In this document: piece after piece, positions 1 to 64,000 of the stretch | Layout of the letters: each line of letters starts with the position of its first letter | How positions within the stretch are numbered: position 1 is the first letter of the stretch | From: Parcubacteria group bacterium Greene0714_7 | Lineage (GTDB): Bacteria > Patescibacteriota > Minisyncoccia > Phycocordibacterales > Phycocordibacteraceae | Assembly (NCBI GenBank): GCA_007378985.1 | Contig: VMHB01000002.1 | Span: 158,273-222,272, forward strand | Length of the DNA stretch: 64,000 nucleotides | Direction: 5' to 3' | Program-made: the position numbers and the translations under genes | Notes under the pieces: generated by a model | Told to the model about the DNA's origin: nothing | What the model saw: only the letters and a program-made list of their open reading frames with translations | Databases searched by the model: none

Positions 1-9213: not shown

Positions 9214-9540
9214 ATGACTTTTTCTTTTGATGATTTTAAGCGTGCAGAAATTCAAATCGGTACTGTCCGCTCTGCTGAACATGTTCCTGATACTGATAAA
9301 TTATTACGTCTCGAAGTTGATTTTGGGGAGGAAACACCACGACAAATTCTTTCTGGCATCGCTGAATATGTGAACCCCGCTGATCTTATTGGAAGACAAT
9401 TTCCATTCCTAACCAATTTAGAGCCACGAGTTATTCGTGGGCTTGTTTCCAACGGTATGATTCTTGCGGTGGGCGAAGGAAGTACTTTCGCTCTTTTGTC
9501 ACCAACAAGATTTGTTGATCCAGGAAGTCATATCCGCTAA
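9214..9540 (+). CDS. tRNA-binding (Myf/EMAP/CsaA-type) domain protein
   Basis: FKRAEIQIGTVRSAEHVPDTDKLLRLEVDFGEE matches tRNA-binding OB-fold domain. Confidence 0.75.
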   Translation: MTFSFDDFKRAEIQIGTVRSAEHVPDTDKLLRLEVDFGEETPRQILSGIAEYVNPADLIGRQFPFLTNLEPRVIRGLVSNGMILAVGEGSTFALLSPTRFVDPGSHIR

Positions 9541-9605
9541 GAAGTTTTCAAGTAACACTACGTGACCGACTCTTCGCCTCAGTCAAAGGGTTTATAATAA
9601 GAAGC

Positions 9606-10694
9606 ATGTCGTTTCGCACACGAACTCTTTCAATATTTCCACCACCATCTATTGTCGCAATGCCATCCGCAGGTATTGATATTTCAAATAACTCTATTAA
9701 GTGTGTGGTATTGAAAAAAAATTCTCTAGGGCTTCGTGTGCAGTCATTTAATGAAAATCCTCTTCCGGAAGGAGTTGTTATTGACGGCGACATTGAAAAA
9801 CATACCGCCGTTGTTGATATTTTACGCTCATACAGGCTTCGTCATGGAGTGCGCTACGCTATGGCAAGTATTCCTGAGAAAAAAGCATATCTATACCAAA
9901 CTTTGATACCTATGGGTGAATCCGATCTTCGTGCTGGCGTTGAGTTTGGACTTGAAGCGCACGTGCCGTTGCCTGCAAAAGATATGGTATTTGATTTTGA
10001 GGTAGTTCGGACTGTTCAAGCGGGGACAGTCGTTGCAGTTACGGCATATGCAAAGCGCGTTGTAGATGCATACGCAAAGGCTTTTAACGATGCAGGCATA
10101 GTGCTTCGATCTCTTGAGGTTGAGTCTCAGGCACTTGCGCGCGCCGTATTAAGTGCAGATGATCGGGCAGGTGTGGTTATGATTGTTGACCTTGGCAGGC
10201 AAACAACACGCATTGCCATAGCTGATGGGGGTGCTGTTTCTTTTACTTCGAGTATTGATGTGGGCGGTGATGTGTTGACTGAGGCCATCACAAAAAAATT
10301 GAGTATTTCTCCTGATGAAGCTGAGAAAATAAAAAAAGAGCGCGGGCTTCTTATGAGTATACAAAATACTGATGTAGTAGAAGCTCTTATGACAGCGATG
10401 TCAGTTCTGAAAGACGAAATAATGAGGCATCTTTCTGATTGGGGCACTCTGTCTGCCGAAGGTATTACAAAATTCCCTATAGAGAGAATAATCGTGTGTG
10501 GAGGTAATGCCAACATACGAGGATTTTCTGAATATCTTGAGACATTTATTCCCGTGCCTGTTGTAGTTGCTAATGTATGGACAAATGCATTTTCTCTCGA
10601 TACTTACATACCGCCAATGGAATTCCAAGAGTCTTTAGAATATGCAACAGCTATAGGGCTCGCACTTCGCGGGAGTAATACACTGCAATGGTAA
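9606..10694 (+). CDS. pilM: type IV pilus assembly protein PilM (actin-like ATPase fold)
   Basis: IDISNNSIKCVVLKK start, actin-like fold length 362 aa, followed by PilN/PilO-like genes. Confidence 0.7.
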   Translation: MSFRTRTLSIFPPPSIVAMPSAGIDISNNSIKCVVLKKNSLGLRVQSFNENPLPEGVVIDGDIEKHTAVVDILRSYRLRHGVRYAMASIPEKKAYLYQTLIPMGESDLRAGVEFGLEAHVPLPAKDMVFDFEVVRTVQAGTVVAVTAYAKRVVDAYAKAFNDAGIVLRSLEVESQALARAVLSADDRAGVVMIVDLGRQTTRIAIADGGAVSFTSSIDVGGDVLTEAITKKLSISPDEAEKIKKERGLLMSIQNTDVVEALMTAMSVLKDEIMRHLSDWGTLSAEGITKFPIERIIVCGGNANIRGFSEYLETFIPVPVVVANVWTNAFSLDTYIPPMEFQESLEYATAIGLALRGSNTLQW

Positions 10695-10758
10695 ACCCCA
10701 TTAGAAAATATGTCCGCATACAGTACATTACCCCGAGTCACTTCTCAGTGTTTTTAAT

Positions 10759-11334
10759 ATGAACAACAATTCAAAAATTTCTAAGGGGGTAAATCTACTC
10801 ACCACAAAAGATCAGATGAAACTCCGTGCTCGTTACTACATGGGAATCTTAAGTTCATTTATATTTGTACTCGTAGGTGTGTGTGTTTTGGGCACAGCAC
10901 TCCTCATGCCGTCTTATTTTTTAGCAGAGGCTGAAGCGAAGGCATCTGTCCGTGCCCTTGAGATGTCGCAAGAGAGCGTAGCGCTATATCAATCTTCTGG
11001 GGTTGTTCAGCAGGTATCACTACTTAAGGAGCGACTTATGCTTCTTAAAGAGTACAACGGCATACAAACAACACCGCGTGTCTTAGCAGAGCTCACGACA
11101 CGCGTTCCTGAGGGTGTGCAGGTCAATTCGATCGCTCTTGTGTTTACTGGTTCTGGGGTGGGCACTATTTCAGTTTCCGGTAAAGCAAAAACACGCACCG
11201 CTCTCATTAATTTTGGGAAACAAATTGAAGTAGTGCGTGTGTTCAAAGGAGCATCGGTTCCTATCTCGAACCTAGTAAATGAAACCAATATTGATTTTTC
11301 AATACCGTTCTCTTTTGACATAAAAACACAATGA
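10759..11334 (+). CDS. pilN: PilN-like fimbrial assembly protein (single TM plus coiled coil)
   Basis: N-terminal cytoplasmic basic stretch, one TM, periplasmic coiled coil; operon position after pilM. Confidence 0.55.
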   Translation: MNNNSKISKGVNLLTTKDQMKLRARYYMGILSSFIFVLVGVCVLGTALLMPSYFLAEAEAKASVRALEMSQESVALYQSSGVVQQVSLLKERLMLLKEYNGIQTTPRVLAELTTRVPEGVQVNSIALVFTGSGVGTISVSGKAKTRTALINFGKQIEVVRVFKGASVPISNLVNETNIDFSIPFSFDIKTQ

Positions 11335-11852
11335 AAAAATTTACCCCACTCATACTTGGATGCGTCTGCCTCGTAGTTACTGTAGGTTTATTTTTGTTTA
11401 TTAATGCGCGTATTTCTGGATTCGTGACAACTATTGCAAAAGCGAAAGAGGGTTCATTTTCTACAGATACTCGCGACCAAGCACTCAAGCGAGCGGATAC
11501 GTTAATTGCTGAAACAGCGCTAAATCGCGCTGAGTTGGCGACATTTATTGTCTCTGATAGCGATTCAGTTCGCCTTATTGATACCATTGAGGCTACTGCG
11601 AAGCGTGAGCGTGTTACTGCAACTATTGGGTCTGTTACCGTAGTTCCTACTGAGTGGACATACCATGAATTGGTGCGTGTTGTTTTTTCTGCCCGAGGTT
11701 CTCTGACCGCTATGACACGCTTTGCGTCTGCGATTGAGACATTGCCGGAGGCATCTCGACTTGCAAATGTTTCTTTTGAGATTTCTGATGCCAATGTTTG
11801 GTTTGCGACATTTACTGTAGACTTTATAAAAGAAAAGAGTTCAAAACCATGA
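11331..11852 (+). CDS. pilO: PilO-like pilus assembly protein
   Basis: single N-terminal TM, periplasmic domain, operon context; 4-nt overlap with upstream gene. Confidence 0.5.
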   Translation: MKKFTPLILGCVCLVVTVGLFLFINARISGFVTTIAKAKEGSFSTDTRDQALKRADTLIAETALNRAELATFIVSDSDSVRLIDTIEATAKRERVTATIGSVTVVPTEWTYHELVRVVFSARGSLTAMTRFASAIETLPEASRLANVSFEISDANVWFATFTVDFIKEKSSKP

Positions 11853-12148
11853 ATCAGTCTACCGGCAATAATAATTTTTTCGCATCATTTTTACATCCGA
11901 ATCCAGAGCGTGACTGGTTTTTTGTACTTAGTATAGTATTAGTCCCATTTATTTTTTTTATAGGGTACGCAGCATATTTGTTTTTTGGTATACAGTCGGG
12001 TTTAGTGGTACCAAGTACGCTCACCTCATTCCCCGCACAGACGATAACTGAAGAAGAGATTCAGTTAGCTTTGGATTCGTATCGTAGTCGTAAAGCACGC
12101 TATGAAATAAATGTAGTCCCGAGTATTCCTATAGGTACCACTCGTTAG
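11849..12148 (+). CDS. small membrane protein (possible PilP-like), hypothetical
   Basis: ATG at 11849 overlapping pilO stop; one TM. Confidence 0.35.
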   Translation: MNQSTGNNNFFASFLHPNPERDWFFVLSIVLVPFIFFIGYAAYLFFGIQSGLVVPSTLTSFPAQTITEEEIQLALDSYRSRKARYEINVVPSIPIGTTR

Positions 12149-12325
12149 TTTGCATCGAAAACCGCCCTAATAGGACCGTAGGGGTTGAAGTGAGGATAAT
12201 AGGGAGGTAAGCTTCCGAAAGGAGAAGATAGTGAGCCCCGTAAGCATTTTTGTTTCTTGCACAAAAAGCTTTCAGGGCCTTCGCTCGAAGAAAATAAACA
12301 TGCATGTTTGTTTTCCTTCTCGCTC

Positions 12326-12500
12326 GGCCCTGTAGTTTAATGGATAAAACAGGAGACTTCTAAGCTCTTGATCGAGGTTCGATCAGGGGCGTTGGGCGAG
12401 GAATCGAAAGACGGACTGAGGCTTTGCGAAGGAGTCCGGGCAGGAGCCACTTAACGAGTCTGCGAGTTTAGTGAGCTGACGCCGATTCCTCGCGGGGCTA
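12326..12500 (+). tRNA. tRNA-Arg(TCT)-like gene interrupted by ~100-nt insertion within the T-loop (intron or tRNA pseudogene)
   Basis: 5' part folds perfectly: acceptor GGCCCTG, U8, D-stem GTTT/AAAC, anticodon loop CTTCTAA, T-stem 5' CGAGG plus TTCGAT; matching T-loop remainder, T-stem 3' CCTCG and acceptor 3' CGGGGCT-A are found only after 12484; insert 12384..12484 flanked by CGAT direct repeat. Confidence 0.45.
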
Positions 12501-12526
12501 CAAATTTAGTTCATGGTGTGCGAGAC

Positions 12527-13219
12527 CTATCCCTTTAATCTTTTCAGCAATGGCCAAAAAATGTCCTCTTTCGGTGCAATCTTCAATTCTTTCTTATTTG
12601 TTTTTTCTACAGACTCAACAGGAGCTTCAGTGATAAGCGTCAGTGGTTGTTGTTCGCTTCCTTCGCCCATAACGAGCGTGCCGGCAGTAGCTAGGCTATC
12701 AGCAACATTGGTACGCGACATCCTCATTTGTCTTCCAAAGATATCTTTCTTTCCTCGGTAATCTCGCACCCCCTTAAAGCCTGCATATCCAAGCGCGGCG
12801 CCCACCACACCAGCTCTGAGGGGCATGAGCGCGCTATCGGCAATTATGATACCGAGATTTTTTACTCGGTATTTTTTTTGCAATATTTTTCGCAAACGCT
12901 CCGCTGAAGCAAAACTGTCTTTTGGTAGAAGTACCAATTCTCCTTGCGCATTTGATTCGTCGATACCGGCGTTTGCCATAATCATTCCGCTCTTTTCAGT
13001 AAGCCAAACTTTACCCACCTTGAGTGCCCACGAACTCTCTTTTTTTATCAGCGCATTTTTTTCAGATGTCTTTGCAGTCCGACCTTCGGAAAGGGCAACA
13101 ATTTTTGATGTGACGACGAGAATCGAACGCTCTGGAATTTTTTGCACATGCTCTACAATAAACACCGAGAGATCTTCATCTTTTTTGAACATTCGCGTTT
13201 TGATTGCCTGTATATGCAT
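12527..13219 (-). CDS. CofE-like F420-0:gamma-glutamyl ligase family protein, paralog 1
   Basis: VVTSKIVALSEGR, NAGIDESN, GVVGAALGYAGF, NVADSLATAGTLVMGEGSEQQP motifs characteristic of CofE/FbiB N-domain family. Confidence 0.65.
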   Translation of the reverse strand: MHIQAIKTRMFKKDEDLSVFIVEHVQKIPERSILVVTSKIVALSEGRTAKTSEKNALIKKESSWALKVGKVWLTEKSGMIMANAGIDESNAQGELVLLPKDSFASAERLRKILQKKYRVKNLGIIIADSALMPLRAGVVGAALGYAGFKGVRDYRGKKDIFGRQMRMSRTNVADSLATAGTLVMGEGSEQQPLTLITEAPVESVEKTNKKELKIAPKEDIFWPLLKRLKG

Positions 13220-13309
13220 ATTCTCTGAATAAGATAGCAGTATAGTATAAAGTAACGATCGTTACTTTATACTATACTGGTTAATCTCAATGAATCCGGT
13301 TCCAGCGGA

Positions 13310-13843
13310 TTATTTTTTTAAGCGGTAGTGAAGAAGAATCGCACTCTTTGCGTTGAGTTTTTTTACCGAGACGAGTTCAAATCGTCGTGTGTGTGAGCCG
13401 TTCGAAAACATTGGGATTCCTCGTCCGAAGACCAGTGGTTCTATAGTGACATAGAGCTCATGGAGGAGATTATTGTCGAGCATTGTTTGGTACACTCGCG
13501 CACCACCAACTATGGCGACCGTTTTATACACTGAGAAGAGTTTTTTAAGATTCTGGCATGCCGGATTGACGAAGGTGACTGTGCCTTTTTTGAGCGTATT
13601 TTTTACCCTACTCGATAGCACAAAAGTTGTGCGTTTTTGGAGGCGGCTTTGAGCAGACAGGTACGTATTTCTTCCTACAACAACTACATCAGCATGCGCG
13701 AGTTCGCTCTGGAAGAATTTCCAATCTTCCTTGCTAGTCCAATCAGGAAGCTTCCTTTTTTCAAGTGAGATGCGTCCATCGATGGATGTTGCAACGTAGG
13801 CAACGAAGCGTGTTTTAAACAGAGGCTGGGTCTTTGGTTTCAT
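13310..13843 (-). CDS. RibD C-terminal / dihydrofolate-reductase-like reductase domain protein
   Basis: FVAYVATSIDGRIS...TVAIVGGARVYQTML; listed ORF extends to 13906 but would overlap upstream gene by 92 nt, so internal Met start favoured. Confidence 0.55.
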   Translation of the reverse strand: MKPKTQPLFKTRFVAYVATSIDGRISLEKRKLPDWTSKEDWKFFQSELAHADVVVVGRNTYLSAQSRLQKRTTFVLSSRVKNTLKKGTVTFVNPACQNLKKLFSVYKTVAIVGGARVYQTMLDNNLLHELYVTIEPLVFGRGIPMFSNGSHTRRFELVSVKKLNAKSAILLHYRLKK

Positions 13844-14477
13844 TCTTGTCTTTGAGTAAGCGTATCGCGACGTAGGAGAGTGGAGTATAGAGGAAGCCCA
13901 TAGCAACCTTGTAGAGCCACCAACTAAACATGATGCCTATAAGTGTTGATGTTGAGTACACACCTGTAAATGCAATTACCATGAAGATTACGGTGTCGAG
14001 AAATTGTGACCACACATTTGAGAGTGTTGAACGAAGCCAGAATCCAGACTTCCCTAAGAGCTTTTTGAAGAAGAAGAATGAAATAACATCCTGATATTGA
14101 GCAATAGCGAATGCGACTAGGGATGCGATTGCCATTCTGACGGAAATACCGAAGACCTGGTTGTATCCTTCGCTTACCCAAAGACCTCTTGGAGACCACG
14201 GCATTGCAATTGAAATGAATGAGTACAGGATGAAAAGTGCTGTAGCGATGAATCCTGCAAGTACGAAGAGTTTTGCAACTCGCTTTCCATACACTTCGCC
14301 AATGACATCGGTCATGAGAAATACAACGGGAAAAGAGAAAACAGCAACAGAAAGACCTGTACCAAAAAGGAATGGCATGATCTTAAGTCCGAGAGTGTTT
14401 GCGGCGAAAAGAGATGCAAGATAAATGGCAAGAGCTAAGAGAAGTTTTTTAAGTGATGATTCAGTAAATTGGAGCAT
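13815..14477 (-). CDS. queuosine-precursor transporter YhhQ family (DUF165), paralog 2
   Basis: multi-TM protein with same architecture as 7762..8433 gene (..TDVIGEVYGKRVAK.., ..FLDTVIFMVIAF..). Confidence 0.6.
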   Translation of the reverse strand: MLQFTESSLKKLLLALAIYLASLFAANTLGLKIMPFLFGTGLSVAVFSFPVVFLMTDVIGEVYGKRVAKLFVLAGFIATALFILYSFISIAMPWSPRGLWVSEGYNQVFGISVRMAIASLVAFAIAQYQDVISFFFFKKLLGKSGFWLRSTLSNVWSQFLDTVIFMVIAFTGVYSTSTLIGIMFSWWLYKVAMGFLYTPLSYVAIRLLKDKNETKDPASV

Positions 14478-14635
14478 GGTTCGTTAGTGTTTAGTTAAAA
14501 AATAAAAATAGCAGTATTCCAACTGCCCCAAATGAAAGACCTTAGTTAAACCCAGACCAACTTTTTTTGTGGCGATTATGAATCATAGTGTTTTTATAAA
14601 ACCCATGGTTCTCATAATAGCAAGAAGTTTGCTTC

Positions 14636-14711
14636 TGGTGCGCGGTGAGGGACTTGAACCCCCGACCTTCTCAGTGTAAATGAGTTGCTCTACCAACTGA
14701 GCTAACCGCGC
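14636..14711 (-). tRNA. tRNA-Val (anticodon TAC), CCA encoded
   Basis: reverse complement GCGCGGTTAGCTCAGTTGGTAGAGCAACTCATTTACACTGAGAAGGTCGGGGGTTCAAGTCCCTCACCGCGCACCA folds as canonical cloverleaf. Confidence 0.85.
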
Positions 14712-14996
14712 AAAGTGAGGAAGAGAATGTCCACGCTCTGCGTGAAGGAAGAGGAGGGTATCACATGCTTCATGTGTACGCTCTCTGAACCGCAGCGCGG
14801 GGAGCGTTTCGCTCGCAGCGCATAGTTCATTTCTTCCGAACGCCTGCGTGGGGAGCCTAAGCTCTCCGCGCATTTTTCTGGCAATAACTCCCCAGCTCTA
14901 CTACAGCAAGTGAGGGAGAAAGTGAAAGTCTCTTTCACTTTCTCCCGAACGCCGTTGCAGAAAGCTGTCCGACAGCTTACCAACTGAGCTAATCGC
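14712..14996 (-). ncRNA. tRNA-like 5' fragment (GGCGATTAGCTCAGTTGGTA...) fused to ~260-nt structured region with a 15-bp perfect hairpin; unclassified
   Basis: acceptor/D-arm-like 5' end closely resembling tRNA-Val 5' end but no anticodon arm, T-arm or matching acceptor 3' strand; hairpin GGGAGAAAGTGAAAG-tct-CTTTCACTTTCTCCC at 14914..14946; several long-range complementary segments. Confidence 0.35.
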
Positions 14997-15086
14997 CCGA
15001 ATTGCTCAGAGTACACTAAAAGTTTTTTTATTCCAATCACACATAAGATATTCTTCACCTCTATTTTTTTGTGATACCGTTTTGTT

Positions 15087-15431
15087 ATGAAACTGAGCCT
15101 TAAAACAGCGAGCGTTGTCCTAGGATACATAGGGTCTGTAAGTGCTGTGGTACTGCTATGGCGTGAGTCCTTTATGCTCACACTGACGCTTTTTGTGATT
15201 TCCGCACTGATGCTTGTGGTTCTCAGGAGTAAAAAAATCACGGCGGTCTATGTGTTTGTAGCGCTGTGGGGCCCTCTCACGGAAGCTATCGCAATTGCGA
15301 AAGGAGTATGGCGTTACGAATCGCCAGATTTTTTCGGCCTTCCTCTCTGGCTTCCATTTCTTTGGGGCGCCGCTTCTATTGTCATCACCTATTCGTACGA
15401 GTACCTCTCTCGTTTTAAAGATAAAAAATGA
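15087..15431 (+). CDS. small integral membrane protein (3 TM), hypothetical
   Basis: hydropathy only. Confidence 0.4.
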   Translation: MKLSLKTASVVLGYIGSVSAVVLLWRESFMLTLTLFVISALMLVVLRSKKITAVYVFVALWGPLTEAIAIAKGVWRYESPDFFGLPLWLPFLWGAASIVITYSYEYLSRFKDKK

Positions 15432-15560
15432 TACCGCGATACAATTTGCAATGCAGTCTTACTCCTTGCTCCGGTCGGCACTATTCTAGTAGAGTGCATG
15501 AAACTAACTGCTACGCATAGGAGTTTCTCTATTTGCCATCATCACCATCATTGATATTTT

Positions 15561-16238
15561 ATGAAATCTATTCAATCAGTCGGAGTTATCATGGACGGCA
15601 ATCGCAGGTGGGCGAAAGAGCAAGGGCTTCCGAGTCTGGAGGGACATCGACGGGGCTTAGATAAAGTGAAAGATTTAGTTTCGTGGGTGCAGGAGGCAGG
15701 AATTAAAGAGTTAATTTTATATGCGTTCTCTACAGAGAATTGGAATCGCAGTCCAGAAGAGGTTAATTACTTAATGAATCTTTTCGAAATGACTTTTGGT
15801 AAGGATGTAGATGACATCGTACAGAAAGGCGTGCGCGTAAAATTTATAGGACAACGCGAGCGCTTGCCCGTGAGTTTGCAGAAAAAAATGGACGAAGTTG
15901 AAGGACGCACCAAAGAAGGTTCAAAAGGTACGCTCATCATTGCACTGTCCTATGGAGGTCGTGCAGAGATTCTTGCGGGAGTGAATACACTTTTAGCGCA
16001 GAAAGTTGAAGAGGTGGATGAGGCTTCATTTCGAAAAGCACTCTGGGGAGGTGAGTTTAGCGACCCCAATTTGATTATCAGAACCGGAGGGGATAAGCGC
16101 CTTTCTAATTTTCTCACTTGGCAATCTGTTTACAGCGAACTCTTCTTTACCGATACGAAGTGGCCTGCGTTTGAGAAGGCTGAATTTGACTCAATTCTTG
16201 CGGAATATTCCCTGAGGGAACAGCGACGCGGTGTTTAA
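15561..16238 (+). CDS. uppS: undecaprenyl pyrophosphate synthase (cis-isoprenyl diphosphate synthase)
   Basis: MDGNRRWAKEQGLP... and ...LIIRTGGDKRLSNFLTWQSVYSELFF motifs. Confidence 0.85.
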   Translation: MKSIQSVGVIMDGNRRWAKEQGLPSLEGHRRGLDKVKDLVSWVQEAGIKELILYAFSTENWNRSPEEVNYLMNLFEMTFGKDVDDIVQKGVRVKFIGQRERLPVSLQKKMDEVEGRTKEGSKGTLIIALSYGGRAEILAGVNTLLAQKVEEVDEASFRKALWGGEFSDPNLIIRTGGDKRLSNFLTWQSVYSELFFTDTKWPAFEKAEFDSILAEYSLREQRRGV

Positions 16239-16244
16239 GTATCC

Positions 16245-16967
16245 ATGACGCCCGAAATAATTTTTGAAGATGATGATGTGCTGGTGGCAAACAAACCTGC
16301 TGGGATGTCTGTACATAAAGATGGAAAGCGAGAAGAAGAGACACTCGCCGATTGGTTTGCCCTGCATGTGCCGAGCGCTAAAGAGGTGGGGGAGCCGTTA
16401 ATCCTTACCAGCGGTGTGGTCGTCAATCGCCCTGGGATTGTTCACAGGCTTGATAAAGAAACCTCAGGAGTGATTATTCTCGCAAAGAATCAAGGGGCGT
16501 TCCTTTTTTTGAAGGAACAGTTCAAGGAACGACAAACAGAAAAGATCTATCGTGCATTTTTGTGGGGAGAATTAAAAGAACGAAGCGGAATTATTACGCT
16601 TCCTATCGGACGATCAAAAACTGATTTCAGGCGTCGTTCTGCTGAGCGAGGTGCTAAAGAGCCTCTTCGAGATGCAGTTACCGCATGGACACGCCTAAAG
16701 GTTGGTGGTGGATTTACCTATGTTGAAGTAAAGCCAAAAACAGGAAGGATGCATCAAATTCGTGTGCATTTTAAGGCACTACAGTATCCAATTGTGTCTG
16801 ACTCACTCTATGCGCCTAGGCGTAAGAAAGCACTCGGCTTTGACCGGCTGGCGCTCCATGCTCTCTCGCTTTCGCTTACATTACCGAGTGGGGAGCCTCG
16901 TACCTTTGAGGCGCCATTACCTTCCGATTTTGCCGAAGCGGAAAAGGTGCTAGGGACTAGGTTCTAG
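16245..16967 (+). CDS. RluA-family pseudouridine synthase
   Basis: catalytic HRLDKETSGVIILAKN motif. Confidence 0.8.
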   Translation: MTPEIIFEDDDVLVANKPAGMSVHKDGKREEETLADWFALHVPSAKEVGEPLILTSGVVVNRPGIVHRLDKETSGVIILAKNQGAFLFLKEQFKERQTEKIYRAFLWGELKERSGIITLPIGRSKTDFRRRSAERGAKEPLRDAVTAWTRLKVGGGFTYVEVKPKTGRMHQIRVHFKALQYPIVSDSLYAPRRKKALGFDRLALHALSLSLTLPSGEPRTFEAPLPSDFAEAEKVLGTRF

Positions 16968-17026
16968 TAGTTAATTCAAAAAAGCTAGCACCTAGAAGCT
17001 AAAACCTAGCCCCTAGTTGCTTCGGT

Positions 17027-17617
17027 GTGGAAAGCGTGTTATTTTTCGTCACTATGGTAGTAGCAATTGACCTCAAAACTATTTCTTCAGTGAATGTGGA
17101 AGAGCGCAAAAAGCTTGATATTCGAGCCGGAGACGTTGTTCGTGTTCACCAGAAAATTCAGGAAAAGGGCAAAACCCGTATTCAGATGTACGAAGGGCTT
17201 GTACTTGCACGAAAACACGGCACTGAAGCTGGTGCGACATTCACTGTCCGCGCTACTCTTTCTGGTGTTGGTGTTGAGAAAATCTTTCCCCTCTATTCTC
17301 CAATGATTGATAAGATAGACATTGTTCGTCGTTCAAAAGTGCGACGCGCAAAACTGTACTACATCCGCGATAAAGTCTCTCGTGAAATGCGTCGCCAGCT
17401 TCGTAAGATGAGCCTCGTGTCTTTGACAACAGGCAGTGACCGCGAAATGGCTGAAGCAGCATCTCTCGCTGAAGCAAAGGCTGCTGAAGATGCAGCTGCA
17501 GAAGAGGCAATCCGAGCAGAGCAGGCAAAAGCAGCTGAAGTCGTTGATGAGGCACCTATCGAAGTTTCTGAGCCTGTTACTCCCGAAGAAATAGAAGCAG
17601 CAAAAGAGGCGGTGTAA
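17027..17617 (+). CDS. rplS: 50S ribosomal protein L19 with Ala/Glu-rich C-terminal extension
   Basis: ...LDIRAGDVVRVHQKIQEKGKTRIQMYEGLVLARKHG... L19 core; true start may be internal Met at 17054; C-terminal ~70 aa low-complexity AEAKAAEDAAAEE. Confidence 0.8.
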   Translation: MESVLFFVTMVVAIDLKTISSVNVEERKKLDIRAGDVVRVHQKIQEKGKTRIQMYEGLVLARKHGTEAGATFTVRATLSGVGVEKIFPLYSPMIDKIDIVRRSKVRRAKLYYIRDKVSREMRRQLRKMSLVSLTTGSDREMAEAASLAEAKAAEDAAAEEAIRAEQAKAAEVVDEAPIEVSEPVTPEEIEAAKEAV

Positions 17618-17645
17618 GTTCAATATGTATTAAAACTGTGCAGAA

Positions 17646-17674
17646 ATGCACAGTTTTTCTTTTAAATAAATTGG
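17646..17674 (+). terminator. rho-independent terminator after rplS
   Basis: ctgtgcagaaatgcacag hairpin followed by tttttctttt. Confidence 0.6.
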
Positions 17675-17695
17675 TAGACGCTATATACTTGAGGT

Positions 17696-18397
17696 ATGGG
17701 AAAGCGTGGTCCAAAGCCAAGGCGTAAAAAACCTGTCGAATGGTCTTCTAATCTGGCATACGCCATCGGACTCATTGCTACGGACGGGTCTCTTTCTAAG
17801 AATGGACGGCATATTGAATTAACATCAAAAGATCGGGGGCAGTTGCAAACTTTCATGAGGTGTCTTGATATAGAGGTAAAAATCGGTATCAAAAAAGGTT
17901 ATGCCGATAAAACCGCGAACCGTGTTCAGTTTGGAGATGTGGTTTTTTATGATTTTCTTTTAGAGATTGGGCTTACTCCGAACAAAACTAAGACGATTGG
18001 AGCACTCGATATTCCTGACAAATATTTCTTTGATTTCTTGCGCGGGCATCATGATGGAGATGGGTCTTTTCATTCGTATTGGGATAAGCGTTGGAAATCG
18101 AGTTTCATGTTCTATCTTATTTTTGTGAGTGCAAGTAAGGAACACGTTGATTGGCTTCGTTCCAAACTGGAACGTTTTTTGGATGTACGGGGGCACATTA
18201 CGCACGGGAGAACGGCAACCGTATATCAGCTTAAATATGCGAAGGCTGAGTCTTTAAAAATTATCAAAAACATGTATTATTCCAATACAGTTCCTTGCCT
18301 CAAACGAAAAAGAGTTAAGATTTTTAAGGCTCTTCGTCGTGCAGGGAACTTGACAAAATTTGCCCAGGTGTTGAAACTGGTAGACATTTCACCTTGA
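17696..18397 (+). CDS. LAGLIDADG-family homing endonuclease, free-standing
   Basis: two LAGLIDADG motifs: LAYAIGLIATDGSL and FLRGHHDGDGSF; stop codon TGA lies inside anticodon loop of downstream tRNA-Leu. Confidence 0.75.
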   Translation: MGKRGPKPRRKKPVEWSSNLAYAIGLIATDGSLSKNGRHIELTSKDRGQLQTFMRCLDIEVKIGIKKGYADKTANRVQFGDVVFYDFLLEIGLTPNKTKTIGALDIPDKYFFDFLRGHHDGDGSFHSYWDKRWKSSFMFYLIFVSASKEHVDWLRSKLERFLDVRGHITHGRTATVYQLKYAKAESLKIIKNMYYSNTVPCLKRKRVKIFKALRRAGNLTKFAQVLKLVDISP

Positions 18398-18445
18398 GGT
18401 GGTGAAGCCCGCAAGGGCGTGGAGGTTCGAGTCCTCTCCTGGGCA
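18362..18445 (+). tRNA. tRNA-Leu (anticodon GAG), type II with long variable arm
   Basis: acceptor GCCCAGG/CCTGGGC, anticodon stem TCACC/GGTGA loop TTGAGGT, variable hairpin GCCC-GCAA-GGGC, T-arm GGAGG-TTCGAGT-CCTCT, discriminator A. Confidence 0.8.
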
Positions 18446-18506
18446 CACTTCGACTCGCAAGCTCGCTTCGGTGTAAACACATGAGGCGAGTGAGGCGGAG
18501 TAGTAT

Positions 18507-18582
18507 GGTGGTTGTAGCTCAGCTGGTAGAGCTCCGGTTTGTGGTACCGGCGGTCGTGGGTTCGAGCCCCATCAACCACCCA
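18507..18582 (+). tRNA. tRNA-His (anticodon GTG) with encoded G-1
   Basis: G-1 plus GTGGTTG acceptor pairing CAACCAC-C, D-arm GCTCAGCTGGTAGAGC, anticodon stem CCGGT/ACCGG loop TTGTGGT, T-arm GTGGG-TTCGAGC-CCCAT. Confidence 0.85.
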
Positions 18583-18616
18583 GAATGACACCCGCCTTGT
18601 GCGGGTTTTGTCATTC
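18583..18616 (+). terminator. rho-independent terminator after tRNA-His
   Basis: gaatgacacccgccttgtgcgggttttgtcattc hairpin with T-run. Confidence 0.6.
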
Positions 18617-18649
18617 TGGGTGGCTAAGCAAGCAAATAGTTTTGCTTGC

Positions 18650-18812
18650 GTCAGGGAATCGAAAAGCGGAACGATGTTTCTTGTCTCAAGAAACCGTGAG
18701 CTGGCGATTAGCGAATCGTGCCGAGAGGCTCTGCGACCGAGCCGAACAGTCGCCCTCGCCAGTATGATGAAGCGTCAGGTGAGTCGAGAGTTGTAGTCGA
18801 TTCCCTCCAGAT
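18650..18812 (+). promoter_or_regulatory. structured 5' leader upstream of ribE-ribH, candidate divergent FMN riboswitch
   Basis: closing helix GGGAATCGA...TCGATTCCC; internal segments resembling RFN element blocks (CTGGCGATTAGCGAA vs CCGGCGGTAGTAAAG; GAGCCGAACAGT vs GAAGCCGACAGT); sits immediately upstream of riboflavin genes. Confidence 0.3.
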
Positions 18813-18918
18813 AAATAGACTTAGGAATTTCACCTCGACTCCCTGTAGCCACCCCACGTAAGAACTTTAAAAAGCTTGCCCCTGTTCGTGCTCCCCGAAA
18901 AGGTTTATTGTAGTAATA

Positions 18919-19533
18919 GTGTTTACGGGCATTATCCGCAATGTGTCAACGGTGGTTACATCTGTTCCGGACAACGGTTGCTTGATTGTGCAGATTGCTA
19001 AGCCTCGCGGTTGGCGTACCTATATTGGGGACAGTATCTCTGTTAACGGAGTGTGTTCCACCGTGAAGGATAGTGGGCGCTTTTTGGTTTTTGAATATAT
19101 GCCCGAAACAGTTTTGGTTACCAATGTAGGAAAGTTAAAAACTAAAGACATAGTAAACATTGAACGCTCTTTGACATTGCGCGAACGCTTAGATGGGCAC
19201 ATTGTGCAAGGTCATATCGATACCACTGGCACCATCGCTCGAATTTTTTTAGAGGGTGCCGCTAGAGTTATAGTAATTACTTTGACCCAAAAGAAATCGC
19301 ACTTCATGAGGTTTGTTGTTCCTAAGGGGTCAATAGCAATCGAAGGTATCAGTTTGACTGTGGTTACTGTGACTAAAAGGAGCCTTACGGTAAAAGTTCT
19401 ACCCTATACATGGGGTCAGACTAACCTGCACACAAAAATTATTGGTGATGCGGTAAATATAGAGTTTGATATTATGGTTAAATATCTAGAGCGTTTAATG
19501 GATACTAACGTAACCTATGCAACTAAAAAATAA
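18919..19533 (+). CDS. ribE: riboflavin synthase alpha chain
   Basis: MFTGIIRNVS... duplicated lumazine-binding halves. Confidence 0.85.
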   Translation: MFTGIIRNVSTVVTSVPDNGCLIVQIAKPRGWRTYIGDSISVNGVCSTVKDSGRFLVFEYMPETVLVTNVGKLKTKDIVNIERSLTLRERLDGHIVQGHIDTTGTIARIFLEGAARVIVITLTQKKSHFMRFVVPKGSIAIEGISLTVVTVTKRSLTVKVLPYTWGQTNLHTKIIGDAVNIEFDIMVKYLERLMDTNVTYATKK

Positions 19534-19960
19534 GCCTCTTAAAAAAGTAAATGCTGCCAACCTCTCTGTTGGGGTTGTTGTTTCGAGGTTTAATGAGAGC
19601 ATCACCACTGAACTCCTAGGAACTGCTCTGCAGGCATTGAAAAAATCTAAGGTGAAGACTAACCGCATTGAAGTGATGTTTGTCCCTGGGGCAATGGAAA
19701 TTCCTTTTGCGTTACAAAAAATGGCTCGTAGAAAAAAATATAACTGCCTTGTTGCGTTAGGATGCGTTATCCGCGGTGATACGCCACATTTCGATTATGT
19801 GTGTAAGACTGCGCAAGAAGGAGTGCTTCGGGTCAGTCTTGATCACGTTGTTCCGATTGGTTTTGGGGTAGTAACTGTAAATACTGCAAAACAGGCAAAG
19901 GCACGGATACATATTGGATTCGACGCGGTGATGGCTGCTTTAGAGTTGGCAACACTGTAG
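19517..19960 (+). CDS. ribH: 6,7-dimethyl-8-ribityllumazine synthase
   Basis: ...VGVVVSRFNESITTELLGTALQALKKSKV...MFVPGAMEIPFALQKMA... lumazine synthase signature. Confidence 0.85.
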   Translation: MQLKNKPLKKVNAANLSVGVVVSRFNESITTELLGTALQALKKSKVKTNRIEVMFVPGAMEIPFALQKMARRKKYNCLVALGCVIRGDTPHFDYVCKTAQEGVLRVSLDHVVPIGFGVVTVNTAKQAKARIHIGFDAVMAALELATL

Positions 19961-20079
19961 TGGATGTTGCCTTGTCGCTCATCTCCGAGATTTGTAGCCG
20001 ACTCCAACTCCTGTAGCCACCCAAAAATAAAGAAGGGGATGCACATGCATTTTGAAGTGCCTGTGTTATATCTGTAGAT

Positions 20080-21039
20080 ATGCACACTAAAAAGCGTATT
20101 GGTGTATTCACGCCAATAAAGGCCACATTTGCATCAAACGCAATTGTCCGCGAGCTCTTGCCTGAGCGAACAGTGGAAGAGCTATACGAACTTCTTGATG
20201 CAAATTCAGGGATTGAGTATTACAAGGATCTCGACCCGCATAAGTCCGTGATTGAGAATGGCAAGGTGTACTGCGGTGACATCTGCGTGTCGGATCTCGA
20301 CCTATTCTTCTGGTATTACTTGCCGGATTATGATCCGACTAGCTTCGAATTCCAGGTTCTCGAGACTGTGAGTCGACGGACGAAGGTTTCGCCCAACCCT
20401 CAGGGGCTCGTGCGCAGTATGGATAAGTTCACAGCACACTCGGCTTTGAAAAATGCAGGGCTTCCGACACCCGATTTCGCACTGTTTCCTGCAACTGACA
20501 CAGCGTATGCGAAGAAGCTCTTCAAGAAGTGGGGGACTCTCCTGCTGAAGCCAAGACTTGGAAAATTTGGGCACGGCATTCTGAAGATCGACTCGGAAGG
20601 AATGCTCCGTGACGCCATAGCCTACGCAGCTTCGTCGCACCCGGATCCACTCCAGATTTTCGTTGAGCGTTTCGAAGAAAATGACATGGATCGCTGGATC
20701 AGCGCGACGAACATAGGAGGGCAAACTCTTTTCGGTTACCGAAAGAAGTCGACCAAATTCGTGGACGGGTGGAAAGTATATGACGAAGAGTTCAAGGGAG
20801 GGGAAGCATTCTACGTCGACCCGTCTCCTGTCGAGAACATTGCATCGGCAGCAGCCAAAGCGCTCGGCGCAGACATCGTCGGGTTCGATTGCATCTATGT
20901 GACCAGCCGGAAAGAGTATCTTATCGTCGACGAAAACACTTTTCCCGGCATCTACGAGGATTGTTTCGAGCAAGCAGGAAAAGGAAGTCTCGCAGAGAAT
21001 TTCTATCGGATTATCACAGAAAGCCTTAAGGTAGCCTAA
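20080..21039 (+). CDS. ATP-grasp ligase, RimK/GshB (glutathione synthetase)-like
   Basis: 319 aa; KPRLGKFGHGILKI, ..VERFEEN.., ..YLIVDENTFPG.. ATP-grasp blocks; overall layout parallels E. coli GshB (316 aa). Confidence 0.6.
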   Translation: MHTKKRIGVFTPIKATFASNAIVRELLPERTVEELYELLDANSGIEYYKDLDPHKSVIENGKVYCGDICVSDLDLFFWYYLPDYDPTSFEFQVLETVSRRTKVSPNPQGLVRSMDKFTAHSALKNAGLPTPDFALFPATDTAYAKKLFKKWGTLLLKPRLGKFGHGILKIDSEGMLRDAIAYAASSHPDPLQIFVERFEENDMDRWISATNIGGQTLFGYRKKSTKFVDGWKVYDEEFKGGEAFYVDPSPVENIASAAAKALGADIVGFDCIYVTSRKEYLIVDENTFPGIYEDCFEQAGKGSLAENFYRIITESLKVA

Positions 21040-21047
21040 TGTTTTCG

Positions 21048-23120
21048 TCAAGAAGTGAGCTTTTCGTACCCCTCAATCATTTTCTCGAGACTCACGATAT
21101 CTTCGGACATCTGACGAGCGTGCGTGAGGGCTATCTCTGACGCAATGTTTTGTGGCAGTAGTTTTCGCATATCTTTGTATCCAAGAGATCGTGCTTGGGA
21201 CAGTATGTCGTCAGCAGTGGTTCTGCGCCCTGCGAGCATATCTGTTAATGGTCGTAGCAGTTCGTCTAGCTCCTTGCCACCCAAGATTTTTGCGAGCGAA
21301 AGTAGCCGCCGACAATAGTAATGTATGTCGTCGTTCTCTAGTCCTTCGTGAGCGGCAGCGTGCTGTAGATATTTGCGCACATGCGTATCGGGTGCGATGC
21401 GTATGGTCTTTGCATGTTTGTCAAAGGCAAATGGCTCCGCTTTTGCCGAATCGTGCGGGACTACTTTGAGGTTACCGTCTTGGATGTGTCGCAAAATAAT
21501 TTGAAGCAGAAGCGACACCGCAAGAAGAACCGGAAGCCGGTTCATGTCCATGCCACGCTGTTCGAATGTGCCGTGCGCATTTATCTTAACCGGCGTCCAG
21601 TTGGTATCGAGTATGGAGCGATAGAAAGAGGCTCCCTTTACGCCGATGTCAGCGAGAGACTTCAGCCACGAGTCATTACGATCTCTAATCCTACTCAGAA
21701 GATCGGCTCCTGCATGTACATATGCAGGGAGACTGCCAAAGGTAGGTAAGCTGTTATATAAGCCTCGAGGGTACTCTAATTCTTCGCTACCACGATAGAC
21801 CAGCATTCGGGTGTCTTTGGCGAAATGCCGACCTTGGTAAAAAGGCGAGGATTGCATGAATGTGGTGAGCGCAGGGTCGGCGGCGATCAGGAAGTTAAAG
21901 GCGTTTACGAGGTATTCCTGGTTTTTAGAATCGGAGAGTTCTTTTAGGATGAGTTTTTGCGAGTCAAAGACGCCCCAAGGGAGAGCATAGTGGCAGTGGT
22001 AGCCTGCGACTCGCCCGGCTATTTGAAAGCGTGTTTTTCCAAAAAGTTTTGTCTGCACCCGATATCGTGGGTCACTTCGCATCTCGGGTGTAAATTTTCC
22101 AGGGTACGTCCCCAAAGGCAGGATGCCATACCCGGCTTCGCTCGCAGATTCAACAAGGAGTTTCAGGCCCGCAAGAAGACTTTTCATCGTGTCCGTTCCT
22201 TCAATGTTTGGGTAGCTTCCGAGCTCTATAAGATTATGCGCGCACTCCTTGGTAACTTCATGGGTTTTTGTTTTTTCAGCGATTTTTGAGAGTATCTTAT
22301 CGGCACCGGGTACGATGCGCCCTTCTGTATCAATAACGAAGAACTCTACCTCAAAGCCTATGGTGAATTTTTTAAGTGGGGCTTTTGGCGGTTTTTCTAT
22401 TGTGGGGTCATTGAGATATGCGTTATGCGCACGAGTGACGAGGCTTGAAATTTCCTTGTGTATTGGTTTCAACAGTCCCGAAGTCTCTAGGGGGCGTTTT
22501 GTCCCACGTCTGGTGACTCGGATGAGTTCTGCAAGTTCCCGAATTGATTTCTGGAACACGAACCGGATAAGGATGAGTATCACTCCGCAAAAAATGACAA
22601 GTTGTAGCAGGAAGCGAGCGAGGTTTCGAATCCAGGCATCAGTTACGGCTGTGGCTATATAGCCAGCATGTTGCATAAGAACCAGCGCCCCGGTAATCCG
22701 TTCGGCTGAATGGAGCGGAGCAATGGAAACATACATTTGAGTTTTGCCGGTGCCTACGTAAAAATTCTTCACATTGTTCGTTTGCATCACGGTTTCGATA
22801 TCGGCGAGAGAGACTGGTGGATTGTTTTGATACAAAGCGGAAAAGGCGAGTAGCTTAGGCGAACTGTCATACACGGCGAAGCCGGCTACGCGTTCATTTG
22901 CTGAAATACGATCCACCGTTTTTTGTACAGAAGCGACCGTGTCACTTCGTGCTAAAGCAGGCTCCACAGCTTCCGCCAGTGAATCAGAAAGTATGTTTGT
23001 CCTGTACGCTAAGTCAGAGGATAAATCGACTTGCTGATTGCGCACTTGCACAAAGGTAAACGAAAGGACGACGAGTGCCAGAAGCAGAGCGCCTCCGGCA
23101 ACAATGGCAAAGATTCTCAT
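21048..23120 (-). CDS. membrane-anchored sensor-like domain fused to glutamate-cysteine ligase family 2 (GCS2/YbdK-like carboxylate-amine ligase)
   Basis: ATG at 23120 (MRIFAIVAGG); TM1, ~160-aa extracytoplasmic domain, TM2 FLLQLVIFCGVILILIRFVF, then GCS2 N-terminal motif FTIGFEVEFFVIDTEGR and downstream GCS2-like region. Confidence 0.55.
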   Translation of the reverse strand: MRIFAIVAGGALLLALVVLSFTFVQVRNQQVDLSSDLAYRTNILSDSLAEAVEPALARSDTVASVQKTVDRISANERVAGFAVYDSSPKLLAFSALYQNNPPVSLADIETVMQTNNVKNFYVGTGKTQMYVSIAPLHSAERITGALVLMQHAGYIATAVTDAWIRNLARFLLQLVIFCGVILILIRFVFQKSIRELAELIRVTRRGTKRPLETSGLLKPIHKEISSLVTRAHNAYLNDPTIEKPPKAPLKKFTIGFEVEFFVIDTEGRIVPGADKILSKIAEKTKTHEVTKECAHNLIELGSYPNIEGTDTMKSLLAGLKLLVESASEAGYGILPLGTYPGKFTPEMRSDPRYRVQTKLFGKTRFQIAGRVAGYHCHYALPWGVFDSQKLILKELSDSKNQEYLVNAFNFLIAADPALTTFMQSSPFYQGRHFAKDTRMLVYRGSEELEYPRGLYNSLPTFGSLPAYVHAGADLLSRIRDRNDSWLKSLADIGVKGASFYRSILDTNWTPVKINAHGTFEQRGMDMNRLPVLLAVSLLLQIILRHIQDGNLKVVPHDSAKAEPFAFDKHAKTIRIAPDTHVRKYLQHAAAHEGLENDDIHYYCRRLLSLAKILGGKELDELLRPLTDMLAGRRTTADDILSQARSLGYKDMRKLLPQNIASEIALTHARQMSEDIVSLEKMIEGYEKLTS

Positions 23121-23220
23121 CTTTTCTATTCTATACAAGATAACTTTGCATCGCCACCCAAATGGAGTGCTGTGAGGTACGCATTTTATTTTTTGTGGCG
23201 CTCGGTATGTGATGCTCCAA

Positions 23221-23258
23221 TATAAAACCCCCGCTCGTTCGAGCGGGGGTTTTATATT
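23221..23258 (-). terminator. rho-independent (bidirectional-looking) terminator
   Basis: aaaacccccgctcgttcgagcgggggtttta. Confidence 0.6.
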
Positions 23259-23287
23259 CACTTGCGTTAAGTAATCTACGTTGCTTA

Positions 23288-23980
23288 CTACTTTGTAGTG
23301 AACGTTGCTGGCCATGTGATGCTTACATGTCCCGCTGCGTTTGTTGTGTAGACTACGTAATAGTACTGAGTGTTTCTCTGTAGATTCGAGAGCAAGACAT
23401 TTTGTGATGCACGAAATGACGAGTCGGTTAATGCCGTATCACCACTCACACCCACACTACCTAGAATCCCATTTTCTTCACTCAAGACGATAGGGGAGAT
23501 GCTGTAACGCACAACACCTTGCGTCATCTGGTTTGTATTCCACGATATGTTCGCAGTGTTACTTCCTGTGCTTACTCCAACAGATGAGATAAGTGGCACC
23601 TGTGTATCTGCAGATGGCACCCCGCCCATTTTTGAATTAATTGAAGCCAAGGTCGTTGGTCCAACTCGTCCGTAACCAGTTGTTACCACGCTTCCTGTGC
23701 AGATGATGCTGTATGCACACTGAAAGCGCTGTACTGCGGATGTAGTAAGGACTCCGTAAAACCCTGTGACTAATCCTTCAGGATAAATACTTGTGTCCAA
23801 TGCAAGGTATGTCTGTAGAGTTGTTACGCTAGCATTGTTGTCTCCTGGGTCAAGTTGTCTGTCGATAGACGCGGCATGAGCTGAGACAGGGAGCATAAAG
23901 AGCATCCCAATAAGTGAAAGGGCGAATAGTGCAGAAGCTGCAACAATGGTGCGCTCTACCGTAGTTAGTGTTTTTGTCAT
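23288..23980 (-). CDS. secreted protein with peptidoglycan-binding-like and fibronectin-III-like domains
   Basis: N-terminal signal/anchor; LQTYLALDTSIYPEGLVTGFYGVLTTSAVQRFQ PG-binding-like; ANISWNTNQMTQGVVRYS...YYYVVYTTNAAGH FN3-like. Confidence 0.5.
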   Translation of the reverse strand: MTKTLTTVERTIVAASALFALSLIGMLFMLPVSAHAASIDRQLDPGDNNASVTTLQTYLALDTSIYPEGLVTGFYGVLTTSAVQRFQCAYSIICTGSVVTTGYGRVGPTTLASINSKMGGVPSADTQVPLISSVGVSTGSNTANISWNTNQMTQGVVRYSISPIVLSEENGILGSVGVSGDTALTDSSFRASQNVLLSNLQRNTQYYYVVYTTNAAGHVSITWPATFTTK

Positions 23981-24211
23981 ATTTTTATTTTTTAGAGTTT
24001 ATATAGAGGCATTTTTTATCTGGCAAGTATGATGACGAGGCGACCCAGAATCTACCTTCATAATAAAGTGAATAGATTCAGCTACAGCCATCACTATCTA
24101 AGCCGTATCAGCTGGTTGATGCTTACAGTGCTCTGAGTAGAGCAAGATGGTGATGAAATAAATGCCGAATCCGTGAATTTTTTTGATAGTGTAAAGTAAA
24201 GTCTGTCGTTT

Positions 24212-25300
24212 TTGGACATGAAAAAACTAACTGAATTTTTTAGTCATCACAAACATCATCTTGCCACCGTAGCTTTTGTGGCGGGCTTCTTGGTAGACAT
24301 CATTACCTTTAGAACTATTAATCTTGATATCAGCCAAATCATTCTTGCGGGCTATCTTATTATTCTTGCGGGCTCGATACTTGTGCTCGCGAGCCCTTTA
24401 CATAAAGGGGTATCAAAAATCGATCAGTCGATGCGCTCGTGGCTCCCTGTTATTCAACAATATGTCGCTGGAAATTTGTTGTCGGCTTTCCTCGTTCTGT
24501 ACTTCTCAAGTGGTTCATTATCTCAGAGCTGGCCTTTTTTAATTATTGTAGCCCTTGCTGCCCTCAGCAACGAAACATTTTTTATTGAGAAGTATCGTCT
24601 ACCATTTCAAACAACACTTTTTTTCTTGAACCTTGTACTGTTCTTTGCACTCGCAACGCCCATTGCTCTTGGTTCTCTTGGTCTCATCACGTTCCTCTCC
24701 AGTATTGCGATTTCAGTTGCATTTTTTGTTTTATTTTTTCTCCTCGGAAGATTTTTTGCACCGGATGCATTTTTAGAGAATACATTACGGATAGCCGGAG
24801 GGGCCCTTAGTGTTGTTGTTGTTGTGATACTCCTTTATGTAACTCACCTCATACCCCCCATTCCACTTTCTGGAAAGAGTATTGATGCATATCATTCGGT
24901 AGTAAAGGTCGGCGATACATATATAGCAACAGACGAGGTTCGCTCGTGGGGGGAGCGCTTCTTTGATATTCAAGGAGTGACACTTCACCTTGCATCAGGG
25001 GAGTCGGCATATGTGTTCAGTTCTATCTTTGCTCCTGCGCATTTTGGTGCGGGAGTTGTACACCAATGGGAATTATTTGAGCCTGCGCTCGGTAAGTGGG
25101 TGATTAAAAATAGAGTGAGCTTCCCAATTCTTGGGGGACGACCAGAAGGGTATCGAGGGTACTCATTTATGGATAACCCTACCTCCGGACGTTGGCGAAT
25201 TTCTATTAAGACCCCCGATGGGGCTGTTATTTCACGGATGTTTCTTATTGTGGAGCAAGCCAAAAACCCACCGGTGACTGTTGAGAAAATTCTTGAGTAA
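24212..25300 (+). CDS. integral membrane protein with C-terminal soluble domain, hypothetical
   Basis: ~8 TM helices then ~150-aa non-membrane C-terminus; no motif recognised. Confidence 0.4.
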   Translation: MDMKKLTEFFSHHKHHLATVAFVAGFLVDIITFRTINLDISQIILAGYLIILAGSILVLASPLHKGVSKIDQSMRSWLPVIQQYVAGNLLSAFLVLYFSSGSLSQSWPFLIIVALAALSNETFFIEKYRLPFQTTLFFLNLVLFFALATPIALGSLGLITFLSSIAISVAFFVLFFLLGRFFAPDAFLENTLRIAGGALSVVVVVILLYVTHLIPPIPLSGKSIDAYHSVVKVGDTYIATDEVRSWGERFFDIQGVTLHLASGESAYVFSSIFAPAHFGAGVVHQWELFEPALGKWVIKNRVSFPILGGRPEGYRGYSFMDNPTSGRWRISIKTPDGAVISRMFLIVEQAKNPPVTVEKILE

Positions 25301-25463
25301 CATCGCATCATTCGGAAAACAGTGATATCATTTTCAAAAGTGGATCCCGTTAGAGGTCAACTCCATTAAGCAAAAACCATATCGGAGCCCACTCGCTATG
25401 AAATTAATTTCTATCAAACAATGATAATTGTACGGAAGTCTTTGACTTCCTACCTCTAACGGG

Positions 25464-26465
25464 ATGGAGACTGACATAATTGTTGACCTGCAATACGGAG
25501 ACTCAGGAAAGGGCAAAGTAGCTCATTTTTTGTGTAAGACGAAGAAGTATACGCACGTGCTTCGTTACAATGGTGGATGCAACGCGGGGCACACCATTTT
25601 TCATAAAGGTAAGAAGTTTATAACGCACCACATTCCTGCAGGAGTTTTTTGGGGCATTAAATCCATAATAGGGCCAGGATGTGTTGTTGATCCTGTACAG
25701 TTTCTGAAAGAAATTAAAATGCTTGAGGATGGGGGCATCAAAACTAAGGGTAAGATTTTTGTTGCAAAGAACACGCATGTCATTACTGCGTCACACAGAA
25801 ATGAAGATGCGGTGGATGTAGCAATTGGTACAACAAAACGGGGGAATGGACCAGCGTATCGTGATAAATACGCACGAATTGGTGTGCGTGCGGAGCAAGT
25901 AAAAGCACTAAAGCCTTACCTCATTGATCTCTATGAAGAGTTTTATGAAAATAAAAAAAAGGTCGTCATTCTAGGAGAGGGGGCGCAAGGTTTTGGGCTC
26001 GACATCGATTGGGGAGATTATCCGTTTGTTACTTCGAGTCATTGCACAACCGCAGGGGCTCTCTTGAATGGCTTACCACCACAGTCGGTGCGTCACGTGT
26101 GGGGTGTTGCAAAAATGTATGAGACCTATGTGGGCACCAAGAAGTTTGAGCCTAAGAATCCTGCATTTGAAGAGCTTCGACGAGTGGGCGAAGAGTACGG
26201 TTCAACAACAGGAAGACCACGCCAGTGTAATTGGATGAATGTTGATTTGATAGAGCAAGCAGTTCGTGTGAATGGCGTCACCCATCTCGTTTTTAATAAA
26301 ACAGATGTGATGCGAGAAGTTGGGGAGTGGGCCGTGCTCATCGGAGGAAAGGTCCGGGCATTCAAGGGAGAAAAAGAAATGAAGCATTTTCTCACTACAC
26401 GACTAAAGGCGTTAGGTATCCCCCCTCGGCAAGTTTATTTTTCGGAAAGTAGGGAAGCAATTTAG
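25464..26465 (+). CDS. purA: adenylosuccinate synthetase (compact form)
   Basis: LQYGDSGKGKVAHFL (QWGDEGKGK-like), GGCNAGHTIF, GTTKRGNGPAYRDK, GSTTGRPRQCNW motifs. Confidence 0.8.
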   Translation: METDIIVDLQYGDSGKGKVAHFLCKTKKYTHVLRYNGGCNAGHTIFHKGKKFITHHIPAGVFWGIKSIIGPGCVVDPVQFLKEIKMLEDGGIKTKGKIFVAKNTHVITASHRNEDAVDVAIGTTKRGNGPAYRDKYARIGVRAEQVKALKPYLIDLYEEFYENKKKVVILGEGAQGFGLDIDWGDYPFVTSSHCTTAGALLNGLPPQSVRHVWGVAKMYETYVGTKKFEPKNPAFEELRRVGEEYGSTTGRPRQCNWMNVDLIEQAVRVNGVTHLVFNKTDVMREVGEWAVLIGGKVRAFKGEKEMKHFLTTRLKALGIPPRQVYFSESREAI

Positions 26466-26482
26466 TAAAAAATCTTTAATAC

Positions 26483-27481
26483 ATGAAAAGCATCGTAAAA
26501 TTCTTCGGAATTTCAATTCTCGTTTCTCTCACTGGTCTTGGGCTTGTGTATTACTATCTCGGACTTACAGCTTTTGTAACTGCAGTTTTGTTGGTGCTCC
26601 TCGAAATAACTCTTTCCTTTGATAACGCTGTTGTAAATGCGCGAGTGCTCGTCAAGATGAACGAAAAATGGCAAAGACGTTTCCTCACTTGGGGGATTTT
26701 TATTGCGGTGTTCGGCACGCGTATCGTACTCCCTATTGTTATCGTTTCTGCGGTTGTAGGTATCGCTCCGTGGCTTATTGCGCACATAGCGCTTTTTGAT
26801 CCAAGTCACTATGCTGAGCTTCTTGAGAGCGCGGCACCATCAATTCATTCGTTTGGTGCCGTCTTTCTTCTGCTGGTCGCGTTAAAGTATTTTCTTGACA
26901 GTAATAAAACTCGCCACTGGATCCAATTCATTGAGCGACACCTCTCATTGTGGGGGAGAATTGAGGCACTTGAAATACTTCTCGCGCTCATCGCGGTAGC
27001 TGTTATTTCTTTCTTTGTTCCATCCGCAGAACAGGCGAGTGTTTTGATTGCGGGGATTTTTGGCGTGATTGTGTTTATTGCTATGGAAGGGATAACGAGC
27101 GCATTTTCAGTTGAGACAAAGGCTGGAGTCTCGGGCAGTCTCGGACTGTTCTTTTATTTAGAAGTACTGGACACCGCCTTCTCTCTTGATGGAGTTGTTG
27201 GAGCATTTGCGTTAACTACGGCACTCCCTGTTATTGCGGTGGGCTTAGGTATTGGAGCGTACTTTGTCCGTTCTCTGACTATCTATATGGTTAGACAGCG
27301 CACGCTCGATGCTCTTGTGTTCTTAGAGCATGGTGCACATTGGGCAATCTTTGGGCTTGCGGTGAGTATGCTGGTGAGTCTTCTTACGCACGTTCCAGAA
27401 TTCATTACAGGAACTATTGGTATTGCATTCGTTCTCGCTGCCTACTATTCGTCGCTCCGTCTTAATAAGAAAACACGCTAG
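26483..27481 (+). CDS. TerC/DUF475-like integral membrane protein
   Basis: LEITLSFDNAVVNA motif, multi-TM. Confidence 0.5.
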   Translation: MKSIVKFFGISILVSLTGLGLVYYYLGLTAFVTAVLLVLLEITLSFDNAVVNARVLVKMNEKWQRRFLTWGIFIAVFGTRIVLPIVIVSAVVGIAPWLIAHIALFDPSHYAELLESAAPSIHSFGAVFLLLVALKYFLDSNKTRHWIQFIERHLSLWGRIEALEILLALIAVAVISFFVPSAEQASVLIAGIFGVIVFIAMEGITSAFSVETKAGVSGSLGLFFYLEVLDTAFSLDGVVGAFALTTALPVIAVGLGIGAYFVRSLTIYMVRQRTLDALVFLEHGAHWAIFGLAVSMLVSLLTHVPEFITGTIGIAFVLAAYYSSLRLNKKTR

Positions 27482-27538
27482 AACTATTACCCACAGGGCT
27501 GTTTCCTCGAGGTATCGATTTGATACAATTATTTATAA

Positions 27539-28129
27539 GTGAAATACTTCATTGCTCACCTCCTTTCTGGAGATGCAAAACAGTATCATGCGGGACTAAC
27601 TCGCGCGCTTGCATCGAAGTACCGTATCACACCTCTCCACGACAGGATTCCACCGCATATCACCATCAAACCTCCTTTTGAGACTGATGAGGCTGGGATA
27701 CAGGAGGTTGAACGCATCCTCCGTTCATTTGCACACCATGAACGCCCACAACCCCTTGTTGTGAATGGGTTTGGTCGCTTTGGTTTTCGCACTGTGTATA
27801 TGGATATCTACAAGAGTGTGGAAGCAGTGTCCTTAGTGCGTCGTCTAATTCATGCATTGAATACAAATATTACGTGGATGCCAGCATATCCCCTTGAAGG
27901 GAATAAGCTTCATGCATCTGTGGCGCGTTTTTTAAACCGAAAACAATTTCGGCGAATATGGCGCGAACTTCGAGTGCTACGACCTCATTTCGAATCAACT
28001 CTAGACACTATAGTAATTTTGAAGAAAGAAGATCGCGTATGGAAAGTGATGGCCTCGATACCTCTTCGAGGTGAGGCATCAGGATGGGTTGTTGTGGGGC
28101 AAATGTATCGTAAGCAAGTTGAAGTATGA
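27539..28129 (+). CDS. 2H phosphoesterase superfamily protein (LigT/2'-5' RNA ligase-like)
   Basis: two HxT/S motifs: PPHITIKPPF and LHASVARF. Confidence 0.65.
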   Translation: MKYFIAHLLSGDAKQYHAGLTRALASKYRITPLHDRIPPHITIKPPFETDEAGIQEVERILRSFAHHERPQPLVVNGFGRFGFRTVYMDIYKSVEAVSLVRRLIHALNTNITWMPAYPLEGNKLHASVARFLNRKQFRRIWRELRVLRPHFESTLDTIVILKKEDRVWKVMASIPLRGEASGWVVVGQMYRKQVEV

Positions 28130-28135
28130 GATACC

Positions 28136-28909
28136 TCACACTTCAAGGAAGGTCAACAAGAGCATGAGCGCGATACCGACGATGAATGCGCCAAGTTCGA
28201 TCGCGCCCCGCATCACCCCTCTTGTTTTATGTAATTCAGGGATGAGATCTGTTGCAGCGATGTAGATAAATGCACCTGCAGTGAACGCTCCAGCGAATGC
28301 CCCAACCAGCTCAAATGAGGAGCTGAGTAGAAGAAGAAATCCTGCTCCGAGAAATGCCGTAAGCGCTGAAAGAAAATTGAAAAAAAGAGCTTTCGTTCGC
28401 GAGAACCCGCTGTGCACGAGGAGAGCATAGTCAGCGATTTCCTGTGGAATCTCATGGAGGAATACAGCGACCACAGTCGCGAATCCGACAATTGGAGAGA
28501 TGAGAAACCCCGCGGCAATTACTGCTCCGTCAAGCAGATTGTGGATACTGTCTGCGAGTAAAACCATTGGGGCAAGATGTTTGGGGTGATGTAGCGCTTC
28601 TTCCATTTCGTGCTCTTCCTCGGCTCCGTGATGAGCGTGATGCCAGCGTAAGTATTTTTCAAGGATGAAGAAGACCACGACGCCGGTTAAAAGTGCAAGA
28701 CCGAATGCTCGTTCATCACCAATCTTTTCGAGGGCCTCAGGTATCAAGTGTATTACCGCGTCTCCGATCAATGTTCCAGCAGCAAGCCCTACGAGAATGA
28801 AGAGCATCTTTTTCATCATCTCTTCCCTCATCGAGAATGCGGCGATGCCGGCGAATGATACTAAACTCACCGCACTGATACTTATGAATATGTAGGCAGT
28901 TGTTCCCAT
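28136..28909 (-). CDS. ZIP-family metal (zinc/iron) permease
   Basis: HNLLDGAVIAAGF and HEIPQEIADYALL ZIP signatures; His-rich loop HHAHHGAEEEHEMEEALHH. Confidence 0.8.
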   Translation of the reverse strand: MGTTAYIFISISAVSLVSFAGIAAFSMREEMMKKMLFILVGLAAGTLIGDAVIHLIPEALEKIGDERAFGLALLTGVVVFFILEKYLRWHHAHHGAEEEHEMEEALHHPKHLAPMVLLADSIHNLLDGAVIAAGFLISPIVGFATVVAVFLHEIPQEIADYALLVHSGFSRTKALFFNFLSALTAFLGAGFLLLLSSSFELVGAFAGAFTAGAFIYIAATDLIPELHKTRGVMRGAIELGAFIVGIALMLLLTFLEV

Positions 28910-28921
28910 GATGTCAGTTAT

Positions 28922-29341
28922 TTATTTAGTCGCGCAGAGTGTGCAGAGACCAAAAAGTTCTAGCGAATGGTTGATAATCTTGGTGAACCCCTTTGACTGT
29001 TTTAGGGCTTGCTGTGCGATTGGTTGGTAGTCGCATCCAGTGAAATCTTCTATTTTTTTGCAACTCACGCACACAATGTGGTGATGGTCGCTTTTGCCCT
29101 CTTTAAGTTCGTAGAGGGCACGCCCTAGTTGGAGGTCAACTTGTGCAACCAGCCCTACGCGCTTGAACGCCTCGAGTGTGCGGTACACGGTTACTGTATC
29201 AACACCTTTCGTTCCCATTTTTACCTCCTGCACGCTCATAGGATATGACGCTTTCTGCAAGACATTGAAGATGCGAATGCGTGGTGCGGTTACTCGGAAA
29301 CCTCTTTTTTTGAGGGCGTCTGCGACGACAGTCATAGTCAT
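28922..29341 (-). CDS. Fur-family metalloregulator (likely Zur)
   Basis: DNA-binding N-domain, HHHIVCVSCKKIEDF...CTLC metal sites; upstream of ZIP permease. Confidence 0.75.
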   Translation of the reverse strand: MTMTVVADALKKRGFRVTAPRIRIFNVLQKASYPMSVQEVKMGTKGVDTVTVYRTLEAFKRVGLVAQVDLQLGRALYELKEGKSDHHHIVCVSCKKIEDFTGCDYQPIAQQALKQSKGFTKIINHSLELFGLCTLCATK

Positions 29342-29346
29342 GATAC

Positions 29347-29379
29347 TATTCTACTTGCAAATAAATTGCAAGTAGAATA
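29347..29379. promoter_or_regulatory. perfect palindromic Fur/Zur-box-like operator TATTCTACTTGCAA-ataaat-TTGCAAGTAGAATA
   Basis: 14-bp arms, located 6 nt upstream of fur-family gene start and overlapping putative -10. Confidence 0.6.
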
Positions 29380-29477
29380 CGGCGCAGGGCACCTTTGCGT
29401 ATCGAAAAGGTTCGTAAGGATAAGGTCAGATCTTCGTCCCAGTGAGAGCTCCACGCTAACCTTATTAAATATGTCTA

Positions 29478-30338
29478 GTGATATACTGGGCGCATAGCAG
29501 TAATATATTCTTCTCTATGGATGAACTTAAAGATACTCACGATCACTCACATCACCACGGACTTTTGAAAAGTCGTTTGGTTATGAAATTATTTGCAGTG
29601 TTTCTAGTCGTTGCGACTATTTTTGTTGGAGCAAAGGCAATTAATGCCATTGTTAACTTTGACACTCTGGCGCAGCCTCCGACCAATGTCATCTCTGTTA
29701 CAGGGGAAGGAAAAGTTTCTGCATCGCCAGACATTGCCACAATTTCTTTCAGTATCTCTGAAGATGCTGATACTTCTGCACAGGCGCAAGATGCGGCCGC
29801 AAAGAAGATTAATGTTGCCCTTGCATTGTTGAAAGATCTCAAAATTAACGAGAAGGACATCAAGACTAGTTCATACAACATTTCACCTCGTTATTCGCAA
29901 CCAACGCCGTGCTATGGGGCGGTTCCTTGTGTCTATAATCAGGAGCAAAAGATCATTGGCTTTACAGTCTCAGAAACCGTTGAGGTGAAGGTTCGCAAGA
30001 TCGATGACACAGGGAAAGTGCTCTCGGCTCTCGGTGAAGCAGGAGTTACAAATCTCTACGGACCGAATTTCTCAGTTGAGGATCCAGACGGCTTGAAAGC
30101 TGAGGCTCGTAAAGAGGCGATAGACAAGGCTCGCGCGCAGGCAAAGGAGCTCGCCAAAGATCTTGGTGTTCGTTTGGTACGAGTAGTAAATTATTCTGAA
30201 GGTGGCGGATACCCTATCTACTACGCCAAAGACATGGCGGTGAGCGCAGGCGCTACTGCACCACGTCCAGAAGTATCTGTCCCAACAGGGGAGAATGAAA
30301 TCATCGTGAATGTCTCGGTGACGTACGAGATACGGTAG
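29478..30338 (+). CDS. SIMPL-domain (DUF541/YggE-like) periplasmic protein
   Basis: VTGEGKVSASPDIATISFSI... SIMPL signature; N-terminal TM. Confidence 0.7.
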   Translation: MIYWAHSSNIFFSMDELKDTHDHSHHHGLLKSRLVMKLFAVFLVVATIFVGAKAINAIVNFDTLAQPPTNVISVTGEGKVSASPDIATISFSISEDADTSAQAQDAAAKKINVALALLKDLKINEKDIKTSSYNISPRYSQPTPCYGAVPCVYNQEQKIIGFTVSETVEVKVRKIDDTGKVLSALGEAGVTNLYGPNFSVEDPDGLKAEARKEAIDKARAQAKELAKDLGVRLVRVVNYSEGGGYPIYYAKDMAVSAGATAPRPEVSVPTGENEIIVNVSVTYEIR

Positions 30339-30375
30339 GGTTAGGTTCTAGGTTCTAGGTTCTAGGTTCTAGGAA
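30339..30375. repeat. tandem heptamer repeat (ggttcta)x5
   Basis: ggttaggttctaggttctaggttctaggttctagg directly after stop codon. Confidence 0.85.
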
Positions 30376-30393
30376 AAAAGCGTTTAGGGGAAA

Positions 30394-30420
30394 CCCCAGC
30401 AAAAGCTGGGGTTTTTTGTA
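30394..30420 (+). terminator. rho-independent terminator
   Basis: ccccagcaaaagctggggttttttgt. Confidence 0.65.
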
Positions 30421-30472
30421 CCCTAAATATGCTATTGACAGGATAGCTTAGGAGTGTTATCATATAGTAATT

Positions 30473-30958
30473 ATGGGAGAAAGAATATCTTCTGAGGCAG
30501 AGTTTGTTTCAAGAAAACCTTCAAAGAAAGCGTCTATTTGGGCTACATTAGGTCTTGCTAGTGCGTTGGCGGGAACAGCGCCTGCTCCTGCAGAAGCAGG
30601 GCAGGATTTTAACTGGGGTCAATTTGCTCAAGGTGCGGTGAATGGGTATGTCGATGCGAGACGAAGACAGGAAGATGAGCAGCGATGTCTTCGGGTACAA
30701 ATAGACTCGGCTAATGAGCTTCTAATCAACGCTAGGGATGATTTTCGTTATGACACTGAGAGGGCAAACGAGGATGCTGACAGTGCCCTCGAGTCGCTTA
30801 GTCGTCGCACTGACCTTACCCCTGCAGCCCGAGACATTGAACGACGCAGAATAGAAACAAGTAGAACTCGTTCTTTGTCCTCCGCTCAATCTCGTTTTGC
30901 TACAGCCCGTCGTATTGCTGATGAGCGAGTGCAGAGTTGCAGACCTCGACAATGGTAG
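30473..30958 (+). CDS. hypothetical secreted Arg/Ala-rich coiled-coil protein (GC-rich ORF)
   Basis: signal-like ASIWATLGLASALAGTAPAPAEAG; high Arg/Glu content; apparent GC above neighbours. Confidence 0.4.
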   Translation: MGERISSEAEFVSRKPSKKASIWATLGLASALAGTAPAPAEAGQDFNWGQFAQGAVNGYVDARRRQEDEQRCLRVQIDSANELLINARDDFRYDTERANEDADSALESLSRRTDLTPAARDIERRRIETSRTRSLSSAQSRFATARRIADERVQSCRPRQW

Positions 30959-31005
30959 GTTTTTAGTCGCTCTTGACCTAATAGTCTCAATTTGATACCT
31001 TAATC

Positions 31006-31028
31006 AAAGCCCTCGCAGGGCTTTTTTT
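31006..31028 (+). terminator. terminator abutting secE start
   Basis: aaagccctcgcagggcttttttt. Confidence 0.55.
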
Positions 31029-31220
31029 ATGAAAAAATTCATTGAATACATCAAGGCAGTACGAAATGAGCTCACGCATGTGTCGTGGCCAACTCGAAAT
31101 CAAGCAATTCTCTATACCTTGCTCGTCATCGTTATTTCTATCGCGGTCGCTCTTATGCTTGGCGCTTTTGATTTCGTGTTCACATTAGGACTAGAGCAAC
31201 TTATCCTTCTTAAGAAATAA
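31029..31220 (+). CDS. secE: preprotein translocase subunit SecE
   Basis: 63 aa single-TM protein with ...[11 protein letters not shown]... immediately upstream of nusG. Confidence 0.8.
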
Positions 31221-31225
31221 TCTGT

Positions 31226-31768
31226 ATGGCAAAACAAACAGAAGGAACACGAGGTTGGTACGCGGTGCACACATACTCAGGATATGAGAATGCTGTTCTC
31301 CGTAACTTAAAGCAACGCATCGATTCCTTGAACATGCAGGACAAGATTTTCAATGTGGTCATTCCTACCGAGAAGAAAATTAAAGTGGTGGGTGGCAAAA
31401 GAAATACCGTTGAAGAAAAAATTTACCCAGGATACATTTTAGTCGACATGATTGTTGACGATGAAAGTTGGTATATTGTTCGCAATACTCCTCGTGTGAC
31501 AGGCTTCGTGGGCTCTGGTGTGACTCCCGTGCCTTTGACAGAAGAGGAAATGAATATTCTCTTTAAGCGCATGTCCACTGATATTGCAAAACATAAAATT
31601 GATTTTGCTGTTGGCGAGCCTGTTATTGTTGCAGATGGTCCTTTCAAAGATTTGGAGGGTCGCATTGGCGAAATTGATGAGGAGAAGGGTAAGGTGAAGG
31701 TGTTGGTGTCTATGTTTGGTCGCGAGACGCCAGTTGAGCTCGATTTTTTGCAAGTTAAGAAAATATAA
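31226..31768 (+). CDS. nusG: transcription termination/antitermination factor NusG
   Basis: [18 protein letters not shown] domain and C-terminal KOW ([18 protein letters not shown]). Confidence 0.85.
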
Positions 31769-31783
31769 GTATCATCAACGCAT

Positions 31784-32203
31784 ATGGCAAAAGTAGTAAA
31801 GAAAATTAAGCTTCAGGTTCCAGGTGGTAAAGCAACGCCTGCGCCTCCAGTCGGAACGGCACTCGGTCCTGCTGGCGTTAACATCGGTCAGTTTGTTCAG
31901 CAGTTCAATGCTGCAACACAAGACCAAATGGGCGACATTCTCCCTGTTGAGATTTCGGTCATGGACGATCGCTCGTTCACTTTCATTGTTAAGGTTTCTC
32001 CAGCATCACGACTTCTTTTGAAATGGGCAGGTTTGGAGAAGGGTTCTGGAAAGGTTCCAACGGTAAAAGCAGGTTCAATCACAAAAGCTCAACTCAAGGA
32101 AATTGCTGAGAAGAAGATGCCAGACCTCAATACCAAAGATACTGAGCAAGCAATGAAAATCATTGCAGGCACCGCTCGCTCGATGGGTATTGACGTGAAG
32201 TAG
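31784..32203 (+). CDS. rplK: 50S ribosomal protein L11
   Basis: [37 protein letters not shown]. Confidence 0.9.
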
Positions 32204-32205
32204 CT

Positions 32206-32415
32206 ATGCTTGAAAGCGCCAATAGTCCCGAGAGCAAGTTTTGGGAGGCAGTAAGTCGTTGTACTGCATGCAGAACGGGAGGCAAACCTCGAACCACCAG
32301 TACTTTTCGTGGGGCTAGTGTTTCTATTGGTGTCATGTGCGACAGTCATTTCAATGAATTTCGCCGTCTACCCGATCATGTGGTACATCCAGTTACGGAG
32401 TTCGACATGATCTAG
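32206..32415 (+). CDS. hypothetical 69-aa protein occupying the position where rplA (L1) normally follows rplK
   Basis: ORF only; no L1 similarity. Confidence 0.2.
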   Translation: MLESANSPESKFWEAVSRCTACRTGGKPRTTSTFRGASVSIGVMCDSHFNEFRRLPDHVVHPVTEFDMI

Positions 32416-32479
32416 AAAAGTTGCTTACGTTCAAAGTATATTCTGAGATTACAGTTTTCGATTTTTAAGGCACAATGCG

Positions 32480-33220
32480 GTGATGGAAGTCACCGCATTT
32501 TCTATTGATATTCTTCACCCCCCGAAGGATGATTTATTTTCCAAAATAAAAGCATCCTCGCTTACTCTCGAGGAGGGCGATGTTGTGGCAATTTCATCAA
32601 AGGTTGTTTCTATATCTGAAGGTAGGTGTGTGGAGCGTGATTTTACAAAGAAGGATGAGTTAGTGAAACAAGAAGCTGACTGGTACATCCCACGTGAAGA
32701 CATGCGAGATGGTGCGGTGGTGCATACCATCACGAACGGTATTCTTATTCCCTCAGCGGGGATTGACCCATTAGGGCAATACTATGTTCTTTGGCCTGAA
32801 AACCCACAGAAATCTGCTGAGAAACTTTTAGAGTGGTTTAAGGAAACATATGGCGTAAAAAATCTGTACCTCATCATGACGGATTCTCGCAGCGTGTTCC
32901 TCCGCAAAGGTGTCGTAGGTATTGCGCTTGCGTGGGCAGGTTTTGAACCGATCTTTAGCAATAAAAACCGTATCGACATTCTCGGCACTCCCTCCGGTGG
33001 GAGTCAGACTAATATCCCAGACTCTCTCGCCGCTACAGCCTCTTTTGTGATGGGGGAGGCAAATGAGCAAACGCCTGTCGTGCGTATTCGGAACGCTCCT
33101 TTCATTGGTGACTCTAAGCATGTAAGTGCTGATTCCTTTTCTTCGACTATAGAGGAAGATCTCTTTGAGCCGTTTTTGAAAAATGTAGGGTGGCAGAAAG
33201 GTGAAGGGGAGAGGAGTTGA
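32480..33220 (+). CDS. CofE-like F420-0:gamma-glutamyl ligase family protein, paralog 2
   Basis: VVAISSKVVSISEGR, SAGIDPLG, GVVGIALAWAGF, NIPDSLAATASFVMGEANEQTP motifs; roughly 30 percent identity to paralog 1 by eye. Confidence 0.65.
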   Translation: MMEVTAFSIDILHPPKDDLFSKIKASSLTLEEGDVVAISSKVVSISEGRCVERDFTKKDELVKQEADWYIPREDMRDGAVVHTITNGILIPSAGIDPLGQYYVLWPENPQKSAEKLLEWFKETYGVKNLYLIMTDSRSVFLRKGVVGIALAWAGFEPIFSNKNRIDILGTPSGGSQTNIPDSLAATASFVMGEANEQTPVVRIRNAPFIGDSKHVSADSFSSTIEEDLFEPFLKNVGWQKGEGERS

Positions 33221-33569
33221 CGAGCCATCTTTTGGGGAGTACTTATATATACGTAGGGTAGTTATTAGAGTGATTAGTCAGCTTTATTATTTACTGCTAA
33301 GTATATGAATCTATCAGCACATGAGGCCTCGGGGGTAGGTGTTCGAAGGGGTCGAGGTAAAGAATCTGAATCAACATGTTCAAGTGCAAGGTCCGAGGGC
33401 GGTAAGCATGTATGGAGGTACTTCGGTGCGTATCCCGCATTGAGTCTTAAGGCACGGAAGGAGTGCATTAACTGCAATTTGTCACTTGTAGATAGGAATT
33501 AATCTCGTTCCCTCGCTGATTTTGAATGGTGTCCTTGACTTATGTATTTTTGTGCTGTAGTATATAGAA

Positions 33570-33788
33570 ATGCCAGAAAAACCAAAACGTTTTCCTCCAA
33601 ACATTTCGGCTAGGAGTCTAGTTGAAGGACGCCTTAAATATGTTGAGGATTGTCCTGGTGGCGGTAAGCACGACTGGGGCTCTGCAAACGCATTTACAGA
33701 GGTGGACAAAGGAAGTATGTCAGGGCACGTCTCTATTCTCGTGTGTTCAAAGTGCCACCAAGAAGCCCGTGTTCCGTTGACTGTCTAA
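33570..33788 (+). CDS. small Cys-containing hypothetical protein
   Basis: 72 aa; preceded by sigma70-like TTGACT-17-TAGTAT promoter at ~33536. Confidence 0.3.
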   Translation: MPEKPKRFPPNISARSLVEGRLKYVEDCPGGGKHDWGSANAFTEVDKGSMSGHVSILVCSKCHQEARVPLTV

Positions 33789-33794
33789 AAATCC

Positions 33795-34292
33795 TTAGGG
33801 TTTTCTCTCTAAGATTATAAAAGAGTACGAAATTCCTTCGTGCTCTTTTTTTTCTTCGGAAATAACTTTTGTGAATTCTGGGTACTCAGGAAAAAAGACA
33901 TCAGCTGGTTTCTCGTCATCGATAAGTGTGAGGTCGAGAGTATCAGTGTAGGGGAGTGCTAACTTGTATATTTCCCCGCCTCCTATAATAAAGATTTTCT
34001 CTTGGTCTAGTTCCCGTGCTTTAGCGAGGGCATCTTCAATGGTGTGTACCACAATGACACCCTCATGTGTATAGCCTGTGTCTCTTGTTACCACAATAGT
34101 TGGTCGTCCAGGGAGCGCTCTACCCATTGATTCAAAATTCTTTCGCCCACTGATAATCGGATGTCCGAGTGTTGCATCACGAAAATGTTTCATGTCCTCA
34201 GGGATCTTATAGATAAGATTATTATCCTTACCCAAACCCCTGTTCCTTCCTATTGCCGCAATAGCTATTATCTTTGCTTTTTGGTTTTGCAT
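33795..34292 (-). CDS. folA: dihydrofolate reductase
   Basis: IIAIAAIGRNRGLGKDNNLIYKIPEDMKHFRDATLGHPIISGRKNFESMG. Confidence 0.85.
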   Translation of the reverse strand: MQNQKAKIIAIAAIGRNRGLGKDNNLIYKIPEDMKHFRDATLGHPIISGRKNFESMGRALPGRPTIVVTRDTGYTHEGVIVVHTIEDALAKARELDQEKIFIIGGGEIYKLALPYTDTLDLTLIDDEKPADVFFPEYPEFTKVISEEKKEHEGISYSFIILERKP

Positions 34293-34337
34293 TTTTCTTC
34301 TCCTACACCCTAGTGGCTATACCCTATACCCTAAACC

Positions 34338-35030
34338 CTAACTTCGGTGCCATGGGTGGTGCTTTTTGATGTCACGGTCTGCCCAGAGTTTTGGCAACAT
34401 TGTTTCAGGTTTCCATGTTTTCTTTAGTTTCGCGACATCGGTAGTTGTTTGGTATTTACCAGTTTTTGTATAGTCACCTGCAAGAATAGGTCCAGTTTCA
34501 AAAAATACTATCTGTGCGATTCTGCGACCAACAACAAGAGGAATTATGTAGTGCTGTGATGCGTTTGAAATTTCCATGACCCAACGATTGGTGTATCCCA
34601 CATCTCCCCAGCCTGCGCATTTGCACACATTGATGAAGTTACGACCCATTGAAGAGCGAGCTTTCATCATTGTGGTGACAGTGTCTTTCCCACCAATGAA
34701 CTCTTGTGTGTGAGCAAGAATTGTTTCGCCTGGTTCCATTAAAATGACTTTGTCGTCAGGGCGGATACCATCAAATGAGAAGTTGAAATTCTTGAGTTCT
34801 TCTTTGGCTGTTTTGGCACGACGAGGCTTCGTATCCCAAACTATTTCAGTATCTGATTTGCTATATACATTGTAGATTTTCTTGTGGCCTTGAGGTGGTT
34901 GTTCTTTAAAATACCATTCGCCCAAAGTTACGTCATAGCTTGATGTTGCGAGGTTTTCACGCTGGAACGGTTCAATAATGACCGTGCCCGCTTTCATGTG
35001 CTCGAGGATTTTTTTGTCAGAAAGTGCCAT
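34338..35030 (-). CDS. dcd: dCTP deaminase family protein
   Basis: MALSDKKILEHMKAGTVIIEPF...ENLATSSYDVTLG dUTPase-fold signature. Confidence 0.7.
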   Translation of the reverse strand: MALSDKKILEHMKAGTVIIEPFQRENLATSSYDVTLGEWYFKEQPPQGHKKIYNVYSKSDTEIVWDTKPRRAKTAKEELKNFNFSFDGIRPDDKVILMEPGETILAHTQEFIGGKDTVTTMMKARSSMGRNFINVCKCAGWGDVGYTNRWVMEISNASQHYIIPLVVGRRIAQIVFFETGPILAGDYTKTGKYQTTTDVAKLKKTWKPETMLPKLWADRDIKKHHPWHRS

Positions 35031-35163
35031 CTTAGATTTTGTTAGTGAGTTTTACGAACTTAGAAAATCTTAGACCCTGTTAAATAGCCACGTTGCGTGG
35101 CTCCTGTCATACAGGATTTAATGGGGTTGAATATCACTAGTTCACTTTCGTTCATAAGTTTTT

Positions 35164-35430
35164 CTAAATCTTACACCCTGTTAAATACGACTTGAGGCGT
35201 GTATATAGAAACATTTTACCATGATGTGTTTTTAAATACTTTTCGCGTCGAATAGCGTCTTTGCGGTCTAAACATGCTTCTGAGTATATAAGTTTGAATG
35301 GTCTGCGTAGCTTTGTCGAAGTCACAGTACCTTTCTTATGTGCCTCAAGTCGTTCTTGCAAGTTTTCTGTGTATCCGGTGTAGAGTTTCCCATCTTTCTC
35401 TGAGAGGAGCACATATATGTACTGAAACAT
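35164..35430 (-). CDS. small GIY-YIG nuclease-domain protein (YhbQ/UPF0213-like)
   Basis: YIYVLLSEKDGKLYTGYTENLQERLEAHKKG GIY-YIG core; ATG at 35430 (listed ORF uses upstream TTG). Confidence 0.7.
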   Translation of the reverse strand: MFQYIYVLLSEKDGKLYTGYTENLQERLEAHKKGTVTSTKLRRPFKLIYSEACLDRKDAIRREKYLKTHHGKMFLYTRLKSYLTGCKI

Positions 35431-35488
35431 ACGCTTGCAAGGATTTAACAGGGTTAACAAAAATATACTCGCTTCGCTCGTTATTTTT

Positions 35489-36316
35489 CTAAACAGCCAT
35501 TTTAGCTTTAATCGGAGGGTGTGACTGATAATTTTCTAATTCTATATCCTCCATCTTGAAATCGTTGATGTTTTTTACGACCGGATTTAATTTAAGTGTT
35601 GGGAGAGCGAGGGGTTCACGGGAGAGCTGTTCTTTCACTGCATCCAAGTGATCGTGATAGATGTGTGCGTCGCCGAGCGAGTGTACGAATTCGTGAGGGA
35701 CGAGATTTGTTACTTGTGCCACCATTGCGAGTAAGAGTGAATAGGAGGCGATGTTGAATGGCACACCAAGAAACATATCGCATGAGCGCTGATGCATGAG
35801 AAGCGAAAGTTTTCCGTTTGCAACAAAAAACTGGAAGAACATATGGCACGGTGGCAATGCCATTTGGTCGAGTTCGCCTGGGTTCCATGCAGACACAATA
35901 AGTCTGCGGTCAGTCGGGTTCGTTTTTATTTTCTCGATGACTTCTGCAAGTTGGTCGACGACCTTACCGTTTGGCCCTTGCCATTTTCTCCACTGCACTC
36001 CATAAACGCGACCTAGGTCGCCGGGAAATTTTGCTTTTGGTGCCCAGTAGGGAGCTTCAGCATTGTCGGTCCAAATAGTGCGCTCACTGCTATTTAATTC
36101 TTTCAAACGATTATCATCGTTGGAGCCTTCAATGAACCATAGAAGTTCGCTCTTCACTGCTTTGAATGCAAGTTTTTTAGTAGTGACTGCTGGAAATCCA
36201 TCCGCCATGTTGAAGCGCATCTGAAGACCGAAGAGTGCGCGCGTTTTGCCATTTCGAGTCTCACGGTCGGCACCTTCTTTTAAAACTTTTTTGAGGAGGT
36301 TATTGTATTGCTTCAT
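35489..36316 (-). CDS. thyA: thymidylate synthase
   Basis: MKQYNNLLKKVLKEGADRETRNGKTRALFG...; catalytic Cys region LPPCHMFFQFFV; ATG at 36316. Confidence 0.9.
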   Translation of the reverse strand: MKQYNNLLKKVLKEGADRETRNGKTRALFGLQMRFNMADGFPAVTTKKLAFKAVKSELLWFIEGSNDDNRLKELNSSERTIWTDNAEAPYWAPKAKFPGDLGRVYGVQWRKWQGPNGKVVDQLAEVIEKIKTNPTDRRLIVSAWNPGELDQMALPPCHMFFQFFVANGKLSLLMHQRSCDMFLGVPFNIASYSLLLAMVAQVTNLVPHEFVHSLGDAHIYHDHLDAVKEQLSREPLALPTLKLNPVVKNINDFKMEDIELENYQSHPPIKAKMAV

Positions 36317-36321
36317 ATGAG

Positions 36322-36347
36322 AGCGTATAGCGTATAGCGTATAGCGT
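36322..36347. repeat. tandem heptamer repeat (gcgtata)x3.5 in thyA-tmk divergent spacer
   Basis: gagcgtatagcgtatagcgtatagcgttt. Confidence 0.8.
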
Positions 36348-36358
36348 TTAGGGGAAAA

Positions 36359-37090
36359 ATGAAAGCTCGCGATATACTGGGGATAATGAAGAGTAAAAAG
36401 GGCAGACTTATAGTCATAGATGGTACCGATGGGGTAGGCAAGGCAACGCAAACAAAGCTCTTGGTTGCGCGGTTAAAGCGAGAAGGAATGAAGATAGAGA
36501 CTCTCGATTTCCCTCAGTACTACAAGAATTTCTTTGGCCACTTTATAGGCGCCATGCTCACAGGAGAGTACGGTGATTTTTTGCATATTGATCCATACAT
36601 TGCCTCAGTTATGTATGCAGCTGACCGCTTTGAGTCCAAAGAAAAATTGGAAAAGTGGCTCAAAGAAGGGAAAACCGTTGTTCTTGATCGTTATGTGTCG
36701 GCGAATCAGCTCCATCAGGGAGGAAAAATAAATGACGCGAAGAAGCGTCGCGCATTTTTAAAGTGGCTCGACACCATGGAGCATGGAGTATTTGGGCTCC
36801 CGCGACCTGATTTGATTGTGTACCTCCATCTCCCTATGAAAGAGGTATTGAAGCTTTTGAAGAATAAGGATCGAGAGGATAAAAAACGCTATGCCCACAG
36901 AGGAAAGGATATTGTAGAAGGGGATGCAGCGTATCTTGAGGCAGCGCAAAAAAGCGCCTTAAAACTTATTAGCCAAAAAGGAAATTGGAAGAAGATTGAG
37001 TGCGGAAACAAAAATGGTATTCTTCCGAGAGAAGAGATACATGAGCAAATTTATGACACTGTTTTAAAAGTTATTAAGGGTAAGAAATAA
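36359..37090 (+). CDS. tmk: thymidylate kinase
   Basis: IVIDGTDGVGKATQTKLL P-loop, DRY motif region. Confidence 0.85.
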   Translation: MKARDILGIMKSKKGRLIVIDGTDGVGKATQTKLLVARLKREGMKIETLDFPQYYKNFFGHFIGAMLTGEYGDFLHIDPYIASVMYAADRFESKEKLEKWLKEGKTVVLDRYVSANQLHQGGKINDAKKRRAFLKWLDTMEHGVFGLPRPDLIVYLHLPMKEVLKLLKNKDREDKKRYAHRGKDIVEGDAAYLEAAQKSALKLISQKGNWKKIECGNKNGILPREEIHEQIYDTVLKVIKGKK

Positions 37091-37094
37091 CACA

Positions 37095-38354
37095 ATGGCA
37101 TACATAGAAAAACAGGACGTAGAAGTAGCAGCAGCGATAGCGGGCGAACAAAAGCGAGAGGAAGAGGGCTTAGAGCTTATTCCTTCTGAAAATTATGTAT
37201 CCCGTGCGGTTCTTGAAGCGAATGGTTCAGTATTTACAAACAAATATTCAGAAGGATACCCAGGAAAGCGTTACTACGGAGGGCAGATGTATACGGATAT
37301 TGTGGAACGTCTCGCTATTGAACGCGTGAAGGCGCTTTTTAATTGTAAATTTGCGAACGTACAACCTCACTCGGGGGCACCTGCAAACTTAGCGGTGTAC
37401 GCTGCACTTTTGAATCCTGGCGATACCGTTCTTGGTATGGACCTGTCACACGGCGGACATCTTACGCATGGACACCCAATGACATTGCCTGCGAAAGTGT
37501 ACAAGTTTGTTACCTACAAAATGAAAGATCCTGAAACTGGGGAGATAGATTATGATGAGCTCCGCCGTGTTGCAATTGAAACGAAACCTAAAATTATTCT
37601 TGCAGGATTCAGTGCATATTCACGCACACTCGATTACAAAAAGTTTGTTGATATTGCGCATGAAGTGGGGGCAATAACGATGGCAGACATGGCACATATT
37701 GCCGGCCTTATTGCTGGCAAGGCACTTCGCAATCCCTTTGATGACGGCTTCGACATTATTACTTCAACGACACACAAAACACTCAGAGGGCCTCGTGGTG
37801 GCATTATTCTCACGCGTGAAAGCGAGGAAATCGCAACCAAAATAGATAAAGCAATTTTCCCAGGCATTCAAGGGGGGCCTCACATGCACACGATTGCCGC
37901 GAAGGCGGTTGCGTTTGGTGAGGCGGGAACAGTGGCATTTCAAGAGTATGCAGAGCAAATTTTGAAAAATGCTAAAGCAATGGAGCACGTGCTTAGGCGT
38001 GAAGGGGTGCGTATGATTGGAGGAGGTACAGACAATCATTTAATTCTTGCGGATGTATTTGGCTCTTTAGGAGTGACAGGAAAAGAATCACAGACGGTCT
38101 TGGATGAAGTTGGTATTACACTCAACATGAACTCAATTGCAGGGGATACGAGGAAGCCTCTCGACCCGTCTGGTATACGCTTTGGTTCTCCTGCAATAAC
38201 GACTCGTGGATTTAAAGAGGTGGAGTGCGCGCGCGTTGCTGAGCTCATGATTCAAACGCTGAAAAATAAAGATAGTGCGGATACAAAGCGTGCGGTGCAT
38301 GAAGAAGTAAAAGAGCTTGCGGGGCAGTTTCCTATTCCTGAGTCCTTTGTATAA
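37095..38354 (+). CDS. glyA: serine hydroxymethyltransferase
   Basis: LIPSENYVSRAVLEA, TTHKTLRGPRGG PLP-lysine region. Confidence 0.9.
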   Translation: MAYIEKQDVEVAAAIAGEQKREEEGLELIPSENYVSRAVLEANGSVFTNKYSEGYPGKRYYGGQMYTDIVERLAIERVKALFNCKFANVQPHSGAPANLAVYAALLNPGDTVLGMDLSHGGHLTHGHPMTLPAKVYKFVTYKMKDPETGEIDYDELRRVAIETKPKIILAGFSAYSRTLDYKKFVDIAHEVGAITMADMAHIAGLIAGKALRNPFDDGFDIITSTTHKTLRGPRGGIILTRESEEIATKIDKAIFPGIQGGPHMHTIAAKAVAFGEAGTVAFQEYAEQILKNAKAMEHVLRREGVRMIGGGTDNHLILADVFGSLGVTGKESQTVLDEVGITLNMNSIAGDTRKPLDPSGIRFGSPAITTRGFKEVECARVAELMIQTLKNKDSADTKRAVHEEVKELAGQFPIPESFV

Positions 38355-38357
38355 GCG

Positions 38358-38744
38358 TTGAGTACCATCGTGAAAATAAGAAGGGCGTCGCTCAAGGATT
38401 TTCTGGGCATCAAGAAACTCATCAAAGAATATCCCGATACACTTTTGCAAAAGCATTTGCCGAAAGCGAGCGAATTTTTTGTTGCCATAGAGGACGGGAA
38501 GATAGTTGGGTGTTGTGCGCTGGTGATTTATTCAAAGCGCCTCGGTGAAATTAGAAGTCTTGCGGTTTCCAAAGATTTTCAGCGGAAAGGAATTGCAACA
38601 GCATTGATTGATGCATGCATAGCATTTGCGAAGAAAAAAGATATTTATGAACTCCTGAGTGTTACTGGTGTGCCAGCACTCTTTGATAAGCATGGCTTCG
38701 GAACATTCAACAAAGAAAAGTATGCGCTTTTGAAAATCCTGTAG
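38358..38744 (+). CDS. GNAT-family N-acetyltransferase
   Basis: ...LGEIRSLAVSKDFQRKGIATAL... acetyl-CoA binding motif. Confidence 0.75.
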   Translation: MSTIVKIRRASLKDFLGIKKLIKEYPDTLLQKHLPKASEFFVAIEDGKIVGCCALVIYSKRLGEIRSLAVSKDFQRKGIATALIDACIAFAKKKDIYELLSVTGVPALFDKHGFGTFNKEKYALLKIL

Positions 38745-38764
38745 TTTTTCCTGACGCACACATA

Positions 38765-38810
38765 TACCCCTAATTCGTGCGAATTAGGGGTATATGTGCA
38801 CAGCATCAAG
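38765..38810. promoter_or_regulatory. 19-bp-arm perfect palindrome cacatatacccctaattcg-tgc-gaattaggggtatatgtg
   Basis: read directly; no trailing T-run, so operator or factor-independent structure rather than classical terminator. Confidence 0.5.
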
Positions 38811-38993
38811 CTCTATTGACTCAGACGAATTAGTTGTTACTATTTATCTATGAATATGTGTGCTGTATTAATCCAGGTGCGTCGCCGTAGACATTCTGTT
38901 TGAGATTGTCTGCGAGTTTTTGTACATAACGAAATTTCCCAAACAGTCTCAAACGAGGCTGTTTTTTCTTATTTACACATTCAATCTAAAACT

Positions 38994-39146
38994 ATGGAAC
39001 AACCAAAAAAAGAAAATCCTCCACTTGAAATCACCTTCTATGCTGTTGAAATAGCTAAGCTTATTAGGGAAATAGGTAAAGAAGGGGTGATTAAGAAGCT
39101 ACAGGAGATGGTCAAAGAAACTGTTGAGAAATTCGACGTGAGATAA
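38994..39146 (+). CDS. hypothetical 50-aa protein
   Basis: ATG..TAA ORF MEQPKKENPPLEITFYAVEIAKLIREIGKEGVIKKLQEMVKETVEKFDVR with SD-like aaaactATG context; weak. Confidence 0.2.
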   Translation: MEQPKKENPPLEITFYAVEIAKLIREIGKEGVIKKLQEMVKETVEKFDVR

Positions 39147-39184
39147 AACATCTCCAAACTTATTACGTACAAGAATAAAAAAAT

Positions 39185-39430
39185 ATGAAAGAAAAAAATC
39201 ATGAGCAACTCCCTGTCATTGTAGAGTGGCCACTTACCAAATTGAATTTCAGTATGCTTCTAGGAATGATTGGGTCCTCAGAAGAAAAATCAACTGGTGT
39301 TCGTGTTGAGCACTGTCCAGTATGCAGGGGATGCGGAAAATCGATATTGCCTGGCGAATCAAAAATAAATATAGCTGGGGTCGTAAGTCACGATAAACCC
39401 TCCTGTGTTCTTGGTTGGTTCCAGAGGTGA
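39185..39430 (+). CDS. small Cys-rich hypothetical protein
   Basis: HCPVCRGCGK motif; 81 aa. Confidence 0.25.
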   Translation: MKEKNHEQLPVIVEWPLTKLNFSMLLGMIGSSEEKSTGVRVEHCPVCRGCGKSILPGESKINIAGVVSHDKPSCVLGWFQR

Positions 39431-39479
39431 GAGTGCAGTCTTTTTGTGGCATGCTTTAGCGAGGTATGATGGCGAAAGT

Positions 39480-41180
39480 ATGATTTCTGAGCGAATTATT
39501 GAAGCAATACAGGGAGCACTCGCGACCCTCGGTCTTGAAGGTGCGGTTGTGTTGGAGCACCCAGGGGATTTGTCTCACGGGGATTATTCAACGAACATTG
39601 CACTCGCTGTTGCAAAAAAAGCTGGGAAGAATCCGCGCGCGCTTGCGGATGAGATTGTGAAAAGCCTCGGGGTAATAGAGGGAGTTAAGAAGATAGAGAC
39701 GGCAGGAGCTGGATTCATTAACTTTCATCTCACACGCCCGTTCTTTTCTGAAAGTGTCTCAGTAATTACTGAGAGCGGGGAGTCGTGGGGTAGTAATGCA
39801 ACCCTGAAAGGAAAGAAGATAATTGTTGAGTACTCACAGCCAAATCCTTTTAAGCCATTCCACATTGGGCACCTGATGTCGACTACTGTTGGCGAAGCTA
39901 TTTCCCGTCTTGTTGAGTGGTCGGGCGCTGATATATATCGCGCTAACTATCAGGGAGACATTGGGCCTCATGTGGCAAAAGGAATTTGGGGATTGCAGAA
40001 AAATAACCTTGATCCTTCAAGTATTCAAGACCTCGGTGATGCGTATGTTATTGGAAATACCGCCTATGAAGACGATCCTGCCTCGAAAGCCGAGATTGAT
40101 TCAATTAATAAAAGACTCTACGAAGGTGATGTATCACTTCAGGATGTATATGACAAAGGTCGCAAAGCATCACTCGCACACTTTGAGGACTTATATCTGG
40201 TTCTTGGAACAAAATTCGACAAGTATTTTTTTGAAAGCGATGCGTGGCGTATCGGTCTTAAGATTGTAGAAGAAGGGAAGGTTCGTGGAATCTTTGAAGA
40301 GAGTGATGGGGCAATAGTGTTTAAGGGAGAAAAAGTAGGACTTCACACTCGTGTATTTGTCACTTCGAAAGGAACACCAACCTATGAAGCAAAAGAGCTG
40401 GGATTGGCTCAGATGAAACAACAGTCGTTCCCATTTGATCTTAATGTGACGACAATCGCAGTGGAGCAGGATGGTTATTTCAAAGTGGTGGAAGCTGCTA
40501 TGACAGAATTGTGGCCTGATATGGCAGGGAAGTACACGCACACGGCGTTTGGCATGATGCAGTTAACGAGCGGAAAGATGTCATCAAGAAAGGGCAACAT
40601 CATAACGGGCGAATCATTAATAGAAGACATGCGCGCCAAGGCGTTAGCAAAAATGGAGGGGCGTGCGTTTGAGTCTGAAGAAATAAAACGCGATGTCGCG
40701 GATGCCGTTGCTGTTTCTGCGATTAAATATTCCATTTTGAAGCAGTCGACAGGAAAAAATATTATTTTCGACCCTGAGGCGTCGCTTTCATTTGAAGGTG
40801 ATTCAGGTCCGTATTTACAGTACTCCTATGTGCGAGCGCAAGCAGTTCTTCGAAAAGCGAGGGCAGAAAAAATACCCGCGCTTGCAAGTGATTTGATATA
40901 TCAAATCAGTGAACTCATTCCTGAGGTTAGCGAGTTGGAGCGAGTACTCTACCGGTTTCCTGAAATAGTAGAGCGAGCACAAATGGAGCGTGAACCGCAT
41001 CACATAACTACATTTTTGACAGAGCTCGCTTCCGCATTCAATAGTTGGTATGCAACAGGGAAAATTGTTGATTCTACAGATACTCTGTCTCCTTACAAGG
41101 TCGCATTAACGCAGGCATTTGCGTTGACGATGAAAAATGGTCTCACTATTCTAGGTATCCGTGCCCCTGAGGCGATGTAG
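39480..41180 (+). CDS. argS: arginyl-tRNA synthetase
   Basis: PNPFKPFHIGHLMS (HIGH), ...TSGKMSSRKGN (KMSK-like), DALR anticodon-binding C-terminus; ATG at 39480. Confidence 0.9.
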   Translation: MISERIIEAIQGALATLGLEGAVVLEHPGDLSHGDYSTNIALAVAKKAGKNPRALADEIVKSLGVIEGVKKIETAGAGFINFHLTRPFFSESVSVITESGESWGSNATLKGKKIIVEYSQPNPFKPFHIGHLMSTTVGEAISRLVEWSGADIYRANYQGDIGPHVAKGIWGLQKNNLDPSSIQDLGDAYVIGNTAYEDDPASKAEIDSINKRLYEGDVSLQDVYDKGRKASLAHFEDLYLVLGTKFDKYFFESDAWRIGLKIVEEGKVRGIFEESDGAIVFKGEKVGLHTRVFVTSKGTPTYEAKELGLAQMKQQSFPFDLNVTTIAVEQDGYFKVVEAAMTELWPDMAGKYTHTAFGMMQLTSGKMSSRKGNIITGESLIEDMRAKALAKMEGRAFESEEIKRDVADAVAVSAIKYSILKQSTGKNIIFDPEASLSFEGDSGPYLQYSYVRAQAVLRKARAEKIPALASDLIYQISELIPEVSELERVLYRFPEIVERAQMEREPHHITTFLTELASAFNSWYATGKIVDSTDTLSPYKVALTQAFALTMKNGLTILGIRAPEAM

Positions 41181-41469
41181 TGAAACTTTTTTATAATCTC
41201 AGTAGTATGTATTGGTATGACATATAACGAAGGGCTAAGAGAAGATGGACTGGGAAGGCGTGGTTATCCAGATATAAGAATAAATGTTAGTCGTTCTTCT
41301 GAAGATATTAAAAAAAGTTTGGCGGAAAAAATAGCTGACGCAAAAGCTCGACTAAAAGAGTGGGGTATAGAGATTCCATTTTCGGCTTGACAGCGTTCGT
41401 TTTTAGAATATTCTTAAACATATGGCACGAGGCACGACCATCATTAAGATTACAAAGCGCTTTTCCAAG

Positions 41470-41548
41470 CGAAGGGGTTTTGTAGTGAACGCATAAGAAT
41501 AAATTACAAAAACATACAAAACCCCTTCGAAAGAAGGGGTTTTCTTTT
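41470..41548 (+). promoter_or_regulatory. candidate transcription attenuator (mutually exclusive hairpins) upstream of small zinc-ribbon ORF and ileS
   Basis: cgaaggggttttg (41470..41482) pairs with caaaaccccttcg (41517..41529), which overlaps the terminator hairpin aaaccccttcgaaagaaggggttttctttt (41518..41548). Confidence 0.4.
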
Positions 41549-41560
41549 AACTACAAATAT

Positions 41561-41746
41561 ATGTCCGAACAATTTGACTTTAGAACTTTTTTCCGCGATA
41601 CAGATCCATGTAGCCAGTGTAAAGGTAAGGGTAGGATTGTAGGGGGTAGTGGGATTGTGGGAGACAGTGGACGCATTCTTGAAAAGGTTTTCAGTGAAAT
41701 CCGATGTGGTAGGTGTAATGGAACGGGTAGGGTGCCACGAGATTGA
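41561..41746 (+). CDS. small zinc-ribbon protein (two CxxC pairs)
   Basis: CSQCKGKGR...CGRCNGTGR; 61 aa; immediately upstream of ileS. Confidence 0.4.
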   Translation: MSEQFDFRTFFRDTDPCSQCKGKGRIVGGSGIVGDSGRILEKVFSEIRCGRCNGTGRVPRD

Positions 41747-41788
41747 GTGTTGTTCTGTTGAATCAGTGTTGGACGATAATGTTAGTAT

Positions 41789-44700
41789 GTGATGAAGTTT
41801 ATGGATGGAGATACTAAAAGCGAACCCGCCAAGCGTGAGGAAGAAATTCTAGCTTTCTGGCAAAGGAACGAGATTTTTGAAAAAACCCTTTCCAAAGAGG
41901 CTCCAAAAGGGGAGTTTGTTTTTTATGATGGACCACCATTCGCTACTGGCTTGCCACATTACGGCCACATCCTCGCAGGCACCATTAAGGATGCTATTCC
42001 TCGTTACAAAACGATGCAAGGTTACCATGTGCCACGCCGTTGGGGTTGGGACTGCCACGGATTACCCTTAGAAAATCAAATAGAGAAAGAACTTGGTCTT
42101 GCAACGAAACGAGATATTGAAACTCTAGGGGTTGCAACATTTAATGAAGCCGCCCGCAAAGCCGTGCTTCGGTATTCGGATGACTGGAAGTCCATTATTC
42201 CTCGCTTCGGTAGATGGGTGGATATGGAGAATGACTATCGAACAATGGATGCAACGTACACGGAATCCGTGTGGTGGGCATTCAAGGATCTTCATAAGAA
42301 AGGTTTGGTGTATGAAGGATTTAAAGCAATGCACCTTTGTCCTCGCTGTGGCACCACGCTCTCTAACTTTGAAGTAGCGCAAGGGTACAAAGACATCACT
42401 GATATTTCTGTCACCGTAAAACTTGAGCTTGTTGATGAACCTGGAACATTTCTACTTGCATGGACAACTACGCCATGGACTTTGCCTGGAAACATGGCGG
42501 CTGCGGTGAACGCTGAATTTACGTATGTAAAGATTTCAGCGGGGAATGAAAAATATATTCTCGCTAAAGACAGGTTGGAAGTAATTAAAGTTGACTACAA
42601 AATAGAGAAAGAATTTCTTGGTAGTGAACTTGTTGGTAAATCATACAAGCCTCCGTTCTCGTATTTCGCTGATCACAATATCAAAGGAAAAGAAAAAGCG
42701 TGGAAGGTGTATCACGCTCCATATGTGACGATGGATAGTGGAACAGGCTTAGTACATCTTGCCCCTGCATTTGGTGCCGAAGATTTGGAGCTCGCGCAAA
42801 AAGAGGGAATCCCGATAGTGCACCACGTCGACAAGGACGGTTTTTTTGTTGATGCTGTTTCAGATTTTAAAGGACTTCAGGCAAAGCCAAAAGACGACCC
42901 ACAATCAACTGATGTTGCAGTTATTAAATATCTTGCAGGGAAGGGCTTGTTGTTTGCAAAAGAAAAAATTATACACTCGTATCCGCATTGTTGGCGATGT
43001 GATACGCCGCTTTTAAATTACGCATCATCATCGTGGTTTGTAGAGGTGACAAAATTCAAAGACAAAATCGTAGCTGAAAATAAAAAAATAAACTGGGTAC
43101 CAAAAGAAGTGGGGGATAAGAGGTTTGGAAACTGGCTTTTAAACGCTAGAGATTGGGCAATTTCACGTGCTCGGTACTGGGGTGCACCAATTCCTGTATG
43201 GCGCAATCACAAAACGAAAGAGAATGTATTCATTGGCTCGCTAGATGAGCTGAAATCGTACACGAAAAAATCTGGTAACAAGTATTTCACCATGCGTCAT
43301 GGGGAGAGTACAAAGAATGTCGCTGGTATAATTCGATCTCGTTTGGAAGATGACGATATACATCTTACTGAGAAAGGTAGAGCAGAGGCACTGGCTTCTG
43401 CAAATGCCTTTAAACATTCAGAAATAAATCGCATCGTAGTTTCTCCTTTTATTCGCGCCAAGGAAACAGCTGAAATTGCTCGGGAGGTTTTTGGTCTTCC
43501 GAAGAGTTCAGTTTCATATGATGAGCGACTTATTGAGTATAGGCACGGTACTTTTGATAGGAAGCCAGAAAGATCATTCTGGGATCATTATGTGACTTCT
43601 GCTAATGCATATGAGGTAGGCCCCGAGAGTGGTGAAAGTGCGCGGGAGATGGGGGCACGTATGGCTGAAGTATTGTATGAGCTTGAACAAAAATATAAAG
43701 GAGAGAACATTCTTATCGTCTCCCACGAATGGCCGCTACTTGCCCTCACTGCTCTTGCTCACGGATATTCTAAAGAAAGAACAGTCCGTATCCTCAATAA
43801 AATAGAAGACCATATTCAGCCAGGAGAAATTCGTGAACTTCCATTTGTCCCACTTCCGCACAACGAAAACTTTGAGCTTGATTACCATCGCCCATATATC
43901 GATGAGGTAGTGCTTATAGACACCGATGGCACGAGGCTTGAGCGTGTACACGATGTTTTTGATTGCTGGTTTGAATCGGGCTCAATGTCGTATGCTCAGA
44001 ATCATTATCCATTTGAAAACAAAAATAAGTTTGATCCGAAGCCGGGGTGGCTCAAGAAGTCCCGTGGCTACCCAGCGGATTTTATTGCTGAAGGATTAGA
44101 TCAAACAAGAGGTTGGTTTTATTCGCTCCTTGTCTTGGGGGTGGGGCTTTTCGGCAAAGCAACCTATAAGAATGTAATTGTGAACGGAATTGTTTTGGCA
44201 GAAGACGGGCAAAAGATGTCGAAGCGTTTGAAAAATTATCCTGACCCACTCACTGTGCTCGAAAAATACGGCGCAGATGCTATCCGCTATTACCTCCTTG
44301 CGTCACCTTTAATGAAGGCAGAAGATTTAAATTTTTCAGAGAAGGGAGTGGGAGAAGTCGCGTCGAAACTCATCGGACGATTTTTGAATGTCGTCTCTTT
44401 CTATGAGCTCTATAAAGACTTGGAGCACGGAGTGTCTCCAAGTTCTCACCCTCTCGATAGATGGATTTTTTCACGATTGAATCAAGTTATTGGAGAAGTT
44501 GAGAAGGGAATGGAATCCTATGAGCTCGATAAGGCAACGCGCCCACTTACTCTTTTTGTGGACGATTTGTCGACATGGTATCTCAGGCGTTCTCGCGATC
44601 GCTTTAAAGAGGAAGGGGCTGACGCAAGAGACGCACTTCAAACACTTCGTAGCGTTATAGAAATTTTTGCAAAAATATCAGCACCTTTCATGCCGTTTGT

Positions 44701-45277
44701 CGCCGAAAGCGCCTACCAGAGAGTGAAAACTAAAGACATGCCAGAGAGCGTGCATTTGTGTGAGTGGCCACGCACGGGTTCTACTGACGCACCACTTCAA
44801 GAAGCAATGGTGGAAGTCAGGCGCATTGCATCGCGAGGGCTCGAAGCGAGGCAGAAGGTGGATATAAAAGTGAGACAACCACTTGCAAAAATAACAGTGA
44901 ATAGTGAACTGTTAGCAGGAAGAGTAGAGCTTCTGCAATTAATAAAAGATGAGCTCAATGTGAAGGAGGTTGTCATCGACGGAGTGCTATCGAAAGATGA
45001 AGCGATACTTGATACTGATATTTCAGATGAGTTGAAAGAGGAAGGTAATGTGCGCGAAGTAATTCGCTTTATTCAAGAGCTTCGCAAAGAGGCAGGACTT
45101 ACACCAAAAGAGACGGCAACATTGGTGTTTGTTCAGAGTGATGACATAGAGAAGTTTTTAGAAAAGCATTGGCATACTCTCAGTACTGCCACCAGACTCT
45201 CATCAAGAGAATTAGGTAATGGTACAAATGAATTGGTGTTTGATGGAATGACATTTAGGTTCAATGTCCGTTCGTGA
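41789..45277 (+). CDS. ileS: isoleucyl-tRNA synthetase (type 2, eukaryote-like) with embedded histidine phosphatase (PGAM-family) domain
   Basis: PPFATGLPHYGHIL (HIGH), TTPWTLPGN editing motif, KMSKRLKN; between ...GAPIPVW...LKSYTKKSG and ...VHDVFDCWFESGSM lies ~200 aa with RHGESTKN and ...ILIVSHEWPL... phosphoglycerate-mutase-type catalytic motifs (approx nt 43278..43876). Confidence 0.85.
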   Translation: MMKFMDGDTKSEPAKREEEILAFWQRNEIFEKTLSKEAPKGEFVFYDGPPFATGLPHYGHILAGTIKDAIPRYKTMQGYHVPRRWGWDCHGLPLENQIEKELGLATKRDIETLGVATFNEAARKAVLRYSDDWKSIIPRFGRWVDMENDYRTMDATYTESVWWAFKDLHKKGLVYEGFKAMHLCPRCGTTLSNFEVAQGYKDITDISVTVKLELVDEPGTFLLAWTTTPWTLPGNMAAAVNAEFTYVKISAGNEKYILAKDRLEVIKVDYKIEKEFLGSELVGKSYKPPFSYFADHNIKGKEKAWKVYHAPYVTMDSGTGLVHLAPAFGAEDLELAQKEGIPIVHHVDKDGFFVDAVSDFKGLQAKPKDDPQSTDVAVIKYLAGKGLLFAKEKIIHSYPHCWRCDTPLLNYASSSWFVEVTKFKDKIVAENKKINWVPKEVGDKRFGNWLLNARDWAISRARYWGAPIPVWRNHKTKENVFIGSLDELKSYTKKSGNKYFTMRHGESTKNVAGIIRSRLEDDDIHLTEKGRAEALASANAFKHSEINRIVVSPFIRAKETAEIAREVFGLPKSSVSYDERLIEYRHGTFDRKPERSFWDHYVTSANAYEVGPESGESAREMGARMAEVLYELEQKYKGENILIVSHEWPLLALTALAHGYSKERTVRILNKIEDHIQPGEIRELPFVPLPHNENFELDYHRPYIDEVVLIDTDGTRLERVHDVFDCWFESGSMSYAQNHYPFENKNKFDPKPGWLKKSRGYPADFIAEGLDQTRGWFYSLLVLGVGLFGKATYKNVIVNGIVLAEDGQKMSKRLKNYPDPLTVLEKYGADAIRYYLLASPLMKAEDLNFSEKGVGEVASKLIGRFLNVVSFYELYKDLEHGVSPSSHPLDRWIFSRLNQVIGEVEKGMESYELDKATRPLTLFVDDLSTWYLRRSRDRFKEEGADARDALQTLRSVIEIFAKISAPFMPFVAESAYQRVKTKDMPESVHLCEWPRTGSTDAPLQEAMVEVRRIASRGLEARQKVDIKVRQPLAKITVNSELLAGRVELLQLIKDELNVKEVVIDGVLSKDEAILDTDISDELKEEGNVREVIRFIQELRKEAGLTPKETATLVFVQSDDIEKFLEKHWHTLSTATRLSSRELGNGTNELVFDGMTFRFNVRS

Positions 45278-45848
45278 AGTAACAGCTCGAGGGATTATAG
45301 TTGCTAGGCGCTCAGCCGGAGAGGGTAGTGTGCGTATTTCTATATATACGGACTCGTTAGGACTTGTTTCCGCTCTCGCTAAAAGTGCCCGTGAAGAACG
45401 ATCAAAGCTTCGCCCACACCTACAGGTTGGGACAACGGGCGTTTTTGTTTTGGTGAAAGGTCGCGATGTGTGGCGTGTTATTGGTGCTACAAAAACTGAG
45501 AATTCGCATTTTGCACTTTCAGGTAATACAAAAGCTCAAGAAGTTACGGCCCGGGTTATCACAATAGTTAGGCAGTTTATTCGGGGAGAAGGCAGTGATC
45601 CATATCTTTTTAGTGCGCTGTTTGGATTCTTTCGCATCATCCCAAGCGTCGATGAGGAGTATGTACTTGAAGCGGAATGCATTGTGGTACTTCGGGTACT
45701 CGCAGCATTAGGGTATGTGCGAGAGGATCCTATAATGAAGTTGTTTTTAGATATTTCGTACGATATGCCAACTTTGAAAGCGGTGCGTGAATCACGGGGC
45801 ACACTTGTTCGCCTTATTAACGAGGCTATTTCTGAAAGTGGACTGTGA
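45264..45848 (+). CDS. recO: DNA repair protein RecO-like (short form)
   Basis: N-terminal OB-fold pattern GIIVARRSAGEGSVRISIYTDSLGL; overlaps ileS end by 14 nt. Confidence 0.5.
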   Translation: MSVREVTARGIIVARRSAGEGSVRISIYTDSLGLVSALAKSAREERSKLRPHLQVGTTGVFVLVKGRDVWRVIGATKTENSHFALSGNTKAQEVTARVITIVRQFIRGEGSDPYLFSALFGFFRIIPSVDEEYVLEAECIVVLRVLAALGYVREDPIMKLFLDISYDMPTLKAVRESRGTLVRLINEAISESGL

Positions 45849-45850
45849 AG

Positions 45851-45883
45851 TTAGCTTTTAGCTTACAGCTTTTAGCTTTCAGG
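45851..45883. repeat. degenerate tandem repeat tagctttta/gcttacagctttta/gctttcagg
   Basis: read directly downstream of recO stop. Confidence 0.7.
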
Positions 45884-45911
45884 GAGGAAATTGCCCCCTC
45901 TTCTCTCTGTA

Positions 45912-45947
45912 TTAAAGCTGGAAGCTGACAGCTGAAACCTGTAAGCT
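45912..45947. repeat. inverted copy of the 2532..2567 intergenic repeat
   Basis: attaaagctggaagctgacagctgaaacctgtaagct = reverse complement of 2532..2567. Confidence 0.8.
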
Positions 45948-45953
45948 AATGAG

Positions 45954-47807
45954 ATGTCCGACAACGGTGCACTCGAAAATCTTTCAAAAAAACTAGACAG
46001 CGGGTTAGTTGATGGAAGCATTCATCGCTCAACCCTTTTCTCACGCAGTTCGCGCGCTCCTAAGGGATGGCAGAAACAGGAAGGAGGTGATGTGTCGGCT
46101 AGGCCAAAGGGGCGACGTATGAAGATCCCTGAAATACTCTTTGGTGGCTCGGTTATTTTTTTCTTTCTCGCTGTTGCAGTCGCGGGGGTAATTTTGTTTG
46201 CTGGCAATAACACAATCTCAACTAAGAACGTCGATGTTCAGGTGACTGGCCCGACAGAAATTGGTGCCGGAAGCACGCTTTCTTTGCAGGTTGTTATAAC
46301 AAACAGAAATGCTGTGCCGATGGAACTCACTGACTTAATTATAGAATTCCCCGCAGGTACGCGGTCAGATACAGATATTTCTCGTGAACTTCCACGCATT
46401 CGAGAGTCGCTAGGGACTATTAAATCTGGTGAGAGTATTAATCGTACAATCCGTGCTGTTGTTTTTGGTGAGTCAGGGCAGGATCTCTCTATTAAAGCTT
46501 CGGCGGAATACCGTGTACCTTCTTCGAATGCTATTTTTGTGAGCGAAACTACGTATGTGACAAAAGTTAATCAGTCACCAGCATCTATTACTATTGATGC
46601 CCTCAAGGAGGCAGTATCAGGACAACCTGTGACATTCTCCGTGTCGGTAGTATCGAATGCTCCGGGGGTTTTGAAAGATATGCTTCTTGTTGCAAATTAT
46701 CCTCCGGGATTTTCTTTTGAATCTTCAAAGCCAGCGCCTACGGTAGGCACTGCATCGTGGGCACTTGGAGACATAGAAGCAGGCGGTACACGCACCGTGG
46801 AAGTGAAAGGTGTTTTTGTTGGTGAAGATGGCGAGAGCAGGGTGCTTCGTTTTAACACGGGAACTCAGAAGATAGATAATAGTGATGCAATCATAGCTCC
46901 GCTCGCGGCGTCTGAACTTTCACTTACCGTAACAAAGCCTTTCGTTTCCGTCGCACTCTCGCTTGAAGGTTCTACTTCTGACACACACACAATTATTCGT
47001 GGACGAGAAGTGCAAGGGCAGGTGACATGGACAAACAATCTTCCAGTGAAGGTTCAAAATGTTGCCATCACACTTACCTTAGACGGGGCTATTTTAGATC
47101 GAAGTACGGTGCAAGCAGAAAAAGGATTCTATAGTTCAAATAATTCATCAATACTTTGGAGTAAGGCAACTAATTCAAATCTTTCAAATGTTGCCCCAGG
47201 GGACTCAGAGACACTTTCATTTTCATTCAAGACACTTCCTTTAAATAAGGGCGACTTTAAAAATTCGACTGTGCGCCTGTCGGTTAATGTGGAGGCAGAG
47301 AGACAAAGTGAATCAAACGTTCCTGTTATCGTTAAGTCATCCGCTACAACAAATGCCGTTGTTGCAACAGATGTAACGCTTTCTCCATCGATAACGAATA
47401 TGGCGGGACCCGTATCACCAAAGGCCGATAAGGAAACAACCTACACTGTCACCTGGATCGTTTTGAATTCGGCAAATGCATTAGCCAATACTTCTGTGAG
47501 TGCGATATTGCCAAGTTATGTGCGTTTCATTGCGCCCGAAGCTGGGTCAAATATTTCTTTCAATGCCTCTGGCCGTATTGTCACTTGGGCTATTGGAGAT
47601 GTGGCAGGGGGGCAAACAAAAAATGCTTCATTCAAAGTAGGAATGACCCCGTCTCTCACTCAAGTAGGAAATGTACCAACGATAGTCGGTAGTCAGCGAG
47701 TGTCTGCCTATGACCGATTTGTGAGAGGTCAGATTGAAGCTACGGCAGGACCATTAACAACTGGCTCAGCTTCAGGTGTACCGAGCGGAGGTGTTGTAGT
47801 GCCATAA
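45954..47807 (+). CDS. large membrane-anchored surface protein with beta-sandwich (DUF11/CARDB-like) repeats
   Basis: cytoplasmic basic N-terminus, single TM SVIFFFLAVAVAGVILFAG, ~550-aa Thr/Ser/Val-rich extracellular region. Confidence 0.45.
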   Translation: MSDNGALENLSKKLDSGLVDGSIHRSTLFSRSSRAPKGWQKQEGGDVSARPKGRRMKIPEILFGGSVIFFFLAVAVAGVILFAGNNTISTKNVDVQVTGPTEIGAGSTLSLQVVITNRNAVPMELTDLIIEFPAGTRSDTDISRELPRIRESLGTIKSGESINRTIRAVVFGESGQDLSIKASAEYRVPSSNAIFVSETTYVTKVNQSPASITIDALKEAVSGQPVTFSVSVVSNAPGVLKDMLLVANYPPGFSFESSKPAPTVGTASWALGDIEAGGTRTVEVKGVFVGEDGESRVLRFNTGTQKIDNSDAIIAPLAASELSLTVTKPFVSVALSLEGSTSDTHTIIRGREVQGQVTWTNNLPVKVQNVAITLTLDGAILDRSTVQAEKGFYSSNNSSILWSKATNSNLSNVAPGDSETLSFSFKTLPLNKGDFKNSTVRLSVNVEAERQSESNVPVIVKSSATTNAVVATDVTLSPSITNMAGPVSPKADKETTYTVTWIVLNSANALANTSVSAILPSYVRFIAPEAGSNISFNASGRIVTWAIGDVAGGQTKNASFKVGMTPSLTQVGNVPTIVGSQRVSAYDRFVRGQIEATAGPLTTGSASGVPSGGVVVP

Positions 47808-47907
47808 ACTGGGCATAGCTTTTAGTTTTTGGGGAGGATACAATCATTCAATGCAAAAAGAAGAAGGATGCCGTATTACAATGAGTGTTATCGTAGCAAA
47901 GTAATAT

Positions 47908-49287
47908 ATGGATACTCTCGCAAATTCGAACGAAAAACACTCTGGGCATGACGCCGAACTTCACAACCGGATGGAGAAGATTACATCGCTTGCAAAGCGA
48001 CGAGGTTTTATTTTTCCAGGCTCTGAAATATATGGAGGTCTTTCAGGTACCTATGACTACGGCCCGTTAGGTGTTGCGCTGAAGAATAATGTAAAGAATC
48101 TCTGGTGGCGGATGTTCGTTGATAGTCGTGATGATGTATACGGTGTTGATGCTGCAATTTTAATGAATTCAAAAGCGTGGGAAGCGTCCGGGCATGTTTC
48201 TGGTTTCTCTGATCCGTTGGTTGAATGTAAAAAATGTAAACGACGTTTTCGTGCCGATCATCTTGAGGGTGGGAAGAGGTGTCCTGAGTGTGAGGGTGAG
48301 CTCGGCGAAGCGCGTCAGTTCAACATGATGTTTAAGACACATGCGGGCGCTACTGAAGATGAGTCTTCAGTCGTATATCTTCGACCTGAAACCGCTGGAG
48401 GTATTTTCGTCAACTTTAAGAATATTATTGATACCTTTCATCCAAAGCTACCGTTTGGTATAGCGCAAATTGGCAAAGCATTCAGGAATGAAATTGCACC
48501 ACGCGACTTTGTATTTCGTTCAAGAGAGTTTGAGCAGATGGAGCTTGAATACTTTGTTAATGAAAATTCGTGGGAGAGCGCGTTTGAGGAATGGAGAAAG
48601 GGTATGGTGCACTTTGCAAAAGTGTGTGGTTTATCAATGGATTCCTTCCACTCTAAAGATATAGAGGCAGGGGACTTGGCGCACTACAGTAAAAAGACTA
48701 TCGATTTTGAATTCGATTTTCCTTTCGGACGAGGTGAGCTCTGGGGGTTGGCGTACCGAGGTGATTTTGATCTTTCTGCGCACGAAAAAGGCTCAACTGT
48801 TGAATTGAAATATTCTGATGGAGAAGGCGCAAAAATTACTCCCCATGTAATTGAGCCATCGCTTGGTGTTGATCGTACTGTGCTCGCAATTCTCGCGAGT
48901 GTGTATAAGGAAGATGTGGTGGGGGATGATACGCGTGTTTACCTTGCATTTCCATCTCACATAGCTCCCATCAAAGCCGCGGTGTTTCCTCTTTTGAAGA
49001 ATAAGCCAGAGCTTGTAGAGAAAGCGCGAGAAGTATACACGGCACTTAAAAAGAAGGTGCCTCAGGTTATGTGGGACGATAATGGCAACATTGGCAAGCG
49101 GTATCGTAGACAAGATGAGATAGGTACACCGTGGTGCATTACTATTGATTTCGATACTCTCGGCGAAAACCCTGAACAAAAAGATACCGTTACGGTGCGA
49201 AACAGAGACACTGGCTCACAAGAGCGAATGCCTATCGATACGGCAATAGAAATGGTGGCAAGAGGTGTATCCCTGTATCTACAATAG
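47908..49287 (+). CDS. glyQS: glycyl-tRNA synthetase (class II, alpha2 type)
   Basis: FIFPGSEIYGGLSGTYDYGPLG, class II motifs 2 and 3, C-terminal anticodon-binding domain. Confidence 0.9.
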   Translation: MDTLANSNEKHSGHDAELHNRMEKITSLAKRRGFIFPGSEIYGGLSGTYDYGPLGVALKNNVKNLWWRMFVDSRDDVYGVDAAILMNSKAWEASGHVSGFSDPLVECKKCKRRFRADHLEGGKRCPECEGELGEARQFNMMFKTHAGATEDESSVVYLRPETAGGIFVNFKNIIDTFHPKLPFGIAQIGKAFRNEIAPRDFVFRSREFEQMELEYFVNENSWESAFEEWRKGMVHFAKVCGLSMDSFHSKDIEAGDLAHYSKKTIDFEFDFPFGRGELWGLAYRGDFDLSAHEKGSTVELKYSDGEGAKITPHVIEPSLGVDRTVLAILASVYKEDVVGDDTRVYLAFPSHIAPIKAAVFPLLKNKPELVEKAREVYTALKKKVPQVMWDDNGNIGKRYRRQDEIGTPWCITIDFDTLGENPEQKDTVTVRNRDTGSQERMPIDTAIEMVARGVSLYLQ

Positions 49288-49307
49288 AGTGGTGCTAGAA
49301 TAGCCAC

Positions 49308-50366
49308 ATGGACACTCGGCCTCTCACCATCAACATCACGCCAGGTTCTTTTTGGGCAGGGGTAGGAATCGGCTTACTCTTATGGTTACTTTTCTTTCTT
49401 AGAGATCTTGTTCTTATTGTCCTCACTGCTATTGTCCTCTCCTCGGCAGTAGAACCAGGTGTGCATTGGTTTGTGAAGAAGCGTTTCCCTCGCGCTGTTG
49501 CAGTGCTATCAATTTATGCATTGATTGTAGGAGTATTTTTAGGAATCATTTATCTTTTGTTACCACCCCTTGTTGAAGAAGTACGAGGGTTTATTGTTGA
49601 TCTCCCACAGTTCTTGAGCTCCCTCCGTATTGATAGTATTTTCGGAGGCTCTACGGTGAGTGCACTCCAACCATTTATTCCTCACGAATTTTCTGCAGCA
49701 CTTCTTGCGCAATTGCAAAGTTTCGTTATCCCGACTGGACAAGGAGCCCTCCAAGCTGTGTACAGTATCTTTGGCGGTATCATTTCTTTTATTTTGATAA
49801 TCATTTTATCGATCTACTTTGCATTTCAAGAAACAGGTGTGGACGATTTTCTCAAGATTGTTATACCAGTGAAGCATCAGCACTACGCACTTGATTTATG
49901 GAAGCGATCCCGTCATAAGATTGGTCTTTGGATGCAAGGACAACTCATTCTTTCCCTCATCATCGGTGTACTAGGCTACCTCTGGCTTTCTATTCTTCAA
50001 GTGCCGTATGCATTTCTTATTGCTATTTTTGCAGCCTGTGTAGAAATTATTCCTATGTTTGGTTCGCTCGTCTCAGGAACACTTGCAGTTATCATAGGGG
50101 CAACAACAGGAGGAACCCAGCTCGCACTCTTTGTTGCAGGAGGCTTTCTTGTTATTAACCTCCTTCAGTCAAATCTTATTTATCCTTTGGTAGTGAAGCG
50201 GGTAGTGGGAGTACCTCCGCTCATGGTTATTTTGGCAATGATTGCAGGAGGACAGCTTGCAGGCTTCTACGGCATACTTCTCGCTGTTCCTCTAGCGGCT
50301 GCACTTCAAGAATTCGTGACTGACATAGAAAAATCAAAAACCCGTGAACTCGCTGAATTGAAATGA
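49308..50366 (+). CDS. AI-2E family transporter (PerM/UPF0118)
   Basis: 8-TM pattern with LVLIVLTAIVLSSAVEPGVHWF N-terminal motif. Confidence 0.7.
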   Translation: MDTRPLTINITPGSFWAGVGIGLLLWLLFFLRDLVLIVLTAIVLSSAVEPGVHWFVKKRFPRAVAVLSIYALIVGVFLGIIYLLLPPLVEEVRGFIVDLPQFLSSLRIDSIFGGSTVSALQPFIPHEFSAALLAQLQSFVIPTGQGALQAVYSIFGGIISFILIIILSIYFAFQETGVDDFLKIVIPVKHQHYALDLWKRSRHKIGLWMQGQLILSLIIGVLGYLWLSILQVPYAFLIAIFAACVEIIPMFGSLVSGTLAVIIGATTGGTQLALFVAGGFLVINLLQSNLIYPLVVKRVVGVPPLMVILAMIAGGQLAGFYGILLAVPLAAALQEFVTDIEKSKTRELAELK

Positions 50367-51838
50367 TTGATAGTCCGATGCGCACCTTTTATCTCACCAC
50401 CACACTCCCATACGTTAATGCCGACCCTCACATTGGGTTTGCGCTCGAGCTTGTGCAAGCCGACGCACTTGTTCGCTTTTGGCGTTCACAGGGGAACGAA
50501 GTGTTCTTTAGTACAGGTACAGATGAGCACGGTCAGAAAATATACGAGGCTGCAGAAAAGGCAGGGAAGAGTACGCAGGAATATGTCGACTACTATGCGA
50601 ATGAATTTCAGCGCCTCAAAGGAACATTGGGGCTATCGGAAGATTTGCATTTTATTCGCACTACGAGTCCTCACCACAAGCTCGCAGCTGAGGAGATGTG
50701 GAAGAGGTGTATGGCAAAGGGTGATATTTATAAAAAAGAATTTGAAGGATTGTACTGCGTTGGGTGTGAGAAGTTCTTAACTCAAAAAGAAATCATTAAC
50801 GATCTGTGTCATATTCATAAAACGACTCCGCAACTTTTAAAAGAAGAAAATTATTTCTTCAAATTCTCAAAGTATCAAGAGAGACTTCTTGAATATTTAA
50901 ATCGTTCTGATGTCGTAATTCCCGAATGGCGCAGAAACGAAGCCATAAATTTTGCCACGGAAGGGTTGGAGGATTTCAGTATTTCTCGAGAAAAGAGCAA
51001 GCTCACGTGGGGCGTGCCTGTTCCTGGCGACGACACTCAAGTGATGTATGTTTGGTTTGAGGCGCTCATCAATTACATTTCGACGCTTGGTTGGCCGGAA
51101 GATGCAGAGGGGAATTTCCAGAAATTCTGGGAAGAAGGACACACGCTTCAGATGGCAGGGAAAGACCAGGTTCGTTTTCAATCGCTCATGTGGCAGGCGA
51201 TGCTTATGTCCGCCGACATTAAAAATACTGACCAAATTTTCTACCACGGCTTTATAAATTCTGGTGGACAAAAGATGTCCAAATCTATCGGCAATGTCAT
51301 TAGTCCCTATGAACTAGTTCAAAAATACGGAACTGAAGCAACGCGGTATCTTTTACTCCGTCATGTGCACTCAACCGAGGATACGGATGTGACGTGGGAG
51401 AAATTAGATGAATGGTACACGGCAGGACTGGTAAACGGAATTGGCAATCTCGTGGCGCGGGTGATGAAGCTTGCGGAGGATAACTTGGACGCACCCATTT
51501 CTCCCGGGCAACCCTCGAATCCTCCAGGGTTTGATAACGCCATGACGTCTTTTGATTTCAACCGGGCAATGAATAGCACATGGGAGAAAATCGGTCTGGT
51601 TGATGTACGCATCACTGAAGAGGAGCCATTCAAGATTGTAAAGACTGACCCCTTGGAAGGCAGTCGGATAATCGGAGAGCTTGTCCACGACATATACGAT
51701 ATATCGTATATGCTCGAATCGTTTATGCCTGATACGAGTAAAAAAATCCTTTATGCAGTCAAAGAAAACAAAAAACCAGAAAACTTATTCCCTCGGCTTG
51801 CTGAACCATCTCGCGAAGGTAGCTCACGCCGTGGATAG
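50363..51838 (+). CDS. metG: methionyl-tRNA synthetase
   Basis: YLTTTLPYVNADPHIGFA (HIGH-type), GQKMSKSIGN (KMSKS), zinc knuckle CVGCEKF. Confidence 0.9.
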   Translation: MIDSPMRTFYLTTTLPYVNADPHIGFALELVQADALVRFWRSQGNEVFFSTGTDEHGQKIYEAAEKAGKSTQEYVDYYANEFQRLKGTLGLSEDLHFIRTTSPHHKLAAEEMWKRCMAKGDIYKKEFEGLYCVGCEKFLTQKEIINDLCHIHKTTPQLLKEENYFFKFSKYQERLLEYLNRSDVVIPEWRRNEAINFATEGLEDFSISREKSKLTWGVPVPGDDTQVMYVWFEALINYISTLGWPEDAEGNFQKFWEEGHTLQMAGKDQVRFQSLMWQAMLMSADIKNTDQIFYHGFINSGGQKMSKSIGNVISPYELVQKYGTEATRYLLLRHVHSTEDTDVTWEKLDEWYTAGLVNGIGNLVARVMKLAEDNLDAPISPGQPSNPPGFDNAMTSFDFNRAMNSTWEKIGLVDVRITEEEPFKIVKTDPLEGSRIIGELVHDIYDISYMLESFMPDTSKKILYAVKENKKPENLFPRLAEPSREGSSRRG

Positions 51839-51860
51839 GTACCACGATTAATTGGGGTAG

Positions 51861-52670
51861 GTGCATATGAAACCAAAATACTTTGATATTCATTCCCACG
51901 TAACTTTTAAAGATTACGACCAAGATCTTGAAGAAGTACTTCAGCGAATGCGTGATGAGTCTGTATGGACTATTACTGTGGGTGTTAATAAAGCCACATC
52001 AGAAGACGCAATAAAGTTTGGCGAGGGTAAAGAAGGATTCTTTTCAACAATTGGACTTCATCCAAATGATACTGAGTCGGAAACTTTTTCAGAGAACGAA
52101 TACAAAGAACTCGTTTCAAATCCAAAAGTCGTGGGAATAGGGGAGTGCGGACTAGACTATTACCATCTCAAAGACGGAGAGGTGGGGAAGAAGAGGCAGG
52201 CACGAGAGTTTGAAAAGCATATTGATTTTGCAATTAAATACGATAAACCATTAATGATTCACGGGAGACCTTCTCGAGGGACCGTAGATACCTACCTCGA
52301 TATGCTTGCGATGTTGGAATCAAAGAAAAGAGAAGTGGGTGAGAAGCTTCGAGGTAACATTCATTTTTTTGTGGGTACCGTTGACATAGCGAGGCGTTTT
52401 TACAACATTGGCTTCACAACATCATTCACGGGCGTTCTCACTTTTGCTCGCGAATACGATGAGGTGGTGAAGTTTGCACCACTCGAGATGCTCATGACTG
52501 AAACTGATGCCCCCTATGCCACCCCGAACCCTTTTAGAGGGAGAAGAAATGAGCCTTTATATGTGAAGTACATTGTTGGGGCTATTGCCTCAATTCGGGG
52601 CATTTCAGAAGAGGTAGCCAGAGAGGCTACCGTCCAAAACGCCCTTCGGCTTTTCAGTATTCCTAGCTAG
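51861..52670 (+). CDS. tatD: TatD-family metal-dependent hydrolase
   Basis: FDIHSHVTF, ...VVGIGECGLDYYH..., ..LMIHGR.. motifs. Confidence 0.85.
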   Translation: MHMKPKYFDIHSHVTFKDYDQDLEEVLQRMRDESVWTITVGVNKATSEDAIKFGEGKEGFFSTIGLHPNDTESETFSENEYKELVSNPKVVGIGECGLDYYHLKDGEVGKKRQAREFEKHIDFAIKYDKPLMIHGRPSRGTVDTYLDMLAMLESKKREVGEKLRGNIHFFVGTVDIARRFYNIGFTTSFTGVLTFAREYDEVVKFAPLEMLMTETDAPYATPNPFRGRRNEPLYVKYIVGAIASIRGISEEVAREATVQNALRLFSIPS

Positions 52671-52712
52671 CACCTAGAACCTTGAGCCTAGAAGCTGTCC
52701 TCGTTTGCCTCA

Positions 52713-53282
52713 ATGGGCGAGCCATGGTACGCTCTTCGGACAATGGAAACAAAGATATTGGAAGAAGATTTGGCTGGAGTTCCAGCTCTTTCAGATGAAG
52801 GAGATGATGTCCGCACAAATGTCTATGAAGTAGGCTATCACCTGTTGCCAACGCTCTCTGAGGAGGAAGTTACGGTAGCGGTTCAGGGGATTATGGAAAC
52901 TCTCAAGGGAGAGGGTGTTACTTTTGTCGGGGACAGATTTCCTTCAAACATTGCTCTCGCATACACAATCGCAAAGCGTGTAAACGGTAAATTGACGAAT
53001 TTTAACGGCGCATACTTTGGCTGGATGGCTTTTGAGGCTCCTCGCGGCGCAATTGCTCGCATAAAAATAGCATTGGATGCAAACCCATCAATCCTCCGCT
53101 CACTCATCGTAGTAACCGACAGAGAGGCGGTAGCAGCAGCTTTGAGTGGTGCAGTTGTAGGCCCATCAGGCTCTATTGATAAGCCAAAACGAGAGGCTGA
53201 AGTGGGAGGCGAAATGTCTGAGGTCGCCCTCGATCAAGCTCTTGAAAGTATTGCTACAGAAGACGCAAAGGTTGCTGAATAG
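52713..53282 (+). CDS. rpsF: 30S ribosomal protein S6 with N- and C-terminal extensions
   Basis: YEVGYHLLPTLSEEEVTVAVQGIMETLKGEG...WMAFEAPRGAIARIKIALDANPSILR; gene order S6-SSB-S18. Confidence 0.7.
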   Translation: MGEPWYALRTMETKILEEDLAGVPALSDEGDDVRTNVYEVGYHLLPTLSEEEVTVAVQGIMETLKGEGVTFVGDRFPSNIALAYTIAKRVNGKLTNFNGAYFGWMAFEAPRGAIARIKIALDANPSILRSLIVVTDREAVAAALSGAVVGPSGSIDKPKREAEVGGEMSEVALDQALESIATEDAKVAE

Positions 53283-53387
53283 GAATTAGCCATTAGCCAA
53301 TAGGGTATAGGAAAGTCATCACATCCAAAATGCATTCAGAAAATCTTCCCCTAAACCCTAAACCCTAACCACTATCCCCTAATCCAC

Positions 53388-53840
53388 ATGTATCTCAATA
53401 AAGTTTTCATTGCAGGAAACCTCACTCGCGACCCAGAGTTAAAAGCGCTCCCATCTGGTGCGAATGTTTCTTCCTTCGGTGTTGCAACAAATCGTACATG
53501 GAAAGATCAGAATGGTGAGAAGAAAGAGGCAACAGAGTTTCATAACATTGTTGTGTTTGGTCGTCAGGCAGAAACCTGTGCTCAGTACTTGAAAAAAGGT
53601 CAGCAAGTTTTGGTTGAAGGCCGACTTCAGACTCGTTCTTGGGACAAAGATGGCGCAAAGCAGTATCGAACAGAAATTGTTGCAGAGCGCGTTCAGTTTG
53701 GCTCGAAGACCGGAGGCGGGGGAAGCGACGAAGTGCGCGGTGACGGCGCTCCAATGAAGCCTGGTAAGGCAGGGAGTGACAAAGGTCCCGATATCGAGTA
53801 TCCTGCCGAAGAAATAAGCCCTGACGATATTCCATTTTAA
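53388..53840 (+). CDS. ssb: single-stranded DNA-binding protein
   Basis: MYLNKVFIAGNLTRDPELK OB fold, Gly-rich tail, terminal DIPF. Confidence 0.9.
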   Translation: MYLNKVFIAGNLTRDPELKALPSGANVSSFGVATNRTWKDQNGEKKEATEFHNIVVFGRQAETCAQYLKKGQQVLVEGRLQTRSWDKDGAKQYRTEIVAERVQFGSKTGGGGSDEVRGDGAPMKPGKAGSDKGPDIEYPAEEISPDDIPF

Positions 53841-53855
53841 ATAACAATAAAAATT

Positions 53856-54038
53856 ATGTCTTCACTTCCAAAATACGTTGATTACAAGAACACCCAATAC
53901 CTTAAAGGGTTTATTACGCCACATGCTCGTATTCAAGGCGCTCGCCGAACCAGCATGCCAGCAAGCCATCAGCGAAAGATTGAGAAAGCTATCAAACACG
54001 CTCGTTTCATGGGACTTCTCCCATACATTTCACAATAA
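53856..54038 (+). CDS. rpsR: 30S ribosomal protein S18
   Basis: YVDYKNTQYLKGFITPHARIQGARRTS. Confidence 0.85.
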   Translation: MSSLPKYVDYKNTQYLKGFITPHARIQGARRTSMPASHQRKIEKAIKHARFMGLLPYISQ

Positions 54039-54040
54039 AC

Positions 54041-54259
54041 ATGTCTGTAGAAGCTCTACAGCGCGGGATTGCGGTAGTAAAGTTACTTGAGAAGAGGATT
54101 TTCTCACCAGAAGGACTTTCTCCACAGAGTAAAAGTCTCGGCGGCAATCTACTTGATTTTATTGGCGCACAACTTTCGGATGTCGAAAGGGAGTCACTTT
54201 TTAGTTTCAGTAAGCGTACAGGTAAACAAGCAAGGAAGAAACGCGGCGACACTATGTAA
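54041..54259 (+). CDS. hypothetical 72-aa protein at the position usually occupied by rplI (L9)
   Basis: ORF only; no L9 similarity. Confidence 0.25.
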   Translation: MSVEALQRGIAVVKLLEKRIFSPEGLSPQSKSLGGNLLDFIGAQLSDVERESLFSFSKRTGKQARKKRGDTM

Positions 54260-54300
54260 GCCTTTGTAGAAAAACTGAGGTATTTACATCGCATGTTAAA

Positions 54301-54330
54301 CAAAAAATCCCTCGTGTGAGGGATTTTTAT
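54301..54330 (+). terminator. rho-independent terminator
   Basis: aaaatccctcgtgtgagggattttta. Confidence 0.6.
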
Positions 54331-54380
54331 TTAGCTAATCTCTTAGATTGAAACCTAGCACCTAGCACCTAGAACCTTCC

Positions 54381-54956
54381 TCAGGCTTTCTCAACTCTTT
54401 CGTTGTATTCTCCAGTCTCGGTATTGATGCGCACAATATCACCTTCGTTGATGAACATCGGAACATTTACCGTTGCTCCACCTTCGAGTGTTACTAGTTT
54501 TGTACCACCTTGCGCAGTATTGCCTTTGACTGATGGGGGAGCCTCAACCACTTTGAATTCCATTTTTATTGGCAACCTCGCGCCAATGATTTCTTCATTC
54601 CATACCAATAGCTCCACGAGCAAATCAGGCTTCAGATACTGTCCGTTTTCTCCAAGAATCCCCTCGGTTACCACAAAACGATCTTTTGGATTTTCTGGAT
54701 CGGTAAACCACGCTTCGCCACGATTTTTGTATATGAATTTTGCTGAGCGCTTTTCCATGTCTGCTTCCAATACGGTTTCCGCTTGGTGAAATGATATTTC
54801 AAGCACTTTCCCAGTTTTCAAGTTTCTGAGTTTTGTTTGGTTTACAGGCTTTCGTTGTTGTTTGCGAAATACATGTGAAGAGAGCACTTCAAATGGTTGC
54901 CCTTCATGGACAATTATTTTCTTAGGAATGATTTCGTTGTATGAAAGTACAGACAT
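54381..54956 (-). CDS. efp: translation elongation factor P
   Basis: three OB-like domains, KPxxxxxKxGKG-like loop region (..RNLKTGKVLE..), 191 aa. Confidence 0.85.
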   Translation of the reverse strand: MSVLSYNEIIPKKIIVHEGQPFEVLSSHVFRKQQRKPVNQTKLRNLKTGKVLEISFHQAETVLEADMEKRSAKFIYKNRGEAWFTDPENPKDRFVVTEGILGENGQYLKPDLLVELLVWNEEIIGARLPIKMEFKVVEAPPSVKGNTAQGGTKLVTLEGGATVNVPMFINEGDIVRINTETGEYNERVEKA

Positions 54957-55060
54957 ATAAATTAGGGTATAGGGTCTAGTGGTTAGGGTTTAGGGCTGGT
55001 TCAAGTTCCAAAGCTGGAAGCTGGCACCTGAAACCTGAAAGCTTCTCAATAAGTATTAAT
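54957..55060. repeat. composite intergenic repeat block (gggtatagg / ggttaggg / agctggaagctgg / cacctgaaacctgaaagc)
   Basis: shares words with repeats at 2532, 34296, 45912, 53285, 60835. Confidence 0.7.
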
Positions 55061-55082
55061 AAAGGCGCCGAAGCGTCCTCAC

Positions 55083-55757
55083 ATGAGTACTATACCAAAA
55101 GCCATGGCTATTGCTCAAACTGCCCCCGTAGGGCTAAACGCTTTGCGTCGCCCGATTGCCCTAACGGGCAATATAGGGTTTAGTATAGGCAGTATGGATG
55201 AATTCATGAGCATGCCCGATGAGGCACTCCTCGCACGTTCGCTGTCGAATCCCAGCGCTTTTGAGGTGCTTGTTGCTCGGTATCAATCACAGTTTTTGAG
55301 CAGAGTTCAAGGAATCGTCGGTAGTCGGGATGCTGCTGAAGATGTAGTGCAAGAAGCATTCATTCGCGTGTACCGTTTTGCCCCACGCTTCAAGGGAGAG
55401 TCGGGTTCATTTCGTGCATGGTCACTTACTATCCTTATGAATGTTGCGCGAACTCACTATCGTAAAATTGCTCGTGGTAGAGAAAGCTTTGCTGAATTAA
55501 CGTCAGAACACTATGAATCTCTTGCCGATCCATCAATTCATGCAAAAGAGGGTCACCAAGAGTACGCGAGGGAAGTAATAGAGAAGGGGCTTTCCAAAGT
55601 TCCAGAGCATGTTGCTGAAATTCTCAAGCTCGCTTTTATTGAAGGATTGCCGTATGCGGAGATAGCAGAGAAATTGGGTACAAGTGTTCCTGCAATAAAG
55701 ACAAGGGTGCATCGTGCAAAAGCGGTACTTAGAGAAAGTATGGGTTCGGTAGAATAA
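55083..55757 (+). CDS. ECF-subfamily RNA polymerase sigma factor
   Basis: sigma-70 region 2 (EDVVQEAFIRVYRF) and region 4 (LPYAEIAEKLGTSVPAIKTRVHRA). Confidence 0.8.
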   Translation: MSTIPKAMAIAQTAPVGLNALRRPIALTGNIGFSIGSMDEFMSMPDEALLARSLSNPSAFEVLVARYQSQFLSRVQGIVGSRDAAEDVVQEAFIRVYRFAPRFKGESGSFRAWSLTILMNVARTHYRKIARGRESFAELTSEHYESLADPSIHAKEGHQEYAREVIEKGLSKVPEHVAEILKLAFIEGLPYAEIAEKLGTSVPAIKTRVHRAKAVLRESMGSVE

Positions 55758-55778
55758 TGTATTAAACTATTTGTATAT

Positions 55779-56105
55779 ATGGATAGAGAACAAGAGTTGA
55801 GAAATAGAATTATGCGCCGTGTGTATGGCGTGTACATCGTGCGCCAACTTACAAGTCCAATGGTTCGCTTCGCCGTCCTTGCTACGGTCTTTTTTGCGGT
55901 TGCCGCATCGGTGTCACTGCCGAATGTCATACAAAATGTCCTCAATGTGCAGGATATTCCTGGATTTATAAACTTCACTGTTGGGGCAATTGTGGGGACA
56001 ACGCTTGTTGTCCAGCTCTGCGTTCTCGTTGCCGTTTTGCTTACTGCGTGGATTGGGGTTGATGTGGTGCGTCGAGCAGGGAATACGCAACTTTCAGTGC
56101 AGTAA
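55779..56105 (+). CDS. 2-TM membrane protein, putative anti-sigma factor
   Basis: directly downstream of ECF sigma gene; short cytoplasmic N-terminus then TM helices. Confidence 0.35.
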   Translation: MDREQELRNRIMRRVYGVYIVRQLTSPMVRFAVLATVFFAVAASVSLPNVIQNVLNVQDIPGFINFTVGAIVGTTLVVQLCVLVAVLLTAWIGVDVVRRAGNTQLSVQ

Positions 56106-56134
56106 TCGACACTTCACCGTACCTCTTTAGGGGG

Positions 56135-57202
56135 CTATGCTTCCAAGAACTTTGCACGGATTGCTTTAAGTATCTCCCCTGCTATTTTTGGGTTTTCTTT
56201 GAGAAAGGTTCGTGTTGCATCATAGCCACGACCCAATGACTCCTCGCCGTACTTGTATGAGGCGCCAGATTTTGTAACCAAGCCAAATTTTTCACCCAAG
56301 GCAATGAGCTCTCCTTCACGAGAAATGCCTTCGTTGTACATGAGGTCAAATTCGGTCACTTTAAATGGCGCAGCAATTTTATTTTTTACCACTTTTACTC
56401 GTACACGACCACCAACAATTTCCTCGCCCTTTTTAATTTGAGCAATGCGACGAATGTCGAGGCGTACCGATGTGTAGAATTTCAACGCCTTTCCTCCTGG
56501 GGTTGTTTCTGGGTTACCAAACATAACGCCAATTTGCATACGTATCTGGTTGATGAAAATGACAGTCGTCTTTGATTTGGCAACGATTGCAGTGAGCTTA
56601 CGTAGAGCTTGAGACATAAGCCTAGCCTGCTTACCCATGTGCTGTTGACCCATCTCTCCTTCGATTTCGTCTTTCGGTGTGAGTGCTGCAACAGAGTCAA
56701 CCACTACTACATCTATCTTCCCTGAGCGCACCAAGCTCTCGGTAATTTCAAGTGATTGCTCACCAGTGTCAGGTTGCGACACGAGGAGGTCTTCAATCTT
56801 AACGCCAAGAACTTTTGCATACTCTGGGTCGAGTGCGTGCTCTGCGTCAATGAATGCACAAATCCCACCTTTTTTCTGTGCCTCTGCAATGATATGTAAA
56901 GAAAGAGTTGTTTTTCCTGATGATTCAGGTCCAAAAATTTCTATGATGCGACCTCGGGGGACTCCGCCGATGCCGAGCGCCCAGTCGAGCCCAATGGAGC
57001 CTGTAGGGATGGCATCAACACCAACTTTTGGTTTCGCACCAAGAGTTGTAATTGATTCATCACCGAATTTTGTTTTTATACTTGCGATAGCTTCACTGAT
57101 TGCAGCTTTTCTATCAGAAATAGTTTGACCACCTGTTTGATTTGATGTTACGGGAGGCTTTGATACTTTCTCTGCTTTCTTTTTTATTGCCATGATGACC
57201 AA
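56135..57202 (-). CDS. recA: recombinase RecA
   Basis: [17 protein letters not shown] Walker A, ...[23 protein letters not shown]... L2 region. Confidence 0.95.
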
Positions 57203-57212
57203 ATTATCGCTT

Positions 57213-57605
57213 TTAATTAATAGGCGCTTCTTCTTTTGTATTGGAGGGTTTTTCTTGCTTTGGACTAAGCAACGAGAGTTTCTTGGTAACGCCTTTGCCG
57301 AAACGGTCTCGTGCCGTTACGGTGATGGCAGTATACCCCGGAGGGTATGCGCGCTTTGCCAAAAAACTCCCGTTTTCCTGCAGGGGAACTGGCGCACCGT
57401 TTACCTCTAAAAATGCAACACGGCGCGTCATGCCACTTACTAAGACGGTAGCGGTATCCATAGTTGCCGTAGCGGTGAGTGAGGGTCCTTGAATGAGTGG
57501 AAGTGCTGCATACGCGCTATAGCCTAGAATTATTAGAAGGGCGACCCCGCCAATAAAAAGGGCGGTGCGTTTAGGGGTGAATGCAATAAATTTACGCGGT
57601 GCCAT
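57213..57605 (-). CDS. hypothetical membrane-anchored protein
   Basis: N-terminal TM then ~90-aa domain; overlaps ftsK start region by 14 nt. Confidence 0.35.
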
Positions 57606-59787
57606 TGTTTTCTTCAGTCATAGTTGTTTCTCCTTCCGATGTAGTGAGGACATCGCGAGGTCTCGCACCGTCTGCTGCTCCTATGATGCCCTTGTCTTCC
57701 AGAATATCCATAAGTCTCGCAGCGCGGGCATAGCCGATGCGGAGCTTTCTTTGTAGATATGATGTTGATGCCTTACCTGCTTCTTCTACTATCTGTTTTG
57801 CCTCAGCAAAAAGGTCGTCATCGACATCATCGTCCTCCAAAGATGCTGAGAATATTGCATTCGGAGAGTCTGGTGTATTGCTCGAGAGGGTAATCGAGTC
57901 GAGTGATGGCTCGTTGTGTTTCCGTATGTATTCCACAACAGTCTTTACTTCGCTTTCAGAAATGAAGGCAGTTTGGATACGGTGTGGCTTTGACATATCA
58001 GCAGACTGGAAGAGCATGTCGCCAGCCCCGAGGAGTTTTTCTGCACCTGCTGCGTCGAGAATGGTGCGTGAGTCGATTTGTGAGGCTACCTGCAAAGCTA
58101 TACGCGCAGGTACGTTTGCCTTAATGAGTCCAGTAATGACATTCACTGAGGGGCGCTGTGTTGAAAGAATCAGGTGGATACCAACAGCACGGCTCATCTG
58201 CGCCAAGCGTACAATCGCAGCTTCGAGCTCTCGTGGGTATGTTTGCATGATGTCTGCAAGCTCATCGACAACAATTACGATGTAGGGCATTTGGTCGGGC
58301 ATTTCGTCGCCTGCCTGCGGTGAAGTCGTCGAAGGCTTCCATTTCGATGCGATGTTCTCGTGGTACGACTGCACATCGCGGACTGCGTGCGTCTCAAGAA
58401 TTGTGTAGCGTCGTTCCATTTCTTTCGCTGCCCACTTCAAAGAGAGGATTGCTTTCTTTGGGTCGGTAATGACTGGCGTAAGAAGATGGGGGATAGGGTT
58501 GTAGAGAGTGAGTTCCACGCGCTTTGGGTCAATCATGATGAAGCGAAGTGCCGAAGGGCCATTTCTGTAGAGAAGGGAGGTGATGAGTGCATGTATAGAC
58601 ACTGACTTGCCAGCACCTGTTGCACCTGCAATGAGGAGGTGTGGCATCTTACCGATGTTCGCAAAATGTGATGCGCCAGCGATGTCACGCCCAAGAGCAA
58701 CCATAAGAGGTCGTTTATCGCTCTCAAACTTAGTGTCTCCAAGAAGTGACCCCAAGCCCACCGTTGATTTTTTAGTGTTAGGCACTTCAATACCGACGAG
58801 AGACTTTCCAGGTATTGGGGCTTCAATACGAACAGGGTGTGCGGCGAGTGCAAGCTCGAGGTTGTTTTGAAGAGAGAGTATCTTCTGTAGGCGCACTCCT
58901 TCGGCGGGTTTGAGTGCATAGCGGGTCACGGTAGGGCCAATAGACACCTCGTCCATCTCTACAGTGATACCGAAGTTTTGGAGTGTTCGCTTAATGAGAT
59001 TCGCGTTTGCTTTAATATCCCCATTGTCGGGCTTCCCTTTGTCTCGTTCCAATAATGAAAGTGGGGGAGGATTGTATGCTTGCCCAATTGGTGCAAAGGC
59101 GAAACTTGCCTCTGGCTCGGCTTCTATTTTCTTTTCTTTTATTTTTTCCTTTCGAATTGGTTTCTCTTCCTCTACTTCATTCTGAGGAGTTGCTATCTTT
59201 ATTTCATCATCAGCATCGTCATCAGCGGGCTTCTCGGAGGCGTCTCCAAGTATTTTCTTTGACCAAAGCAATTGAAATTGTGGCATCGCAAAGTGCGGGA
59301 TACCAAGCGGTGTATCGAGAGCAAGAAGGGTCCCTACAACCGCGATACCTCCAAGAATTATAGAGGCGAGCGTGATATCAAAAAGTGAAGTGAAAGGGAG
59401 GGCGATCCAATGTCCCGCAAGCCCGCCATGGTTATCAATAAGTGAGAGTATGGCAATACCCGATAAAAAAAGAATCGATGCACCAAAGACTCGCGTACCA
59501 CCGAAGCCCGGATGTTCTCGTTGTCGAAATAATCCGATACCTAGCAAAAGTAATGAAACAGGAATAAGGAAGTATCCGATGCCGAAAAAAGAACTCAGCG
59601 CTTCGTAGATAAAATTGCCAGCAGGCCCTCCTTTACCAAGAGGGCCTAACAGAAAGAGTGCCGCTGCAACCATGGCAAGGATACCGTAGATACTCTTCGT
59701 GGTTTCTGGTTTCAGATTGAGCGAAAGAGAGGGGGTAGGAATACCAGATTTTTTCTTACCATTCTTCTCTCTTTTTTTCTTTGCCAT
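57592..59787 (-). CDS. ftsK: DNA translocase FtsK/SpoIIIE
   Basis: N-terminal 4-TM domain, Walker A LLIAGATGAGKS, Walker B VVIVDELADL, C-terminal gamma winged-helix. Confidence 0.9.
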   Translation of the reverse strand: MAKKKREKNGKKKSGIPTPSLSLNLKPETTKSIYGILAMVAAALFLLGPLGKGGPAGNFIYEALSSFFGIGYFLIPVSLLLLGIGLFRQREHPGFGGTRVFGASILFLSGIAILSLIDNHGGLAGHWIALPFTSLFDITLASIILGGIAVVGTLLALDTPLGIPHFAMPQFQLLWSKKILGDASEKPADDDADDEIKIATPQNEVEEEKPIRKEKIKEKKIEAEPEASFAFAPIGQAYNPPPLSLLERDKGKPDNGDIKANANLIKRTLQNFGITVEMDEVSIGPTVTRYALKPAEGVRLQKILSLQNNLELALAAHPVRIEAPIPGKSLVGIEVPNTKKSTVGLGSLLGDTKFESDKRPLMVALGRDIAGASHFANIGKMPHLLIAGATGAGKSVSIHALITSLLYRNGPSALRFIMIDPKRVELTLYNPIPHLLTPVITDPKKAILSLKWAAKEMERRYTILETHAVRDVQSYHENIASKWKPSTTSPQAGDEMPDQMPYIVIVVDELADIMQTYPRELEAAIVRLAQMSRAVGIHLILSTQRPSVNVITGLIKANVPARIALQVASQIDSRTILDAAGAEKLLGAGDMLFQSADMSKPHRIQTAFISESEVKTVVEYIRKHNEPSLDSITLSSNTPDSPNAIFSASLEDDDVDDDLFAEAKQIVEEAGKASTSYLQRKLRIGYARAARLMDILEDKGIIGAADGARPRDVLTTSEGETTMTEENNGTA

Positions 59788-59811
59788 TGATGGATTTTAG
59801 CATGAGGAAAA

Positions 59812-59975
59812 TAATAGATTCAGGATTTAGGATTCAAGATTCAGGAATTAAAAAGAGAATGAGTTTTAGATACAAAATTCACTATAAAAAGACCTCACGT
59901 TTGAACCTTGAGAGAAAGGGTCTTATGGGTCTGTTTCAGAAGGTGCTATTCATGAATCCTGAATCTTGCCTCTTG
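59812..59975. repeat. gattcagg-family tandem/inverted repeats in ftsK upstream region
   Basis: gattcaggatttaggattcaagattcagga (59812..59842) and inverted tcctgaatcttgcctcttgaatc (59953..59975). Confidence 0.7.
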
Positions 59976-59978
59976 AAT

Positions 59979-60010
59979 CTTCGCCAGTCTCGATCTTAAA
60001 CCGAGACTGG
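59979..60010 (+). promoter_or_regulatory. 11-bp-stem perfect hairpin cgccagtctcg-atcttaaac-cgagactggcg in 5' region of 60046 gene
   Basis: read directly. Confidence 0.5.
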
Positions 60011-60045
60011 CGAACCCTTGCAAAGGACAAGGTCTTAGAGGTAAA

Positions 60046-60822
60046 ATGACCTTGAAATTAAAGACCGATAGCGTTTCATATATGTCCGATAGTATAAAAG
60101 ACAATCAAGGTAATCAGACAAATAAGAAAACGCTCAGTGTAAGCGCTTCTTTTCATTTGGGACACCTTTTATCTAATGGACATCATGCTTTTGTTGTTAA
60201 AAAGTCTGAGAGACTAGCCTCCGCCCTATATGTAATTACCGGCTTCTTGTCTCCCGATGAACCTGCACGAGGACGTCTCCGTTCTTGTGCGCTTGACCTT
60301 CTTAATCGATCGACAGATCAGGCAAAACTTCACGGTGCTAGCATAGAGTCTTTTGGTGCTCGTTGTATGGAGATAGGTGCAATACTTGAGACCGCAAAAG
60401 CGGGCGGGTTGATATCGGCAATGAACGCAAAACTTATAGGAGATGAATATGCCTCGCTTGCTTCTTTTGTCCGAGACAATCAAGAGAAGATTTCTGAACA
60501 TGTTGGTCGGATAGAGGAAGCCCTCTCTGACCTAGAGACTCCGAATAGTTTTTCTATAGGACATGTTACAAAAAGTCCTTTAGATTCTCTCAGGATAAAA
60601 AACAATACTTTGAGAATCGCCCCTCAAAAAAGACAGTCCGATAGAAGGGATTTAGTGCTCGCTGTTTTCAAAAATAAAGAAAAACTTTCTATAAAGGACA
60701 TCACCGCATCAGTCGTTGGTTGTAGCGAAAAGACAGTACAGCGGGAGCTTCTGTCTCTTGTTCAGTCAGGCACCCTTATAAAGGAAGGGGAGCGCAGATG
60801 GAGTACTTACAGAAAAGCGTAA
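60046..60822 (+). CDS. hypothetical regulator with C-terminal winged-helix HTH
   Basis: C-terminus RRDLVLAVFKNKEKLSIKDITASVVGCSEKTVQRELLSLVQSGTLIKEGERRWSTYR resembles DeoR/MarR-like wHTH. Confidence 0.4.
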   Translation: MTLKLKTDSVSYMSDSIKDNQGNQTNKKTLSVSASFHLGHLLSNGHHAFVVKKSERLASALYVITGFLSPDEPARGRLRSCALDLLNRSTDQAKLHGASIESFGARCMEIGAILETAKAGGLISAMNAKLIGDEYASLASFVRDNQEKISEHVGRIEEALSDLETPNSFSIGHVTKSPLDSLRIKNNTLRIAPQKRQSDRRDLVLAVFKNKEKLSIKDITASVVGCSEKTVQRELLSLVQSGTLIKEGERRWSTYRKA

Positions 60823-60834
60823 GCTTTTCTGTTA

Positions 60835-60925
60835 GGGTATAGCCACTAGGGTGTAGGGGTCTTCCAGTCCACGCTTTCTGCCTCTCCCTAAACCCTAATG
60901 GCTATTGGCTAATCCCTTTTCGATA
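60835..60925. repeat. composite intergenic repeat block (gggtatagccactagggtgtagg; ccctaaaccctaatggctattggctaat)
   Basis: first part is reverse complement of 34296..34320 (cctacaccctagtggctataccc); shares ccctaaaccctaa with 34296 and 53350 blocks. Confidence 0.75.
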
Positions 60926-60978
60926 GGTTGCTTTACAGCCTTATTTCAGATACTATTCTCCGTGTGGATGGCATGATC

Positions 60979-61612
60979 CTATAGACAGCAACAAACCCGG
61001 AAACGGGCTTTTTGTTGTCTATGTTGTCCACATATACAAACCCTCTGTTCTAATATGTAGAACGGGGCGGGCACGTATAATAAGTGAACTCCCGTGCTGG
61101 GTGTTCGGTTGCGCGTTGTTGTGGCGCGCTTCCGGTCGAACAGAACTTTGACATCCTTCATATCCGGAATACATCTCAAGCGTGCGCCTCGGTTTCGTTG
61201 TAATAAATGAAGCATGCGTACATCACTGTAAGGAAGCACTATCCCACCACGGCTATATCCTGCATGACCATTTTTTCTTCTTACCATTGGTCCCGTACAC
61301 ATTAGAAATAATGTGAACGGGTTGATGGAATTTAGTTGTGCTGTCTTTTGAACCAACTCTAGAAAATTTTTCTAGCTGAGGTACACAAGACAGAAAATTA
61401 GTTGTTCTTTCTGCCCTGCGAGCGAAGTCCAAAGAAATTCTATTTCCTTGGATGAGCGAGCAATGACAGAAAGGACGACTCTTAGTCGTACTTATTAACA
61501 GGTATGCGGCGGGTCGTGAGTTATTCGGTCGAACGAATGATTTGCGTCCACGCACCCGCACCACTGATTCTCGCGTTTTATTTAATTCAAGCGTGAATGA
61601 GTGTGGCGTCAA
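60979..61612 (-). pseudogene. two overlapping frame-shifted minus-strand ORFs of low complexity; possible decayed gene/mobile remnant
   Basis: ORFs 61253..61612 and 60979..61356 overlap out of frame; no motif recognised; ~800-nt region otherwise lacks plus-strand coding. Confidence 0.2.
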
Positions 61613-61636
61613 AAATTAGAAAATTATTATTGTATC

Positions 61637-64000
61637 TATGACTTCAATTGTAAACAGTTCTCTCACGAAAGTTGCAGCGATCGTCGTTGCAGTTTCGTTG
61701 GTAGCTGGATTTGCATTCACTTTCACAGCGTCTAAGGCAGAAGCCGCAACGCTCACAAGTTCGCAAATCTCAGCTATCGTTTCTCTCTTGCAGTCATTCG
61801 GTGCTGACGCTTCGACTATTGCGAACGTTAGTGCGTCTCTCAATGGGACAGCTCCAACAGGGGGCTCGACTGGCGGCTCAATGACAGGCGGTTGTACCTT
61901 CACGAGAAACCTCACGGTTGGCTCGAAAGGTGACGATGTAACTTGTCTTCAGAAGGCACTCATTGCAGCTGGCTACTCGGTTCCAGCAGGCGCAACTGGC
62001 TACTTCGGTTCCCAGACTGTGACTGCAGTTATCGCATGGCAGAAGGCAGCAGGAGTTTCTCCTGCAGTAGGCTACTTCGGTGCAATCTCTCGCGCAGCAT
62101 TCGGCAAGACTTCAGGTGGTTCCACTCCAGTAGTGACAACACCAACAGGTACTGGCCTTGCTGTCGCAGCAGGCACACAACCAGCAAACTCGCTTTCACC
62201 ACAAGGTGCATCGCGCGTTCCGTTTACTCGCTTCACACTCACTGCAGGCGCTGACGGCGATGTAGTTGTGAACGGTGTTACGGTCCAGAAAGATGGACTC
62301 GGTCAGGATGCAGCTTTTGCTGGTATCGTCCTTATCGATGAGTCAACTGGAGCACAGCTTGGTATCGCAAAGACATTGAACTCAAACCATCAGACGACTG
62401 TCGGTGGTACCTTCACTGTTGCAAAGGGAACAACGAAGACATTCTTGCTCGCAGGAAACATGGCTTCGTCACTCTCTTCGTACGCTGGTGAAGCACCAGG
62501 TATCGCTCTTGTTGCGGTTAACACCTCAGCAACCGTTTCTGGCTCACTTCCAATTGTCGGTGCTCATAACACCAACAACTCAACATTGACTGTCGGTTCA
62601 GTGACTTTAAATTCTTCAAATGCGTTCGCTTCAAACTCAGCGCAGGCGAAAGAAATTGGTACAACCGCATACAAGACAACAGGATTCCGCCTCACAGCGG
62701 GGTCTGCTGAAGACCTTCGCCTCAGAAATATCCGCTGGAACCAAACTGGCTCCGTATCATCTACTGACATTGCAAATGTAATGACAGTCGTTAACGGAAC
62801 AGCATACCCAGCAACTGTTTCTTCAGACGGAAAATACTATGACACGAACCTCGGTTCAGGCGTGGTAATTCCAAAGGGCAATCAGATTGATGTCTATGTT
62901 CAATTTGACATTGTTGGTGCAGGTGCGGCTAACCGCACGGTTATCTTCGATGTTGACAAGAACACTGACATCTACGCAACAGGTGAGACTTACGGCTACG
63001 GCGTTTCGCCAGCAGTTACCAGCACTGCGGTTCCAACGACTCGCAGCACTGCTAACTACACTGTAGGAACATCGGGAACCCCATTCATCTACTCTACGGT
63101 AGTAACTGTCTCTGGCGCTTCGATTACATCGATCGGCAAGGCAAACGAAGTTCCTGCGCAGAACATCGCAATCAACCTTCCTAACCAGCCTCTCGGTGGT
63201 TACGTAGTTGACTTGAAGGGTGAGGCAATGACTGTTCAGTCATCTGTCTTCACTATTGCTTCAACGACTGGTTCAGGTACTGGCCTCCTCACCAATCTTA
63301 CGATTGTTGATGAAAACGGTGCAGTAGTTGCAGGTCCTGTTGATGGCGTCTACTCGACTGCTACAACGCAGACTGCTACTTTCACTGACTCAATCACTTA
63401 CAAGATTGGTCGCCATGTCTACACACTCCGTGGTAAGGTTGCTTCAAACATCGGAAACGGTGGTACATACATTGTCACCACAGTTCCTTCGTCTGGATGG
63501 ACCAACGTCAAGGGTGAAACAACTGGCAACACAATCTCGCTTTCAGCAAATGGTACGTTCACTATGAACACCATGACCGTGAAGGCAGGTGCAGTTGCTG
63601 TTGGTGTCGCTACATCTCCTGCTTCGCAAAACATCACTGCCGGCGGTTCACAAACTTTGTTTGCAAACTTCCAGTACGATGCAACGCAATCAGGTGAAGA
63701 TGTACGATTCTCTTCAATTCCTACTGTTCTTACATTCGCAACTGCTGCGGTCACAGACCTCACAGCTTGCGCAGCGTACGATGGTACAACTCAACTTTCG
63801 ACAGGTTCGAATGTTGTAAATCCTTCAGGTTCAACAGGTGCAACTCAGACATTCACGCTTGATACGCCTGTTACGGTTGCAAAGGGCACAGTTAAGACTA
63901 TCGGTATTAAATGTAATGTTTCTGGTTCGGCAGCGAACACCGGAACATTCTCATTCGATGCTGGTGCAGCTTCTGCCTACACCTTCACAGGTGCAACCTC
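61637..64000 (+). CDS. large secreted surface protein with peptidoglycan-binding domain and Thr/Ser/Gly-rich beta-repeats, partial (runs off window end)
   Basis: ATG at 61637; signal/anchor AAIVVAVSLVAGFAFTFTASKAEA; PG_binding_1-like CLQKALIAAGYSVPAGATGYFGSQTVTAVIAWQKAAGV; open frame to 64000. Confidence 0.6.

What the first reader, a model, noticed from the sequence alone, without database searches (positions are those of the whole stretch)
12326..12500. tRNA-Arg(TCT)-like gene split by a ~100-nt element inserted in the T-loop, flanked by a 4-bp direct repeat and carrying an antisense copy of its own T-arm
Positions 12326..12383 fold as a flawless tRNA 5' portion through the first six T-loop nucleotides (acceptor, U8, D-arm, anticodon arm with TCT, T-stem 5' CGAGG plus TTCGAT). 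The remaining T-loop base, T-stem 3' strand CCTCG, acceptor 3' strand CGGGGCT and discriminator A occur only at 12485..12500. The intervening ~100 nt starts CAGGGGCGT and ends ACGCCGAT (short terminal inverted repeat GGCGT/ACGCC) and is bounded by CGAT at both junctions. It contains GCGAGGAATCGAA, which is antisense to the T-arm. The candidate explanations are a non-canonical bacterial tRNA intron at the T-loop (known only from archaea), a miniature inverted-repeat element that has inactivated the tRNA, or an integrase att remnant.
Basis: seen in the sequence. Interest (0 to 1): 0.62.

Follow-up and report, generated by a model that had tools for sequence, protein, structure and literature searches.

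The report
tRNA fused to flanking insertion element
The apparent intron in this bacterial tRNA-Arg gene is really a small, folded, non-coding insertion element that normally sits just behind an intact tRNA gene; here 57 bases, including the tRNA's true 3' end, are missing, so the two look fused.

Summary
Removing 12384..12486 gives a sequence that ARAGORN calls as tRNA-Arg(TCT). It is not an intron.

The window comes from a CPR bacterium (Parcubacteria Greene0714_7). An independent assembly (Logan, SRR8863435) is 100% identical over 4.9 kb of flank. It has an intact tRNA-Arg(TCT), a 42-nt palindromic terminator and then the same "insert". The window lacks exactly those 57 nt.

A relative (L093) has the empty site: tRNA followed directly by the flank. 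So the "insert" plus "3' exon" is an insertion of about 160 nt bounded by a 19-nt direct repeat of tRNA positions 56-74.

The insertion belongs to an apparently undescribed family. I found about 30 loci behind tRNAs of 14 or more amino-acid identities, sometimes in tandem arrays. Each has an antisense arm matched to its own tRNA, a conserved three-way-junction fold with strong covariation, and a terminal tRNA 3' fragment that starts at C56. It has no ORF, no Rfam match and no viral, phage or plasmid match. A second, degenerate copy follows tRNA-His at 18582..18860.

The fused form is unique to this window. It would fold as the element rather than as a tRNA (ΔΔG +21.9 kcal/mol). It is most likely an assembly or minor-allele deletion.

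The parts
12326..12383 (+). 5' 58 nt of the tRNA-Arg(TCT) gene, tRNA positions 1-59: acceptor 5' strand, D arm, anticodon arm, T-stem 5' strand and T-loop TTCGAT.
   Evidence: Sequence read. ARAGORN calls the joined molecule. Identical to the intact gene in L057 up to T59.
12383..12384 (+). Breakpoint. 57 nt are absent here that are present in SRR8863435: TCCTCGCGGGGCCAC plus the perfect 42-nt palindrome CAACATAAAAACATCGGATGTACATCCGATGTTTTTATGTTG. That segment is the tRNA's genuine 3' end and its terminator.
   Evidence: blastn of the joined L057+L001 against the window gives 100% identity over 4053 + 884 nt with one 57-nt gap. Four-way alignment.
12384..12395 (+). CAGGGGCGTTGG, the element segment that follows the terminator in the long form. 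It contains a sense-like copy of the acceptor 3' strand, which causes the near-threshold alternative Rfam tRNA alignment.
   Evidence: (L036 has CGGGGGCGTTGG).
12396..12408 (+). Antisense arm S' (GCGAGGAATCGAA), complementary to tRNA positions 54-66. It forms the 5' strand of helix P1.
   Evidence: 11/11 complementary; helix 1 covaries; the antisense arm reaches position 54 in 10 loci.
12409..12438 (+). Junction AAG/A followed by hairpin P2 (CGGACT...AGTCCG), with the conserved CGGA...GAG flanks of the family.
   Evidence: helices 2 and 3 are 100% paired, and 4 of their 5 pairs show compensatory changes.
12439..12483 (+). Hairpin P3. The base helix is GGC/GCC, followed by an internal loop, AGC/GCT with a bulged A, and then CACTTAACGAG-TCTG-CGAGTTTAGTG, which contains a conserved U.U mismatch and tandem G.A pairs.
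   Evidence: helices 4 and 5. The G-C to A-U compensatory change at columns 85/98 is seen in this copy.
12483..12500 (+). Right-hand direct-repeat copy of tRNA positions 56-73 (CGATTCCTCGCGGGGCTA).
   Evidence: The flank CAAATTTAGTTCA that follows equals the flank of the empty site in L093.
18582..18860 (+). Second, composite and degenerate member of the same family, downstream of tRNA-His(gtg) at 18508..18581. It has a palindromic terminator, an antisense acceptor arm, hairpin Pa, an antisense T arm, P2, 'module D' and a terminal tRNA-His 3' fragment.
   Evidence: CM R1 hit at 18649..18812, 26 bits, E = 4e-5. Sequence.

Best explanation
The locus is a tRNA-Arg(UCU) gene followed by a small (about 160 nt), non-coding, structured insertion element from a family common in CPR/Patescibacteria.

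In the normal ('long') form the order is:
1. the intact tRNA;
2. a palindromic terminator;
3. an antisense arm matched to that tRNA's T-arm;
4. two conserved hairpins (P2 and P3);
5. a duplicate of the tRNA's 3' part that begins at C56.

The antisense arm and the duplicate pair with each other, closing a three-way junction.

In this window 57 nt are missing: the tRNA's real 3' end from T60 onwards, plus the terminator. As a result tRNA positions 1-59 abut the element, and the element's terminal tRNA fragment looks like a 3' exon.

Shown:
- the element is an insertion relative to an empty site;
- it has a conserved fold;
- it occurs behind many different tRNAs and in tandem arrays;
- the fused form is unique to this window;
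- an otherwise identical population sequence has the intact gene.

Inferred:
- The 57-nt gap is an assembly or library artefact, or a minor defective allele, triggered by the 42-nt perfect palindrome. It is not a fixed, functional state.
- The family spreads by site-specific insertion at tRNA 3' ends, with the direct repeat acting as an att-like core or a long target duplication. The folded S'-P2-P3-S structure would be the recombination substrate or recognition module, and the enzyme would be supplied in trans.
For: Organism and source:
- Bacterial CPR context. The source is Parcubacteria bacterium Greene0714_7.

Intact gene in the same population:
- L057 and L001 (Logan, SRR8863435) match the window at 100% over 4053 + 884 nt and differ only by the 57 nt.
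- Both Logan contigs run through the two deletion end points without branching.
- These exact proteins are on record only in the source contig and in that one run.

Insertion status:
- L093 is the empty site. L036 is an occupied long form.
- All syntenic relatives have an intact tRNA-Arg(tct).

Family:
- 42 metagenomic loci contain the P3 core. In about 28 of them the core lies 65-170 nt downstream of an intact tRNA on the same strand, covering 14 or more amino-acid identities.
- The direct repeat starts at position 56 in 18 of 26 loci, and the antisense arm reaches positions 52-54.
- Only the window lacks the upstream repeat.
- Tandem arrays occur in L019, and several tRNAs per contig carry elements.
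- The same trailer is shared between a Trp locus and a Ser locus.

Fold:
- 27 pairs, 97.0% paired against 27-40% when the partners are slid, 15 pairs with compensatory changes, 0 of 500 shuffles as good.

Function of the fused form:
- Enforcing the cloverleaf costs +21.9 kcal/mol.
- AGA makes up 72 of 471 Arg codons in the long ORFs, so a broken tRNA-Arg(UCU) should be deleterious.
Against: - No reads were available, so a real deletion and an artefact cannot be separated.
- The deletion ends show no microhomology, and the left end lies 15 nt outside the perfect palindrome. That is not the simplest signature of palindrome collapse.
- The join of the two Logan contigs rests on an 18-nt overlap at the palindrome centre.
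- No integrase or transposase lies in or beside the elements.
- There are no viral, phage or plasmid copies, so the mobility mechanism is unproven.
- The tRNA-matched antisense arm is not a feature of classical att sites.
- At the window's tRNA-His locus the terminal fragment does not match the resident tRNA. Neither a simple att model nor a simple target-duplication model predicts that.
Confidence: 0.8

Rival explanations
1. The 57-nt deletion is real and fixed in this strain. The tRNA-Arg(UCU) gene is then a pseudogene fused to the element, and AGA is decoded by another gene copy elsewhere in the genome.
For: - The contig is contiguous across the junction.
- Long palindromes are deletion-prone in vivo (established knowledge).
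- The deletion end points are not what simple palindrome collapse by an assembler would give.
Against: - The long form is the only unbranched path in the independent assembly of the one public run that holds these exact genes.
- AGA is used 72 times in the 10,002 codons of the long ORFs examined.
- No second tRNA-Arg(tct) lies in the 64 kb.
- CPR genomes usually carry single tRNA copies (general knowledge).
Confidence: 0.3
2. It is a genuine non-canonical intron in the T-loop of a bacterial tRNA, removed at the RNA level. The antisense arm would organise the splice sites, as in archaeal BHB introns.
For: - The joined exons give a tRNA that ARAGORN accepts.
- The intron-like segment pairs with exon sequence and is highly structured.
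- Position 59/60 is a known site of archaeal non-canonical introns (own knowledge).
Against: - Orthologues and the same population have an uninterrupted gene.
- In about 30 other loci the same element lies outside an intact tRNA.
- With the T-stem as the outer helix, the central 4-bp BHB helix would need UUCG to pair with intron GCCG. It cannot (read).
- No Rfam intron or ribozyme family matches at E <= 10.
- The tRNA fold is disfavoured by 21.9 kcal/mol.
- The '3' exon' carries a U72 mutation typical of a decaying copy.
Confidence: 0.03
3. The family is not mobile DNA but a structured non-coding RNA gene, a tRNA-like acceptor/T-arm mimic that arises from and co-evolves with the neighbouring tRNA. 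It might act in tRNA processing, as a decoy, or as a switch in which the antisense arm pairs with either copy of the tRNA 3' part.
For: - Strong covariation, together with conserved non-Watson-Crick features (a U.U mismatch, tandem G.A pairs, a bulged A and invariant junction bases) of the kind typical of RNA motifs.
- Always on the tRNA strand.
- Some versions have a full acceptor-like stem plus CCA (L002, L007).
- The antisense arm can pair with either sense copy.
Against: - An intrinsic terminator usually separates the tRNA from the element, and no promoter-like site was found.
- The element is present in some close relatives and absent from others (L093 against L036).
- Tandem arrays exist.
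- Terminal fragments are decayed or truncated in many copies.
- G.U pairs (7) against A.C pairs (3) do not decide the strand.
Confidence: 0.25

Closest known systems
tRNA gene fragments (attL/attR direct repeats) left by integrative elements that target the 3' part of tRNA genes (Reiter 1989 and Williams 2002, cited from my own knowledge; van der Gulik et al. 2023, PMC9897764)
   Same: One complete tRNA gene and one partial 3' fragment lie in direct repeat around inserted DNA. The repeat starts inside the T-loop and runs to, or beyond, the tRNA's 3' end. Empty sites exist in relatives. Several insertions can accrete at one tRNA.
   Different: The known elements are 9-23 kb or larger and encode an integrase (PMC9897764). 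Here the inserted DNA is only about 130-250 nt with no ORF and no nearby recombinase. It also has a conserved three-way-junction fold and an antisense arm matched to the target tRNA.
Folded single-strand recombination sites: integron attC sites and the CTX-phi attP(+) hairpin (own knowledge)
   Same: Two inverted arms pair to imitate the duplex target site, and a variable structured region of about 80-90 nt lies between them. After insertion the antisense arm sits about 90 nt inside one junction. Small non-coding units can stack in arrays.
   Different: Those systems use IntI or XerCD at attI or dif, not tRNA genes. No such enzyme was linked here. Folding of single-stranded DNA, as opposed to RNA, was not tested.
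Archaeal non-canonical (BHB) tRNA introns, and the model that tRNA introns and split tRNAs arise from integration and recombination of mobile elements (Sugahara et al. 2012, PMC3293823)
   Same: The tRNA is interrupted in the T-loop by a structured segment that pairs with exon sequence. The window shows how an integrated element plus one deletion can produce an intron-like gene, as that model proposes.
   Different: This is a bacterium. The locus has no BHB motif and no conservation of the interruption, and the intact gene is present in the same population.
REP/BIME-type extragenic palindromes and MITEs
   Same: Short, non-coding, hairpin-forming repeats occur in intergenic DNA. The P3 hairpin also occurs alone after genes, and next to IS110-family and DDE transposase genes.
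   Different: REPs and MITEs are not tied to tRNA 3' ends. They do not carry target-matched arms or duplicate 18-19 nt of a tRNA.

Membership tests
Archaeal-type BHB tRNA intron | A bulge-helix-bulge motif at the exon-intron junctions: two 3-nt bulges separated by a 4-bp helix. | tested here: not met
   With the T-stem as the outer helix and junction 59/60, the central helix would pair U54-G57 (UUCG) with intron bases -6..-3 (GCCG), which gives 1 of 4 pairs. What forms instead is a 10 x 4 internal loop followed by GGCGU/ACGCC (read).
Archaeal-type BHB tRNA intron | The interruption is conserved in orthologous tRNA genes. | tested here: not met
   L002-L007, L036, L057, L092 and L093 all have an uninterrupted tRNA-Arg(tct).
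Archaeal-type BHB tRNA intron | The host encodes a splicing endonuclease (EndA) and a ligase. | not tested
   Only 64 kb of a bacterial genome is available. The proteins scanned include no such enzyme.
Bacterial group I intron in a tRNA gene | A P1-P9 ribozyme core (more than 200 nt), usually inserted in the anticodon loop, that matches Rfam Intron_gpI. | tested here: not met
   The insert is 103 nt and lies in the T-loop. No Rfam intron or ribozyme family matches at E <= 10.
att-type tRNA gene fragment from an integrative element | A direct repeat of the tRNA 3' part bounds the inserted DNA, and relatives have an empty site. | tested here: met
   A 19-nt repeat CGATTCCTCGCGGGGCCAC is present in L036 and SRR8863435. 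L093 is the empty site with the same right flank.
att-type tRNA gene fragment from an integrative element | The inserted DNA encodes, or is a deletion remnant of an element that encoded, a tyrosine or serine integrase. | tested here: not met
   The inserts are 130-250 nt and hold no ORF. Their size and architecture are consistent across about 30 loci. The neighbours are housekeeping genes. No viral copies were found.
MITE | Terminal inverted repeats plus a short, fixed-length target-site duplication, in many dispersed copies. | tested here: inconclusive
   Many copies exist. However, the inverted arms S'/S include target sequence. The repeat is 8-31 nt (most often 19-20) in the longest exact-match analysis and is anchored at C56, and insertions occur only at tRNA 3' ends.
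Folded ssDNA recombination site (attC / CTX attP-like) | Inverted arms fold to mimic the target duplex, and the structure rather than the sequence is conserved. | tested here: met
   P1 covaries with each tRNA (5 of 8 pairs show compensatory changes), and P2 and P3 covary.
Folded ssDNA recombination site (attC / CTX attP-like) | Recombination by a dedicated tyrosine recombinase acting on one folded strand. | not testable with these tools
   No enzyme could be linked to the element, and there are no biochemical data.
Curated structured RNA family (Rfam 15) | The sequence reaches the gathering score of a family. | tested here: not met
   The window locus has no match. In 15 related loci only tRNAs match, plus an unrelated LOOT RNA.

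The most novel reading that the evidence does not exclude
The family is a new kind of tiny, non-coding, programmable mobile element, or a mobile RNA gene. In this reading its antisense arm acts as a guide that selects the T-arm and 3' end of a particular tRNA gene as the insertion site, a safe haven in very compact CPR genomes. The conserved P2-P3 scaffold would recruit a host-encoded or trans-encoded enzyme. The window's fused form would then show that one such element plus one deletion can create an intron-like tRNA gene, which would be a bacterial illustration of how tRNA introns or split tRNAs can be born.
Probability: 0.15. Interest if true: 0.85.

Novelty: new variant of a known kind. 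Interest (0 to 1): 0.5.

Why it matters
For the finding as stated, the result is deflationary. There is no evidence for a bacterial T-loop tRNA intron. The split gene is a 57-nt omission next to a perfect palindrome, and annotators should not record it as an intron-containing tRNA.

What lies underneath is more interesting. A widespread, structurally conserved element of about 130-250 nt specifically occupies the 3' side of tRNA genes of many identities in CPR bacteria. It duplicates tRNA positions 56-73 and carries a tRNA-matched antisense arm. I found it neither in Rfam nor in the literature I searched.

It explains stray tRNA 3' fragments and odd tRNA-like hits in CPR genomes. It marks hot spots of local rearrangement, such as tandem arrays and tRNA replacement. 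It also poses a clear mechanistic question: who moves it, and how does the arm come to match its target?

Finally, it gives a concrete example of the route from integration to deletion to an intron-like gene that has been proposed for archaeal tRNA gene disruption.

Tried and rejected
- Archaeal origin: rejected. The neighbours are Mur ligase and PilM/PilN, and the relatives are Patescibacteria.
- BHB intron: rejected by reading the junctions.
- Group I intron, hammerhead, twister or other ribozymes: no Rfam match at E <= 10. A partial CUGACGC...GAAA resemblance to the hammerhead core is not conserved in the other P3 classes.
- tmRNA or two-piece tmRNA: rejected. An intact anticodon arm is present, and ARAGORN finds no tmRNA.
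- Other copies of the insert in the window by blastn: none. The covariance model later found the degenerate copy behind tRNA-His.
- Phage attP origin: four viral-contig scans and a covariance-model search of the 33 chance hits found nothing. The curated phage and plasmid collections gave no match.
- IS110 bridge-RNA or TnpB omega-RNA idea: one solo P3 hairpin lies upstream of an IS110-family transposase, and another lies next to a DDE transposase. Other solo hairpins sit beside NusA, a PIN-TRAM protein or a kinase. The tRNA-linked elements have no such gene nearby. The two arms cover the same target segment and pair with each other, unlike bridge-RNA guides. This idea is not supported, though it is not excluded in trans.
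- Literature: six searches, one of which failed on a term-format error, found no description of the element or of the source MAG. Williams 2002 is not held in the library.
- Microhomology or hairpin-skipping explanations for the 57-nt gap: none fits the end points.

Full report
**1. Observation**

- 12326..12383 reads as tRNA positions 1-59 with anticodon TCT.
- 12487..12500 supplies T60, the T-stem 3' strand CCTCG, the acceptor 3' strand CGGGGCT and A73.
- CGAT occurs at both junctions.
- GCGAGGAATCG (12396..12406) is perfectly complementary to CGATTCCTCGC (12483..12493).

ARAGORN finds five other tRNAs in the window but nothing at this locus. Rfam at gathering thresholds finds nothing there either. 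Deleting 12384..12486 in silico gives a tRNA-Arg(tct) of 73 nt that ARAGORN accepts.

A permissive Rfam scan gives tRNA at 28.0 bits against a threshold of 29, through an alternative alignment. That alignment uses CAGGGGC (12384..12390) as the acceptor 3' strand and drops the T arm. No intron or ribozyme family appears at E <= 10.

The joined molecule would have G1.U72 and U6.G67 in the acceptor stem, so "flawless" is an overstatement.

**2. Organism**

The neighbouring genes are bacterial: Mur ligase, PilM/PilN and a CofE-like ligase. Relatives of the CofE-like gene are Patescibacteria/Paceibacterota MAGs. The identical protein is annotated in "Parcubacteria group bacterium Greene0714_7" on a 286-kb contig.

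**3. The same population has an intact gene**

The exact CofE-like protein and the exact upstream 173-aa protein are each on record in only two contigs: the large source contig and one Logan contig from run SRR8863435.
- The upstream Logan contig (L057) carries an intact tRNA-Arg(tct) ending ...GGTTCGATTCCTCGCGGGGCCACCA, followed by ACATAAAAACATCGGATGTACATCCGAT, where the contig stops.
- The downstream contig (L001) starts with ATCGGATGTACATCCGATGTTTTTATGTTG and continues with CAGGGGCGTTGGGCGAGGAATCGAAAG... through the whole "insert", the "3' exon" and the CofE-like gene.

The two contigs overlap by 18 nt at the centre of a perfect 42-nt palindrome. Joined, they match the window at 100% identity over 4053 and 884 nt. 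The single difference is 57 nt that the window lacks: TCCTCGCGGGGCCAC plus the palindrome. Both Logan contigs run through the two deletion end points without branching.

**4. Relatives: intact tRNA, and an empty site**

All syntenic relatives (L002-L007) have an uninterrupted tRNA-Arg(tct).
- L036, a close relative on a 316-kb contig, has the long form: tRNA, a palindromic terminator, CGGGGGCGTTGG, the element, and CGATTCCTCGCGGGGCCAC followed by CAAATTTAGTTCA.
- L093 (CofE-like protein 86% identical) has the tRNA followed directly by AAATTTAGTTCAC. This is the empty site.

The four-way alignment shows that the element is an insertion of about 160 nt bounded by a 19-nt direct repeat of tRNA positions 56-74. 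The window is the occupied form minus 57 nt.

**5. A family**

A metagenome scan for the P3 core returned 42 loci. In about 28 of them the core lies 65-170 nt downstream of an intact tRNA on the same strand. The tRNAs are Arg (three anticodons), Gly, Glu, Trp, Leu, Ala, Cys, Ser, Tyr, Asp, Gln, Val, Lys and His.

The common architecture, in order:
1. the tRNA;
2. a trailer with a terminator that is often palindromic;
3. optionally an antisense copy of the acceptor 3' strand and a hairpin Pa;
4. an antisense T arm (xxxxxAATCGAAAG);
5. P2;
6. P3;
7. a short linker;
8. a sense copy of the same tRNA's 3' part.

In 18 of 26 non-redundant loci the exact repeat starts at position 56, and the antisense T arm reaches back to positions 52-54. 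Only the window lacks the upstream repeat copy.

Evidence that copies move or multiply:
- The element-specific trailer is shared between a tRNA-Trp locus (L019) and a tRNA-Ser locus (L038).
- L019 has a perfect 1.9-copy tandem of a 161-nt unit, and in all at least four copies behind tRNA-Trp. It has a second array behind tRNA-Leu.

**6. Fold**

Twenty elements align to a three-way junction (A1). RNAalifold predicts 27 pairs, 15 of them with compensatory changes.

On the named structure, 97.0% of cells are paired, against 27-40% when the partners are slid. No shuffle out of 500 reaches the observed pairing, covariation score or number of compensated pairs. Helices P2 and P3, which are unrelated to tRNA sequence, are 99-100% paired and carry 8 compensated pairs.

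Conserved non-Watson-Crick features (a U.U mismatch, tandem G.A pairs and a bulged A) and invariant junction bases argue for a specifically recognised fold. G.U pairs (7) against A.C pairs (3) do not decide between RNA and single-stranded DNA.

A covariance model (R1) gave these results:
- It recovers the window copy at 105.9 bits. This copy was part of the training alignment.
- It finds further copies behind other tRNAs in the same contigs: 3 of 4 tRNAs in L045, 2 of 3 in L017 and both in L034.
- It finds a second, composite copy in this window behind tRNA-His (18649..18812, 26 bits).

Rfam has no matching family. Viral contigs, curated phages and plasmids hold no copy. No ORF lies in the elements, and L019's arrays are surrounded by housekeeping genes.

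**7. Can the fused form work?**

The fused RNA folds with the antisense arm paired to the terminal fragment (-75.9 kcal/mol, z = -4.96). Enforcing the cloverleaf costs +21.9 kcal/mol.

The junctions cannot form a BHB motif. With the T-stem as the outer helix, UUCG would have to pair with GCCG.

AGA makes up 72 of 471 Arg codons in the long ORFs, and no other tRNA-Arg(tct) lies in the window. Losing this gene should therefore be harmful. The "3' exon" also carries U72 where the functional copy has C72, as expected for a copy that is not used.

**8. Interpretation**

The intron reading is not supported. The insert and the "3' exon" are the body and the right-hand repeat of a small insertion element. 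The split arises from 57 missing bases that include a perfect 42-nt palindrome.

I judge an assembly or library artefact, or a minor defective allele, to be more likely than a fixed deletion (roughly 60:35). The reasons are that the only public run holding these exact genes assembles unbranched into the long form, and that the fused gene should not function. The end points do not look like a simple palindrome collapse, however, and I had no reads.

For the family I favour site-specific insertion at tRNA 3' ends, with the folded S'-P2-P3-S module as the recombination or recognition structure and the enzyme acting in trans. This step is inferred. A structured-ncRNA reading remains open at about 0.25, and the two readings are not mutually exclusive.

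**9. Comparison with what is known**

The closest known situation is the complete-plus-partial tRNA gene pair left by integrative elements (PMC9897764; Williams 2002, from my own knowledge). Those elements are kilobases long and encode integrases.

The arm-loop-arm topology resembles the integron attC site and the CTX-phi attP hairpin (own knowledge).

The window also illustrates the route proposed for archaeal tRNA gene disruption, in which integration followed by recombination gives an intron-like or split gene (PMC3293823).

**10. Verdict**

The intron interpretation is rejected, and the att-remnant interpretation is the closest. The split itself is ordinary or artefactual. The element family underneath appears to be undescribed and deserves follow-up.

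Noticed in passing
window 18582-18860 (+): A second, composite member of the element family lies behind tRNA-His(gtg). Its antisense arms (GGGTGGCTA, TCAGGGAATCGAA) and its terminal fragment (CGACTCCCTGTAGCCACCCCA) match each other and the tRNA-His of L056. They do not match the resident tRNA-His 3' end (CGAGCCCCATCAACCACCC). This suggests that either the tRNA or the element was replaced by recombination or transfer.
   Followed up: partly
L015, L023, L027, L031, L039, L040, L046, L047, L049 (P3 coordinates): The P3 hairpin (CACTTAGCGAG nnnn CGAGCTTAGTG, with a conserved U.U mismatch and tandem G.A pairs) also occurs alone, away from tRNAs. It is found after stop codons or terminators, twice in tandem in L023/L031, and next to an IS110-family transposase (L047) and a DDE transposase (L015). 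It behaves like a REP-type module recognised by something unknown.
   Followed up: partly
L019 1102-1960 and 5781-6260: Arrays of four or more tandem element copies lie behind tRNA-Trp, including a perfect 161-nt tandem and copies with a 60-nt insertion in the P3 loop. Two copies of the '3'-end type' lie behind tRNA-Leu(caa).
   Followed up: partly
L002, L004/L026, L005, L032/L020 (behind tRNA-Arg(tct) and tRNA-Asp): A related 'B-type' element has a full acceptor-like stem (for example TGCCCCCT...AGGGGGGGCA), a T-stem mimic, a P2 with the same CUGAGCUU.CGAAAG loop and a different P3 (GTACAGCTCCTGTAAGGAGAG). It is often followed by a truncated C-type copy. There is also a recurrent 'module D', CGATTAGAAAATCGTGCCGAGAGGCT. 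The family is broader than the P3 pattern captured.
   Followed up: no
L006, L050, L092, L019 (second array): In a '3'-end type' of the element the repeat is only the last few tRNA bases (for example CCACAAAA). The palindromic terminator's right arm is complementary to the tRNA's last 4-5 nt, and it changes with the tRNA (GTGG, GTGCG, GTGCC).
   Followed up: no
window 12234-12332 (+): The 5' leader of the tRNA-Arg gene holds nested inverted repeats, including a near-perfect palindrome at 12290..12315. By eye, not among the pairs listed, it also holds an antisense copy (CAGGGCC, 12274..12280) of the acceptor 5' strand. This structure underlies the weak 'lactis-plasmid' Rfam hit. The leader is conserved in L006.
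   Followed up: no
reconstructed long form (L057+L001): Folded as one RNA, the long form pairs the antisense arm with the genuine tRNA T-arm through the palindrome (-104.1 kcal/mol, z = -7.1). The antisense arm can therefore pair with either copy of the tRNA 3' part, which is a switch-like topology.
   Followed up: no
L043 10051-10171 (+): A LOOT RNA (RF03000, 63.5 bits) lies in the same contig as an element but is not adjacent to it.
   Followed up: no

What the first reader, a model, noticed from the sequence alone, without database searches (positions are those of the whole stretch)
14712..14996. tRNA-like 5' fragment joined to a ~260-nt highly structured segment immediately upstream of tRNA-Val
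On the minus strand the region begins GGCGATTAGCTCAGTTGGTA, nearly identical to the 5' end of the adjacent tRNA-Val, but lacks an anticodon arm, T-arm and matching acceptor 3' strand. It continues into a segment containing a 15-bp perfect hairpin with a triloop (14914..14946) and a direct repeat GGCGTTCGGRAGAAA(G)TGAA. It also contains several long-range complementary stretches (GCGCGGAGAGC with GCTCCCCGCGC, and GAGCG-AAA-CGCTC). No protein-coding signal is evident. It could be a novel structured ncRNA co-transcribed with tRNA-Val, a processed tRNA-derived element, or a partial gene duplication.
Basis: seen in the sequence. Interest (0 to 1): 0.5.

Follow-up and report, generated by a model that had tools for sequence, protein, structure and literature searches.

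The report
tRNA-gene-invading palindromic repeat in Patescibacteria
The odd stretch in front of tRNA-Val is the stump of an older tRNA-Val gene copy followed by two to three copies of a small, conserved, hairpin-rich repeat that recurs at tRNA genes in these tiny-genome bacteria and is in none of the libraries or papers I could search.

Summary
The window comes from a Patescibacteria (Paceibacterota) genome. The 21-nt "tRNA-like" start (14998-14978, minus strand) matches the first 21 nt of an intact tRNA-Val. That tRNA sits directly behind the same promoter region in two close relatives (L003, L004).

After it comes a 77-nt three-helix element, which I call X1 (14977-14901), inserted at D-loop position 20/21. 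Next is a short remnant (14900-14873). Then comes a second, degenerate X1 (14872-14713) with a 98-nt insert in its long hairpin. A close relative (L098) lacks this second copy, which is flanked by a 7-nt direct repeat.

X1 is a family:
- About 20 copies were found at Val, Thr, Lys, Ala, Ile, Arg, Asp and Met tRNA genes.
- Covariation is strong: 26 of 31 pairs change on both sides.
- The motifs CTTTCT, CGYTCGG and CCTCGCTT are conserved.
- There is no Rfam, phage or plasmid match.
- At least four copies lie in this window.

In the second context class, X1's closing helix pairs an internal "anti-acceptor" with the acceptor 5' strand of the adjacent intact tRNA.

Best reading (0.5): a non-autonomous palindromic insertion or repeat element acting at the DNA level, co-transcribed as pre-tRNA leader. 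Main rival (0.25): a functional leader RNA. The mobilising enzyme and the functional strand are unresolved.

The parts
15008..15036 (-). Promoter-like TTGGAA-17 nt-TACTCT, preceded by TG, ending about 10 nt upstream of the tRNA-like start. It is the only candidate promoter for the whole unit.
   Evidence: Read. The tool's strict consensus scan found none. GTGTACTCT is conserved in L002, L003, L004 and L098, and also in the more distant L005. This is an inference, not a demonstration.
14978..14998 (-). Orphan 5' fragment: positions 1-21 (acceptor 5' strand, D-stem 5' strand, D-loop) of an 'A-type' tRNA-Val(TAC).
   Evidence: Identical to the first 21 nt of the intact tRNA-Val that follows the same promoter in L003 and L004.
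14901..14977 (-). X1a, a complete copy of the X1 element. P1 is 14978-14972 paired with 14968-14962. CTTTCT follows. P2 is 14960-14954 paired with 14907-14901. CGTTCGG follows. P3 is the 15-bp perfect hairpin at 14946-14914. CCTCACTT follows.
   Evidence: Best hit of both covariance models (104 and 97 bits). Coordinates were read.
14873..14900 (-). Remnant of the invaded tRNA copy: TAGAGC (tRNA positions 20-25), then TGGGGAGTT-ATTGCCA-GAAAAA. ATTGCCA may be the decayed acceptor 3' strand ATCGCCCA.
   Evidence: TAGAGC follows X1 in all D-loop-type copies. The match of ATTGCC to the acceptor comes from the MFE pairing and comparison with L003; it is an inference.
14713..14872 (-). X1b, a second, degenerate 'acceptor-type' X1. 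It has a left acceptor copy TGCGCGG (14872-14866). A left hairpin ends in the anti-acceptor CCACGCA (14851-14845). GGCGTTCGG and the P3 base run to 14828. A 98-nt insert (14827-14730) itself contains a third partial X1-like copy. P3 3' strand plus CCTCACTT occupies 14729-14713. The helix closes on the real acceptor (14712-14706).
   Evidence: Absent from L098, where the empty site reads AAAAATGCGCGG|TTAGCTC. The covariance model aligns positions 24-83 with a 98-nt loop insert, local E = 5.7e-4.
14636..14711 (-). Functional 'B-type' tRNA-Val(TAC). Its acceptor 5' strand forms the 3' side of X1b's closing helix.
   Evidence: ARAGORN and Rfam tRNA, 70.1 bits.
3622..3705 (+). Acceptor-type X1 copy directly upstream of tRNA-Arg(GCG). 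It has a left copy GCTCTTG-TA, an anti-acceptor CAAGAGC and the real acceptor GCTCTTG.
   Evidence: Covariance model hits of 24.9 and 33.2 bits. Sequence. Conserved in L112 and L113.
12237..12338 (+). Acceptor-type X1 copy at the 5' end of the tRNA-Arg(TCT) body.
   Evidence: Covariance model hits of 42.8 and 61.4 bits. Sequence.
61404..61494 (-). X1 copy with no recognisable tRNA next to it.
   Evidence: Covariance model hit of about 26 bits. No tRNA or Rfam hit nearby.

Best explanation
The region is a layered scar at a tRNA gene, produced by a family of small (about 80 nt) palindromic repeat elements that I call X1. X1 is a family label of mine, not a published name. These elements occur in some Patescibacteria and sit in or against tRNA genes.

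What is shown:
1. An older tRNA-Val copy was interrupted in its D-loop, after position 21, by X1a. Only its first 21 nt and a few later nucleotides survive.
2. A second X1 (X1b) lies directly against the 5' end of the functional tRNA-Val. X1b carries a further nested insert. It is present or absent between near-identical genomes, flanked by a 7-nt direct repeat.
3. X1 has three helices that are kept by compensatory changes, and three conserved unpaired motifs.
4. In the acceptor-type copies an internal 7-nt segment is complementary to the tRNA's acceptor 5' strand. A further direct copy of that strand lies upstream, giving a direct-inverted-direct pattern.

What is inferred:
- X1 behaves as a non-autonomous, MITE- or REP-like DNA element.
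- It spreads among tRNA genes that share the D-arm GCTCAGTTGGTAGAGC, or to tRNA 5' ends. The route would be an unidentified trans-acting enzyme, or homologous replacement of whole tRNA cassettes.
- Its hairpin arms, and the direct-inverted-direct copies of tRNA ends, would be made and kept perfect by template switching at hairpins.
- The whole stack is transcribed from the single upstream promoter as a long 5' leader and removed when RNase P cuts at the mature tRNA-Val 5' end. It is therefore tolerated rather than needed.
For: Evidence at this locus:
- L003 and L004 (neighbouring Vut protein 98% and 97% identical) have the same promoter followed directly by an intact tRNA-Val, whose first 21 nt equal the orphan fragment.
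- L098 has X1a but not the 160-nt X1b.
- L002 has both, with an extra 31-nt deletion and a 1-nt deletion in the 'perfect' hairpin.

Evidence for a family:
- L059 and 13 metagenome loci carry the same architecture at Val, Thr, Lys, Ala and Ile tRNAs.
- The covariance model finds 20 copies at E < 1e-4.
- 87.5% of cells are paired against 64.4% in shuffles. 26 of 31 pairs change on both sides. The covariation score is 0.576 against 0.175 shuffled and 0.08-0.11 for slid partners.

Evidence for repeat-like behaviour:
- Four to five copies lie in this 64-kb window.
- Some copies lie away from any tRNA (window 61404, L030, L058, L105:2599).
- Copies occur in tandem and nested.
- Copies on different tRNAs of one lineage are the most alike: window-Val and L105-Ile are 77% identical, L088-Lys and L103-Val 70%.
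- Short-read contigs from one sample (L001, L111) end exactly at the X1/tRNA boundary.

Evidence for action at the DNA level:
- G-U pairs are few (17 of 567 cells) and no more common than A-C mismatches (22).
- The antisense strand folds at least as well as the sense strand, in 14 of 19 copies.
- Loops are mostly triloops, and helices are near-perfect within each copy.

Evidence for co-transcription: only 4 nt (L109) or 23 nt (L098) separate the unit from the functional tRNA.
Against: - No transposase, integrase or HUH/RAYT-type gene was found among about 60 ORFs of the window, so the mobilising activity is unknown.
- The ends are not classical terminal inverted repeats.
- The flanking duplications are inconsistent: TA, 7 nt or 9 nt.
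- The three unpaired motifs and a 2x2 UC/UC internal loop are conserved across divergent lineages, and always in the same orientation relative to the tRNA. A functional RNA would show the same.
- The complementarity to the acceptor strand is 6-7 of 7 in five different tRNAs. It needs either guide-like targeting or templated synthesis, and neither is demonstrated.
- The invaded copy lies upstream of the intact one in all but one family (L089). Simple 'insertion into one of two tandem copies' does not predict that.
- The presence/absence differences could be explained by homologous allele replacement alone.
Confidence: 0.5

Rival explanations
1. X1 is a functional cis-acting pre-tRNA leader RNA. 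The anti-acceptor segment can pair either with the upstream acceptor copy or with the real acceptor strand. This gives a two-state fold that controls tRNA folding or processing by RNase P or RNase III. Alternatively, it offers a protein-binding hairpin (the UC/UC loop) next to the cleavage site.
For: - Orientation is fixed, and the element lies directly against the mature 5' end through the conserved CCTC(A/G)CT(T/C).
- Covariation is strong in all helices.
- Unpaired motifs are conserved.
- The three-part anti-anti / anti / acceptor arrangement is perfect at window tRNA-Arg(GCG): GCTCTTG-T-AAGC-ATA-GCTT-T-CAAGAGC ... GCTCTTG.
- Co-transcription is forced by the short spacers.
- The Arg(GCG) copy has only one substitution in L112 and L113.
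Against: - Close relatives do without it: L003 and L004 have no X1 at tRNA-Val, and L098 lacks X1b.
- L002 carries a 31-nt deletion and a bulge in the hairpin.
- Most tRNA genes in the 80 related loci have no X1; only 4 of those loci gave a hit.
- The D-loop-type copies sit in dead tRNA fragments, and some copies have no tRNA at all.
- There is no sense-strand G-U excess.
Confidence: 0.25
2. The fragments are attachment-site scars of site-specific integrative elements (integrase-mediated) that entered tRNA genes carrying a replacement tRNA end. X1, and the 3'-side element I call Y, are the surviving arm regions after the cargo was deleted.
For: - Partial tRNA duplications flank the insert.
- On the 3' side the layout is the classical one: intact tRNA, then the element, then a duplicated 3' fragment. 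This is seen in L059, L088, L104, L105 and L098, and at window tRNA-Arg(GCG).
- Outer leader and trailer sequences pair with each other, as do inner leader and trailer (L085, L104).
Against: - No locus shows any cargo or integrase between X1 and the intact tRNA. The spacers are 4-75 nt in all 14 loci.
- Known tRNA-targeting integrases duplicate the 3' part of the tRNA, not the 5' part (my knowledge of Williams 2002, not tested here).
- In this window the orphan (GGGCGAT) and the intact tRNA (GCGCGGT/ACCGCGC) are different alleles over their whole length, so the intact gene is not a host/element chimera.
- An arm-site scar does not explain the covariation.
Confidence: 0.1
3. X1 is released or expressed as an independent small RNA, on either strand, that acts in trans. 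One possibility is an antisense or guide RNA against tRNA acceptor strands, or a partner of an unknown protein.
For: - Some copies stand alone (window 61404-61494, L030, L058).
- The antisense strand folds slightly better and would carry tandem G-A pairs.
- A terminator-like hairpin plus T-run lies on the plus strand at 14845-14872.
Against: - No promoter or terminator is defined for a separate transcript.
- The plus-strand 'terminator' is simply the left hairpin of X1b.
- Copy content varies among near-identical genomes.
Confidence: 0.08
4. Random decay of a tandem tRNA-Val duplication, with chance hairpins.
For: The 5' fragment and a possible decayed acceptor 3' strand (ATTGCCA) suggest a former full copy.
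Against: The inserted sequence is homologous, with compensatory changes, to elements at other tRNAs in distant genomes. z = -5.15.
Confidence: 0.02

Closest known systems
Bacterial MITEs that are co-transcribed and fold as long hairpins (Correia/CREE of Neisseria, RUP, ERIC)
   Same: - Size of about 80-160 nt, largely palindromic and non-coding.
- Several copies per genome, sometimes nested.
- Present or absent between close strains.
- Flanked in many copies by TA...TA.
- Transcribed with the neighbouring gene.
   Different: - The X1 ends are not classical terminal inverted repeats.
- Insertion is tied to two defined tRNA positions (8/9-10 and 20/21-22) or to the tRNA 5' end.
- The closing helix uses the tRNA's own acceptor strand.
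- Arm sequences differ freely between copies while the pairing is kept.
- No cognate transposase is known.
REP/BIME palindromes with a GTAG tag, mobilised by RAYT (Y1 HUH) transposases (e.g. PMC3733652, title and abstract seen)
   Same: - Short imperfect palindromes with a conserved mismatch or bulge.
- A GTAG tetranucleotide lies at the junction (...AG|TAG...).
- Structure-specific recognition is plausible.
   Different: - X1 is larger, with two hairpins and an internal loop.
- It is linked to tRNA genes rather than being generally extragenic.
- No RAYT was seen in the window.
- The GTAG here is part of the tRNA sequence itself.
Integrase-mediated integration into tRNA genes, with partial tRNA duplications (genomic islands, prophages, tycheposons)
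   Same: An intact tRNA plus a displaced tRNA fragment as a direct repeat. The 3'-side Y cassettes look like the classical layout.
   Different: - Here the 5' part is duplicated.
- The insert is only about 100-270 nt, with no genes.
- The insert is a structured repeat with covariation.
Group I introns in tRNA genes of Patescibacteria (PMC13011429)
   Same: - Same phylum.
- Insertions into tRNA genes that make standard tRNA finders fail.
- One related locus (L082) has such an intron in the anticodon loop next to an X1.
   Different: - X1 is about 80 nt, with no group I core and no Rfam hit.
- It sits in the D-loop or at the 5' end, not in the anticodon loop.
- The invaded copies lack the rest of the tRNA, so splicing could not restore a tRNA.
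- That paper reports only one D-loop insertion, a group II intron in another phylum.
Archaeal non-canonical tRNA introns at D-loop positions, and split tRNAs
   Same: The insertion lies at D-loop position 20/21, and tRNA pieces are separated in the genome.
   Different: - This is a bacterium.
- No matching 3' half was found.
- A complete tRNA-Val lies next to it.

Membership tests
Known Rfam RNA families (RNase P, tmRNA, SRP, 6S, group I intron, self-cleaving ribozymes, riboswitches) | Covariance-model score at or near the family's gathering threshold | tested here: not met
   The whole window at gathering threshold gave only 5 tRNAs. Positions 14500-15200 at E <= 10 gave only the tRNA and chance miRNA-type hits on the hairpin.
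Functional tRNA | Complete cloverleaf with anticodon arm, T-arm and a matching acceptor 3' strand | tested here: not met
   ARAGORN and Infernal find nothing in 14712-14998. The A-type 3' end is absent from the window.
MITE (non-autonomous DNA transposon) | Multiple dispersed copies in one genome | tested here: met
   Four confident copies plus one degenerate copy in 64 kb. Two copies lie on one contig of a relative (L098 and L105).
MITE (non-autonomous DNA transposon) | Presence/absence polymorphism with an intact empty site | tested here: met
   For X1b, L098 has the empty site AAAAATGCGCGG|TTAGCTC, against the filled site in the window and L002. L003 and L004 have no X1 at all.
MITE (non-autonomous DNA transposon) | Terminal inverted repeats and a target-site duplication of fixed length | tested here: inconclusive
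   The element is palindromic internally (P2/P3), but its 5' end is a separate hairpin (P1). The flanking direct repeats are TA, 7 nt or 9 nt, depending on the copy.
MITE (non-autonomous DNA transposon) | A related autonomous element or transposase in the genome | tested here: inconclusive
   None among about 60 window ORFs. The rest of the genome is not available.
REP/RAYT system | 20-40-nt palindrome with a GTAG or CGTC head, high copy number, and a RAYT gene | tested here: inconclusive
   GTAG is present at the 3' junction, but it comes from the tRNA. The element is larger than a REP. No Y1 transposase domain was found in the window.
Integrase-type tRNA attachment-site scar | Direct repeat of the tRNA 3' part flanking an element that encodes, or once encoded, an integrase | tested here: not met
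   The 5' part is the one repeated. Between the repeats there are only 100-270 nt and no ORF, in all 14 loci.
Group I intron in tRNA | A P3-P9 catalytic core of about 200 nt or more, inserted in the anticodon loop so that splicing gives a tRNA | tested here: not met
   No Intron_gpI hit. The element is 77 nt. It lies in the D-loop, and the downstream exon is missing.
Structured RNA under selection (generic) | Compensatory base changes beyond controls | tested here: met
   0 of 500 shuffles reach any observed measure, and slid-partner controls are 5-7 times lower. Caveat: the alignment was fitted to the model, and DNA palindrome correction could give the same result.
Structured RNA under selection (generic) | Strand asymmetry: an excess of G-U over A-C on the transcribed strand | tested here: inconclusive
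   G-U 17 against A-C 22 on the model alignment. In MFE folds, G-U is 28 on the sense strand and 18 on the antisense, but the antisense is more stable in 14 of 19 copies.

The most novel reading that the evidence does not exclude
X1, and its 3'-side counterpart Y, would be a new class of base-pairing-directed elements that home to tRNA genes. An internal 7-nt 'guide' (the anti-acceptor, or anti-T-arm in Y) would select or copy the tRNA end. The element would bring or regenerate a replacement tRNA end, so that the essential gene survives invasion. Alternatively, the same three-part complementarity would be a true RNA switch that gates tRNA maturation in Patescibacteria.
Probability: 0.22. Interest if true: 0.85.

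Novelty: new variant of a known kind. Interest (0 to 1): 0.62.

Why it matters
- Genome annotation. Patescibacteria have tiny genomes with mostly single-copy tRNA genes. Here three of the six tRNA loci in one 64-kb window (counting the interrupted tRNA-Arg(TCT) that ARAGORN misses) carry these elements, and one tRNA gene goes undetected by standard tools because of them. A covariance model for X1 would improve tRNA annotation and completeness checks in this phylum.
- Mechanism. The complementarity of the element to the acceptor strand, and the direct-inverted-direct copies of tRNA ends, point to one of two things. One is an undescribed targeting mechanism. The other is hairpin-driven template switching acting as a major mutational force at tRNA genes.
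- tRNA evolution. The data also show whole tRNA alleles being swapped between genomes that are 97-99% identical in neighbouring proteins. This bears on how essential tRNA genes evolve in reduced genomes.

Tried and rejected
- Chlamydiae origin. I suspected this from a folate-ligase hit. It was rejected: all close relatives are Patescibacteria MAGs.
- Split or trans-spliced tRNA. No A-type 3' half is present in the window.
- Known RNA families. No Rfam hit at gathering threshold or at E <= 10, nor around the stand-alone copy.
- Phage or plasmid origin. There was no blastn match. The D-loop pattern is absent from viral contigs. A loose core pattern gave 120 or more chance hits, of which the model kept only one borderline hit, L161.
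- Transposase or integrase in the window. None was found.
- Strand of function. G-U against A-C counts and sense against antisense folding energy were both inconclusive.
- Conserved pairing of the orphan 5' strand with ATTGCC as a mini-tRNA. Other family members have no such 3' partner.
- Literature. Six full-text searches and two papers read found no description of this element. Absence from that library is not proof that it is unpublished.
- Failed calls.

Full report
**Names used here.** X1 is my label for the roughly 80-nt repeat element found here, and Y is my label for its 3'-side counterpart. X1a, X1b and X1c are the copies at this locus. A-type and B-type are my labels for two tRNA-Val alleles with different acceptor stems.

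**Observation.** On the minus strand the region reads GGGCGATTAGCTCAGTTGGTA (14998-14978), followed by about 266 nt and then a complete tRNA-Val(TAC) at 14711-14636.
- The 15-nt TTAGCTCAGTTGGTA is shared exactly with tRNA-Val.
- The 15-bp perfect hairpin at 14914-14946, the direct repeat GGCGTTCGGRAGAAA and the other stems exist as described.
- The stretch folds far better than shuffles (-123.5 kcal/mol, z = -5.15).
- Rfam gives nothing at gathering threshold or at E <= 10. ARAGORN sees no tRNA or tmRNA there.

**Source and local context.** The neighbouring queuosine-precursor transporter (Vut_1, 13815-14477) is 93-99% identical to proteins of Paceibacterota/Patescibacteria MAGs. The window is therefore a CPR genome. 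A divergent gene starts at 15087. The only promoter-like sequence for the minus-strand unit is TTGGAA-17-TACTCT at 15036-15008, and its GTGTACTCT is conserved in relatives. This is my reading; the strict consensus scan found none.

**The 5' fragment is a remnant.** In L003 and L004 (Vut 98% and 97% identical) the same promoter region is followed directly by an intact tRNA-Val(TAC). It reads GGGCGATTAGCTCAGTTGGTAGAGCGCTTCATTTACACTGAAGATGTCGCAGGTTCAAGTCCTGCATCGCCCA.
- Its first 21 nt equal the orphan fragment.
- The window's functional tRNA-Val has a different acceptor stem (GCGCGGT/ACCGCGC). It resembles the allele of the more distant L005 and L027, together with about 19 nt of trailer.
- The A-type 3' half is nowhere in the window.
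- After the insert come TAGAGC (tRNA positions 20-25) and ...ATTGCCA. The latter may be the decayed acceptor 3' strand, which would explain the long-range pairing in the MFE fold.

**The insert is layered and polymorphic.** L098, a close relative from a 316-kb metagenome contig, has the orphan, an 83-nt element plus a 23-nt spacer, and then the tRNA. It lacks the 160-nt segment 14872-14713, which in the window and in L002 is bounded by the 7-nt direct repeat TGCGCGG. L002 additionally has a 31-nt deletion and a 1-nt deletion that breaks the 'perfect' hairpin. These indels also rule out coding.

**A conserved family.**
- L059 (Vut 69% identical) carries, upstream of its own tRNA-Val, a 5' fragment followed by a homologous segment. 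In it both hairpins differ in sequence but keep their pairing.
- A pattern scan of metagenome contigs for the junction (GCTCAGYTGGTAAG...CTTTCT) returned 13 true instances among 29 hits. They lie at Val-GAC, Thr-GGT/TGT/CGT, Lys-CTT, Ala-TGC/CGC and Ile-GAT genes.
- All have the same layout. tRNA positions 1-21 come first. Then AG-P1-CTT-T-[P2 5' strand]-CGYTCGG-[P3 long hairpin]-CCTCGCTT-[P2 3' strand ending in AG]. Then TAGAGC plus a variable amount of the tRNA, from nothing up to the whole 3' part. Then a 4-75-nt spacer and an intact copy of the same tRNA.
- In L089 the intact copy lies upstream instead.
- A covariance model built from four copies finds all of these and more.
- On 20 hits, 87.5% of cells pair (64.4% shuffled) and 26 of 31 pairs show double changes. 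The covariation score is 0.576 against 0.175 shuffled (0 of 500 shuffles reach it) and 0.08-0.11 for slid partners.
- Caveat: that alignment was fitted to the model.

**Second context class.** The model also hits copies that abut intact tRNAs:
- window 3622-3705 before tRNA-Arg(GCG);
- window 12237-12338 before the tRNA-Arg(TCT) body;
- L100 before tRNA-Asp and tRNA-Met;
- copies preceding the orphan fragments in L100 and L101.

In these copies the P2 3' strand is the real acceptor 5' strand. The P2 5' strand is its complement, matching 6-7 of 7 positions in five different tRNAs. A further direct copy of the acceptor, usually followed by TA, lies just upstream, where it can pair with the anti-acceptor instead. 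CCTC(A/G)CT(T/C) directly precedes the mature 5' end.

Segment 14872-14713 of the finding is exactly such a copy (X1b). It consists of:
- the left copy TGCGCGG;
- the hairpin AGAGC-TTAG-GCTCC;
- the anti-acceptor CCACGCA (CCGCGCA in L002);
- GGCGTTCGG;
- the base of P3;
- a 98-nt insert;
- CATTCTCTTCC-TCACTT;
- the real acceptor TGCGCGG.

The model aligns it at local E = 5.7e-4. The 98-nt insert repeats the X1b left part (GCTCCCCGCGCTGCGGTTCAGA against GCTCCCCACGCAGGCGTTCGGA, D3, D6). I read it as a nested third partial copy (X1c); this is my inference.

**How common it is.**
- With filters off, the window holds four confident X1 copies plus X1b.
- One copy (61404-61494) has no tRNA or Rfam feature beside it. 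L030, L058 and L105:2599 likewise.
- Among the 80 loci fetched through Vut, only four have X1, so the family is restricted to certain lineages.
- Copies on different tRNAs of one lineage are the most similar non-orthologous pairs. Window-Val and L105-Ile are 77% identical. L088-Lys and L103-Val are 70% identical and share a spacer.
- Two short-read contigs from sample SRR8863435 end exactly at the tRNA/X1 boundary. That would fit population heterogeneity.

**RNA or DNA?**
- Co-transcription is all but forced by the short spacers.
- Strand-specific signatures are lacking. G-U counts 17 against A-C 22 on the model alignment. The antisense strand folds better in 14 of 19 copies (p = 0.005), partly because the conserved UC/UC loop becomes tandem G-A.
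- Loops are mostly triloops, and helices within a copy are nearly perfect.
- These features fit DNA palindromes at least as well as a selected RNA.
- Against that, the three unpaired motifs and the 2x2 loop are conserved in a fixed orientation. This calls for sequence- and structure-specific recognition by something.

**The 3' side mirrors the 5' side.** Downstream of many of these tRNAs lies a second element, Y. Its layout is: intact tRNA and terminator, then an inverted copy of the T-arm or 3' end, then a structured core, then a direct duplicate of the tRNA 3' fragment.
- It is seen in L059, L088, L104, L105, L098 and L002, and at window 3803-3980 after tRNA-Arg(GCG).
- Both tRNA ends thus show a direct-inverted-direct pattern. 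This is what template switching at hairpins would produce; that link is an inference from general knowledge of quasi-palindrome mutagenesis.

**Mechanism I commit to (confidence 0.5).** X1 is a non-autonomous palindromic repeat element that enters tRNA genes at ...GTA|G sites (positions 8/9-10 and 20/21-22) or at their 5' ends.
- Invasion of an essential gene is survivable only where an intact copy remains or is supplied. This explains the invariable neighbouring intact tRNA.
- The stack is transcribed as leader and discarded by RNase P.
- Spread may use an unknown enzyme. None lies in the window, although free-standing LAGLIDADG and GIY-YIG genes are present. Spread may instead be by homologous exchange of whole tRNA cassettes, for which the A/B allele swap at this locus and at tRNA-Arg(TCT) is direct evidence.

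**Rivals.**
- A true regulatory or processing leader RNA (0.25).
- Integrase attachment-site scars (0.1).
- A trans-acting small RNA (0.08).
- Random decay (0.02).

**Comparison with known systems.**
- X1 works most like co-transcribed bacterial MITEs and REP-type palindromes. It fails or leaves open their defining tests: terminal repeats, a fixed target duplication and a cognate transposase.
- It is not a group I intron. The recent survey of introns in Patescibacteria tRNA genes reports no such element (PMC13011429).
- It is not a classical integrase scar.
- It is in no Rfam family.
- I found no description in six literature searches.
- I therefore rate it a new variant of a known kind. There is a minority chance (about 0.2) that the acceptor complementarity reflects a new guide-directed or switch mechanism.

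Noticed in passing
window 12190-12500 (+): A tRNA-Arg(TCT) gene that ARAGORN and Rfam miss. AGCCCCG-TA and an X1 copy precede the body GGCCCTGTAGTTTAATGG...CGAGGTTCGAT. A roughly 100-nt Y element (12385-12487) then sits in the T-loop before GATTCCTCGCGGGGCTA. Compared with L098, 56 nt are missing (the tRNA 3' end plus terminator). No intact copy lies nearby. L002-L005 carry a different, intact tRNA-Arg(TCT) allele at the same place. It could be a pseudogene, an assembly variant or a tRNA with a removable T-loop insert; this is unresolved.
   Followed up: partly
window 3766-3980 (+): Downstream of tRNA-Arg(GCG) the order is as follows. First a terminator. Then an inverted copy of the last 22 nt of the tRNA, split by a hairpin (TGTGCTCTCG-AGGATGTCTGGGAGACATCCGT-GCAGGAATCGAA). 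Then a core. Then a direct duplicate of the tRNA 3' fragment (ATTCCTGCCGAGAGCGCAATTA) with its own second terminator. The same cassette type follows tRNAs in L002, L059, L088, L098, L104 and L105.
   Followed up: partly
window 61404-61494 (-): An X1 copy (26 bits) in an intergenic region upstream of a small ORF, with no tRNA or Rfam feature nearby. The flanks contain tRNA-like snippets (CCTCAG...AGTTGGTTC).
   Followed up: partly
window 17696-18397 (+) and 35164-35460 (-): Free-standing homing-endonuclease-like genes. A 233-aa LAGLIDADG_3 protein abuts tRNA-Leu(GAG) and is absent from the syntenic L059. A 98-aa GIY-YIG protein lies between thymidylate synthase and dCTP deaminase. Both are candidate drivers of local gene conversion.
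   Followed up: no
window 13815-14477 (-) and 7762-8499 (-); loci L002-L081: Both Vut_1 (queuosine-precursor transporter) genes of the window lie directly downstream of a tRNA gene (Val, Ser). In many of the 80 related loci a tRNA or tmRNA gene sits just upstream of the Vut gene.
   Followed up: no
window 41789-45277 (+): The isoleucyl/valyl-type class I tRNA synthetase (1162 aa) carries an inserted histidine-phosphatase (His_Phos_1) domain at residues 502-665.
   Followed up: no
window 27539-28129 (+): A LigT-like 2'-5' RNA ligase / 2H phosphoesterase gene. It may be worth remembering if any of the tRNA insertions turn out to be removed from RNA.
   Followed up: no
L082 2530-2310 (-), i.e. 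region positions 274-530: The 'intact' tRNA-Thr(GGT) behind an X1 copy is itself interrupted after the anticodon (CCATGGT|GGGTCGCAGACC...). The interruption is about 190 nt before AAGGCGCAGGTCGTCGGTTCAATCC. It is probably a group I intron of the kind described for Patescibacteria.
   Followed up: no
L001 (1-20) and L111 (3293): Two Logan contigs from run SRR8863435 that match the window end exactly at the 5' end of tRNA-Val and of tRNA-Arg(GCG). That is the X1/tRNA boundary, which suggests assembly-graph branching from population variation there.
   Followed up: no
L161 4012-4094 (+): One contig labelled viral (IMGVR_UViG_3300028797_000282) has a borderline X1-like element (24.8 bits), containing GCGCTCGG-hairpin-CCCTCGCTT, with no tRNA nearby.
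   Followed up: partly

What the first reader, a model, noticed from the sequence alone, without database searches (positions are those of the whole stretch)
17696..18445. Free-standing LAGLIDADG endonuclease gene whose stop codon sits in the anticodon loop of tRNA-Leu(GAG)
The LAGLIDADG ORF (two motifs: LAYAIGLIATDGSL and FLRGHHDGDGSF) is not inside any detectable intron. tRNA-Leu is contiguous and intact, and the gene lies between rplS and a tRNA-Leu/tRNA-His pair. Its last ~36 nt are the 5' half of tRNA-Leu and its TGA stop is the TTGAGGT anticodon loop. Free-standing LAGLIDADG genes are uncommon in bacteria. The overlap couples endonuclease expression with tRNA transcription, and the arrangement could be a remnant of an intron that has lost its ribozyme or a domesticated enzyme.
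Basis: seen in the sequence. Interest (0 to 1): 0.5.

Follow-up and report, generated by a model that had tools for sequence, protein, structure and literature searches.

The report
Homing endonuclease gene riding on tRNA-Leu
A selfish DNA-cutting enzyme gene sits directly in front of the tRNA-Leu(GAG) gene in this and hundreds of other Patescibacteria. It appears to have broken into the standard tRNA gene and brought an altered replacement tRNA with it, which makes it a previously undescribed variant of a known kind of mobile element.

Summary
A 233-aa two-motif LAGLIDADG ORF (17696-18397) ends on a TGA formed by U33-G34-A35 of an intact tRNA-Leu(GAG) (18362-18446). No intron ribozyme is detectable.

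The overlap itself is incidental. It occurs in 25 of 72 related loci, scattered over the protein tree, and the closest relatives stop 8 nt before the tRNA.

The real finding is the locus. In at least 80 Patescibacteria genomes this family lies in rplS - [25-nt tRNA-like element] - endonuclease gene - tRNA-Leu(GAG).
- The upstream element (17668-17695) copies positions 14-39 of the standard tRNA-Leu(GAG), with one extra T.
- One genome (L036) still keeps the resident promoter and the whole standard 5' half there.
- Most close relatives have an empty rplS-tRNA site, and others keep only endonuclease relics.
- The standard D-arm/anticodon-arm sequence occurs in 23 of 50 empty sites and in 0 of 81 occupied ones.
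- Occupied sites carry many compensated stem variants.

Best reading: a free-standing homing endonuclease that targets the standard tRNA-Leu(GAG) gene and travels with a resistant tRNA allele. Cleavage is not tested. I judge it a new variant of a known kind.

The parts
17054..17617 (+). rplS (ribosomal protein L19), the conserved left neighbour of the cassette
   Evidence: ORF. An rplS homologue lies directly upstream on the same strand in 80 of 86 loci that carry the endonuclease.
17632..17665 (+). rplS intrinsic terminator (11-bp stem plus T run). Homology with the related genome L086 ends here.
   Evidence: terminator scan; inverted repeat I5; L086/window homology stops at window 17660.
17661..17689 (+). 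Promoter-like site TTTAAA-17-TATACT. The -10 box lies inside the tRNA-like element and ends 6 nt before the ATG, so the mRNA is probably leaderless.
   Evidence: The same geometry (a TAnnnT box exactly 6 nt before the start codon) is found in 32 of 69 related loci.
17668..17695 (+). Upstream tRNA-like element AAATTGGTAGACGCTATATACTTGAGGT. It is a fragment of a standard tRNA-Leu(GAG) gene (D-loop to anticodon loop, positions about 14-39) with one extra nucleotide. I infer it is the relic of the invaded target. It may also serve as promoter, operator or left homology arm.
   Evidence: Direct repeat D2. 24 of 28 positions identical to the tRNA of empty sites. At least 19 of 25 positions match the consensus in 73 of 83 loci. 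L036 has the full 5' half with acceptor stem and its own promoter at this place.
17696..18397 (+). LAGLIDADG homing endonuclease gene (233 aa, two motifs, monomeric type)
   Evidence: Both catalytic Asp residues are conserved in 78 of 78 relatives. AlphaFold2 model pLDDT 89. The best structural match is I-Tsp061I, 2DCH.
18350..18355 (+). TTGACA motif 6 nt (18356-18361) before the tRNA. It recurs at this place in about 23 of 75 occupied loci. In relatives its TGA is the native stop codon. Here it is read as AAC TTG ACA, so translation runs on into the tRNA.
   Evidence: Role unexplained.
18362..18446 (+). tRNA-Leu(GAG). It is intact but non-standard in the D stem and anticodon stem, with compensated changes. 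I infer it is the endonuclease-resistant allele.
   Evidence: Eleven of the 16 differences from the nearest empty-site tRNA (L087) fall at positions 10, 11, 25-29 and 43-46.
18362..18397 (+). Overlap of the ORF 3' end with the tRNA 5' half. The stop TGA at 18395-18397 is U33-G34-A35, and the anticodon GAG is 18396-18398.
   Evidence: The encoded tail (residues 223-233) is low-confidence in the model, with residues 225-233 at pLDDT below 50.
18508..18615 (+). tRNA-His(GTG) and the terminator that closes the tRNA unit. Homology with L086 resumes here.

Best explanation
The ORF is a free-standing, still active-looking LAGLIDADG homing endonuclease gene. It belongs to a large Patescibacteria family that is dedicated to one site, the tRNA-Leu(GAG) gene downstream of rplS.

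Shown:
- The family is always found as rplS - tRNA-like fragment - endonuclease gene - tRNA-Leu(GAG).
- Close relatives mostly have the empty site, rplS - promoter - tRNA-Leu(GAG).
- The upstream fragment is a copy of positions about 14-39 of the standard tRNA, with one inserted T.
- One genome retains the whole standard 5' half and its promoter in front of the endonuclease gene.
- Occupied sites never carry the standard D-arm/anticodon-arm sequence. They carry diverse, fully base-paired variants.
- Sites that have lost the gene keep relics of its 3' end.

Inferred mechanism:
1. The enzyme cuts the standard, highly conserved tRNA-Leu(GAG) gene in or near the anticodon arm of genomes that lack it.
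2. Repair copies the cassette, which brings its own promoter, the endonuclease gene and a complete nuclease-resistant tRNA-Leu(GAG).
3. The resident 5' part of the tRNA is left upstream as a dead fragment. That fragment is retained because it carries or overlaps the promoter of the endonuclease gene, and may also act as operator or homology arm.
4. The gene is transcribed as a leaderless mRNA, and the tRNA is made from the same transcript or from a promoter embedded in the last codons of the gene.

Because the gene abuts the tRNA, loss of its own stop codon simply lets translation run on to the TGA that every GAG anticodon loop contains. That is what has happened in this window, and it adds a disordered 11-residue tail.
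For: Family and fold:
- Pfam LAGLIDADG_3 hit above cutoff.
- Profile match to I-Tsp061I, E 7e-8.
- AlphaFold2 pLDDT 89, and Foldseek top hit 2DCH with E 1e-10 and TM 0.63/0.70.
- Both catalytic Asp residues present in 78 of 78 relatives.

Site specificity:
- In all 80 genome loci where sequence is available, a tRNA-Leu with anticodon GAG follows at -45 to +46 nt.
- rplS is upstream in 80 of 86 loci.

Mobility:
- An unbiased sample taken through RplS gives about 50 empty sites, 6 occupied sites complete through the tRNA, and 3 more endonuclease hits cut by contig ends (L101, L105, L118).
- Occupied and empty sites interleave on the RplS tree, requiring at least 16 changes.
- Endonuclease identity is nearly independent of RplS identity (r = 0.22). 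Some pairs have RplS 89-93% against endonuclease 52-67%, and others have endonuclease 72% against RplS 44%.
- L086 has flanks 86% identical to the window. Between the rplS terminator and tRNA-His it holds other genes, an endonuclease C-terminal relic (E 4e-13) and a different tRNA-Leu.
- Short relics of the endonuclease C-terminus (...LKI..MLAIVGEQL*) lie in front of the tRNA in 7 of 27 empty non-standard sites and 0 of 23 standard ones.

Target inference:
- The upstream element is 24 of 28 identical to the standard tRNA and conserved in 73 of 83 loci.
- L036 has the promoter TTGAAA-17-TATAAT plus tRNA positions 1-37 (37 of 38 identical) immediately 5' of the gene.
- The standard motif occurs in 23 of 50 empty sites and 0 of 81 occupied ones (Fisher p = 4e-12).
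- The anticodon arm alone is standard in 31 of 50 empty sites and 9 of 81 occupied ones (p = 1e-9).
- The occupied-site tRNAs keep 5 of 5 anticodon-stem pairs (80 of 81) and 7 of 7 acceptor-stem pairs (81 of 81).
- They score lower against the Rfam tRNA model. The values are 43-52 bits, with 5 of 12 not reported, against 49.6-54.1 bits in 17 of 17 standard ones.
- The window tRNA differs from the nearest empty site mainly at paired positions of the D and anticodon stems.

No intron.

Leaderless promoter geometry.

The overlap is recurrent and derived.
Against: - No cleavage or binding data exist. The target is inferred from an association.
- Nine of 81 occupied sites have a standard anticodon arm. 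They differ only in the D stem or D loop, so either the recognition site must extend into positions about 20-26 or those enzymes have shifted specificity.
- Only one intermediate with a complete displaced 5' half (L036) was found.
- tRNA identity among occupied loci tracks neither endonuclease nor RplS identity. Co-transfer of the tRNA with the gene is therefore not shown statistically, and some pairs share the tRNA but not the endonuclease.
- The flat identity of about 58% could partly be saturation rather than transfer.
- Whole-tRNA divergence is only slightly higher among occupied pairs than among empty pairs at matched RplS identity.
- The occupied and empty samples come from different collections. 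The within-sample test is weak (0 of 6 against 23 of 50, p = 0.04).
- The strong conservation of the upstream element needs a function (promoter, operator or homology arm) that is not tested.
Confidence: 0.6

Rival explanations
1. The endonuclease homes to the rplS-tRNA interval, but its recognition site is not the tRNA gene. It could be the intergenic promoter region or the tRNA 5' edge. The non-standard tRNAs would then be by-products of repeated break repair and co-conversion, and the upstream tRNA-like piece would be an accident of the founding insertion that was kept as a promoter.
For: - The locus is a general hot spot. L086 has unrelated ORFs and an HNH gene there.
- The tRNA and the endonuclease are replaced independently.
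- tRNA-Leu(GAG) is variable even among empty sites.
- Nine occupied sites have a standard anticodon arm.
Against: - Intergenic sequences of empty sites are not conserved, which makes them a poor homing target across hosts whose RplS sequences are as little as 31% identical to one another.
- The displaced fragment ends inside the tRNA (positions 37-43) in all loci.
- The standard arm is completely excluded from 81 occupied sites across at least 16 independent clades.
Confidence: 0.17
2. This is a relic of an intron-encoded enzyme. The gene once sat in a self-splicing intron in the anticodon loop of tRNA-Leu(GAG). An intact tRNA copy was later regenerated downstream, for example by recombination with a spliced copy, and the ribozyme decayed. 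This concerns origin only and is compatible with present-day free-standing homing.
For: - The gene interrupts an old tRNA copy at the anticodon loop or 3' stem.
- Group I introns in anticodon loops are common in Patescibacteria tRNAs (PMC13011429).
- The closest solved relative, I-Tsp061I, is intron-encoded.
Against: - No intron match in the window at E<=10 or in 20 other loci.
- Only 0-30 nt lie between the fragment and the ATG, and 10 nt or fewer between the stop and the tRNA. There is no room for a ribozyme.
- The Patescibacteria tRNA introns described so far carry HNH genes, not LAGLIDADG genes, and none is in tRNA-Leu(GAG) (PMC13011429).
Confidence: 0.1
3. This is a domesticated, vertically inherited DNA-binding protein (WhiA-like regulator or maturation factor). 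It would bind the upstream element to control the tRNA-Leu/tRNA-His operon, and the nuclease would no longer be used for mobility.
For: - Fixed position next to the same genes.
- Strong conservation of a 25-nt DNA element overlapping its promoter.
- A weak WhiA-LAGLIDADG Pfam hit.
Against: - The gene is absent from most close relatives.
- Relics and deletions are frequent.
- It is discordant with the host tree.
- Catalytic Asp residues are invariant.
- There is no helix-turn-helix domain, and the WhiA hit is below the cutoff (19.9 against 23.2 bits).
Confidence: 0.05
4. The overlap is a purposeful control device. Because the stop codon lies inside the tRNA, RNase P cleavage at the tRNA 5' end would leave a stop-less endonuclease mRNA, which is subject to trans-translation. 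Endonuclease output would then be limited by tRNA maturation. This is an add-on to the main explanation.
For: - The overlap in exactly this register occurs in 25 of 72 loci.
- There is no separate strong tRNA promoter in the window, so co-transcription is likely.
Against: - The state is scattered at random on the protein tree and absent from the nearest relatives.
- 41 of 72 loci have a stop before the tRNA.
- The tail is disordered.
- A TGA in this frame is unavoidable for any GAG anticodon, so the pattern is what neutral loss of the stop codon predicts.
Confidence: 0.15

Closest known systems
Free-standing homing endonucleases of T-even phages ('intronless homing'), especially SegB in the T4 tRNA gene cluster (PMC2330249; review PMC2988022)
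   Same: - The gene is not in an intron or intein and sits beside tRNA genes.
- The enzyme recognises a conserved tRNA-gene motif in genomes that lack it.
- The break is repaired from the donor, so the endonuclease gene and the neighbouring tRNA region are inherited together.
- The carrier's own site is protected by sequence differences.
   Different: - SegB is a GIY-YIG enzyme of a phage and recognises the T-psi-C stem-loop motif.
- The gene here is a LAGLIDADG enzyme in a cellular chromosome.
- The inferred target here is the D and anticodon arms of one particular tRNA.
- The cassette here keeps a truncated copy of the target upstream and a complete variant tRNA downstream.
- Cleavage is not demonstrated here.
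LAGLIDADG endonucleases in rRNA insertions and group I introns of CPR/Patescibacteria (PMC11270868), and the archaeal rRNA-intron enzymes I-Tsp061I and I-DmoI
   Same: Same phylum or same protein fold. All are monomeric two-motif enzymes of about 190-230 aa that target a highly conserved stable-RNA gene. I-Tsp061I is the closest solved structure.
   Different: Those genes lie inside the RNA gene in an insertion that is removed from the transcript. Here there is no removable insertion. Function of the invaded gene is rescued by a second, complete tRNA copy. Sequence identity to 2DCH is only about 21%.
Group I introns in bacterial tRNA anticodon loops, some carrying endonuclease genes (PMC13011429, PMC3984707)
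   Same: The point of entry is the same (anticodon loop or stem of a tRNA gene). They are frequent in Patescibacteria.
   Different: No ribozyme here. tRNA-Leu(GAG) is not among the reported intron hosts. The endonuclease genes reported in Patescibacteria tRNA introns are HNH.
Mobile endonuclease ORFs in fungal mitochondria that insert into a gene and bring a replacement copy of the displaced gene end (Allomyces atp6; recalled from memory: Paquin, Laforest and Lang 1994, not checked here)
   Same: The logic is the same. The invading cassette carries a substitute for the part of the host gene it displaces, and the displaced resident part is left as a decaying fragment.
   Different: That case involves a protein-coding gene and its 3' end. 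Here an RNA gene is involved and the 5' part is displaced, with a whole new tRNA supplied.
Integrase-driven islands and prophages that integrate into tRNA genes and regenerate the tRNA with a carried copy of its end (general knowledge)
   Same: A tRNA gene is the landing site, and the element carries the sequence needed to keep a working tRNA.
   Different: Those elements use a tyrosine or serine recombinase and short attachment sites, regenerate the 3' end, and produce exact repeats. Here there is no recombinase, and the inferred process is double-strand-break repair.

Membership tests
LAGLIDADG endonuclease superfamily | Two LAGLIDADG motifs in one chain (monomeric type), each ending in a catalytic acidic residue | tested here: met
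   The motifs are GLIATDGS (D30) and GHHDGDGS (D122). Both Asp residues are present in 78 of 78 relatives.
LAGLIDADG endonuclease superfamily | Significant match to a curated family model | tested here: met
   Pfam LAGLIDADG_3 at 33 bits against a cutoff of 22.5, E 7e-8. The PDB profile hit to I-Tsp061I has E 7e-8.
LAGLIDADG endonuclease superfamily | Pseudo-symmetric alpha-beta-beta-alpha-beta-beta-alpha double-domain fold | tested here: met
   AlphaFold2 pLDDT 89 and pTM 0.87. The top 50 Foldseek PDB hits are LAGLIDADG-fold proteins (homing endonucleases, intein endonuclease domains, the bI3 maturase and WhiA). The best is 2DCH with E 1e-10.
LAGLIDADG endonuclease superfamily | Site-specific double-strand cleavage leaving 4-nt 3' overhangs | not testable with these tools
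   Needs purified protein and DNA substrates.
Homing endonuclease gene (mobile) | Present or absent at one and the same genomic site among related genomes | tested here: met
   About 50 empty sites, 6 occupied sites complete through the tRNA and 3 more endonuclease hits cut by contig ends, in the RplS-based sample. At least 16 changes on the RplS tree.
Homing endonuclease gene (mobile) | Phylogeny discordant with the host, together with a cycle of invasion, decay and loss | tested here: met
   Identity matrices correlate at r = 0.22, with strongly discordant pairs. Relics occur in L086, L106 and seven further sites.
Homing endonuclease gene (mobile) | The recognition site is the uninterrupted sequence of the empty allele, and the carrier's allele is not cleavable | tested here: inconclusive
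   The displaced fragment equals the standard tRNA. The standard motif occurs in 0 of 81 occupied sites and 23 of 50 empty ones. This is an association only, and 9 occupied sites have a standard anticodon arm.
Intron-encoded endonuclease (group I intron) | The ORF is embedded in a group I ribozyme with exon junctions in a host gene | tested here: not met
   No Rfam intron match at E<=10 in window 16900-19000, and none in 20 related loci. The flanks are too short. The tRNA is contiguous.
Free-standing endonuclease with 'intronless homing' (T4 Seg/Mob type) | The gene lies beside, not within, the target gene. Flanking markers are co-converted, and the carrier is protected by polymorphisms in the target. 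| tested here: inconclusive
   Position and target polymorphism fit. L036 shows a resident standard 5' half replaced by a variant tRNA. Co-conversion is not shown statistically.
WhiA-type domesticated LAGLIDADG regulator | LAGLIDADG scaffold without catalytic residues, plus a C-terminal helix-turn-helix domain, universally present in the clade | tested here: not met
   Catalytic Asp residues are retained. The protein ends after the second domain. The Pfam WhiA-LAGLIDADG hit is below its cutoff (19.9 against 23.2 bits). The gene is absent from most relatives.

The most novel reading that the evidence does not exclude
A chromosomal homing endonuclease family has specialised on an essential, almost universally conserved tRNA gene. 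It solves the lethality problem by carrying a complete nuclease-resistant tRNA-Leu(GAG), together with a truncated decoy copy of the target that doubles as its promoter, operator or homology arm. The resulting arms race would be what has driven tRNA-Leu(GAG) of many Patescibacteria away from the bacterial consensus, through dozens of compensated D-stem and anticodon-stem variants with lower tRNA-model scores. In other words, a selfish nuclease would be reshaping the sequence of a core translation component across a phylum.
Probability: 0.45. Interest if true: 0.7.

Novelty: new variant of a known kind. Interest (0 to 1): 0.6.

Why it matters
Homing endonucleases normally survive inside introns or inteins because these hide the insertion from the host gene. 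Here a widespread bacterial family seems to use a different trick on an RNA gene. It destroys the resident copy and supplies its own altered copy.

If confirmed, this would have four consequences:
1. It would be a clear chromosomal, non-phage example of intronless homing.
2. It would explain why tRNA-Leu(GAG) in many Patescibacteria departs from the otherwise very conserved sequence.
3. It would explain why the interval between the rplS terminator and tRNA-His is a hot spot where metagenome assemblies break.
4. It would provide natural LAGLIDADG enzymes with a defined 20-25-bp tRNA-gene target, together with a panel of natural resistant alleles. Those would be useful for studying how nuclease specificity and target co-evolve.

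For annotation, it warns that the 11-residue tail and the 'overlap' are by-products. It also warns that the short tRNA-like fragment is not a pseudogene to be ignored.

Tried and rejected
- **Group I intron or other RNA families around the ORF.** Nothing in the window at E<=10, and nothing in 20 related loci at gathering thresholds.
- **Conserved hairpin in the upstream element.** I inspected this by eye. The register differs between the window type (ATAC/GTAT) and the common type (TATTACC/GGTGATA), so I did not pursue it as an RNA structure.
- **Co-transfer of the tRNA with the endonuclease gene.** I compared identity matrices, partial correlations and 5'/3' halves. There is no signal (r = 0.07, Mantel p = 0.08). 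A binned analysis gives only a weak trend. Inconclusive.
- **Faster overall tRNA divergence in occupied sites.** The difference is small (0.71-0.80 against 0.74-0.84 at matched RplS identity). I therefore make the claim only for the D-arm/anticodon-arm motif.
- **Phage origin.** Only three distant (28-29% identity) relatives in 2.9 million viral contigs.
- **Short endonuclease relics by profile search.** hmmsearch finds only L086 and L106 with confidence. The 15-codon relics had to be shown by translation and a motif count.
- **Second copy in the window.** There is no second copy of the gene, the upstream element or the standard target.
- **Literature.** None of the 7 papers that the searches returned in total for LAGLIDADG plus Parcubacteria, and no paper on Patescibacteria tRNA introns or rRNA insertions, mentions this locus. 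The library is incomplete, so prior description elsewhere cannot be excluded.
Full report
**1. The observation.**
The window comes from Parcubacteria group bacterium Greene0714_7; the protein is 100% identical to its entry Greene07147_479. ORF 17696-18397 (+) encodes 233 aa with the two quoted motifs and passes the Pfam LAGLIDADG_3 threshold. ARAGORN and Rfam both find an intact 85-nt tRNA-Leu(GAG) at 18362-18446. The ORF's TGA (18395-18397) is U33-G34-A35 of the anticodon loop. rplS lies upstream and tRNA-His downstream. No group I intron or other known RNA is detectable in 16900-19000 even at E<=10.

**2.
Immediately before the ATG lies AAATTGGTAGACGCTATATACTTGAGGT (17668-17695). It repeats the D-loop (AAAyTGGTAGAC) and anticodon loop (CTTGAGGT) of the tRNA 700 nt downstream.
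- Against the window's own tRNA the similarity is modest (13 of 5000 shuffles reach it).
- Against the tRNA-Leu(GAG) of related genomes that lack the ORF it is 24 of 28 identical with one extra nucleotide.

**3. The protein.**
A profile of 30 family members matches one solved protein clearly, the archaeal intron-encoded I-Tsp061I (2DCH, E 7e-8). An AlphaFold2 model (pLDDT 89, pTM 0.87) has the double alpha-beta-beta-alpha-beta-beta-alpha LAGLIDADG fold. Its best structural matches are 2DCH, I-AniI, I-DmoI, I-SceI and relatives. Both catalytic aspartates are present in all 78 relatives examined. Residues 223-233, encoded by the tRNA gene, form a low-confidence tail, with 225-233 at pLDDT below 50.

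**4. The family and its address.**
The protein has 3861 database relatives, nearly all unnamed and from Patescibacteria. At least 582 species genomes encode one.
- In the 80 best loci, which span about a dozen named Parcubacteria lineages including Kaiser-, Jorgensen-, Azam-, Wolfe-, Nomura- and Moranbacteria, the gene is always followed at -45 to +46 nt by a tRNA-Leu whose anticodon is always GAG. The apparent exceptions are contig ends or my mis-framed extension.
- rplS is the upstream neighbour on the same strand in 80 of 86 loci. Downstream genes are not conserved.
- A 25-nt element with consensus TTGGTAGACGCTATTACCTTGAGGT lies 0-30 nt before the start codon in most loci. It matches at 19 of 25 or better in 73 of 83 loci, with most positions more than 90% conserved.
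- The element is usually followed by (TG)nTATAAT and then exactly 6 nt before the ATG (32 of 69 loci). This is the geometry of a leaderless mRNA.
- In the window and its nearest relatives the spacer is gone. The -10 box (TATACT, 17684-17689) lies inside the element, again 6 nt before the ATG.

**5. Empty sites and relics.**
Sampling metagenomes through RplS rather than through the endonuclease gave the following.
- About 50 loci have tRNA-Leu(GAG) 2-180 nt after rplS behind an ordinary sigma-70 promoter, with no endonuclease gene.
- Six loci are occupied and complete through the tRNA.
- Three more endonuclease hits are cut by contig ends (L101, L105, L118).

The nearest empty site to the window is L087 (RplS 85% identical). 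Occupied and empty loci interleave on an RplS tree, requiring at least 16 changes.

L086 has flanks 86% identical to the window. Its homology breaks exactly at the rplS terminator (window 17660) and resumes at tRNA-His (18499). In between it has two unrelated ORFs, a 50-codon relic of a different endonuclease lineage (E 4e-13), a different tRNA-Leu(GAG), and an HNH gene.

L106 keeps a decayed upstream element plus the last 35 codons (E 2e-9). Six further empty sites (seven with L106) keep only the last 15 or so codons (...LKIvkMLAIVGEQL*). These contain a good promoter (TTGAAg-17-TATAGT) now serving the tRNA. Such relics occur in 7 of 27 empty sites with a non-standard tRNA and in 0 of 23 with the standard one. 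The same embedded promoter sits in the 3' codons of at least 26 of 75 intact genes.

Endonuclease identity is almost independent of host relatedness. It is about 58% across RplS identities of 30-75%. Some pairs have RplS 89-93% against endonuclease 52-67%, and others have endonuclease 72% against RplS 44%. Together these features are the signature of a homing element cycling through invasion, decay, loss and re-invasion at one site. They are not the signature of a vertically kept host gene.

**6. What is the target?**
- In empty sites the tRNA mostly has the standard sequence TGGCGAAATTGGTAGACGC(A/G)CTACC-TTGAGG(T/G)-GGTAG, which is close to the general bacterial tRNA-Leu(GAG) as I recall it. 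It occurs in 23 of 50 empty sites and in none of 81 occupied sites (Fisher p = 4e-12). The within-metagenome comparison is only 0 of 6, p = 0.04.
- The anticodon arm alone is standard in 31 of 50 empty sites and 9 of 81 occupied ones (p = 1e-9).
- With at least 16 independent occupied clades, many of which have a standard-tRNA neighbour as their nearest empty relative, phylogenetic inertia is an unlikely explanation.
- Occupied sites carry 36 different anticodon stems. These are fully paired in 80 of 81 cases, and the acceptor stems are intact in 81 of 81. The tRNAs are therefore functional, but they have been pushed off the consensus.
- Rfam tRNA scores are 49.6-54.1 bits for 17 of 17 standard genes. 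For linked ones they are 43-52 bits in 7 of 12, with the other 5 not reported at E<=0.001. The window's score is 43 bits.
- The window's tRNA differs from L087's at 16 of 85 positions. Eleven of these are paired positions of the D and anticodon stems (10, 11, 25-29, 43-46), and the 3' spacer remains alignable.
- The upstream element corresponds to positions about 14 to 37-43 of the standard tRNA, plus one inserted T after GACGC.
- In L036 the displaced piece is complete. A promoter TTGAAA-17-TATAAT is followed by GCGCGGGTGGCGAAATTGGTAGACGC-T-ACTACCTTGAG (37 of 38 identical to the standard 5' half) and then the endonuclease gene. A full tRNA with a different D arm and anticodon stem lies downstream. 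This shows a standard resident tRNA gene that was interrupted at its anticodon arm and functionally replaced by a variant copy.

**7. Mechanism proposed.**
Shown: the architecture, the presence/absence pattern, the relics, the tRNA-derived upstream fragment, and the exclusion of the standard arm.

Inferred:
1. The enzyme cleaves the standard tRNA-Leu(GAG) gene around the anticodon arm. The 22-bp span expected for this enzyme class would cover about positions 22-43.
2. Double-strand-break repair copies the cassette from a carrier, using rplS or the tRNA 5' part on the left and the tRNA 3' part or spacer on the right.
3. The carried tRNA allele escapes cleavage through compensated stem changes, and the extra T spoils the upstream fragment as a substrate.
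4. The fragment is conserved because it overlaps the gene's promoter. It possibly also serves as an operator (I-TevI represses its own promoter through a homing-site-like operator; recalled from memory) or as a left homology arm.
5. tRNA-Leu and tRNA-His are expressed from the cassette's promoters. A simple deletion of the gene would therefore silence an essential tRNA, which explains why the relics that survive always include a promoter.

**8. The overlap.**
Because the gene abuts the tRNA, its stop is either just before the tRNA (41 of 72 loci), within the first nucleotides (6), or the anticodon-loop TGA (25). The last state is scattered on the protein tree as expected by chance: 23 changes observed against about 21 in randomisations.

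In the relatives L002 and L003 the stop is the TGA of a conserved cTTGA motif 8 nt before the tRNA. In the window the same motif (18350-18355) is read in another frame, so translation continues to the next guaranteed TGA. I therefore regard the overlap as a neutral, recurrent by-product. Coupling to RNase P processing remains an untested possibility.

**9. Comparison with known systems.**
- The nearest functional analogue is intronless homing by free-standing phage endonucleases, above all T4 SegB. SegB lies among tRNA genes, recognises a conserved tRNA-gene motif and drives inheritance of its tRNA region (PMC2330249).
- The differences are the enzyme family, the chromosomal setting, the particular tRNA, the retained truncated target and the supplied replacement tRNA.
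- It is not a member of the intron-encoded class, because no ribozyme is found.
- It is not the WhiA class.
- The papers on Patescibacteria tRNA introns (PMC13011429) and rRNA insertions (PMC11270868) do not mention this locus. No other paper in the library does either.

**10. Verdict.**
- The window's gene is an ordinary member of a large family that appears to be undescribed.
- The family's organisation is a new variant of free-standing homing.
- Confidence is high (about 0.85) that it is a mobile, site-specific homing cassette at rplS/tRNA-Leu(GAG).
- Confidence is moderate (about 0.55-0.6) that the standard tRNA gene is the target and the linked tRNA is a resistant allele.
- Overall interest: 0.6.

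Noticed in passing
L061, L070, L075, L047, L035 and 8 more loci, 9-11 nt 5' of the upstream element; not in the window: A DnaA-box-like 9-mer (TTATCCACA, at most 1 mismatch, in either orientation) sits just upstream of the tRNA-like element in 13 of 75 loci. The background is 0.7% of windows of the same size. It might tie the cassette's promoter to DnaA, or it might be shared ancestry.
   Followed up: partly
window 18350-18355; about 23 of 75 related loci, 7-9 nt before the tRNA start: A conserved yTTGACAaa(t)aat motif lies at the junction between the endonuclease gene and the tRNA, and is absent from empty sites. It often supplies the gene's stop codon. As a -35 box it would place the -10 inside the tRNA, so its role is unclear.
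   Followed up: partly
L007, L010, L019, L053, L062, L065, L074, L081 and others, last 20 or so codons of the gene; relics in L106, L121, L125, L126, L139, L142, L148: The conserved C-terminal peptide RLKIEKALRIVGE is encoded by DNA that is also a good sigma-70 promoter (TTGAAA-17-TATAGT), 17-44 nt before the tRNA. This is a dual coding/promoter constraint. After loss of the gene, this piece alone survives. The window lacks it.
   Followed up: partly
L086 2802-3212, 3316-3816, 4129-4638: In the relative with flanks 86% identical to the window, the slot holds two unrelated ORFs (136 aa, and a 166-aa membrane-like protein). An HNH-motif ORF (169 aa) is inserted between tRNA-Leu and tRNA-His. A second endonuclease class therefore uses the same tRNA cluster.
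   Followed up: partly
L001, L002, L004, L005 (Logan assemblies): All four contigs end 82-93 nt after the endonuclease stop codon, at the 3' end of tRNA-Leu. This suggests that assemblies break here because of strain-level heterogeneity downstream of or within the tRNA.
   Followed up: no
window 17420-17617: RplS carries a C-terminal extension of about 65 residues, rich in Ala, Glu and Lys and of low complexity. It is variable in length among relatives and generates spurious antisense ORFs.
   Followed up: no
window 18855-23250 compared with L086 4804-4834: The window has about 4.4 kb that L086 lacks between tRNA-His and the next shared segment. It includes ORFs 18919-19533 and 19517-19960, which look like riboflavin and lumazine synthase genes from their sequence (not checked), and a 319-aa ORF.
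   Followed up: no
L053/L073, L075/L085, L012/L015, L023/L063: Turnover inside the cassette is mosaic. Some closely related hosts share the tRNA (98-100% identity) but have endonucleases only 58-59% identical. Others share the endonuclease (78-84%) but have tRNAs only 61-68% identical.
   Followed up: partly
L018 2371-2445: This is one of the few loci without rplS upstream. Here the cassette follows a tRNA-Val(TAC), and the sequence before the upstream element (GCGGGGATTTGGTATACGC) looks like a further partial acceptor/D-arm remnant.
   Followed up: no

What the first reader, a model, noticed from the sequence alone, without database searches (positions are those of the whole stretch)
20080..23120. 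Convergent gene pair: membrane-sensor::GCS2 fusion plus GshB/RimK-like ATP-grasp ligase, in a segment that appears GC-richer than its surroundings
21048..23120 encodes an N-terminal module (TM, ~160-aa extracytoplasmic domain, TM, short linker) fused to a glutamate-cysteine-ligase family-2 (YbdK-like) enzyme. The family-2 N-terminal motif is FTIGFEVEFFVIDTEGR. The convergent neighbour 20080..21039 is a 319-aa ATP-grasp enzyme laid out like bacterial glutathione synthetase. Together they look like a gamma-glutamyl-cysteine / glutathione-like thiol peptide pathway under control of an extracellular sensor domain. This is an unusual architecture and an unexpected capability for a minimal CPR-type genome. 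The block appears GC-richer than surrounding genes by eye (not computed), which would suggest horizontal acquisition.
Basis: partly seen in the sequence, partly recalled or inferred. Interest (0 to 1): 0.65.

Follow-up and report, generated by a model that had tools for sequence, protein, structure and literature searches.

The report
Membrane-sensor ligase paired with ATP-grasp ligase
A tiny-genome (CPR) bacterium carries two adjacent ATP-dependent amide-bond ligases that probably build a small glutamyl peptide in two steps, and the first has acquired a membrane sensor module otherwise found only on trehalose-phosphate synthases; the product and the signal are unknown.

Summary
20080..21039(+) encodes an intact 319-aa ATP-grasp ligase. 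21048..23120(-) encodes a 690-aa protein: TM1, a ~135-aa extracytoplasmic Cache/PDC-like domain, TM2, a HAMP-like hairpin, a flexible Pro-rich linker, then a YbdK-like GCS2 ligase. The block is the GC-richest 3 kb of the window.

- The ATP-grasp matches no GshB sequence model. It belongs to the LysX/RimK/GshB fold group.
- Its family lies next to GCS2-superfamily genes in at least 13 of about 19 loci, with three different GCS2 subfamilies and three gene orientations. This supports a two-step, GshA/GshB-like ligase pathway.
- The GCS2 subfamily is not unexpected for CPR. It is typical of CPR and DPANN genomes: 125 confirmed matches in species-representative genomes, usually without this ATP-grasp.
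- The sensor fusion arose once, in a small Paceibacterota clade.
- The sensor module's other homologues are nearly all fused to GT20 trehalose-6-phosphate synthases, none to histidine kinases. I infer stress-linked control.
- The GC anomaly belongs to the cassette: the same genes are GC-poor in a GC-rich relative. The pair predates a 97%-identical strain.

The product is unknown. Glutathione itself is unlikely to be shown by these data.

The parts
20080..21039 (+). ATP-grasp amide ligase, 319 aa, of the LysX/RimK/GshB fold group. It belongs to an uncharacterised family that is gene-linked to GCS2-type ligases.
21040..21047 (.). 8-nt spacer between the two converging stop codons. It leaves no room for a terminator.
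   Evidence: Sequence. No terminator found there.
21048..23120 (-). Whole fusion gene, 690 aa plus stop: sensor module fused to a GCS2 ligase.
   Evidence: Near-identical proteins are annotated only as hypothetical (MBP6945919.1, TSD05778.1).
21051..22361 (-). Cytoplasmic YbdK-like GCS2 carboxylate-amine ligase domain (residues 254-690), of the CPR/DPANN 'type A' subfamily, including a helical C-terminal extension.
   Evidence: PF04107 at 40.6 bits against a cutoff of 21. Profile hit to YbdK 1r8g, E=2.6e-6, aligning the ExE, HxH and GTxExRxMD motifs. Foldseek: YbdK TM 0.73-0.76, plant GCL, GshF and E. coli GshA. Invariant E257, E259, E292, E299, H375, H377, E520 and R522.
22362..22412 (-). Pro/Lys-rich flexible linker (residues 237-253). 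It corresponds to the disordered N-terminal tail of stand-alone family members.
   Evidence: pLDDT below 50 for residues 241-249. Alignment with stand-alone homologues.
22413..22550 (-). HAMP-like two-helix hairpin (residues 191-236).
   Evidence: AF2 places a helix to residue 204, a loop at 206-218 and a helix at 218-236. R204, G206 and E223 are nearly invariant across the module family. Pfam HAMP is hit by 3 of 44 family members, best E 1.7e-4, but not by the window protein. AtoS N-terminal region match.
22551..22631 (-). Transmembrane helix 2 (residues about 164-190).
   Evidence: Kyte-Doolittle peak at residues 164-194. AF2 helix 153-204.
22632..23036 (-). Extracytoplasmic single Cache/PDC-like domain (residues about 29-163).
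   Evidence: Foldseek: WalK extracellular domain 4ywz/5is1 TM 0.69; DcuS, CitA and DctB. Weak CHASE8 hit. Family members hit sCache_3_2, CHASE8 and Cache_WalK. 59-79% identical among fusion orthologues.
23037..23120 (-). Start codon and transmembrane helix 1 (residues 1-28).
   Evidence: Hydropathy. The start is shared with homologues P0002-P0004.
23224..23253 (-). Intrinsic, palindromic terminator of the upstream gene (23288..23980). It shows that the fusion gene has its own start and is not the 755-aa ORF.
   Evidence: Sequence read directly. The plus-strand arm was also flagged.

Best explanation
This is a two-gene cassette for ATP-dependent, non-ribosomal synthesis of a small glutamyl-type peptide or amide. 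It works in two successive ligations, with the same logic as GshA/GshB.

Step 1 (inferred). The GCS2/YbdK-like domain activates a carboxylate, most likely the gamma-carboxyl of glutamate, as an acyl-phosphate and joins it to an amine.

Step 2 (inferred). The LysX/RimK/GshB-type ATP-grasp enzyme adds an amino acid to a free carboxylate of that product.

In one small Paceibacterota clade, the first ligase captured the N-terminal module of a family of membrane-bound trehalose-6-phosphate synthases. That module consists of TM1, a Cache/PDC domain, TM2 and a HAMP-like hairpin. It places the enzyme at the inner face of the membrane, probably as a dimer.

I infer that the module ties enzyme activity to an extracytoplasmic or envelope cue. 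The only other known output of this module is a stress-protectant enzyme, so the cue is most plausibly osmotic or another stress.

Shown: the domain identities, the topology, an intact catalytic residue set, the gene linkage, and the single origin of the fusion. Inferred: the substrates, the order of the steps, and any signalling.
For: Domain identities:
- GCS2 scores above the Pfam cutoff, matches YbdK by profile and has the YbdK/GCL fold.
- The catalytic Glu, His and Arg residues are invariant in 27 homologues.
- The ATP-grasp fold and its invariant ATP/Mg residues are present.

Gene linkage:
- The ATP-grasp family lies within 300 bp of a GCS2-superfamily gene in at least 13 of about 19 distinct loci.
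- The partners are type A (window/L016, L128, L127, the L001 group, L007, L081, L090, L110/111, L114), type B plant-GCL-like (TIGR01436, 258 bits; L010, L096-L099) and type C YbdK-like (NF010043, 327 bits; L012, L101, L102).
- The hosts span CPR, an alphaproteobacterium and Woesearchaeota.
- Within the fusion clade the pair stays adjacent through convergent (window, L016, L128), co-directional 17-bp (L127) and divergent (L001) layouts, and in two different neighbourhoods.

Glutamyl chemistry:
- A GGACT gamma-glutamyl cyclotransferase-like gene sits directly upstream of the pair in L007.
- An FGase (N-formylglutamate amidohydrolase family) gene overlaps type A GCS2 in 23 of 79 loci.
- Other type A loci carry a different second ligase: CP_ATPgrasp/GSP_synth-like in 6 loci and RimK-like in 4.

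Sensor module:
- There are two TM segments, the outside domain resembles those of WalK, DcuS and CitA, and a HAMP-like hairpin follows.
- Of 149 representative homologues of the module, 22 of the 24 that are at least 330 aa long continue into GT20 trehalose-6-phosphate synthase. None carries GCS2, and no histidine-kinase domain turned up in the 53 scanned against Pfam.
- The fusion proteins form one clade nested among stand-alone Patescibacteria enzymes.
- The outside domain is 59-79% conserved among orthologues.
Against: - No substrate is identified. All equivalog-level models fail, and E. coli YbdK itself has only weak gamma-Glu-Cys ligase activity (established knowledge).
- Only 3 of 79 species-representative loci of the type A GCS2 family have this ATP-grasp nearby, so the GCS2 enzyme usually works without it.
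- In the L001 population the ATP-grasp carries a 1-nt frameshift while the fusion gene is intact.
- Some ATP-grasp family members stand alone (L008, L014, L103, L106).
- The HAMP-to-enzyme junction is a Pro-rich, low-pLDDT linker rather than a continuous signalling helix. This fits a tether better than allosteric coupling.
- The window protein itself does not reach any Pfam Cache or HAMP threshold.
- The link to stress rests only on the shared module and on MscS, Kef-like and sugar-phosphate-synthase genes being fairly common neighbours of type A GCS2.
Confidence: 0.5

Rival explanations
1. The pair is a true glutathione pathway. The GCS2 domain makes gamma-Glu-Cys and the ATP-grasp is a non-canonical glutathione synthetase that adds glycine.
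For: - The fold matches GCLs.
- The same ATP-grasp family also pairs with plant-type-GCL-like and YbdK/'glutamate--cysteine ligase'-like genes.
- Adjacent 'GshAB' genes have been annotated in nanohaloarchaea (PMC10266531).
Against: - No GshB sequence model matches the window protein.
- All GshA equivalog cutoffs are missed by a wide margin: 41 bits against 176-437.
- Most members of this GCS2 family have no second ligase nearby.
- No glutathione-using gene was seen in the neighbourhoods examined.
- The best sequence relatives of the ATP-grasp add glutamate, not glycine.
Confidence: 0.12
2. The ligases modify a macromolecule rather than make a free metabolite. The target could be a protein C-terminus (as for RimK on S6, LysX/ArgX on LysW, or PafA on Pup) or a cell-envelope component, and the membrane anchor brings the enzyme to its substrate.
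For: - The closest structures to the ATP-grasp are LysX/ArgX and RimK, which act on protein C-termini.
- The GCS2/GS fold also includes the Pup ligase (PMC2588565 and PMC3511204, listed).
- Envelope-related neighbours occur: a PG_binding/fn3 protein and DUF2914 in the window, and Peptidase_M15 in L007.
Against: - No LysW-like or other small conserved partner gene recurs near the pair.
- No rpsF is nearby.
- The C-termini of the family are not conserved and do not end in Glu.
- The same membrane module is fused to trehalose-6-phosphate synthase, whose substrates are soluble, so the module is not a device for reaching a membrane substrate.
Confidence: 0.13
3. The N-terminal module only anchors and dimerises the enzyme at the membrane. 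It transmits no signal.
For: - The Pro-rich linker at residues 237-253 has low pLDDT.
- That linker is simply the retained disordered tail of stand-alone enzymes.
- No ligand-binding motif was identified.
- The window protein is below Pfam thresholds for Cache and HAMP.
Against: - The outside domain and the HAMP-like hairpin are conserved (59-79% and 42-85% among orthologues).
- Across about 300 homologues, R204, G206, E223, G80 and P135 are nearly invariant.
- A plain anchor would not need a folded Cache-like domain plus a HAMP-like hairpin, an arrangement otherwise typical of receptors.
Confidence: 0.3
4. The block is a recently acquired foreign island, and its GC content marks the donor.
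For: - It is the GC-richest 3 kb of the window.
- The ATP-grasp has the highest GC3 of any credible gene in the window.
- It lies in a variable region: a 2.4-kb strain-specific block abuts it.
- The pair occurs in a different genomic context in L127.
- The fusion gene keeps GC3 at 0.48-0.52 in hosts whose background GC3 ranges from 0.37 to 0.72.
Against: - The pair is present at 97.2% nucleotide identity in a related strain.
- Against L001, its protein divergence (fusion 71%, ATP-grasp 66-69%) equals that of the flanking PurA (71%), TerC (66%) and L19 (79%).
- Its codon-usage deviation is unremarkable, ranking 19 and 44 of 64.
- The fusion clade nests inside Patescibacteria sequences.
Confidence: 0.1

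Closest known systems
YbdK / GCS2 carboxylate-amine ligases (PF04107; E. coli YbdK 1R8G, Salmonella 1TT4; Haloferax GshA)
   Same: Same fold and the same metal/ATP-binding motifs (ExE, HxH, GTxExRxMD). The Pfam hit is above the cutoff.
   Different: About 15-17% identity to the solved structures. The domain has a helical C-terminal extension of about 130 aa. It forms a separate subfamily largely confined to CPR and DPANN genomes. It fails all NCBIfam equivalog cutoffs. Here it is membrane-tethered through a sensor module.
GshA + GshB (and the fused GshF) two-step glutathione synthesis
   Same: A GCL-fold ligase is gene-linked to an ATP-grasp ligase of the GshB structural group.
   Different: The ATP-grasp matches no GshB sequence model and is closer to LysX, RimK and MptN. 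The product is unknown. The pairing is optional for the GCS2 family.
RimK / LysX / ArgX / MptN / CofF alpha-L-glutamate-type ATP-grasp ligases
   Same: These are the best sequence and structure matches, with the same three-domain layout and the W-x-x-x...K/R-G-G loop.
   Different: All family cutoffs are missed (rimK_fam 37 bits against 143). There is no S6, LysW or cofactor context. The family is instead linked to GCS2 ligases.
Transmembrane receptors with a Cache/PDC outside domain plus HAMP (WalK, DcuS, CitA, DctB sensor kinases)
   Same: The input module has the same topology and fold.
   Different: There is no HisKA or HATPase output. The output is a biosynthetic ligase, and the junction is a flexible linker rather than a signalling helix.
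Uncharacterised membrane-bound trehalose-6-phosphate synthases (TM-Cache-TM-HAMP-like::GT20, e.g. OGH66207.1 from Ca. Magasanikbacteria, PYV27934.1 from Acidobacteria)
   Same: The N-terminal module is homologous, up to 38% identical over 230 aa.
   Different: The output enzyme is GT20, not GCS2. In those proteins a longer helical segment joins the module to the enzyme.
Operon-linked ATP-grasp and COOH-NH2 (GS/GCS2-like) peptide ligase systems described by Iyer et al. 2009 (as cited in PMC4431377)
   Same: The same general principle applies: linked ligases of different folds carry out successive ligations.
   Different: I could not read the original paper, so I do not know whether this particular family pair is listed there. 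The sensor fusion is not mentioned in any paper I found.

Membership tests
GCS2 (PF04107) / YbdK-like carboxylate-amine ligase superfamily | Match to the Pfam model above its gathering score | tested here: met
   40.6 bits against a cutoff of 21, residues 255-431.
GCS2 (PF04107) / YbdK-like carboxylate-amine ligase superfamily | GCL/YbdK fold with conserved metal- and ATP-binding residues | tested here: met
   Foldseek: 1r8g and 1tt4 TM 0.73-0.76, plus 2gwc, 3ln7 and 1v4g. The profile alignment to YbdK covers the ExE, HxH and GTxExRxMD motifs. Those residues are invariant.
Glutamate--cysteine ligase (GshA equivalogs, NCBIfam) | Score above the curated equivalog or subfamily cutoff | tested here: not met
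   The best hits are 41 bits (TIGR02050, cutoff 176) and 39.5 bits (NF010041, cutoff 332).
Glutamate--cysteine ligase (GshA equivalogs, NCBIfam) | Gamma-Glu-Cys ligase activity | not testable with these tools
   Needs an enzyme assay or complementation of an E. coli gshA mutant.
Bacterial glutathione synthetase GshB (PF02951/PF02955, TIGR01380) | Match to the GSH-S sequence models | tested here: not met
   No hit at E<=1 in Pfam or NCBIfam for the window protein. There is only a 12.4-bit match to the GshF C-terminus.
Bacterial glutathione synthetase GshB (PF02951/PF02955, TIGR01380) | GshB-like three-domain fold | tested here: inconclusive
RimK family alpha-L-glutamate ligase (TIGR00768 / PF08443) | Score above the family cutoff | tested here: not met
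   rimK_fam 37.2 bits against 143.4, and PF08443 16 bits against 21. Many homologues do carry a precomputed PF08443 hit.
RimK family alpha-L-glutamate ligase (TIGR00768 / PF08443) | Action on ribosomal protein S6, or an rpsF/rimK context | tested here: not met
   No rpsF lies near the gene in any locus examined. The recurrent neighbour is a GCS2 ligase. The activity itself is not testable here.
ATP-grasp superfamily | ATP-grasp fold with conserved ATP-binding Lys residues and Mg-binding acidic/Asn residues | tested here: met
   AF2 pLDDT 92.6. K116, K157, the G161/G164/G166 loop, E196, D270, D284 and N286 are invariant.
Cache/PDC extracytoplasmic sensor domains | PDC-type alpha/beta fold placed between two TM helices | tested here: met
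   Foldseek: WalK 4ywz/5is1 (TM 0.69, E 4e-4), DcuS 3by8, CitA 2v9a. Two TM segments.
Cache/PDC extracytoplasmic sensor domains | Match to a Pfam Cache/CHASE model above its cutoff | tested here: not met
   CHASE8 scores 17.6-20.2 bits against 27. Family members give weak sCache_3_2, CHASE8 and Cache_WalK hits.
HAMP domain (PF00672) | Match to the Pfam HAMP model | tested here: inconclusive
   The window protein has no hit at E<=1. 3 of 44 module homologues hit HAMP, best E 1.7e-4. AF2 shows a helix-loop-helix of the right length, and the E-I-x-x-L...N motif is present.
Two-component sensor histidine kinase | HisKA and HATPase_c output domains | tested here: not met
   Both are absent from the window protein. 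They were not found in any of the 53 module homologues scanned against Pfam. In a separate check of 149 representatives for GT20 and GCS2, 22 of the 24 that are at least 330 aa continue into GT20.

The most novel reading that the evidence does not exclude
The TM-Cache-TM-HAMP-like module defines a class of one-protein transmembrane receptors whose output is the direct switching of a biosynthetic enzyme for a protective small molecule, with no kinase, second messenger or transcription factor in between. The enzyme is trehalose-6-phosphate synthase in most members and a GCS2 ligase feeding a two-ligase peptide pathway here. In this reading, the large CPR/DPANN GCS2 family makes a so far unidentified gamma-glutamyl compound, either a thiol or an osmolyte, that matters to ultra-small cells.
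Probability: 0.25. Interest if true: 0.75.

Novelty: new variant of a known kind. Interest (0 to 1): 0.55.

Why it matters
CPR bacteria and DPANN archaea have very few biosynthetic and regulatory genes. Yet a conserved YbdK-like ligase family gave 125 confirmed matches in their species-representative genomes, and its product is unknown.

This locus offers two handles on that family. First, the recurrent partnership with an ATP-grasp ligase points to a two-step peptide product. The same ATP-grasp family partners with three non-orthologous GCL-like enzymes, which argues that they share an intermediate. Second, the captured sensor module is otherwise dedicated to trehalose-6-phosphate synthases, which points to stress-linked control.

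If the module does signal, it would show a membrane receptor acting directly on a metabolic enzyme. That would be an economical regulatory design suited to minimal genomes.

Tried and rejected
- A single-sequence search of the fusion against PDB found nothing. A profile was needed.
- I checked whether the 196-aa 'PAS_4' gene next to the ATP-grasp in L008 is a split-off copy of the sensor module. It is unrelated.
- I looked for a conserved third component: the GGACT gene, small ORFs beside the pair, and the 307-aa gene in L012. None recurs in other loci.
- The window holds no FGase gene, no GT20 gene and no second copy of the sensor module.
- The automatic promoter and terminator scan was uninformative. 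I found the terminator upstream of the fusion gene by reading the sequence.
- Rfam and tRNA scans found only five tRNAs.
- Iyer et al. 2009 (PMC3268129) is not held.
- Searches for membrane-bound sensor::OtsA proteins, GCS2+RimK clusters, FGase+GCS2, and GCS2 in CPR/DPANN gave no paper on this architecture.
- Codon-usage deviation as a sign of HGT was not significant.
- Recent foreign acquisition is rejected on divergence and strain sharing.

Full report
**1. What is at the coordinates.**

The window holds two converging ORFs: 20080..21039(+), 319 aa, and a minus-strand ORF ending at 21048.
- The upstream gene 23288..23980(-) stops at 23290-23288. A perfect hairpin with flanking A and T runs follows at about 23224-23253, inside the putative extension.
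- Four of the five fusion homologues start at the same Met.
- The stop codons of the two genes are 8 nt apart.

The window is about 97-98% identical to contig JAGOSG010000002.1 of a Candidatus Paceibacterota MAG.

**2. The fusion protein.**

Pfam GCS2 scores 40.6 bits against a cutoff of 21. NCBIfam gives only sub-threshold hits to YbdK-type and 'glutamate--cysteine ligase' models.

A single-sequence PDB search found nothing. A 27-sequence profile hits E. coli YbdK (1r8g, E=2.6e-6) and aligns the ExE, HxH and GTxExRxMD motifs. Those residues are invariant in the family.

The AlphaFold model (mean pLDDT 84.9) shows, in order:
- a long N-terminal helix;
- an alpha/beta domain at residues 62-151;
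- a second long helix at 153-204;
- a disordered loop at 206-218;
- a helix at 218-236;
- a low-confidence Pro-rich linker at 237-253;
- a confident catalytic domain.

Foldseek matches the catalytic part to YbdK (TM 0.73-0.76), plant GCL, GshF and E. coli GshA. It matches the outside domain to the extracellular PAS/PDC domains of WalK (TM 0.69), DcuS, CitA and DctB. Hydropathy gives exactly two TM segments, residues 1-28 and 164-194.

The window protein reaches no Pfam Cache or HAMP threshold. The best is CHASE8 at 17.6-20.2 bits against 27. Among 44 module homologues, 7 hit sCache_3_2, 7 hit CHASE8, 3 hit HAMP and 2 hit Cache_WalK.

**3. The ATP-grasp protein.**

It matches no GshB model. The best NCBIfam hits are MptN (E=8e-16), LysX, rimK_fam and CofF, all far below their cutoffs.

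The model is confident (pLDDT 92.6).
- Foldseek ranks RimK and LysX/ArgX first, at TM 0.71-0.78.

The protein therefore belongs to the LysX/RimK/GshB structural group, and specificity cannot be read from this. The ATP- and Mg-binding residues are invariant, so it should be active.

**4. Are the two genes a functional pair?**

I collected loci from both sides.

From the ATP-grasp side, a GCS2-superfamily gene lies within 300 bp in at least 13 of about 19 distinct loci. These partners fall into three subfamilies that do not cross-hit each other's profiles:
- type A, the window's subfamily;
- type B, plant-GCL-like (TIGR01436, 258 bits);
- type C, YbdK-like (NF010043, 327 bits; TIGR02050 above its cutoff).

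The hosts include CPR bacteria, an alphaproteobacterium with a 2.3-Mb contig, and Woesearchaeota.

Within the fusion clade the pair is adjacent in every contig long enough to tell. It is convergent in the window, L016 and L128. It is co-directional and 17 bp apart in L127, which has a different neighbourhood (SmpB, FtsH). It is divergent in the L001 group.

Linkage that survives rearrangement and non-orthologous replacement of the partner is strong evidence for a shared pathway.

The coupling is nevertheless optional.
- Only 3 of 79 species-representative type A loci carry this ATP-grasp.
- The ATP-grasp is frameshifted in the L001 population.
- Some ATP-grasp genes stand alone.

**5. The GCS2 family in context.**

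Type A GCS2 proteins (about 440-480 aa) are widespread in Patescibacteria and DPANN archaea. More than 100 clusters were listed, and there were 125 tblastn-confirmed matches in species-representative genomes. The capability is therefore typical of small-genome lineages, not unexpected.

The commonest neighbour is an FGase-family (N-formylglutamate amidohydrolase) gene that overlaps the start of GCS2, in 23 of 79 loci. Other recurrent neighbours are:
- Amidohydro_2 (13 loci);
- MscS channels (11);
- Kef/NhaP-like transporters (8);
- a GT4+HAD sugar-phosphate-synthase-like gene (8);
- a CP_ATPgrasp/GSP_synth-like ligase immediately downstream (6);
- inositol monophosphatase (5);
- RimK-like genes (4).

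One locus (L007) has a GGACT gamma-glutamyl cyclotransferase-like gene directly upstream of the pair.

The FGase and GGACT neighbours point to glutamyl chemistry, and the alternative second ligases fit a two-step scheme. None of this identifies the product.

**6. Origin of the sensor module.**

Only five 90%-identity clusters carry the fusion. In a neighbour-joining tree they form one clade nested among stand-alone Patescibacteria enzymes, so the fusion arose once.

A full-sensitivity search with residues 1-250 found 315 homologues. Of the 149 listed other than the fusions, 22 of the 24 that are at least 330 aa long continue into GT20 trehalose-6-phosphate synthase. The other two have garbled tails. 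None carries GCS2, and no histidine-kinase domain appeared in the 53 scanned against Pfam. Named examples come from Candidatus Magasanikbacteria and Acidobacteria.

The module was thus taken from a membrane-bound OtsA-like lineage. It was joined after the second HAMP-like helix to the disordered Lys-rich tail that stand-alone GCS2 enzymes already have.

Among fusion orthologues whose catalytic domain is 80-91% identical, the outside domain stays 59-79% identical. Several module residues are nearly invariant across the whole family, which argues for more than a simple anchor. Against rigid signal coupling, the junction is flexible.

**7. Composition and horizontal transfer.**

The block is the GC-richest 3-kb stretch of the window (0.493 against 0.449). 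ATP-grasp GC3 is 0.575 and fusion GC3 is 0.489, against a background of 0.411 +/- 0.059.

The anomaly belongs to the genes, not to this host. The fusion gene has GC3 of 0.48-0.52 in four hosts whose background GC3 runs from 0.37 to 0.72, so in L001 it is GC-poor relative to its neighbours.

Evidence against a recent foreign origin:
- Protein divergence between the window and L001 is the same for the pair (71%; 66-69%) as for the flanking PurA (71%), TerC (66%) and L19 (79%).
- A 97%-identical strain carries the pair.
- Codon-usage deviation is unremarkable.

I conclude that there was no recent acquisition from a distant donor. Exchange of the cassette among related CPR genomes, or some composition constraint, remains possible. 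The locus does lie in a variable region: a 2.4-kb strain-specific block abuts it.

**8. Mechanism, with the status of each step.**

Shown: domain identities, topology, intact catalytic residues, gene linkage, single origin of the fusion, and the OtsA-type origin of the module.

Inferred:
- the GCS2 domain forms an acyl-phosphate on a carboxylate, probably the gamma-carboxyl of Glu, and ligates an amine;
- the ATP-grasp adds an amino acid to the product;
- the module dimerises the enzyme at the membrane and may couple its activity to an outside or envelope cue, probably stress-related.

I put about 0.5 on this overall reading, about 0.12 on true glutathione, about 0.13 on modification of a macromolecule, and about 0.3 on the module being a passive anchor.

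**9. Comparison with what is known.**

Operon-linked ATP-grasp and COOH-NH2 ligases are a described theme (Iyer et al. 2009, as cited in PMC4431377). GCS2 homologues in DPANN have been noted from genome mining (PMC7278568). Adjacent 'GshAB' genes have been annotated in nanohaloarchaea (PMC10266531).

The proteins here are annotated only as hypothetical. I found no paper on a sensor::GCS2 or sensor::OtsA architecture. I rate the finding as a new variant of a known kind, of moderate interest.

Noticed in passing
window 17610-20009: A 2.4-kb block is absent from the 97%-identical MAG contig (L016), which has about 380 bp with only a tRNA-Leu at that position. The block carries a LAGLIDADG_3 endonuclease-like gene (17696-18397), tRNA-Leu (18362-18446), tRNA-His (18508-18581), riboflavin synthase (18919-19533) and lumazine synthase (19517-19960). 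It ends 70 bp before the ATP-grasp start.
   Followed up: partly
P0189-P0337, P0338, P0340 (no window coordinates): There is a sizeable uncharacterised family of membrane-bound trehalose-6-phosphate synthases, about 740-760 aa, with the architecture TM-Cache/PDC-TM-HAMP-like::GT20. It occurs in Ca. Magasanikbacteria, Acidobacteria and many metagenomes, and I found no description of it in the literature searched.
   Followed up: partly
L016-L094, e.g. L083:6884-7984: An FGase-family (PF05013) gene overlaps the start of the CPR/DPANN-type GCS2 gene in 23 of 79 species-representative loci. This is an apparent operon of an amidohydrolase and a ligase with unknown function.
   Followed up: partly
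L001:6740-7710 (also L003, L105): In the relative whose fusion protein is 71% identical, the ATP-grasp gene is split by a 1-nt deletion (...TATGCG^CCTCG...). The same break appears in JGI, Logan and NCBI assemblies of what may be one population.
   Followed up: partly
L019:2393-5382 and L067:2302-6011: Two copies of the type A GCS2 gene lie on the same strand in each of two loci: adjacent (about 90 bp apart) in L019 and about 1 kb apart in L067.
   Followed up: no
L026:9413-10645 and five other loci: A circularly permuted ATP-grasp / glutathionylspermidine-synthase-like gene of about 410 aa lies immediately downstream of type A GCS2 in six loci. It is a different second ligase from the one in the window.
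   Followed up: no
window 23224-23253: A perfect palindromic hairpin flanked by AAAA and TTTT could terminate transcription in both directions. It lies between the PG_binding/fn3 gene and the fusion gene.
   Followed up: yes
window 25464-26465: The adenylosuccinate synthetase is only 333 aa, a short form. Its length is conserved in the relatives L001, L008 and L128, at 339-344 aa.
   Followed up: no
window 61943-62254 and 58001-59000, 62001-64000: An ORF has atypical composition (GC 0.55, GC1 0.375, GC2 0.625, GC3 0.66), so it is probably not coding. The 1-kb windows at 58-59 kb and 62-64 kb are locally GC-rich (0.49-0.51).
   Followed up: no
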